Shown one piece after another: positions 1 through 12,357 of a stretch of DNA of 12,357 nt (positions are counted from its first letter, which is position 1; every line of letters starts with the position of its first letter). The notes beneath the pieces are model-generated. The model had not been told where the DNA came from and searched no databases. It worked only from the letters and a program-made list of their open reading frames with translations. Position numbers and translations under genes: made by a program. The stretch lies in the NCBI GenBank assembly GCA_040751795.1, contig JBFMHR010000009.1, positions 1 through 12,357 on the forward strand, in the 5' to 3' direction. The DNA is from Thermoplasmatota archaeon (lineage in GTDB: Archaea; Thermoplasmatota; Thermoplasmata; UBA10834).

Positions 1-125
1 GGCTTCGCGCGGCTCCCCCGACCGGGGGGCTCCGCCCCCCGATACCCCCCGTACACAACCGTCAACCCCTGGGGGTGGGTCAACTTTCGCGGAGCGGATG
101 GGTCAGTTTTCGCTTGCCGTCTCGA
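1..125. mobile_element. Probable IS21-family-like element end (tandem subterminal repeats, GC hairpin)
   Basis: Direct repeats TGGGTCAACTTTCGC (76-90) and TGGGTCAGTTTTCGC (99-113), 13/15 identical and 23 bp apart, followed by TTGCCGTCTC. The pattern resembles the reiterated transposase-binding repeats at IS21-family ends. The canonical terminal CA is not clearly present and no transposase lies in the window. Confidence 0.5.
23..41. repeat. Perfect GC hairpin CGGGGGGC-TCC-GCCCCCCG
   Basis: 8-bp perfect inverted repeat with a 3-nt loop. No U-tract follows, so it is not called a terminator. Confidence 0.7.
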
Positions 126-139
126 TCGGTCCCCGGCAC

Positions 140-151
140 GACGACATCCTC
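140..151 (-). mobile_element. Possible IS256-family terminal repeat remnant (GAGGATGTC read leftwards)
   Basis: GACATCCTC at 143-151 is the exact reverse complement of GAGGATGTC at 12233-12241. The match extends to GAGGATGTC-GTC vs GAGGATGTCCGTC with one gap. Confidence 0.35.
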
Positions 152-178
152 TATCTGCCAGCCTGGCGGATGGGGGGC

Positions 179-742
179 TCACTCTGCCCGCCGCGCGCGC
201 TGGCCCTCCGCCCACGAGCGCCAGCCGCCGTCGGCGCTCCTGAGCACGATCTCCTCCAGCCAGCCGGCGAGCCGCGGGTCCTCCCCGCCGGTCCGGGCGA
301 CCAGTCGCGCCGCCCCCTGGATCGCCGGCAAATAGCCCGGAAACACCTCCAGCGCGGCCTCGTAGGCCTGGATCGCCTCGTCGGTCTTGCCGGCCCGCTC
401 CAGCGTGATGGCGAGGTTCAACCGGGGATCGGGGTGGCCGGGCATGAGTTTTCGCGCCCACTCGAACTCGCTCGCCGCCTCGTAGAGCTCCTCCCGGGCG
501 AGGTAGAGGACGCCGAGGTTGTTGTGGGCGGGGCCGAAGAAGAGGTCGGCGGCCAACGCTTCCCGCAGGAGAGTCTCGGCCCGTTCGGGATCCTCCTGGA
601 GGAGATCGGCCGCCTCGCGGTTCAGGGCCTGGGCGCGGACTGTATCCCGCTCCGCCTCCGGGGACGGGGAGTAGGGGCCGGCGGGAGTGCTCCGGCAGCC
701 CAGTGCCAAGGAGAAGAGGAGAAGCAGCCCCCAGCCCTTCAT
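179..742 (-). CDS. TPR-repeat lipoprotein, pilotin-like (PilF/PilW/Tgl type), 187 aa
   Basis: Signal peptide MKGWGLLLLFSLALG followed by Cys16 (lipobox). TPR helices are AHNNLGVLYL..., PRLNLAITLERAGKTDEAIQAYEAALEVFP. The start overlaps the secretin stop (ATGA, 739-742). Confidence 0.85.
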   Translation of the reverse strand: MKGWGLLLLFSLALGCRSTPAGPYSPSPEAERDTVRAQALNREAADLLQEDPERAETLLREALAADLFFGPAHNNLGVLYLAREELYEAASEFEWARKLMPGHPDPRLNLAITLERAGKTDEAIQAYEAALEVFPGYLPAIQGAARLVARTGGEDPRLAGWLEEIVLRSADGGWRSWAEGQRARRAE

Positions 743-2883
743 CGGATGACCCTCGGCTCGAGGCGCGGGCAGTCATCGGCGAGGCCCGCCGTCTGCAGGT
801 CCCGCTCGCTCATGAACCGCAGATCCTCGAAGCGGGCGTTTCTGAGCACGGAGCAGCGCAGGAAGACGAAGAAGCGGGAGCGTTCTTTCGTCTCCGACCG
901 GCTCCGGAAGAGGGCCCCGACGAGGGGAAGACTACCCAGGACCGGGACGCGGGAGGTGGCCTCGGTCTCCGCCTCGATCTCGAGCCCCCCGACGACGACG
1001 GCGTAACCGTCGGGCACCGTCGCCACGCTCTGGAGCTTGTTCTCCTGGCGGGGCGGCGGGATTCCCGGATCCGCCGAGTCCCCGACGAAGCGCGAAAGCG
1101 AGACGCTGTAGTCGATGAGGAGCCGATCGCCAGAAGTGATCTGGGGCGTGACGCGGATCTGGGTGCCGGCATCCAGCGTCCCGCCGAAGGAGGTGGTCGC
1201 GACCGTGGTGGAGGCGTTCGTGGCGAGGAAGGGGGTCTGGAGGATCGAGTCGAGGGTGGCGGTCTGGTGGTTGTTGACCAGCACCTTGGGGACGGTGAGG
1301 GTGCGGCCCTCGTTGAGGGTCTCCAGCGCCCGCAGGACACCGGCGAAGCTCCCCGGATCGAGGAGGATCCCCTCGAAGCCCGGGCCGGAGGGGGCGGGGA
1401 GCGAGCGATCCGCGGGCAAGACCTCGCCGGCGAAGAGGGTGGAGACCTGGCCCAGCACGCTGCCGATGCCTCCGCGCTTGGAGAGCGAGACGGCGAGGTC
1501 GCGGGCCTGGCTGTCGGTGAGAGTCACGACGAGCGCCTCGACCAAGACCTGGGGGTGCTCGACATCGAGCGAAGCGACGAGCCGCCCGAGCTCATCGAGG
1601 AGGCGGGGGGGGCCGATCGCCAGGATGCGGTTCGTGCCGGCGTCCTGCGCGAGGGTCACGTCGAGACCGTTGTCGTCAAGTGTCGCGACCTTCTCGCCGG
1701 TCCCGCCCTCGGGAACCGCTTCTGCCGCGCTCCCGTTCTCGGCCAGCGCCGGCAGCTCTTGGCCTCCGAGCAGGTTTTGCAGCAGGGCGAGCATCTCGTC
1801 CACGTCGCGGTTCTTGATCGCGAAGGCCCGCAGGCTGCGCCGAGAATCGGGCTCGGTCGCCTCCAGCCGCGCCATCAAGTCCTCGATCGCCGCATGTTGG
1901 CTCGGGATGGCGGAGATCACGAGCGAGCCGGTGAGCTCGTCCTCGACGAGCCGCCAGGCCCCCGCGGCCGCCTCGCGGGGCACGACCTCCTCGATCAGCC
2001 GGGCGGTCTCGGAAACCTCGAAGCGCCGCGGCACGTACTGGCGGGTCTCGACCGCTTCTTCGTGATCCAGGAGGGAGATCAGGCTTTGCCAGCGCCACAT
2101 CTCCTCCTGCGGGGCGACGATCAGAACCGTGTTGGCGTGGGGATTGGCGAGCACGCTCCCCTCCGGCGCCCCGGCCTCGCTCTTGGCCATGGCCGCGGTC
2201 ACCCGCTCCAGAAGCCCCACGAGCAGAGGAGGCGAGAGATGCTCGGGCCGGACCTCCTCCACCACGCTCGGCGAGAGGGGGGTGTCGAGCAGCGCCAAGA
2301 GCCGGACCGCCTCGGCAACCTGGGGTCTGGGGCCGGCGAGCAGCACCTGACCCGCCTCCGCGAAGACCTGCACGAGGCTGCCGCTCGTCGAGAGGATCTG
2401 CTTCAGGGGGGCCTCAACGCTGCCGCCGTCCACTGCTCCCAGGGGAGCGATGAGCTTGACGAAGCCGGCCCGGGCCGCGTCGAGTGCCCCCTCCTCGACC
2501 CGCGCGAGCTTCGCGGCGTCTTCGAGCGCCACCACCGCGATCGTCTCTTCCCCCGGGGCCTGGACGCTGGCGAGACCCTGCGCGAAGAGCAGGCGGTTCG
2601 TGAGCGCCCACAGTTCTTCATCGCTCAGGCCCGGCCCCGAGCGCAACACGATCCGTCCGCCGATCTTCTGCCGGTCGTACTCGAGGGGGATTTTCAGCGC
2701 GCCGGAGCAGAGGTCCAAGAGGCTCCCGAGATCGAGCTCGTCGGCGAAGGCATGCCAGCGGGGCGAGTCTTCCGGGGCGGGGGGCGAGCGCGATTCCGCG
2801 GTCTCCTCGGGCAAGGGCCGGCGCTGGGCGGCCAGGGGCGCGGCGAGGAGGACGAGGGCCAGGAATGCTCCCGGACTTGGCAC
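739..2883 (-). CDS. gspD: Outer-membrane secretin, type II secretion GspD-like (~714 aa)
   Basis: Secretin motifs include PQVLVEALVV, LTVPKVLVNNHQTATL, AGTQIRVTPQI, VPDGYAVVVGGL, VPVLGSLPLVGALFRS. Repeated Secretin_N units end in ...LLALLD/...LISLLD/...LMARLE/...LVASLD. The likely start is GTG at 2883, giving signal peptide (M)PSPGAFLALVLLAAPLAAQ. The upstream 270 codons of the called 984-aa ORF are low-complexity and overlap another gene. Confidence 0.9.
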   Translation of the reverse strand: MPSPGAFLALVLLAAPLAAQRRPLPEETAESRSPPAPEDSPRWHAFADELDLGSLLDLCSGALKIPLEYDRQKIGGRIVLRSGPGLSDEELWALTNRLLFAQGLASVQAPGEETIAVVALEDAAKLARVEEGALDAARAGFVKLIAPLGAVDGGSVEAPLKQILSTSGSLVQVFAEAGQVLLAGPRPQVAEAVRLLALLDTPLSPSVVEEVRPEHLSPPLLVGLLERVTAAMAKSEAGAPEGSVLANPHANTVLIVAPQEEMWRWQSLISLLDHEEAVETRQYVPRRFEVSETARLIEEVVPREAAAGAWRLVEDELTGSLVISAIPSQHAAIEDLMARLEATEPDSRRSLRAFAIKNRDVDEMLALLQNLLGGQELPALAENGSAAEAVPEGGTGEKVATLDDNGLDVTLAQDAGTNRILAIGPPRLLDELGRLVASLDVEHPQVLVEALVVTLTDSQARDLAVSLSKRGGIGSVLGQVSTLFAGEVLPADRSLPAPSGPGFEGILLDPGSFAGVLRALETLNEGRTLTVPKVLVNNHQTATLDSILQTPFLATNASTTVATTSFGGTLDAGTQIRVTPQITSGDRLLIDYSVSLSRFVGDSADPGIPPPRQENKLQSVATVPDGYAVVVGGLEIEAETEATSRVPVLGSLPLVGALFRSRSETKERSRFFVFLRCSVLRNARFEDLRFMSERDLQTAGLADDCPRLEPRVIR

Positions 2884-3160
2884 CGAGGACCGATTCCGGG
2901 ACGCCGTTGCCGAATTCGGGACTATCCCCCTCGAAGGGAAGGGGAGGCTGCGGTAGGTTCTGCTGGCGACGAGAGGTCCACCCCCTGCCAGAGAGTGGGC
3001 AGGGGGGCAGCCAGAGCTGGCTGCCCCGCCAAGCAACAGCGGGTCTGATTGCAGCCCGTTCGAGCGGTTCACACACCGGCGGGGCAGCCGCCTTCTTATG
3101 GTGTCCTCCCCTTGCGGGGGGCGCGCGCGGGCAAGCATGGCTGGCCCACGGCGGTTCGGA
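2884..3160 (-). other. Highly structured 277-bp intergenic spacer upstream of the secretin gene
   Basis: Perfect stems occur at 2981-2989/2998-3006 (9 bp), 3004-3013/3018-3027 (10 bp) and 3019-3030/3078-3089 (12 bp). A CCCC-GCAA-GGGG hairpin lies on the minus strand at 3108-3119. Confidence 0.55.
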
Positions 3161-3916
3161 TCAGTCGGAGACGGCCGCGTTCCAGGCCGTCTGGACGGTG
3201 GCGAGATAGGTATCGACGTTGCCCTTGGCGGTCGCGATGTCGGCATCGCCGTCCACGCTCGCGAGGTAGTCCTGGACCGCGACGGGGAAGTCTTCGTCGT
3301 ACTGCTCGTGGATGCGACGGGTGGCGAGGGCGTCGGAGAGCTCGACCCAGCCCTCTTGGGTGCGGTCCTCGACGAGGTAGTGGACGGCGAGCCCCCAGAC
3401 GCGGTTGGCGCGGATGCGGCGCAGGATCGCGACCTGGTCGGTAGTAACGGTCGCGAGGCCGGCCTCGAAGTAGCGGTCGAGGAGGCCGTCCCGCGTGGCG
3501 GCCTGGGCGTCGGCGGCGAGCTTCGCCGCCTGGCAGCTCGCGAGCTCTTCGGGGCTCGCCTGGCCGCCGCGGACCTTGCGCACGAGCTGCGAGTAGGAGA
3601 AGTAGTCCTCCTCGTAGGCGGCGTCGGCCGCGGCGAGGGCGGTGGAGGCCTCGCTGATCTCCGATTCGACGGCGGCGACGAGGTCCTGGACATCCTGGGC
3701 GCCGATCACGCCAGAAGCGGCGAGGGCCGGGGCGTCGAGGCGCGCGCGCATGAGGACGTTGCCGAGGGGGGTGTTGGCCGGCGGGGGCGGCGGATCGGGC
3801 GCGGAGGGCGGAGAATCCACCGAATCGAGGGCCAGCGCGAGCCCCAGGACTCCCAGGGGAAGGAGGATGAGGAGGAGCCCCACGATCGAGGCTCCACGGC
3901 GAGGTGACGATTGCAT
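3161..3916 (-). CDS. Exported/membrane-anchored alpha-helical hypothetical protein (251 aa)
   Basis: GGAGG lies 6 nt upstream of ATG 3916. The N-terminus is MQSSPRRG-ASIVGLLLILLPLGVLGLALAL, followed by a Pro-rich linker and an Ala-rich acidic helical body. Third codon positions are strongly G/C. Confidence 0.8.
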   Translation of the reverse strand: MQSSPRRGASIVGLLLILLPLGVLGLALALDSVDSPPSAPDPPPPPANTPLGNVLMRARLDAPALAASGVIGAQDVQDLVAAVESEISEASTALAAADAAYEEDYFSYSQLVRKVRGGQASPEELASCQAAKLAADAQAATRDGLLDRYFEAGLATVTTDQVAILRRIRANRVWGLAVHYLVEDRTQEGWVELSDALATRRIHEQYDEDFPVAVQDYLASVDGDADIATAKGNVDTYLATVQTAWNAAVSD

Positions 3917-4074
3917 GGCAAGCCTCCAGAGGCCAAGAGCGGCCGGAGTTGAGGAAGAACGGGTGCGCGGCACGCGCCGAGCGGTTCACCGTCCAACCTA
4001 GCCGAGGATCCGAAAAAGGGAACAGGAAAAACACCTCGCACCCCTTCCCCTTCCCGGCGATGGGACGGAGACGT

Positions 4075-4109
4075 TGTAAAACTGGTCGTTCCGGGTTTCT
4101 GTGTAAAAC
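4075..4109. promoter_or_regulatory. Direct repeat TGTAAAAC x2, candidate regulator binding site
   Basis: Exact 8-mers at 4075-4082 and 4102-4109 in an AT-richer patch of the divergent intergenic region. Confidence 0.35.
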
Positions 4110-4379
4110 CCATCGAGATTCCCATCTCCCGGACGGACGAGATCGGTCCTGTTGCGAAAGCGAACATCGTCCCCCGATCGACTCCCTCAGCCTCATGGGC
4201 CACACCGTCCGACGGAGTCGCGCGCGGACCGATCGACGCATGCGAAAGGTTCGATGCGATCCGGGGCGGCCTGGGGTCTGGATCGGCGCGGGAGCCGCGA
4301 TGCAACGGCGGGAAAGCACGCAAGTCGTTGCGGGCGGAGCACTTCGCGCGCGCCGCGCGACTTCCGAGGAGAAAGTGGG

Positions 4380-4408
4380 TTGACGCGCGCGGCGGGCGCG
4401 CCTAGCAT
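4380..4408 (+). promoter_or_regulatory. Sigma70-like promoter for the rhs gene
   Basis: TTGACG (4380-4385), a 17-bp spacer and TAGCAT (4403-4408), about 150 bp upstream of the rhs start, in otherwise very GC-rich sequence. Confidence 0.6.
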
Positions 4409-4555
4409 GCCGGTGTGTGACCCGCTCTCTGTCCTTGCGCTCGCTCGCCCGCGTCCCGGCGTGTTGAGCTCTCGGCCTCCCGCGTAGCGGATCGGCCCGG
4501 CCCGCGCCCGGAGCGCGAGCGGCGGGCGTCCGACGCTCGTCGCAAGGTGATCTCC

Positions 4556-6352
4556 ATGCAATCTCGCTCCGCTCTCCGGACGTGGTCTCTTCTCGCTTTC
4601 GTCGCCCTGCTTGCCGCCGCGAGCTCCGCCTTCCTCCTTCCTTGGCGAGGCGCGGTCGCGACGACGACGCCGATCCTCGAGTTCTACGCCCCCTCGATCA
4701 CGACCTACCTGCCCTCGGGCGCGACGGCCGGCCAGGACGTGCGGCCGCTCGCTGAGCAGCGAGCGGTCAACCTCGACGGATCCCTGCGCGCCGCCCCCTC
4801 GGAGCTCATGGCGATCGCCGGCAATCCCTTCGAGAGCGCCTGGGGGGTCGGGCCGAAGGCGGGCGTGCGCCTCGAGACGGGCACCCATGCCCTCCAGGAG
4901 GTGGACATCGCGCTGCCGGCCGAAGGCTTCCCGTGGGTGATCGGGCGGACGTTCAACGCCCACCAGAAGGACTCGGGGGGATCCCACCGCGACAGCGACG
5001 GTTTTCAGGGCCACAACTGGTTCCAGAGCTCGCAGATGGAGATCCAGCTCTTCGAGGACGCCCAAGACAACGACGACGACGTCCTCTACCTCGTTTTTGG
5101 GGCCGAGCGTTACATCGAGTTCGACCGGGTGGACAAGGACCCCGACAGCGACACGTTTAAGGCCACGAACGGCGCAGCGGGCGTGGTGCTCTTCGAGGCG
5201 GGGGCCTCGGGCGAGCCGGACACCTACACGCTGATCGACCAGCACTCGAACGAGATCGTCTTCTTCGGCTTCGACGGGGATGCGGACCCGGCCGCCGGCC
5301 AGATCTGGAAGATCACCGACCCGGACGGGAACTGCGCGTACGTCGGCAACAGCAGCACGGGGAGCACCGCGATCTCCAGCGGCTACAACGCCTCCGGCTA
5401 CATCACGACCGCCTACGATCCCTCCGGGAGGCGCTTCTCCTACACCTACACGACGCTTGACAGCGTGGACCGGCTGACCCAGGTGAAGGCGGAGGTGAAC
5501 GACGGGGGCTGGGTCGAGGTCGCTCGCGTGGACTACGAGTACTACACGAGCGAGGACCACGGAGACGCGGGCGACCTGAAGCTCGTCGAGATCACGACGC
5601 CCCTCTCCGACTCGGGAGTGAGTGTTTCCCGCAAGAAGTACTACCGCTACTGGGAGGGGAGTTTTGACAGCTCGACGAACCCCGGCCACGTCCACGCGAT
5701 CAAGTACGTCGTCGGCTTCGAGGGGACGAGAAACCAGGACTGGGAGGACCAGAGCTTCGACGAGGACTTCCTCTCCTTGAGCGACGCGAACCTGGAACCC
5801 TACGCGGCGGCCTACTTCGAGTACGACTCGAGCCACCGGATCGACAAGTGCTGGGCGAACGGCGAGTGCGGGTGCGGGGGCGGGTGCGACGGGACGCACG
5901 AGTTCGAGTACGAGTCGAACGGCAGCTTCTCGGACACCACCGGTTCCTACGACACGGCCTGGAAGACGCGGACCATCATCAAGCGCCCGGACCTGACCTA
6001 CGAGACCTGGTACTTCGACGAGGCGGTGCAGGCGCTGCACCAGGTGATCACCGACGCCGACCCCGACAACACGAACCCTGCTCCCGCGACCTGGGCGACC
6101 AAGATCGTGCGGGACTCGAACGGCTGGGTCACGAGCATCCACTCGCCGGCGAACGTGACCGACTACACCCATTCGTCGGCCTCGTTTACCACCAGCACGA
6201 CCGCGGGCCTTGTGACCCACGTCGGCCGCGTGGACGCGAACGAGCTCAAGGGCTTCGTGGATGAGGAGAAGTGGTCGGCGGGAACATCGGGGACCGCCTA
6301 CTACGATACGGAGTGGGCCTGGACGAAGGCGGAGCTTGCCTCCTGGGGGGGG
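4556..6352 (+). CDS. rhs: Rhs/YD-repeat protein, N-terminal part (signal peptide + DUF6531-like domain + YD repeats), interrupted by a frameshift
   Basis: AAGGTGA SD-like site precedes ATG 4556. Signal peptide is MQSRSALRTWSLLAFVALLAAASSA. GVRLETGTHALQEVDIALPAEGFPWVIGRTFN is DUF6531-like. YD units include AYDPSGRRFSYTY. D/T/Y-rich coding quality stops at the G8 tract, after which this frame becomes Arg-rich nonsense until the stop at 6859. Confidence 0.85.
6345..6352 (+). repeat. G8 homopolymer at the rhs frameshift
   Basis: TCCT-GGGGGGGG-CACG. Removing one G gives ...ELASWGGTSLDEDIGRPF... and fuses both ORFs into one 2101-aa protein (4556-10862). Confidence 0.85.
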
Positions 6353-9300
6353 CACGAGCCTGGACGAGGACATCGGCCGGCCGTTCCTGGACAAGCGCTA
6401 CGACTACCACGCCGTCTCGACCAGCACCGCCGATCGGATCGAGACCGACTACACGACGAACGTCACCTCGGGGACGCTGGCCATCAGCGACACGAACCTC
6501 GCCTACGTCGAGCCCACGTCCGCCGGCGGGGGCGGCTACACCGATCTCGACGAGACCCTCTACTACGACGACGACGGGGTCCAGTCCTGGACGAAGCACA
6601 AGGACGCGACGATCAGCTACCGCGGCTACACGGACGGGCGGATGACCACGTCCATCGAGGACGTGGACACCGCGCAGACCTCGAACGAGCCGCAGGGGCT
6701 GTCGAGCAGCGGCACGGAGATCCACCGGACCACGACCTACGCCTACGACAAGCAGGGCCGGCTCACGACCACGACCTTCGCGGACGGGCAGGTCACGAAG
6801 TCCTACTACACGAAGCTCGCCGATGGGCGGCTCGTGACCCTCGGCTACCAGGATTTTGAGACCTCGCCCTCGACCAAGTACTACGGGCCGGTCTCCTACT
6901 CCGTCACGAACCACGCCGGCAAGGTCGAGTTCGAGGGGCGGGTCGCGTTGACGAACAACGAGTCCACCACCACGCTGGCGAACCACGTGGACGAGGCGGA
7001 GAGCGATCCGCTCTTGGCGATGGACCTCGGGACGGTCTGCCGGATGACGACCCACGTCTACGACGACACCGGGACGAGGCTCCAAGAGTCTCGCCTCTAC
7101 TTTGACATCCCCGCGTCCGGTGCGGGGAGTGACGGGACCAATTACGACCCGACCAAGTTTGGGTATGACGACATGGGGCGGCGGTGGCGGACGAAGGAGG
7201 CGTCCGGCACTATCCACCGCACGGTCCACGACGATCTTGGTCGGGTCGCGTCCCGCTGGATAGGCACGAACGACTCTTCCTTCTCCGGCGGCGAGACTTC
7301 GGGCACCGACGACATGGTGAAGACGGAAGAGCTCGTCTACGACGCGGGAGCGGATGGGGGGAACTCCTACCTCACGAAGCGCACGCTCTACGTCCAGGGG
7401 GACGCGACTGGCAAGCGCGAGACCTCCTACACGAACGACGTGCGGGGAAGGGCGCTGGTCGAGGACCGGCCTACCGCGCCCCATACCTTCCACAAGTACG
7501 ACAACCGCGGCCGAAGACTCGGGACCGGACTCTTCAGCTCGACCGCGAACATCGTGGCCGGGACGGACGACCCCACGACCGAGACGAGCAACCGCCTGGC
7601 GCTCTCCGAGTGGGCGTTCAACGACCTCGGGCAGCTCTACGCCACGAAGCAGAACAAGATCGACGATGCCGACGGATCGGATGACGACGAGATCACGACC
7701 GAGTACGGCTACGACGAGATGGGCCGGCGGATCTACGTGCAGGGGGGCGAGTACGCCAAGACCTTCTATGACCGGCTGGGGCGGGAGACGCACCACCTGG
7801 TTCTGGCCGACGAGAACGACACGACGTACGGGGATCGGACCCAAAGCACCTCGTCGGGGGACACGATCCTGGAGGAGCACCAGACCGTCTTTGATTCCGA
7901 CAACGACGACATCCTGATGCGCGTCGGGATCATGCGCTTCCCGAGCTCGCTCATGAACACGAAGCTCGACAGCGAGGCCGACGGAGATCGGCTTCTCGTC
8001 ACCGATGCGAACATCACGGGGCGGGTCCAGATCTCGGCCTACTGGTACGACGAGCTCGGGCGGGAGACCGACCGGATCGCGTACGGGACCTACGGCGAGA
8101 GCGATTTCGATCGGGACGGGCTCTCGGTGCCCTCGCGCTCGGACACGGAGCTCGTGACGAGCACGGACTACGGCGACGACGGGGAGGTGCTGGACATCAC
8201 CGATCCCCGGGCCTTCGTGATGCACTTCGACTACGACGACGCCGGAAGGCAGACGAAGGTCCGCCGCCACTACGACGCGAACGTGAACGGCGGCAACCCG
8301 AGCGGCACGGATGACAACCAGACCGTCGTCTACGAGTACACCGACGGCCTGCGCACCAAGATCAAGGTGGACATGCCGGCGGGGACCGACGACCAAGAAA
8401 CGATCTACACCTACGGGGTCACCAAGGGGACCTCGGCGGGGGACTCGAAGATCGGCAACAAGAACCTCCTCTGGAAGGTCCAGTACCCGGACTCCTCCGG
8501 GGGCACGGATGTGGTGAGCTACGCCTACAACGCCCAGCAGGAGAGGATCTACGAGAAGGACCAAGAGGGGAACGTCATCGAGAACGACTTCGATGACTCG
8601 GGACGGCAGACCCACCGCCGGATCACGACGCTCGATGCCGACTTCGACGGGGACGTGCGGCGGATCACGACCGCCTACGACAACCTGGGGCGCCGCAGCA
8701 CGATCACCCAGTACGACAACGCCACCGTCGGCAGCGGGACGGTGGTGGACGAGGTGAAGTTCACCTACGACGACTGGGGAAACGTGGACAAGTACGAGCA
8801 GGACCACGACAGCACGGTCGGGGGTGGCGGGTCTCTTGCCTACTACGAGGTGAGCTACAGCTACGAGAAGGACCTCGACGGCCGGCCGGCGGTTCGCAAG
8901 ACCGGGGTCACGCTGCCCAGCGGCAACGTGATCACCTACGGCTACGGATCCGCCGGGTCACAGCACGACGACGCCGACCTCGTCCTCACCGTGAAGGACG
9001 ACACGGTGACGCTGGCGACCTACACCTATCTCGGCTCCGCGATGGTGGTGCGGACCACCTACAACGAGCCGGGGATCTTCTCCACCCTCTACACCTCCGG
9101 CTACGGCACCTACGGGAACCTCGACCGCTTCAACCGGGTGACGACCTCGAGCTGGACGAGCGACCTCGCCACCGACCGCGACTTCTACGACGTGGACATG
9201 TCTTACGACCGAAACGGCAACGTCACGCTCGTGAACGACAACACCCATGCCGGCAAGGATGTGTCCTACACGATGGACGACCTCGATCGCCTCGCTCGGG

Positions 9301-10862
9301 CCCAGCAGGGCACGTGGGGCGGGTCGTCGATCAGCTCGGAAAAGCGGGACGAGGAGTGGACGCTCGACCACACCGGGAACTGGGACTTCTATCGGCTCGA
9401 CTTCAACGACGACGGCGACGGGCTCGACACGAACGAGCTCGAGGACGACCGCACCCACAACAAGGTGAACGAACTGTTGGGGCGGGACACCGACGACAAC
9501 GGGACGGACAACTACACCCTCGTCTACGACGCCGATGGCAACCTGACCGACGACGACGAGACCTACAAGTACACCTACGACCCCTTCGGGCGGCTCTGCC
9601 TGATCCAGAACCAGTCGAGCGCCACCGTCGCGGACATGGAGTACAACGGCCTGGGGCACCTGAAGAGCATCCACGCCGATACCGACGACGACGGGGACGT
9701 GGACGCTTCCGACAAGTGGTTCCACGCGGCCTACGACGAGGCCTGGCGGATGGTCGCCTACTACCGGGAGGCTGACGACGATCCCAAGGAGGAGTTCGTG
9801 CCGGCCCAGGCGGGCGTTGACGGGGAGGGGGGAAGCTCCTACATTAACGGCGTGGTCTGCCGCAACAAGGATGCCAACACAGCCTGGACGGATGCGTCCG
9901 ACGGGGTGCTCGAAGAGCGGCTCTTCTACTGCCAGAACTGGCGGGGGGACGTGGTGGCGCTCGTCCACAAGAACCGGCTGCAGGTCGAGTCGGTCCGCTA
10001 CTCCCCCTACGGGGAGCCCTTCGGGCTGCCCGAGCCGGATGCCGACTCCGACGGGGACCGGGACGCGGCGGACGGGACGCAGATCAGCGCGTGGATCAAC
10101 CAGAGCGCCTACGACGTGCGGGGGGACGTGGACCTCGACGGGGACGTGGACTCGACCGACCTCGACTGGGGGACGACGTACGGGGCGGCGACGCTGGGAT
10201 GGGGGGAGCTGAGTTGGAGAGCGAATAGGATGGGGTTTGCTGGATCCGAGAAGCTAGCGAACGCCCCCCGCCTATATTCGGCCCGCAATCGTGCGTACAA
10301 CTGGAACGCTGGAAGATGGTCGAGCCGAGACCCATTGCCGTATATAGACGGACCTTCCTTGTATGCCTTCGCAAGTGAGAATCCGGCTATTCATGTTGAT
10401 CCTTCAGGGCTCCTCGGCTGTGCAATGCCGGGAGGTGGTAATCCTGGCTTTCCAGACCTGTTCAGCTATGGATGTTTCTGCGGCAACAAGGCCGGTCCGC
10501 CTCCGGTAGGCGAACAGGCGCCTGCAGGCTGGGATTGCGACAAAGTCCCCGGTATGGATGCTTTGGATCAGTGCTGCTGCAAGCACGATCAAGCCAACCC
10601 TATGGGCCAGTCCTGGTGGCAAACCGTCAAGAACTGGTTTACGAGCGCGTGCGATCTCGCAGATTGCGCCCTTGAGAGTGTGAGCTCGGAAAGCGTAGAC
10701 CTTGGGGCTGCCGCATGTGTGTTCTACTTTGCGTGTCAAACTTGCCCCAAGCCCAAATGCTGGGGTCTCGCAAACGCGGCACTAGGGGCCTGCGCCGCGT
10801 GGCTAGCTGCCGGGACGCCAAAGCCGTGCGTGCCGTACTGGTTGATCCCGCTGGTCTGGTAG
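6351..10862 (+). CDS. rhs: Rhs protein, C-terminal part: YD-repeat shell, Rhs core and toxin tip
   Basis: Many YD repeats (YAYDKQGRL, FGYDDMGRR, YGYDEMGRR, YTYDPFGRL). The core reads RYSPYGEP...RAYNWNAGRWSSRDP...LYAFASENPAIHVDPSGL (PxxxxDPxGL, ending at 10412). Confidence 0.92.
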   Translation, partial: GTSLDEDIGRPFLDKRYDYHAVSTSTADRIETDYTTNVTSGTLAISDTNLAYVEPTSAGGGGYTDLDETLYYDDDGVQSWTKHKDATISYRGYTDGRMTTSIEDVDTAQTSNEPQGLSSSGTEIHRTTTYAYDKQGRLTTTTFADGQVTKSYYTKLADGRLVTLGYQDFETSPSTKYYGPVSYSVTNHAGKVEFEGRVALTNNESTTTLANHVDEAESDPLLAMDLGTVCRMTTHVYDDTGTRLQESRLYFDIPASGAGSDGTNYDPTKFGYDDMGRRWRTKEASGTIHRTVHDDLGRVASRWIGTNDSSFSGGETSGTDDMVKTEELVYDAGADGGNSYLTKRTLYVQGDATGKRETSYTNDVRGRALVEDRPTAPHTFHKYDNRGRRLGTGLFSSTANIVAGTDDPTTETSNRLALSEWAFNDLGQLYATKQNKIDDADGSDDDEITTEYGYDEMGRRIYVQGGEYAKTFYDRLGRETHHLVLADENDTTYGDRTQSTSSGDTILEEHQTVFDSDNDDILMRVGIMRFPSSLMNTKLDSEADGDRLLVTDANITGRVQISAYWYDELGRETDRIAYGTYGESDFDRDGLSVPSRSDTELVTSTDYGDDGEVLDITDPRAFVMHFDYDDAGRQTKVRRHYDANVNGGNPSGTDDNQTVVYEYTDGLRTKIKVDMPAGTDDQETIYTYGVTKGTSAGDSKIGNKNLLWKVQYPDSSGGTDVVSYAYNAQQERIYEKDQEGNVIENDFDDSGRQTHRRITTLDADFDGDVRRITTAYDNLGRRSTITQYDNATVGSGTVVDEVKFTYDDWGNVDKYEQDHDSTVGGGGSLAYYEVSYSYEKDLDGRPAVRKTGVTLPSGNVITYGYGSAGSQHDDADLVLTVKDDTVTLATYTYLGSAMVVRTTYNEPGIFSTLYTSGYGTYGNLDRFNRVTTSSWTSDLATDRDFYDVDMSYDRNGNVTLVNDNTHAGKDVSYTMDDLDRLARAQQGTWGGSSISSEKRDEEWTLDHTGNWDFYRLDFNDDGDGLDTNELEDDRTHNKVNELLGRDTDDNGTDNYTLVYDADGNLTDDDETYKYTYDPFGRLCLIQNQSSATVADMEYNGLGHLKSIHADTDDDGDVDASDKWFHAAYDEAWRMVAYYREADDDPKEEFVPAQAGVDGEGGSSYINGVVCRNKDANTAWTDASDGVLEERLFYCQNWRGDVVALVHKNRLQVESVRYSPYGEPFGLPEPDADSDGDRDAADGTQISAWINQSAYDVRGDVDLDGDVDSTDLDWGTTYGAATLGWGELSWRANRMGFAGSEKLANAPRLYSARNRAYNWNAGRWSSRDPLPYIDGPSLYAFASENPAIHVDPSGLLGCAMPGGGNPGFPDLFSYGCFCGNKAGPPPVGEQAPAGWDCDKVPGMDALDQCCCKHDQANPMGQSWWQTVKNWFTSACDLADCALESVSSESVDLGAAACVFYFACQTCPKPKCWGLANAALGACAAWLAAGTPKPCVPYWLIPLVW
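10038..10160 (+). other. Dockerin/EF-hand-like duplicated Ca-binding insert in the Rhs core
   Basis: DADSDGDRDAAD...GDVDLDGDVDSTD are two DxDxDG loops about 29 aa apart, inserted between YSPYGEP and MGFAG. Confidence 0.65.
10413..10862 (+). other. C-terminal toxin domain: secretory phospholipase A2-like (149 aa, 15 Cys)
   Basis: YGCFCG (10467-10484) matches the sPLA2 Ca-loop YGCxCG. DALDQCCCKHD (ending 10589) matches the active-site helix DxxDxCCxxHD. A later ACDLADC is a candidate second catalytic Asp helix. Confidence 0.8.
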
Positions 10863-11149
10863 TGGAGAAGACCATGGCACACGAGGTCCCAGCCCGGCAG
10901 TGGGGTATTGTGGTGGACCACCGAAGGGGCACGTGGGGCTGGGAGCAGTACCGTGGTAATCAGGGATGACGATCATGGGCTACTGGGTTGTTGATGCCGG
11001 TGACGCTCTCTGGGGCGGTGCGCGATTGTTTGGACACGTGCTTGGGCCCGACCGCGCCGCATCACGTCCGAGGCCGGTTCCCCCGACCGCCCCCGACAAC
11101 TCACCCTTGCGTCCAAGAAACCCGGTTCGCTACAGATGGGGGACGAAGC

Positions 11150-12217
11150 GTGGAACTCGCAGATGACCCGAGAAACGGCCGAGAGTGCGCGCGGGCAGTC
11201 ACAGGCAGCATCAGCCGAATCCTCGTTGGAGCCCTGCTAGTCGCGAGCGCGTTCGGCGTGGCCCTTATGGTGGGCGGTCCCCTTGCCTGCTTCTTTCTTA
11301 CACAGGGTGAGCCTCTGCCGACCATGGATGGTCCAGAGGACGAGGACCTGCGGTCGGAGGTGAGGTGCACCCTGGTGATCGCACAATCCCACACGTATGC
11401 CGAGGGATTGATACTCCTGAGACTGCCGGAGGGGGAAAGTACCCACGTTGAGCTGGAGGACCCCTCCATCAGCCATAGCGCAATCGCGTGTGACGGCTCG
11501 GTGGCCTACCTCACGAGACGGTCGGAGAGCCTGCTCCTGCGAGTCAAGGATGTGGAGAGTGGAAGAGAGCAGACGGTGCTGCAGCGATCAGGGGACTTCA
11601 TCGATGGATCGAGCGTCTCTCTGTCCCCGGACGGAAGGTACCTCACACTGCTCACCAGCGAGGACCGGGGGGGATTCAAGAGAACCCCAGGGCAATTGGA
11701 ACTAGTAGATCGGAGGGGAACAACCATGAGGATAATAAACGACTGCCAGATAGGAAGGGAAGTCCATTGGCTGGCGGATAGCGTTCACTATGTTTTCGAT
11801 AGTAAGGATGGAGTGCACATCGGAAGCATGAACAAAGCTGAGGATGTGCATATTCCAGGGGCCGTCGAGGCGATTACCGGGGAGTCTTCCACGCTCGTCC
11901 TCGTAATTGGCCGCGACCCGATCTATGCTATCGATCGGAACGGGCGGTATCGGTTGTACGACGTAGTGAAAGAACGCTACGTTGATGACATCGTACTACC
12001 GGGGGATCTTTTCGGCCCTATCGGTTTTACGGACACGGGGCTTGTGCTATACGAAGCCTTGCCGACCACAGGCACCGAGCAGAAACTGCTTGGGTGGGGC
12101 CTGACATATCCGAGTGCACAATGGACCATCAAGGTGTGCGATCCTGGATCCGGTCGTTTTGCGACCGTTGTGCCGCACTATGGATACGGAAGGATCGCGT
12201 TCGGGTCGTCCATCTGA
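11150..12217 (+). CDS. Membrane-anchored TolB-like beta-propeller protein, candidate immunity protein (~355 aa; start uncertain)
   Basis: A hydrophobic segment ILVGALLVASAFGVALMVGGPLACFFL is followed by blade-like repeats (IACDGSVAYL, LSPDGRYLTL, WLADSVHYVF, FTDTGLVLY). It lies downstream of the Rhs tip and shares its lower-GC codon style. GTG 11150 is preferred over TTG 10988 because it puts the TM segment near the N-terminus and has GGGGGA upstream. Confidence 0.7.
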   Translation: MELADDPRNGRECARAVTGSISRILVGALLVASAFGVALMVGGPLACFFLTQGEPLPTMDGPEDEDLRSEVRCTLVIAQSHTYAEGLILLRLPEGESTHVELEDPSISHSAIACDGSVAYLTRRSESLLLRVKDVESGREQTVLQRSGDFIDGSSVSLSPDGRYLTLLTSEDRGGFKRTPGQLELVDRRGTTMRIINDCQIGREVHWLADSVHYVFDSKDGVHIGSMNKAEDVHIPGAVEAITGESSTLVLVIGRDPIYAIDRNGRYRLYDVVKERYVDDIVLPGDLFGPIGFTDTGLVLYEALPTTGTEQKLLGWGLTYPSAQWTIKVCDPGSGRFATVVPHYGYGRIAFGSSI

Positions 12218-12232
12218 CACGATGATTTCTGC

Positions 12233-12357
12233 GAGGATGTCCGTCCCCGTGTGAGATTTGATCGGGCGGGCCGGGGGGATCATGCCACGTCCTTGGATTC
12301 GTTCAAGGACACGTTTTCGAGGGCCACGAGGAGCTTGGGGATGGCGGCGTGACCCTT
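12233..12357 (-). mobile_element. Right end of a probable IS256-family element
   Basis: The terminus GAGGATGTCC... begins at 12233, 47 bp beyond the stop of a minus-strand ORF with an IS256-transposase-like C-terminus. Confidence 0.6.
12280..12357 (-). CDS. 3' end of probable IS256-family transposase (partial, runs off the window)
   Basis: The minus strand reads KGHAAIPKLLVALENVSLNESKDVA-stop, resembling the FRR(I/L)KGxxx(L/I)PxLxxAL C-terminus of many IS256 transposases. Only 25 aa are visible. Confidence 0.6.
   Translation of the reverse strand, partial: KGHAAIPKLLVALENVSLNESKDVA

Follow-up and report, generated by a model that had tools for sequence, protein, structure and literature searches.

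A Sec-signal Rhs toxin gene paired with an all-alpha protein and a GspD-type secretin arm on a contig almost certainly of planctomycete origin

The stretch of DNA analyzed here (the window) is a complete contig of 12.4 kb (C53; 12,357 nt) from the bin of a Thermoplasmatota archaeon, ending 178 nt beyond the gene of a TPR lipoprotein. It carries a three-gene arm, encoding a helical protein (HEL), a GspD-like secretin and the TPR lipoprotein, that is divergent from an Rhs toxin gene. All parts of this arrangement, as described in the initial annotation, are present at approximately the positions given there. The features are as follows.

126..331, no strand: repeated segment covering the TPR gene's 3' end together with some 50 nt; three further small contigs of the bin have it at 79-86% identity
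179..742, minus strand: TPR lipoprotein, 187 aa, last gene of the arm (Pfam TPR_2 6e-11, TPR_1 1e-10)
739..2883, minus strand: GspD-type secretin, 714 aa, GTG start, Sec signal, no lipobox (Pfam Secretin and Secretin_N)
2884..3160, no strand: HEL-secretin spacer, 277 nt, unusually long; no Rfam family matches
3161..3916, minus strand: HEL, 251 aa, with N-terminal hydrophobic helix, proline-rich linker (PPPPANT) and all-alpha domain
3974..4546, no strand: divergent intergenic region between HEL and Rhs
4547..10862, plus strand: Rhs toxin gene, about 2,100 aa, Sec-type signal (read from the sequence)
4547..6352, plus strand: Rhs 5' part, frame 2, with signal peptide, family-specific N-terminus, DUF6531-like shell start and first YD repeats
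6345..6352, plus strand: G8 run at which the Rhs frame shifts by one base; homology changes frame here
6345..10412, plus strand: Rhs 3' part, frame 0, with YD-repeat shell, acidic DxDxDG-type repeats and a core ending in DPSGL
10413..10862, plus strand: C-terminal toxin domain, 149 aa, cysteine-rich, with motifs (YGCFCG, CCxxHD) that recall secreted phospholipase A2
10988..12217, plus strand: candidate immunity gene (by position), membrane-anchored, about 320-409 aa depending on the start

The secretin scored 99.6 bits (1.9e-28) for Pfam Secretin and 78.5 bits (4.4e-22) for Secretin_N. Its top NCBIfam match is GspD, at 195 bits under the cut-off of 351 and above PilQ and SctC. A model of residues 1-330 (pLDDT 81.7) matched PulD (6hcg_A, E 3.9e-12) and also the N0-N2 structures of XcpQ and ETEC GspD, and the predicted N-terminal fold is GspD-like, N0-N3. 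The TPR lipoprotein has a LALGC lipobox, read from the sequence, and scored 33.4 bits for PilW and 30.6 bits for Tgl, both far under the cut-offs; it stands in the pilotin position and resembles PilW/PilF/Tgl-type pilotins.

The start of HEL is ambiguous, lying at 3973, at 3916 or at a GTG 11 codons further in. We found no Pfam or NCBIfam family for HEL, and a search of 5.8e9 clusters returned 10 proteins, the window's own among them. In classical T2SS operons the arm position of HEL is held by GspC. The HEL model (pLDDT 88.9, pTM 0.78) gave no convincing match in a PDB fold search and no GspC-like HR domain. Since the fold matched nothing, a role of HEL as an Rhs-specific adaptor or accessory protein is a guess. 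In our reading of the alignment, several members have Ala-x-Ala-like motifs after the N-terminal helix, which could therefore be a cleaved signal.

As initially described, the Rhs protein has an N-terminal signal peptide and no PAAR/VgrG-binding region. Indeed, all five full-length relatives that were aligned share the signal peptide, and Pfam detected no PAAR, VgrG, prePAAR, SpvB, TcA-type or other T6SS-linked domain. The 5' part reached 23.0 bits for DUF6531 (cut-off 24.1), and over its residues 39-230 it shares 44-53% identity with 12 relatives. The 3' part, with 21.4 bits for RHS_repeat (cut-off 22), is 39-54% identical to relatives across about 1,360 residues, and the Rhs_assc_core model TIGR03696 matched with 46.1 bits (cut-off 32.5). 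Since this core exceeds its cut-off and the C-termini differ in all six aligned proteins, Rhs reads as a polymorphic toxin with an exchangeable C-terminal toxin. The window's own toxin domain has no Pfam family and no true homologue among 1.84e9 representatives; three of its four PDB matches at E<10 are PLA2, but with E values of 3.6-8.6, so that a phospholipase A2-like domain may be present, as a weak lead.

Downstream, the 10988..12217 ORF is likely the immunity protein of Rhs, a role assigned because of its position only. It has no Pfam or NCBIfam family, tblastn found no homologue beside any related Rhs, and GC drops to 0.55-0.61 in the contig tail that carries it. In the divergent intergenic region, one promoter-like site at 4380-4408 on the plus strand faces Rhs (mean 0.1 in shuffled sequences), as a consensus match only.

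The contig is almost certainly a fragment of a Planctomycetota genome misbinned with the archaeon, because all its relatives are Planctomycetota; the named HEL relatives all lie in planctomycete MAGs (5/5 loci). The rest of the assembly is archaeal, its main contigs encoding aCPSF1 (971.5 bits, cut-off 580.2), an archaeal proteasome beta subunit (255.7 bits, cut-off 224) and the RFC large subunit. A genuinely archaeal contig, on which a recent transfer from a planctomycete would have given a Thermoplasmatota archaeon its secretin and Rhs toxin, is very improbable, even though the estimated contamination of the bin is only 1.15% and both GC (0.663) and tetranucleotide distance (0.0197) are within the bin's range. 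That distance (bin median 0.0088, 95th percentile 0.0216, 80 chunks) lies in the upper tail of the bin and is alone no proof of foreign origin. Against an archaeal origin, C53 carries no archaeal gene, the assembly has no Secretin match other than the secretin of the window, and none of 40 relatives of the bin, including 11 same-genus genomes and single-contig family genomes, had a match to it. A secretin of the outer membrane, a lipoprotein with a lipobox and a T2SS are also out of place in an archaeon, given its single membrane. Also against it, C53 shares repeats with other small contigs of the bin, which therefore appear to form a small foreign set that was co-binned. Copies of segment 126..331 on two of them (C52 and C6) are remnants with in-frame stops and adjoin a common repeated element; C6 carries an ORF that we take to be transposase-like.

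We counted gene linkage only at loci where the respective flank exists. The family Rhs adjoins HEL in all 15 assessable loci, and a secretin adjoins HEL in 16 of 19, across at least 9 genomes. Conversely, all nine copies of the family-specific Rhs N-terminus, from five genomes, have a HEL no more than about 1.5 kb away; in the same genomes nine of ten HEL copies are paired, the tenth being fragmentary and only 1 kb away from the end of its contig. The layout of Rhs, HEL, secretin and TPR lipoprotein recurs across Planctomycetota, in at least 10 other genomes, and is therefore far beyond chance. Thus, the initial idea survives the test set for it, in which homologous secretins without conserved Rhs linkage would have refuted it. 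It is HEL rather than the secretin that accompanies Rhs invariably, since in three loci (L044, L045 and L053) Rhs and HEL occur without a secretin. Genome G374 has two Rhs-HEL pairs and no secretin of the linked clade (best 26% identity), so that HEL and Rhs can exist without it, unless this MAG is incomplete. The T6SS sheath gene VipB was found in only two of five host genomes and not in G198, whose 3.3-Mb assembly is one contig and holds two modules. Given this distribution and the lack of T6SS-linked domains, the best explanation is that Rhs is not T6SS cargo.

Host genomes contain 7-12 Secretin matches each. Over the C-terminal 314 residues the linked secretins are 50-65% identical to that of the window, other paralogues at most 31%. 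In the secretin tree they form one clade (branch support 100/99), sister to the generic T2SS secretins of the same genomes (94/92), and thus separate from them in the phylogeny that the initial annotation had called for. No HEL-like gene was found upstream of the generic D-E-F-G clusters.

Three related genomes carry a long form of the arm, in the order HEL-GspD-E-F-G-pseudopilins-K-L-M-TPR lipoprotein. Here (L052, L054/L055 and L046) the secretin is followed by T2SSE (1.8e-109), T2SSF (3e-46) and T2SSG (2e-15) and then by N_methyl pseudopilins and K/L/M-like genes before the TPR lipoprotein. The best NCBIfam match of the long-form ATPase is GspE, with 478.5 bits under the cut-off of 630. Because related loci carry GspE, GspF, GspG, minor pseudopilins and K/L/M-like genes, the secretin arm is a T2SS branch, of which the window holds a reduced short form. 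An intact short form, in which the TPR lipoprotein directly follows the secretin, is found at L008, L010, L015, L047 and L049. TPR orthologues with 53-62% identity close the arms of these five loci and of the long-form loci L054/L055 and L059.

The idea of a dedicated secretin exit stands in so far as the secretin belongs to a linked clade and accompanies the module in most loci; as a stand-alone exporter it does not hold, since the arm is part of a T2SS branch. The window indeed contains no ATPase, platform protein or prepilin peptidase, as noted initially, but it is a complete contig and the missing further genes therefore carry no information. Such parts had been suggested to be borrowed in trans, lost to IS insertion or unnecessary. 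Borrowing in trans is the best of the three, because genome G232 has one locus (L053) with Rhs, HEL and lipoprotein but none of D-M, and full systems at L052 and L059. Three short-form genomes yielded no close orthologue of the GspE from the long form, the best matches being 42-45% identical and located in generic T2SS clusters (G283, G047) or 37-57% identical over parts (G041); the motor of the short form is therefore assumed.

In contrast to its initial description as an intact toxin gene, the Rhs frame is broken in this assembly by a one-base shift in the G8 run, a position across which all five full-length relatives aligned are continuous. The window's Rhs copy may therefore be inactive, phase-variable or mis-assembled. 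Together with the degenerate TPR 3' ends near the common repeat on C52 and C6, the odd 277-nt gap between HEL and secretin (3-12 nt at L010 and L049) and the failure to find a module-type GspE in short-form genomes, this break would suit a decaying remnant, namely a T2SS operon from which E-M were deleted, beside an Rhs pseudogene and without present function in its host. We consider this improbable. The short layout has intact ORFs in five other loci from at least four other genomes, and its recurrence at only 33-45% HEL identity indicates long-term selection. HEL, secretin and TPR genes of the window are intact, and a single homopolymer shift, the commonest assembly error, may be just that.

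We favor, with a probability of about 0.6, a misbinned planctomycete module whose Rhs exits by Sec and then by a dedicated T2SS branch with HEL as accessory. In this scheme the ~2,100-aa Rhs precursor would cross the inner membrane by Sec and, once in the periplasm, presumably adopt its shell fold. The strict 1:1 gene pairing suggests that Rhs is then recognized by HEL, which is all-alpha, membrane-tethered and encoded in the GspC position. Rhs would leave through the clade-specific GspD secretin, whose assembly the PilW/Tgl-like TPR lipoprotein may help, judging from its position and family. In the short form the pseudopilus motor would have to be supplied by a different T2SS locus in the cell. 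Size makes such export borderline: the T6SS Rhs core, in the available text, measures about 100 x 60 Å (10.1101/2024.02.26.582050), and the window's Rhs exceeds such cores by about 600 aa, while the T2SS endopilus is described, in the accessible part of the source, as at least 60 Å wide with a known effector of 55 Å (PMC10550240).

Alternatively, the T2SS branch may have no part in Rhs export in spite of the real linkage. HEL would then be a periplasmic chaperone, an anchor or a co-secreted helper, for example a membrane-inserting translocator with a TcA-like role, and the neighboring T2SS genes would secrete something else or be connected to the toxin just by common regulation or by location on one mobile island. 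The invariance of HEL, the three loci without secretin and G374 fit this view, as does the possible cleavage of the HEL helix; the weak top Foldseek rows for HEL, to the alpha-pore-forming AhlB/SmhB (E 0.57-0.8, probability at most 0.28), point the same way at noise level. However, the secretin adjoins HEL in most loci and its clade is distinct from all other paralogues. In G232, moreover, a third T2SS copy of the linked clade, without HEL, abuts a different Rhs-type giant protein, and the activity of a Xanthomonas RHS bacteriocin is gone upon T2SS loss. We therefore regard a non-exporting branch as unlikely. Export through the dedicated branch remains our preferred reading, and the module points to a little-known exit route for large Rhs toxins.

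Compared with known systems, the Rhs protein shares with T6SS Rhs effectors and Tc TcB/TcC a shell with Rhs-associated core and DPxGL motif, encapsulating a variable toxin, but it has a Sec signal and no PAAR, VgrG, prePAAR, SpvB or TcA-type domain. Monoderms need no outer-membrane step. Their Sec-exported Rhs toxins, including Bacillus subtilis WapA, have, as far as described in the available text (PMC7259588, PMC12704120), the same N-terminal Sec signal, YD-repeat shell, polymorphic C-terminal toxin and downstream immunity gene, whereas the Rhs of the module has a secretin/T2SS genetically attached. In the PVC-related Omnitrophota, T2SS-like loci containing gspD/E/F precede giant genes (10.1101/2023.11.21.568195), which likewise places a conserved secretion locus beside extracellular proteins of very large size, several of which have beta-helical regions resembling Rhs. 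These loci differ in phylum and in cargo, which is giant multi-domain proteins and not a Sec-signal Rhs polymorphic toxin, and the accessible part of that source describes no HEL-like protein or short secretin-only form.

T2SS-dependent activity of a diderm RHS-family toxin already has an experimental precedent in Bcn-A of Xanthomonas perforans, a bacteriocin of 1,398 aa with an immunity gene, whose activity in the supernatant is lost in a mutant of the T2SS secretin xpsD, according to the available text (PMC7259588). By description, it is likewise a large YD-repeat toxin with an immunity gene in a diderm host. Unlike the module, it uses the general Xps system of the cell together with small accessory ORFs 2-4, and the same text describes no dedicated secretin, HEL-like protein or T2SS paralogue beside it.

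With the canonical T2SS (Gsp/Pul/Xcp/Eps) the module shares the GspD-type secretin with its predicted N0-N3 fold, a secretin lipoprotein and, in its relatives, GspE, F, G, minor pseudopilins and K/L/M-like genes in classical order. A substrate-dedicated second T2SS exists in Pseudomonas as Hxc. The module differs from the canonical system in that GspC with its HR domain is replaced by the unrelated all-alpha HEL, and the pilotin PulS/AspS by a TPR lipoprotein of the type IV pilus kind. Its GspD and GspE are under the NCBIfam equivalog cut-offs, the short form is without the entire inner-membrane part, and the apparent substrate is an Rhs shell of about 230 kDa.

Because the GC content of the window is about 66%, many long spurious open reading frames occur, and the gene list was confined to frames backed by a family or a homologue. 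The gene layout of the initial annotation holds, since Pfam returned the Secretin, Secretin_N and TPR families and NCBIfam the Rhs-associated core.

Genes and intervals of the window
179-742, minus strand: TPR lipoprotein (Pfam TPR repeats)
739-2883, minus strand: secretin; a GTG start precedes the signal peptide (Pfam Secretin 99.6 bits, Secretin_N 78.5 bits)
3161-3916, minus strand: HEL, a 251-aa protein with a single N-terminal hydrophobic helix (no Pfam match)
Between HEL and the Rhs gene: divergent spacer, 573 nt
4547-10862, plus strand: Rhs gene (near-threshold Pfam RHS_repeat and DUF6531; NCBIfam Rhs-associated core)
10988-12217, plus strand: candidate immunity ORF (no Pfam match)

The Rhs gene is split over two frames, with homology in frame 2 up to ~6340 and in frame 0 thereafter. 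The switch coincides with a run of eight G (6345-6352). Five full-length relatives are continuous in the alignment where the window frame breaks, and for this alignment the two window pieces were joined by an X. The break may be an assembly error or a real lesion. The gap between HEL and the secretin gene (2884-3160) measures 277 nt in the window versus 3-12 nt in the related loci L010 and L049, and neither an Rfam family nor any other assignable element was found in it. Scanning the entire window against Rfam gave zero matches as well, and a repeat scan revealed the YD-repeat periodicity and chance pairs, nothing more.

The window comprises all of contig C53 in an assembly of 2.05 Mb and 53 contigs, and the minus-strand arm is followed by only 178 nt before the contig end. 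The large contigs of this assembly are archaeal, with aCPSF1 at 971.5 bits (cut-off 580.2). The archaeal proteasome beta subunit (255.7 bits, cut-off 224), the RFC large subunit and a FlaI-like ATPase are likewise encoded in the assembly. Its only Secretin match is that of the window, and none of 40 relatives of the bin, several of them single contigs, contained a match to the window secretin; these comprise 11 genomes from the genus itself, another 13 from the family, three from the order and 13 from the class. We had considered that this protein might be the sole housekeeping secretin of the organism, an idea that was dropped because the rest of the assembly is archaeal. HEL found 10 matches among 5.8e9 protein clusters, including the window's own product, and all five HEL loci in species-representative genomes fall in three MAGs titled Planctomycetota. 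Over 80 chunks of the bin, tetranucleotide distance has its median at 0.0088 and its 95th percentile at 0.0216; C53, at 0.0197, falls in the upper tail and still inside the bin. We conclude that C53 is almost certainly planctomycete DNA co-binned with the archaeon.

Three further contigs, C52, C6 and C24, carry a segment of 100-150 nt that is 79-86% identical to the 3' end of the TPR gene.

Copies of the TPR 3'-end segment: window 126-331; C52:14190-14346; C6:3518-3676; C24:1554-1655

The C52 and C6 copies are truncated remnants interrupted by in-frame stops, and both adjoin a sequence that the two contigs have in common. These three contigs were probably misbinned from the same planctomycete as C53, and they may point to additional copies of the module that are broken. 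Several contigs of the archaeal bin are thus flagged as bacterial contamination. On C52 (17.7 kb) we also noticed a stretch at ~1100-13440 that we take, from Cas3-like and Cas4-like motifs in ORF translations, to be CRISPR-Cas-like; by reading, ~1180-2770 resembles a repeat array. The tetranucleotide distance of C52 from the bin mean is 0.0248, above the 95th percentile for 12-kb chunks.

The initial annotation had proposed to score how often a signal-peptide Rhs gene adjoins homologues of HEL and of the secretin. Relatives of HEL were aligned (A1, then A2 with 17 rows) and 401 genomes of the phylum were searched, of which 11 match at E ≤1e-3 and nine at E ≤1.7e-11. A metagenome scan with the HEL alignment added three short contigs and no more. 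Up to 10 kb was fetched on each side of HEL, and the window proteins were mapped on all loci by tblastn. An Rhs gene of this family adjoins HEL, at a distance of at most ~1.5 kb, in all 15 loci with a usable Rhs-side flank (the window, L009, L010, L011, L044-L050 and L052-L055; at least 10 genomes). The N-terminal 600 residues of the linked Rhs proteins are 41-57% identical to those of the window, and L046 is the one locus where the two genes share a strand, the other 14 pairs being divergent. Left out of this count were L008, L012-L015 and L051, which offer too little flank, and L056, where a distant HEL-like gene accompanies a different, PA14-bearing Rhs. On the other side, a secretin gene adjoins HEL in 16 of 19 loci, the exceptions being L044 and L045 (both in genome G374) and L053 (G232). 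The pairing was also seen from the other side: in five genomes, 9/9 matches to A3, the family-specific alignment of the Rhs N-terminus, sit beside HEL. The same genomes hold 10 HEL matches, the tenth being a 110-residue fragment located 1 kb from a contig end. Taken together, the Rhs linkage in 15/15 loci, the secretin linkage in 16/19 and the 9/9 pairing identify Rhs plus HEL as the strictly paired unit and the secretin as a frequent third member.

The outlying locus L056 (G179:C3:166500-186400, 9480-19899) deserves a separate description. Its HEL-like protein has 271 aa and matches the HEL profile at E 1.7e-11. The gene is followed on the same strand by one for a 671-aa protein without known family, and then by a third gene whose product exceeds 2,500 aa and contains PA14 as well as RHS repeats. 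The 20 kb fetched contained no secretin.

We then compared the window secretin with known and neighboring secretins. A model of residues 1-330 (11-row alignment, pLDDT 81.7) matches PulD (6hcg_A, E 3.9e-12, 285 columns) and, for XcpQ and ETEC GspD, the crystal structures of N0-N2. The window protein thus has the architecture of a T2SS secretin, with N0-N3 domains and a C-terminal secretin domain. The NCBIfam GspD model (TIGR02517) scores 195.1 bits, under its equivalog cut-off of 351.35, and is still the top one among the secretin models. Host genomes contain 7-12 Secretin matches each. Over the last 314 residues the linked secretins are 50-65% identical to that of the window, all other paralogues 21-31%. 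In a maximum-likelihood tree of 23 rows that set them against the other secretins of their hosts, the 12 linked-type rows stood apart on one side of a branch with support 100/99, and their neighbors were generic T2SS secretins (94/92). Three of these rows, L024, L027 (identical to L008) and L059 (which lacks HEL), were placed in the linked group by similarity, and context is thus not the only basis of this group. Inside the clade, arms of the long form (with the genes from gspE to gspM) and of the short form (without them) are intermixed without resolved branching, and therefore no order of events is inferred. When ORF ends were compared by eye, the linked secretins were seen to share a similar C-terminal tail (window, ~739-830, ...GLADDCPRLEPRVIR; likewise L010, L046, L049 and L052), and it was not seen in the generic T2SS secretins that these genomes also encode. 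This tail may be a docking site for the TPR lipoprotein.

In the long form, the space between the secretin and TPR lipoprotein genes is filled. This was observed in L052 (G232, a 3.6-Mb single contig), in the two near-identical copies L054/L055 (G198, a 3.3-Mb single contig) and in L046 (G335). These arms encode GspE (Pfam T2SSE, 1.8e-109; best NCBIfam model GspE with 478.5 bits, under the 630 cut-off), GspF (T2SSF, 3e-46), GspG (T2SSG, 2e-15), two to three N_methyl pseudopilins and a K-like protein, together with a weak match to GspL_C and a gene of the size of gspM. The resulting order HEL-D-E-F-G-H-I-K-L-M-lipoprotein is the classical gsp order with HEL in the place of gspC. In the short form the lipoprotein gene directly follows the secretin gene, as found in six loci (window, L008, L010, L015, L047 and L049), and neither a GspE ATPase nor a GspF platform protein nor a GspG major pseudopilin is encoded in the 12.4-kb window, which is the whole contig. 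The dedicated secretin exporter put forward initially is therefore upheld in one respect, a linked secretin clade, and revised in another: the secretin is not a stand-alone device, as related arms carry GspE, F and G.

The flanks of the short-form locus L010 are unrelated to the module. One side holds a PKS and a CarboxypepD_reg protein, the other a convergent MacB-type ABC exporter. The latter (13393-17800, G041), which converges on the TPR lipoprotein gene, comprises an ABC ATPase plus two permeases of the FtsX/MacB_PCD type, and the ORF after it presumably encodes a HlyD-like adaptor. Since this exporter was seen at none of the other loci examined, it is probably unrelated.

Genome G232 is instructive with respect to the missing motor genes. 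Its locus L053 contains Rhs, HEL and a TPR-like lipoprotein only, and the genome encodes the complete system elsewhere (L052), as well as a third copy of the same clade that lacks HEL (L059). From gene content, the comparison of L053 with L052/L059 is the best evidence that parts could act in trans. The third copy (L059/L061, G232:C1, ~1,207,000-1,227,000) runs D-E-F-G-H-I-K-L-M-TPR lipoprotein and is 45-81% identical to the Rhs-linked T2SS. A giant Rhs-type gene of another kind (>2,400 aa) adjoins it tail-to-tail, together with an orphan C-terminal fragment of an Rhs. When the long-form GspE served as query against the short-form genomes G283 and G047, the best match reached 42-45% identity; it belongs to a generic D-E-F-G cluster that contains a secretin gene of its own and nothing resembling HEL. 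A module-type motor was not found in the short-form genomes with this query, and a motor for the short form is therefore assumed.

The HEL model is confident overall (pLDDT 88.9, pTM 0.78); a low-confidence N-terminal helix (19-32) is joined through a proline-rich linker to a compact domain, all-alpha, at 45-250. Searches for fold relatives gave a best Foldseek E of 0.26. The VIA-align matches were generic helical hairpins with Z ≤9.0 over 51-128 aligned residues, too low to be meaningful for helical bundles, and the ESM Atlas contained no usable match, only helical-hairpin look-alikes with TM <0.4. HEL occupies the position of GspC, whose HR domain connects the platform with N0 of the secretin, and a GspC-like match was found in none of Pfam, NCBIfam, Foldseek and VIA-align; no other gspC candidate gene was seen in the long-form loci. 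Complex prediction of HEL 45-251 with the N-terminal 192 residues of Rhs, each given as an alignment, scored 0.00 and is uninformative either way. The position of HEL, its predicted membrane tether and the 1:1 pairing with Rhs suggest that it could serve as a cargo-specific coupler. Alternatively, its signal may be cleaved, and HEL hence be soluble or co-secreted.

The TPR lipoprotein is always encoded by the final gene of the arm. It has a lipobox, read from sequence, and Pfam TPR families above their cut-offs. NCBIfam PilW (33.4 bits vs 154) and Tgl (30.6 vs 225) remained under their equivalog cut-offs. With a predicted lipobox, TPR repeats and a gene encoded together with a secretin, the protein matches the pilotin type (PilF/PilW/Tgl, TadD) as a putative member.

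The Rhs protein itself was described initially as carrying an N-terminal signal peptide and lacking a PAAR/VgrG-binding region. Both points were borne out: a Sec-type signal is present in the window and in 5/5 full-length relatives, and Pfam detected no PAAR, prePAAR, VgrG, SpvB or TcA-type domain in the window Rhs. Over ~1,360 residues it is 39-54% identical to its orthologues, and a segment of ~70 residues is conserved ahead of the DUF6531-like shell start. RHS repeats in the two window pieces score 20.8 and 21.4 bits, just under the Pfam cut-off of 22, and 30.1 bits in the L010 orthologue. The Rhs-associated core (TIGR03696) reaches 46.1 bits (cut-off 32.5), with DPSGL, the putative cleavage motif, located before the toxin. 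A role as T6SS cargo was rejected: the protein has a Sec signal instead of a PAAR, prePAAR or VgrG-linked domain, and the sheath gene VipB was detected in 2/5 host genomes, with no match in G198. A TcB/TcC component of a Tc toxin was rejected as well. SpvB, TcB and TcA domains also gave no Pfam match in the 2,112-aa L010 orthologue, and no TcA-sized gene lies near, either in the window or at the L010 locus.

The C-termini after DPxGL differ in 6/6 aligned Rhs proteins, as expected of a polymorphic toxin. In secreted phospholipases A2 (PLA2), the consensus comprises a YGCYCG-like calcium-binding loop and a catalytic His-Asp within CCxxHD. The 149-aa C-terminus of the window protein contains YGCFCG and CCxxHD motifs. 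It has no Pfam match, and three of its four PDB matches are PLA2 chains, at weak E-values of 3.6-8.6. No true homologue was found among 1.84e9 representatives; the sole match, P0011 (E 3.2e-12), is a cysteine-containing tandem-repeat protein with eight matched stretches and was judged compositional. The different C-terminus of L055 contains CCEAHDNCY, matches PF06951 at E 0.0011, below the cut-off, and all 14 of its PDB matches at E<1 are PLA2. We regard the window toxin domain as weakly reminiscent of secreted phospholipase A2. The downstream ORF is membrane-anchored, lies in a lower-GC tail, belongs to no Pfam or NCBIfam family and has no relatives at the other loci; its position makes it a putative immunity gene.

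In the proposed mechanism, the Rhs protein would cross the inner membrane by Sec, fold in the periplasm and exit through the linked T2SS branch. The comparative data partly support a reading in which the module is a planctomycete T2SS branch in reduced form, linked to Rhs and wrongly binned with an archaeal MAG. The full proposal goes further, and we assign it a probability of about 0.4: a planctomycete T2SS branch would be specialised for a Sec-exported Rhs shell of ~230 kDa, HEL would replace GspC as cargo-specific coupler, and HEL, secretin and TPR pilotin would form a portable, toxin-borne cassette that docks on any T2SS motor of the cell or, more boldly, works without a dedicated ATPase. 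Cargo size bears on this proposal. A T6SS Rhs core measures ~100 x 60 Å (10.1101/2024.02.26.582050), and the Rhs of the window is ~600 residues longer than such cores. A T2SS channel must admit an endopilus at least 60 Å wide and passes a 55-Å effector (PMC10550240). Size is a real difficulty for T2SS exit, but no exclusion. If the proposal is true, Sec-signal Rhs toxins of diderms would have their first defined route across the outer membrane, and the Rhs shell would be the largest folded T2SS substrate known. A module that ties Rhs to its own T2SS secretin clade and a new accessory protein offers a concrete, testable export route, and a cargo ~60 Å wide and of ~230 kDa probes the size limit of the secretin channel.

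Little is understood of how diderm cells release Rhs toxins that have an ordinary signal peptide, the well-studied routes being the T6SS, Tc complexes and lysis-type release. Cargo selection is a long-standing question for T2SS generally, and a candidate specificity factor such as HEL could explain cargo choice. Searches of the literature outside subscription journals yielded no account of an Rhs gene linked to a secretin or T2SS of its own. A functional precedent for a T2SS-dependent RHS toxin is Bcn-A of Xanthomonas, a 1,398-aa RHS-family bacteriocin that is active in the supernatant and whose activity is lost upon expression in a mutant of the T2SS secretin xpsD (PMC7259588). In Omnitrophota, T2SS-like loci precede giant genes (10.1101/2023.11.21.568195). 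Given these two cases, the principle is not new. Four features appear to be new: the dedicated secretin clade, HEL as the partner, a putative pilotin of TPR type and the short form, which may be portable.

What the first reader, a model, noticed from the sequence alone, without database searches (positions are those of the whole stretch)
10413..10862. Venom-type, disulfide-rich phospholipase A2 as an Rhs warhead
Seen: the 149-aa tip has 15 Cys, YGCFCG and DALDQCCCKHD, and a hydrophobic C-terminus (..VPYWLIPLVW). Both Rhs autoprotease Asp motifs (RDP, DPSG) are intact. Established: YGCxCG plus DxCCxxHD are signatures of animal group I/II-type secretory PLA2s. Deviations are the loss of the GxG after the Ca loop and of the Tyr three residues after HD. 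Inference: a membrane-attacking toxin needing oxidative folding, which fits a Sec/periplasmic route rather than T6SS. It may target eukaryotic grazers or hosts, or the bacterial envelope.
Basis: partly seen in the sequence, partly recalled or inferred. Interest (0 to 1): 0.8.

Follow-up and report, generated by a model that had tools for sequence, protein, structure and literature searches.

The report
Orphan phospholipase-A2-like Rhs toxin tip
A large secreted bacterial shell protein (Rhs type) ends in a small cysteine-rich domain carrying the active-site hallmarks of secreted phospholipase A2; that kind of warhead is already described on such toxins, but this version has no detectable relatives.

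Summary
The last 149 residues (10413-10859) have 15 Cys, YGCFCG, DALDQCCCKHD and a hydrophobic tail, directly after an intact Rhs core (RDP...DPSGL). The two motifs each occur once in the six-frame translation of the 2.05-Mb assembly, both in the tip.

The tip is most likely a divergent secreted-PLA2-superfamily domain. The evidence is motifs plus marginal profile scores, not fold. Pfam and NCBIfam find nothing, two AlphaFold runs failed (pLDDT 47 and 36), and no homologue was found in the large protein and contig collections.

"Venom-type group I/II" is not supported as membership. The long spacer between the calcium loop and the active site, and the hydrophobic tail, are shared with a signal-peptide RHS-repeat protein from a viral-collection contig. 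The nearest solved structure to the joint profile is rice sPLA2.

- The gene starts at 4556 with a signal peptide and is frame-broken at a G8 run (6345-6352).
- Core, tip and the downstream membrane-anchored beta-propeller gene form a low-GC3 cassette (0.58-0.67, against 0.92-0.93 in the shell).
- The contig is probably a bacterial piece mis-binned into an archaeal assembly.

PLA2 tips on RHS toxins have been in print since 2012 (Tox-PLA2). I rate this a new variant of a known kind, of moderate interest.

The parts
4556..4642 (+). Start of the Rhs gene: ATG preceded by AAGGTGAT, then a signal-peptide-like N-terminus (MQSRSALRTWSLLAFVALLAAASSAF...)
   Evidence: Read by eye; no signal-peptide predictor was available.
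4556..6344 (+). N-terminal part of the Rhs protein (about 596 aa), with a weak DUF6531 match and the first RHS repeat. GC3 0.92.
   Evidence: DUF6531 E 4e-4, 21.1 bits, below the 24.1 cut-off; RHS_repeat 20.8 bits..
6345..6352 (+). Run of 8 G where the sensible reading passes from one frame to the next. The gene is frame-broken here as assembled.
   Evidence: A second G8 run at 1605-1612 lies in frame inside the secretin ORF.
6357..10184 (+). YD/RHS-repeat shell in the second frame, GC3 0.93. It ends with two Asp-rich dockerin-like repeats (10037-10073 and 10124-10160).
10200..10412 (+). Rhs-associated core (TIGR03696) with SSRDP (10320-10334) and DPSGL (10398-10412), the expected self-cleavage site. 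GC3 has already dropped to 0.58 from about 10185.
   Evidence: 46 bits, cut-off 32.5.
10413..10862 (+). The 149-aa tip plus stop codon: 15 Cys, a single His (H58), no Arg, GC3 0.65. Read as an sPLA2-superfamily-like toxin domain.
10467..10484 (+). YGCFCG (tip residues 19-24), the first half of the sPLA2 calcium loop. The following GG of XCGXGG is replaced by NKA.
   Evidence: Motif definition from PMC3111613.
10557..10589 (+). DALDQCCCKHD (tip residues 49-59), the DxCCxxHD catalytic motif, with candidate catalytic His58 and calcium-binding Asp59.
   Evidence: Motif definition from PMC3111613 and PMC9995887.
10650..10667 (+). C80-D81-L-A-D-C85, aligned by hhalign, MAFFT and HMMER to the comparators' invariant CD....C. 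This is the candidate equivalent of Asp99 in the pig enzyme.
10698..10718 (+). D96-LGAAA-C102, a second candidate for the Asp99...Cys105 helix. HMMER aligned it to CDRNAAIC of pig PLA2.
   Evidence: The assignment is ambiguous against D81.
10749..10859 (+). Cys-containing hydrophobic C-terminal extension (tip residues 113-149). Its AAGTPKPCVPYW resembles AAGGSPGLIVPFW in the RHS-linked tip of L023.
   Evidence: hydropathy; alignment.
11150..12217 (+). Downstream ORF of 355 aa (GTG start): one N-terminal membrane helix, then a PD40/TolB-like beta-propeller. GC3 0.665. Candidate immunity protein by position and shared composition only.
   Evidence: atlas feature score 0.93; structure TM about 0.6 to TolB/PD40 propellers. 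No Pfam or NCBIfam hit.
10185..12217 (+). Compositionally distinct cassette (core, tip and downstream ORF) with GC3 0.58-0.67, against 0.92-0.93 in the shell.
739..3693 (-). GspD/PilQ-type secretin, divergently oriented from the Rhs gene. It is the only secretin in the assembly.
   Evidence: Secretin E 1.9e-28; Secretin_N E 4.4e-22.
179..742 (-). TPR protein resembling the secretin pilotins PilW/Tgl. Its start overlaps the secretin stop.
   Evidence: PilW 33.4 bits, Tgl 30.6 bits; all matches below the curated cut-offs.

Best explanation
The window carries one long Rhs/YD-repeat polymorphic toxin gene (4556-10862) of a high-GC diderm bacterium.

Proposed mechanism:
1. The protein is made with a Sec signal peptide and forms the usual YD-repeat shell.
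2. It cuts itself at DPSGL|L and so releases a 149-residue tip.
3. The tip is a divergent member of the secreted-phospholipase-A2 superfamily. Its core is residues 1-90: calcium loop Y19-G24, catalytic His58/Asp59 on a helix, and a partner Asp at D81 or D96. At least the two disulfides essential in the pig enzyme (C29-C45 and C44-C105 equivalents) hold it together.
4. A Cys-rich hydrophobic tail (113-149) follows. It probably provides the membrane-binding face that the missing N-terminal helix gives in animal enzymes.
5. The tip folds only in an oxidising compartment and hydrolyses membrane phospholipid of the target.

The core, tip and the next gene were acquired together as a cassette. That next gene, a membrane-anchored periplasmic beta-propeller, is the best candidate for the immunity protein.

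Shown: the gene anatomy, the motifs, the cassette composition and the signal-peptide-like start. Inferred: the fold, enzyme activity, target, export across the outer membrane and immunity.
For: - Motifs far beyond chance.
- 9 of 9 PDB hits of tip residues 1-27 are group I/II PLA2s, aligned at their residues 10-30.
- All named nearest atlas clusters are PLA2-clan families (PF09056, PF06951, PF00068, PF08398), at score 0.80.
- BLASTP to the tip of an independent signal-peptide, DUF6531, RHS-repeat protein (L023/L030) gives an ungapped 44-residue match: 34% identity, E 1e-4, with the same 30-residue spacer.
- With the catalytic motif held fixed, the similarity still exceeds 99% of shuffles for 2 of 4 comparators: 30/3000 and 26/3000.
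- MAFFT and hhalign make D52, C54, C55, H58, D59, C80, D81 and C85 invariant with four sPLA2-like domains.
- The comparator profile hits only PLA2s in the PDB: 53 of 53 at E<=1. Adding the tip raises this to 94 hits (the 60 shown are all PLA2) and improves the best E from 7.7e-4 to 6.8e-5.
- The tip is the top hit of the comparator profile among 15,580 six-frame pieces, E 0.01; the next is 3.2.
- Cys51 and its partner Cys98 of the pig numbering are both absent if D96 is the Asp99 equivalent, while the C29, C44 and C45 equivalents are kept. Only the C29-C45 and C44-C105 equivalent bridges are retained in plant PLA2-like proteins too, and the paper cites Zhu et al. 1995 for their being vital for catalysis in the pig enzyme (PMC9995887, passages).
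- Low-confidence AlphaFold models place the HD motif and both candidate Asp motifs in helices.
- Signal-peptide-like start; Rhs core over the curated cut-off.
- GC3 step at 10185 shared by core, tip and the downstream ORF.
- Tox-PLA2 on RHS repeats with Sec/T2SS export is a described architecture (PMC3482391).
Against: - No Pfam or NCBIfam model matches the tip, even at E<=10.
- phmmer of the whole tip against the PDB gives only E 3.6 to pig PLA2, and residues 45-112 alone retrieve no PLA2.
- hhalign probability is only 12.6%.
- 2 of 4 comparators are not significant once the catalytic motif is fixed: 313/3000 and 379/3000.
- The comparators were chosen by the catalytic motif, so those columns agree by construction.
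- The fold is untested: pLDDT 47 and 36, and Foldseek on the poor model gave no PLA2.
- The calcium loop lacks the GG of XCGXGG and Tyr52 is absent, so catalysis could be impaired.
- The Asp99 equivalent is ambiguous (D81 or D96).
- The Cys count is odd (15).
- No homologue exists to show conservation.
- The gene is frame-broken as assembled.
- As of Zhang et al. 2012, beta-propellers had not been found among polymorphic-toxin immunity proteins, and Tox-PLA2 has no immunity family listed.
Confidence: 0.5

Rival explanations
1. The tip is a PLA2-derived but catalytically dead membrane-damaging toxin, comparable to the Lys49 snake myotoxins. Under this reading the damaged calcium loop abolishes hydrolysis, and the hydrophobic, aromatic C-terminal tail perturbs the bilayer directly.
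For: The calcium loop reads CGNKAG instead of XCGXGG and is followed by a 16-residue longer spacer. Tyr52 and Cys51 are missing. The tail (113-149) is the most hydrophobic part of the tip, and a similar tail is kept in the RHS-linked tip of L023. That Lys49 myotoxins act through their C-terminal region is my recollection, not a call.
Against: His58-Asp59 and a candidate partner Asp are retained, and H58 is the only His in the tip. The RHS-linked comparator with the same long spacer keeps the complete DxCCxxHDxCY motif. The calcium ligands of the loop are backbone carbonyls in the canonical enzyme (recalled), so side-chain changes need not abolish binding.
Confidence: 0.17
2. The gene is a dead remnant. 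The frame break at the G8 run is real and fixed, so the signal-peptide part and the shell-plus-tip part are not made as one protein, and the tip is not delivered.
For: The two frames meet at 6345-6352 and no start codon with an export signal heads the second frame.
Against: There is no other stop or frame break in 6.3 kb. GC3 is equally high (0.92 and 0.93) on both sides of the break, so any inactivation is very recent. Homopolymer runs are classic sites of assembly error and of reversible phase variation (established knowledge). Reads could not be inspected because no run was listed.
Confidence: 0.22
3. The tip is an unrelated cysteine-rich domain, for example a pore-former or a binding module, and its PLA2-like motifs are convergent or fortuitous.
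For: No curated family model matches. There is no confident structure. The tip has no homologues. The atlas score of 0.80 is reached by a third of shuffled proteins.
Against: The joint motif expectation is about 4e-12. The motif order, the helix placement, the PLA2-only PDB hits and the ungapped match to an RHS-linked sPLA2-like tip are hard to obtain by convergence.
Confidence: 0.08

Closest known systems
Tox-PLA2 of polymorphic toxin systems (Zhang, de Souza, Anantharaman, Iyer, Aravind 2012, PMC3482391; passages read)
   Same: A phospholipase-A2-fold toxin domain at the C-terminus of RHS- or ALF-repeat proteins, exported by the Sec/T2SS route, with no immunity family assigned.
   Different: Tox-PLA2 is modelled on the Streptomyces enzyme (PDB 1kp4) with motifs DxC[ST] and CxxHxxxYxN. 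The tip has neither motif (it reads CKHDQANPM), and PF09056 does not match it. It has 15 Cys and the YGCxCG / DxCCxxHD signatures instead.
Conventional secreted PLA2s, groups I/II/V/X (Pfam PF00068; pig pancreatic 1fx9, snake venom 2qhd)
   Same: YGC[YF]CG including the Cys27 equivalent, DxCCxxHD, and equivalents of C29, C44 and C45. A CA[IM]PG...D..YGC stretch aligns to pig residues 11-30.
   Different: No PF00068 match. The tip lacks the N-terminal helix, the GG of the calcium loop, Cys51 and Tyr52. The spacer is 16 residues longer, the region after the HD motif is shorter, and there is an extra hydrophobic tail of about 60 residues.
Signal-peptide, DUF6531, RHS-repeat protein with a C-terminal sPLA2-like domain on an IMG/VR contig (L030:1087-3705, 872 aa)
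   Same: The same N-terminal architecture (signal peptide, DUF6531, RHS repeats) and a PLA2-like tip. Both share the 30-residue spacer between CG and CC and a similar AAG.P..VP[YF]W hydrophobic tail.
   Different: Only 34% identity over 44 residues. Its tip keeps HDxCY and has YGYWCG, without the Cys27 equivalent. No DPxGL Rhs core separates repeats from tip. The protein is much shorter, and its downstream genes are two 94-aa ORFs rather than a propeller.
Plant group XI secreted PLA2 (rice, PDB 2wg7/2wg8) and the plant PLA2-like subfamily (PMC9995887; passages read)
   Same: This is the best solved match of the profile that includes the tip (E 6.8e-5). It has a short helix-to-helix distance, and plant PLA2-like proteins also lose the Cys after HD while keeping the two core disulfides.
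   Different: Plants have YGKYCGxxxxGC, no long spacer and no hydrophobic tail. They are stand-alone secreted enzymes.
T6SS Tle phospholipase effectors with periplasmic Tli immunity proteins (recalled, not tested here)
   Same: Membrane-lipid attack from the periplasmic side, countered by a periplasm-facing immunity protein encoded next door.
   Different: Tle enzymes have alpha/beta-hydrolase or PLD folds and are delivered by T6SS. No T6SS marker is linked to this contig.

Membership tests
Rhs/YD-repeat polymorphic toxin | YD/RHS repeats forming the shell | tested here: met
   YD_repeat_2x (TIGR01643) 34.5 bits, over the 15.8 cut-off. Pfam RHS_repeat 21.4 and 20.8 bits, just under the 22 cut-off, in both frames.
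Rhs/YD-repeat polymorphic toxin | Rhs-associated core ending in the DPxGL self-cleavage motif, followed by a variable tip | tested here: met
   TIGR03696 46 bits against a 32.5 cut-off, ending at DPSGL (10398-10412). Cleavage itself was not tested.
Rhs/YD-repeat polymorphic toxin | Tip and neighbouring gene form a compositionally distinct, exchangeable cassette | tested here: met
   GC3 is 0.58-0.67 from 10185 to 12217, against 0.92-0.93 upstream. Exchange among relatives could not be tested because no relatives were found.
Rhs/YD-repeat polymorphic toxin | One uninterrupted reading frame | tested here: not met
   The frame changes at the G8 run at 6345-6352. Whether this is a sequencing error, phase variation or decay is unresolved.
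Secreted PLA2 superfamily | Catalytic motif DxCCxxHD | tested here: met
   D52-Q-C54-C55-C56-K-H58-D59. It occurs once in 4.1 million six-frame residues of the assembly. Motif as given in PMC3111613.
Secreted PLA2 superfamily | Calcium-binding loop XCGXGG (Y-G-C-Y-C-G-x-G-G) | tested here: inconclusive
   The first half is present (YGCFCG). The second half reads NKA instead of xGG.
Secreted PLA2 superfamily | Second-helix Asp (Asp99) with the CD....C motif | tested here: inconclusive
   There are two candidates. C80-D81...C85 is chosen by hhalign, MAFFT and HMMER with a 2-residue gap. D96...C102 has canonical spacing and is chosen by phmmer against pig PLA2.
Secreted PLA2 superfamily | Core disulfides C29-C45 and C44-C105 | tested here: inconclusive
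   C23, C54 and C55 are present at the expected motif positions, and C85 or C102 could be the C105 equivalent. The pairing itself is not testable without a structure.
Secreted PLA2 superfamily | sPLA2 fold | tested here: inconclusive
   AlphaFold without an alignment gave pLDDT 47.4 (149 aa) and 36.2 (residues 1-112). Foldseek on the poor model gave no match at E<=0.001 and no PLA2.
Conventional sPLA2 groups I/II/V/X (Pfam PF00068) | Score over the Pfam gathering threshold | tested here: not met
   No match at E<=10 by hmmscan or by a six-frame search of the assembly. The clearly PLA2-motif-bearing RHS-linked tip of L023 is also missed, so the model is insensitive for such domains.
Conventional sPLA2 groups I/II/V/X (Pfam PF00068) | N-terminal amphipathic helix, HDxCY (Cys51, Tyr52) and six conserved disulfides | tested here: not met
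   Only 18 Pro/Gly-rich residues precede YGC, and the tip has HDQAN. Six absolutely conserved disulfides are stated in PMC3111613.
Tox-PLA2 / prokaryotic group XIV PLA2 (PF09056; PDB 1kp4) | Motifs DxC[ST] and CxxHxxxYxN; a PF09056 match | tested here: not met
   The motif is absent (the tip reads CCKHDQANPM) and there is no PF09056 hit. Motifs as listed in PMC3482391.
Toxin-immunity pair | The downstream protein binds and neutralises the tip | not testable with these tools
   Only position, shared GC3 and membrane-anchored periplasmic topology point to it.

The most novel reading that the evidence does not exclude
The tip may be the first sampled member of an otherwise unseen lineage of bacterial Rhs warheads. 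It keeps the conventional, animal-type YGCxCG / DxCCxxHD signature, including the Cys27 equivalent. With the RHS-linked tip of L030, it would link the microbial polymorphic-toxin pool to eukaryotic conventional sPLA2s. It would be neutralised by a membrane-anchored PD40 beta-propeller, a fold not recorded among polymorphic-toxin immunity proteins in the 2012 survey.
Probability: 0.2. Interest if true: 0.7.

Novelty: new variant of a known kind. Interest (0 to 1): 0.45.

Why it matters
If the tip is an active lipase, secreted-PLA2 chemistry in bacterial contact or secreted toxins would extend beyond the Streptomyces-type Tox-PLA2 to a disulfide-rich form with the conventional motifs. It would also give a compact enzyme that replaces the usual N-terminal membrane-binding helix with a C-terminal hydrophobic tail.

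The tip bears on where eukaryotic sPLA2s came from. It also shows that curated family models miss such domains: Pfam also misses the RHS-linked tip of L023.

Its practical value is limited. There is a single, frame-broken copy on a short contig that is probably mis-binned, and no relatives are available for comparison.

Tried and rejected
Searches for relatives of the tip, all blank:
- phmmer over 1.84 billion representatives gave one hit, P0004, a Cna-B-like repeat protein matched in 8 stretches. I judged it spurious.
- The word-indexed search of 5.8 billion clusters, run by tip region, near lengths and longer lengths, returned only the window's own protein.
- Genome contigs, metagenome contigs and viral contigs returned nothing with either the Rhs protein or the tip alone.
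- tblastn against phages and plasmids: no match.
- Earlier notes of this scan, searched by sequence and by words: nothing on Rhs-PLA2.

Fold:
- Two AlphaFold jobs without an alignment failed.
- Foldseek on the poor model was meaningless.

Family hits judged spurious:
- A PF00068 search of 400 genomes of the assembly's phylum gave one 24-bit hit (L004). It lies in an alternative frame of another gene.

Comparator fishing:
- The pattern for YGC[YF]CGxGG in viral contigs gave 8 loci, none a PLA2; all were out-of-frame Gly/Tyr-rich repeats.
- The pattern for DxCCxxHDxCY gave 8 loci. I used 4 (L023, L024, L025, L027).
- I dropped the other 4 (L022, L026, L028, L029) because the motif sat in ORF pieces of 36-108 residues without the other motifs.

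Other attempts:
- Complex prediction of the tip with the downstream ectodomain: no verdict.
- Sequencing runs: none was listed and no RNA holder was listed, so the G-run length and expression could not be checked.
- The secretin as a taxonomic probe in genome contigs: nothing.
- Absence of TssC and PAAR in the assembly: rejected as evidence on the secretion route, because the contig is probably not from the assembled organism.
- Tetranucleotide distance of the contig (upper 6.5% of 12-kb chunks): inconclusive on its own.
- Literature: 'phospholipase A2' + 'Rhs' + 'polymorphic toxin' gave 8 papers (6 listed), of which only PMC3482391 bears on this. 'Tox-PLA2' gave 1 paper. 'secreted phospholipase A2' + bacteria + HGT + PF00068 gave nothing relevant among the 15 listed. 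I found no report of an Rhs tip with the YGCxCG / DxCCxxHD signature in these three searches.


Full report
**1. The observation**

It holds 15 Cys, which are 15 of the 19 Cys in the 1533-residue frame. It has a single His, no Arg, YGCFCG at residues 19-24, DALDQCCCKHD at 49-59, and a hydrophobic end ...VPYWLIPLVW.

It follows directly on an Rhs-associated core (TIGR03696, 46 bits against a cut-off of 32.5) that ends in DPSGL at 10398-10412, with SSRDP 21 residues earlier.

The motifs are not chance:
- In 300,000 shuffles of the tip, YGC[YFW]CG appeared 8 times, D.CC..HD 6 times and D..AA.C 5086 times.
- The joint ordered expectation is about 4e-12.
- In the six-frame translation of the whole assembly (4.1 million residues), the first two motifs occur once each, both in the tip.

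**2. The gene is larger than reported, and broken**

A second frame (4547-6859) carries a weak DUF6531 match and an RHS repeat. It begins, after an AAGGTGAT ribosome-binding site, with MQSRSALRTWSLLAFVALLAAASSAF..., which looks like a signal peptide. No predictor was available, so this is read by eye.

The sensible reading passes from this frame to the frame of the tip at a run of eight G at 6345-6352. As assembled, the gene is therefore split into a part of about 596 residues and a part of about 1500 residues.

GC3 is 0.92 and 0.93 on the two sides, and there is no other interruption in 6.3 kb. The break is therefore an assembly error, a phase-variable tract or a very recent lesion. No sequencing run was listed, so I could not look at reads.

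**3. A cassette**

GC3 falls from 0.93 to about 0.6 at about 10185, roughly 70 codons before DPSGL, and stays there:
- core part, 0.58;
- tip, 0.65;
- next ORF (11150-12217), 0.665.

That ORF has a GTG start, 355 residues, one N-terminal membrane helix, and no Pfam or NCBIfam match. In the ESM Atlas its neighbours are PD40/TolB-like beta-propellers (feature score 0.93; structural TM about 0.6).

Position, shared composition and periplasm-facing topology make it the candidate immunity gene. Nothing more supports this. A complex prediction gave no verdict and counts neither way. As of the 2012 survey, no beta-propeller had been found among polymorphic-toxin immunity proteins (PMC3482391, passages).

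**4. Whose DNA is it?**

The window is a whole 12.4-kb contig of a 2.05-Mb, 53-contig assembly. That assembly is archaeal:
- rpoB_arch scores 990 bits while the bacterial rpoB model scores only 186.
- Earlier notes of this scan call it Thermoplasmatota.

Several lines argue that the contig does not belong to it:
- It carries the assembly's only secretin, followed by a PilW/Tgl-like TPR gene.
- Secretin was found in only 1 of 400 other genomes of the phylum.
- In 554 long ORFs of the large contigs, AGA/AGG make up a median 63% of Arg codons, and only 1.3% of those ORFs have 20% or less.
- The window's Rhs gene has 7 AGA/AGG of 99 Arg codons, the secretin 23 of 97 and the TPR gene 1 of 18.
- The assembly's other Rhs gene, on contig C1, has 74 of 138, like the archaeal ORFs.
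- A 200-bp element at 126-331 recurs on the small contigs C52, C6 and C24, which also avoid AGR codons.

I conclude, at about 85%, that the contig comes from a high-GC diderm bacterium co-binned with the archaeon. It follows that the absence of TssC and PAAR from the assembly says nothing about the toxin's delivery. No relative of the Rhs protein or the secretin was found that could name the host.

**5. What the tip is**

Curated models are silent. There is no Pfam or NCBIfam match at E<=10, and PF00068 finds nothing in the assembly.

The tip has no detectable homologue:
- phmmer over 1.84 billion representatives returned only a spurious repeat protein.
- Three word-indexed searches returned only the window's own protein.
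- Contig scans and phage/plasmid tblastn returned nothing.

The fold is therefore untested.

The positive evidence is at sequence level.

(a) Tip residues 1-27 retrieve 9 PDB sequences at E<=10. All are group I/II PLA2s aligned at their residues 10-30 (best 2qhd, E 0.062), including a CA[IM]PG...D..YGC[YF]CG match to the pig enzyme. Residues 45-112 alone retrieve no PLA2.

(b) The atlas's nearest named clusters are all PLA2-clan families, but at score 0.80, which a third of shuffled proteins reach.

(c) To obtain comparators I scanned viral contigs with a back-translated DxCCxxHDxCY pattern.
- Of 8 loci, 4 encode real sPLA2-like domains; the other 4 were dropped as short fragments.
- Their profile hits only PLA2s in the PDB: 53 of 53 at E<=1, best rice sPLA2 at 7.7e-4.
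- One of them, L023/L030, is an 872-residue protein built of signal peptide, DUF6531, RHS repeats and a PLA2-like tip. This is the architecture that Zhang et al. 2012 list as Tox-PLA2 on RHS repeats with Sec export.
- Pfam misses its PLA2 domain too.
- BLASTP of our tip against that tip gives an ungapped 44-residue alignment from YG.xCG to HD: 34% identity, E 1e-4 for the single comparison.
- The 16-residue 'insertion' relative to the pig enzyme is therefore a shared feature of RHS-linked tips.

(d) With the catalytic motif held fixed, Smith-Waterman scores still exceed about 99% of shuffles for L023 (30/3000) and L025 (26/3000). They do not for L024 (313/3000) or L027 (379/3000). The alignment also pairs the tails AAGTPKPCVPYW and AAGGSPGLIVPFW.

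(e) Alignment-based tests:
- hhalign of the four comparators against the tip gives E 0.0023 but a probability of only 12.6%.
- MAFFT makes D52, C54, C55, H58, D59, C80, D81 and C85 invariant.
- Adding the tip to the profile raises the PDB PLA2 hits to 94 (the 60 shown are all PLA2) and the best E to 6.8e-5.
- With all filters off, the comparator profile ranks the tip first among 15,580 six-frame pieces of the assembly (E 0.01; next 3.2).

The comparators were selected by the catalytic motif, so agreement in those columns is by construction. The calcium loop, the spacing, the CD...C motif and the tail are the independent parts.

**6. Mapping on the canonical enzyme**

Conventional sPLA2s are defined by XCGXGG, DXCCXXHD and six conserved disulfides. 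Groups III and XII share only the loop and the catalytic site (PMC3111613, passages).

The tip keeps:
- the C27, C29, C44 and C45 equivalents (C21, C23, C54, C55);
- His48/Asp49 (H58/D59).

It lacks:
- the GG of the loop;
- Cys51 and Tyr52;
- the N-terminal helix.

Plant PLA2-like proteins likewise lose the Cys after HD and keep only the C29-C45 and C44-C105 equivalents. These are the two bridges the paper cites as vital in the pig enzyme (PMC9995887, passages).

The partner Asp is ambiguous. D81, in C80-D81...C85, is chosen by three aligners. D96, in D96...C102, has the canonical spacing and is chosen by phmmer against the pig chain. The low-confidence models put all three motifs in helices.

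The last 60 residues, with seven more Cys and the most hydrophobic segment, have no counterpart in animal enzymes.

**7. Mechanism proposed**

The proposal has seven steps:
1. Sec export.
2. Shell formation.
3. Self-cleavage at DPSGL|L.
4. Release of the tip.
5. Oxidative folding of the tip outside the cytoplasm.
6. Membrane docking through the tail.
7. His58/Asp59-dependent hydrolysis of phospholipid.

The producer would be protected by the membrane-anchored propeller. The divergently transcribed secretin-pilotin pair next door could provide passage across the outer membrane, but this is inference from adjacency only.

My odds:
- homology to the sPLA2 superfamily, about 0.85;
- an active lipase given homology, about 0.65;
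- the whole statement, about 0.5.

The main rivals are a catalytically dead, membrane-perturbing PLA2 derivative (0.17), a dead gene (0.22, which is independent of what the tip is) and an unrelated Cys-rich domain (0.08). Whether the target is bacterial or eukaryotic is open. A cognate immunity gene would favour bacteria.

**8. Comparison and novelty**

A PLA2 warhead on an RHS toxin with Sec export has been in print since 2012, so the kind is known.

This tip is not that family: it lacks the DxC[ST] and CxxHxxxYxN motifs and gives no PF09056 match. It is not a member of PF00068 either.

It is best described as a new, so far unique variant. It has the conventional-type motifs, the long spacer of RHS-linked tips, an extra disulfide-rich hydrophobic tail and a propeller neighbour. 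In the three literature searches I ran I found no report of such a tip.

Interest is moderate (0.45). The motif finding is real and the orphan status is striking. However, the class is known, the fold and activity are untested, the only copy is frame-broken, and the host is unknown.

Noticed in passing
window 1-12357 (whole contig C53), against contigs C1, C12, C23, C34, C45, C50 and C51 of the assembly: The contig is probably a bacterial piece binned into an archaeal (Thermoplasmatota) assembly. It has the only secretin. AGA/AGG make up 7-24% of Arg codons, against a median 63% in 554 archaeal ORFs.
   Followed up: yes
window 126-331; also C52:14190-14337, C6:3527-3720 and C24:1554-1655: A stretch of about 200 bp (76-84% identical) is shared by four small contigs. 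It encodes the C-terminus (...GEDPRLAGW.EEIVLRSADG.WRSWAEGQ) of paralogous proteins, which in the window is the PilW/Tgl-like TPR gene after the secretin.
   Followed up: partly
L009 (assembly contig C52), 4590-13539: A CRISPR-Cas locus with Cas3 and a Cas4-Cas1 fusion lies on a 17.7-kb contig whose codon usage resembles the window's, not the archaeon's. It may belong to the same contaminating bacterium.
   Followed up: no
assembly contig C1:416729-426238 (part in L002): A second Rhs-type giant ORF (about 3170 codons) lies on a large archaeal contig and has archaeal Arg-codon usage (74 of 138 AGR). It has an Rhs core over the cut-off and a long hydrophobic tip. It appears to be a genuine archaeal Rhs protein, unrelated in sequence to the window's.
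   Followed up: partly
L030:1087-3705 (IMG/VR contig of 51,960 nt): An 872-aa protein with signal peptide, DUF6531, RHS repeats and a C-terminal sPLA2-like domain, but no DPxGL core between repeats and tip. Pfam does not recognise the PLA2 part. Two paralogous 94-aa ORFs follow.
   Followed up: partly
L025 and L027 (the same 140-kb IMG/VR contig, 72.3 kb and 132.7 kb): Two separate ORFs on one large phage-like contig each end in a small sPLA2-like module (FCLPGGY.YCGK...D.CC..HD.CY...CD....C), scoring only sub-threshold on PF08398 and PF00068.
   Followed up: no
window 1605-1612: A second run of eight G lies inside the secretin ORF without breaking its frame. This bears on whether the Rhs G-run is an assembly error.
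   Followed up: no
window 10037-10073 and 10124-10160: Two Asp-rich repeats (DADSDGDRDAAD / DVDLDGDVDSTD), dockerin- or calcium-binding-like, sit between the last YD repeats and the Rhs core.
   Followed up: no
L013 (G246:C38:1952-2431): The only other secretin hit among 400 genomes of the archaeal phylum lies on a small contig of an 80-contig assembly. It is probably contamination as well.
   Followed up: no
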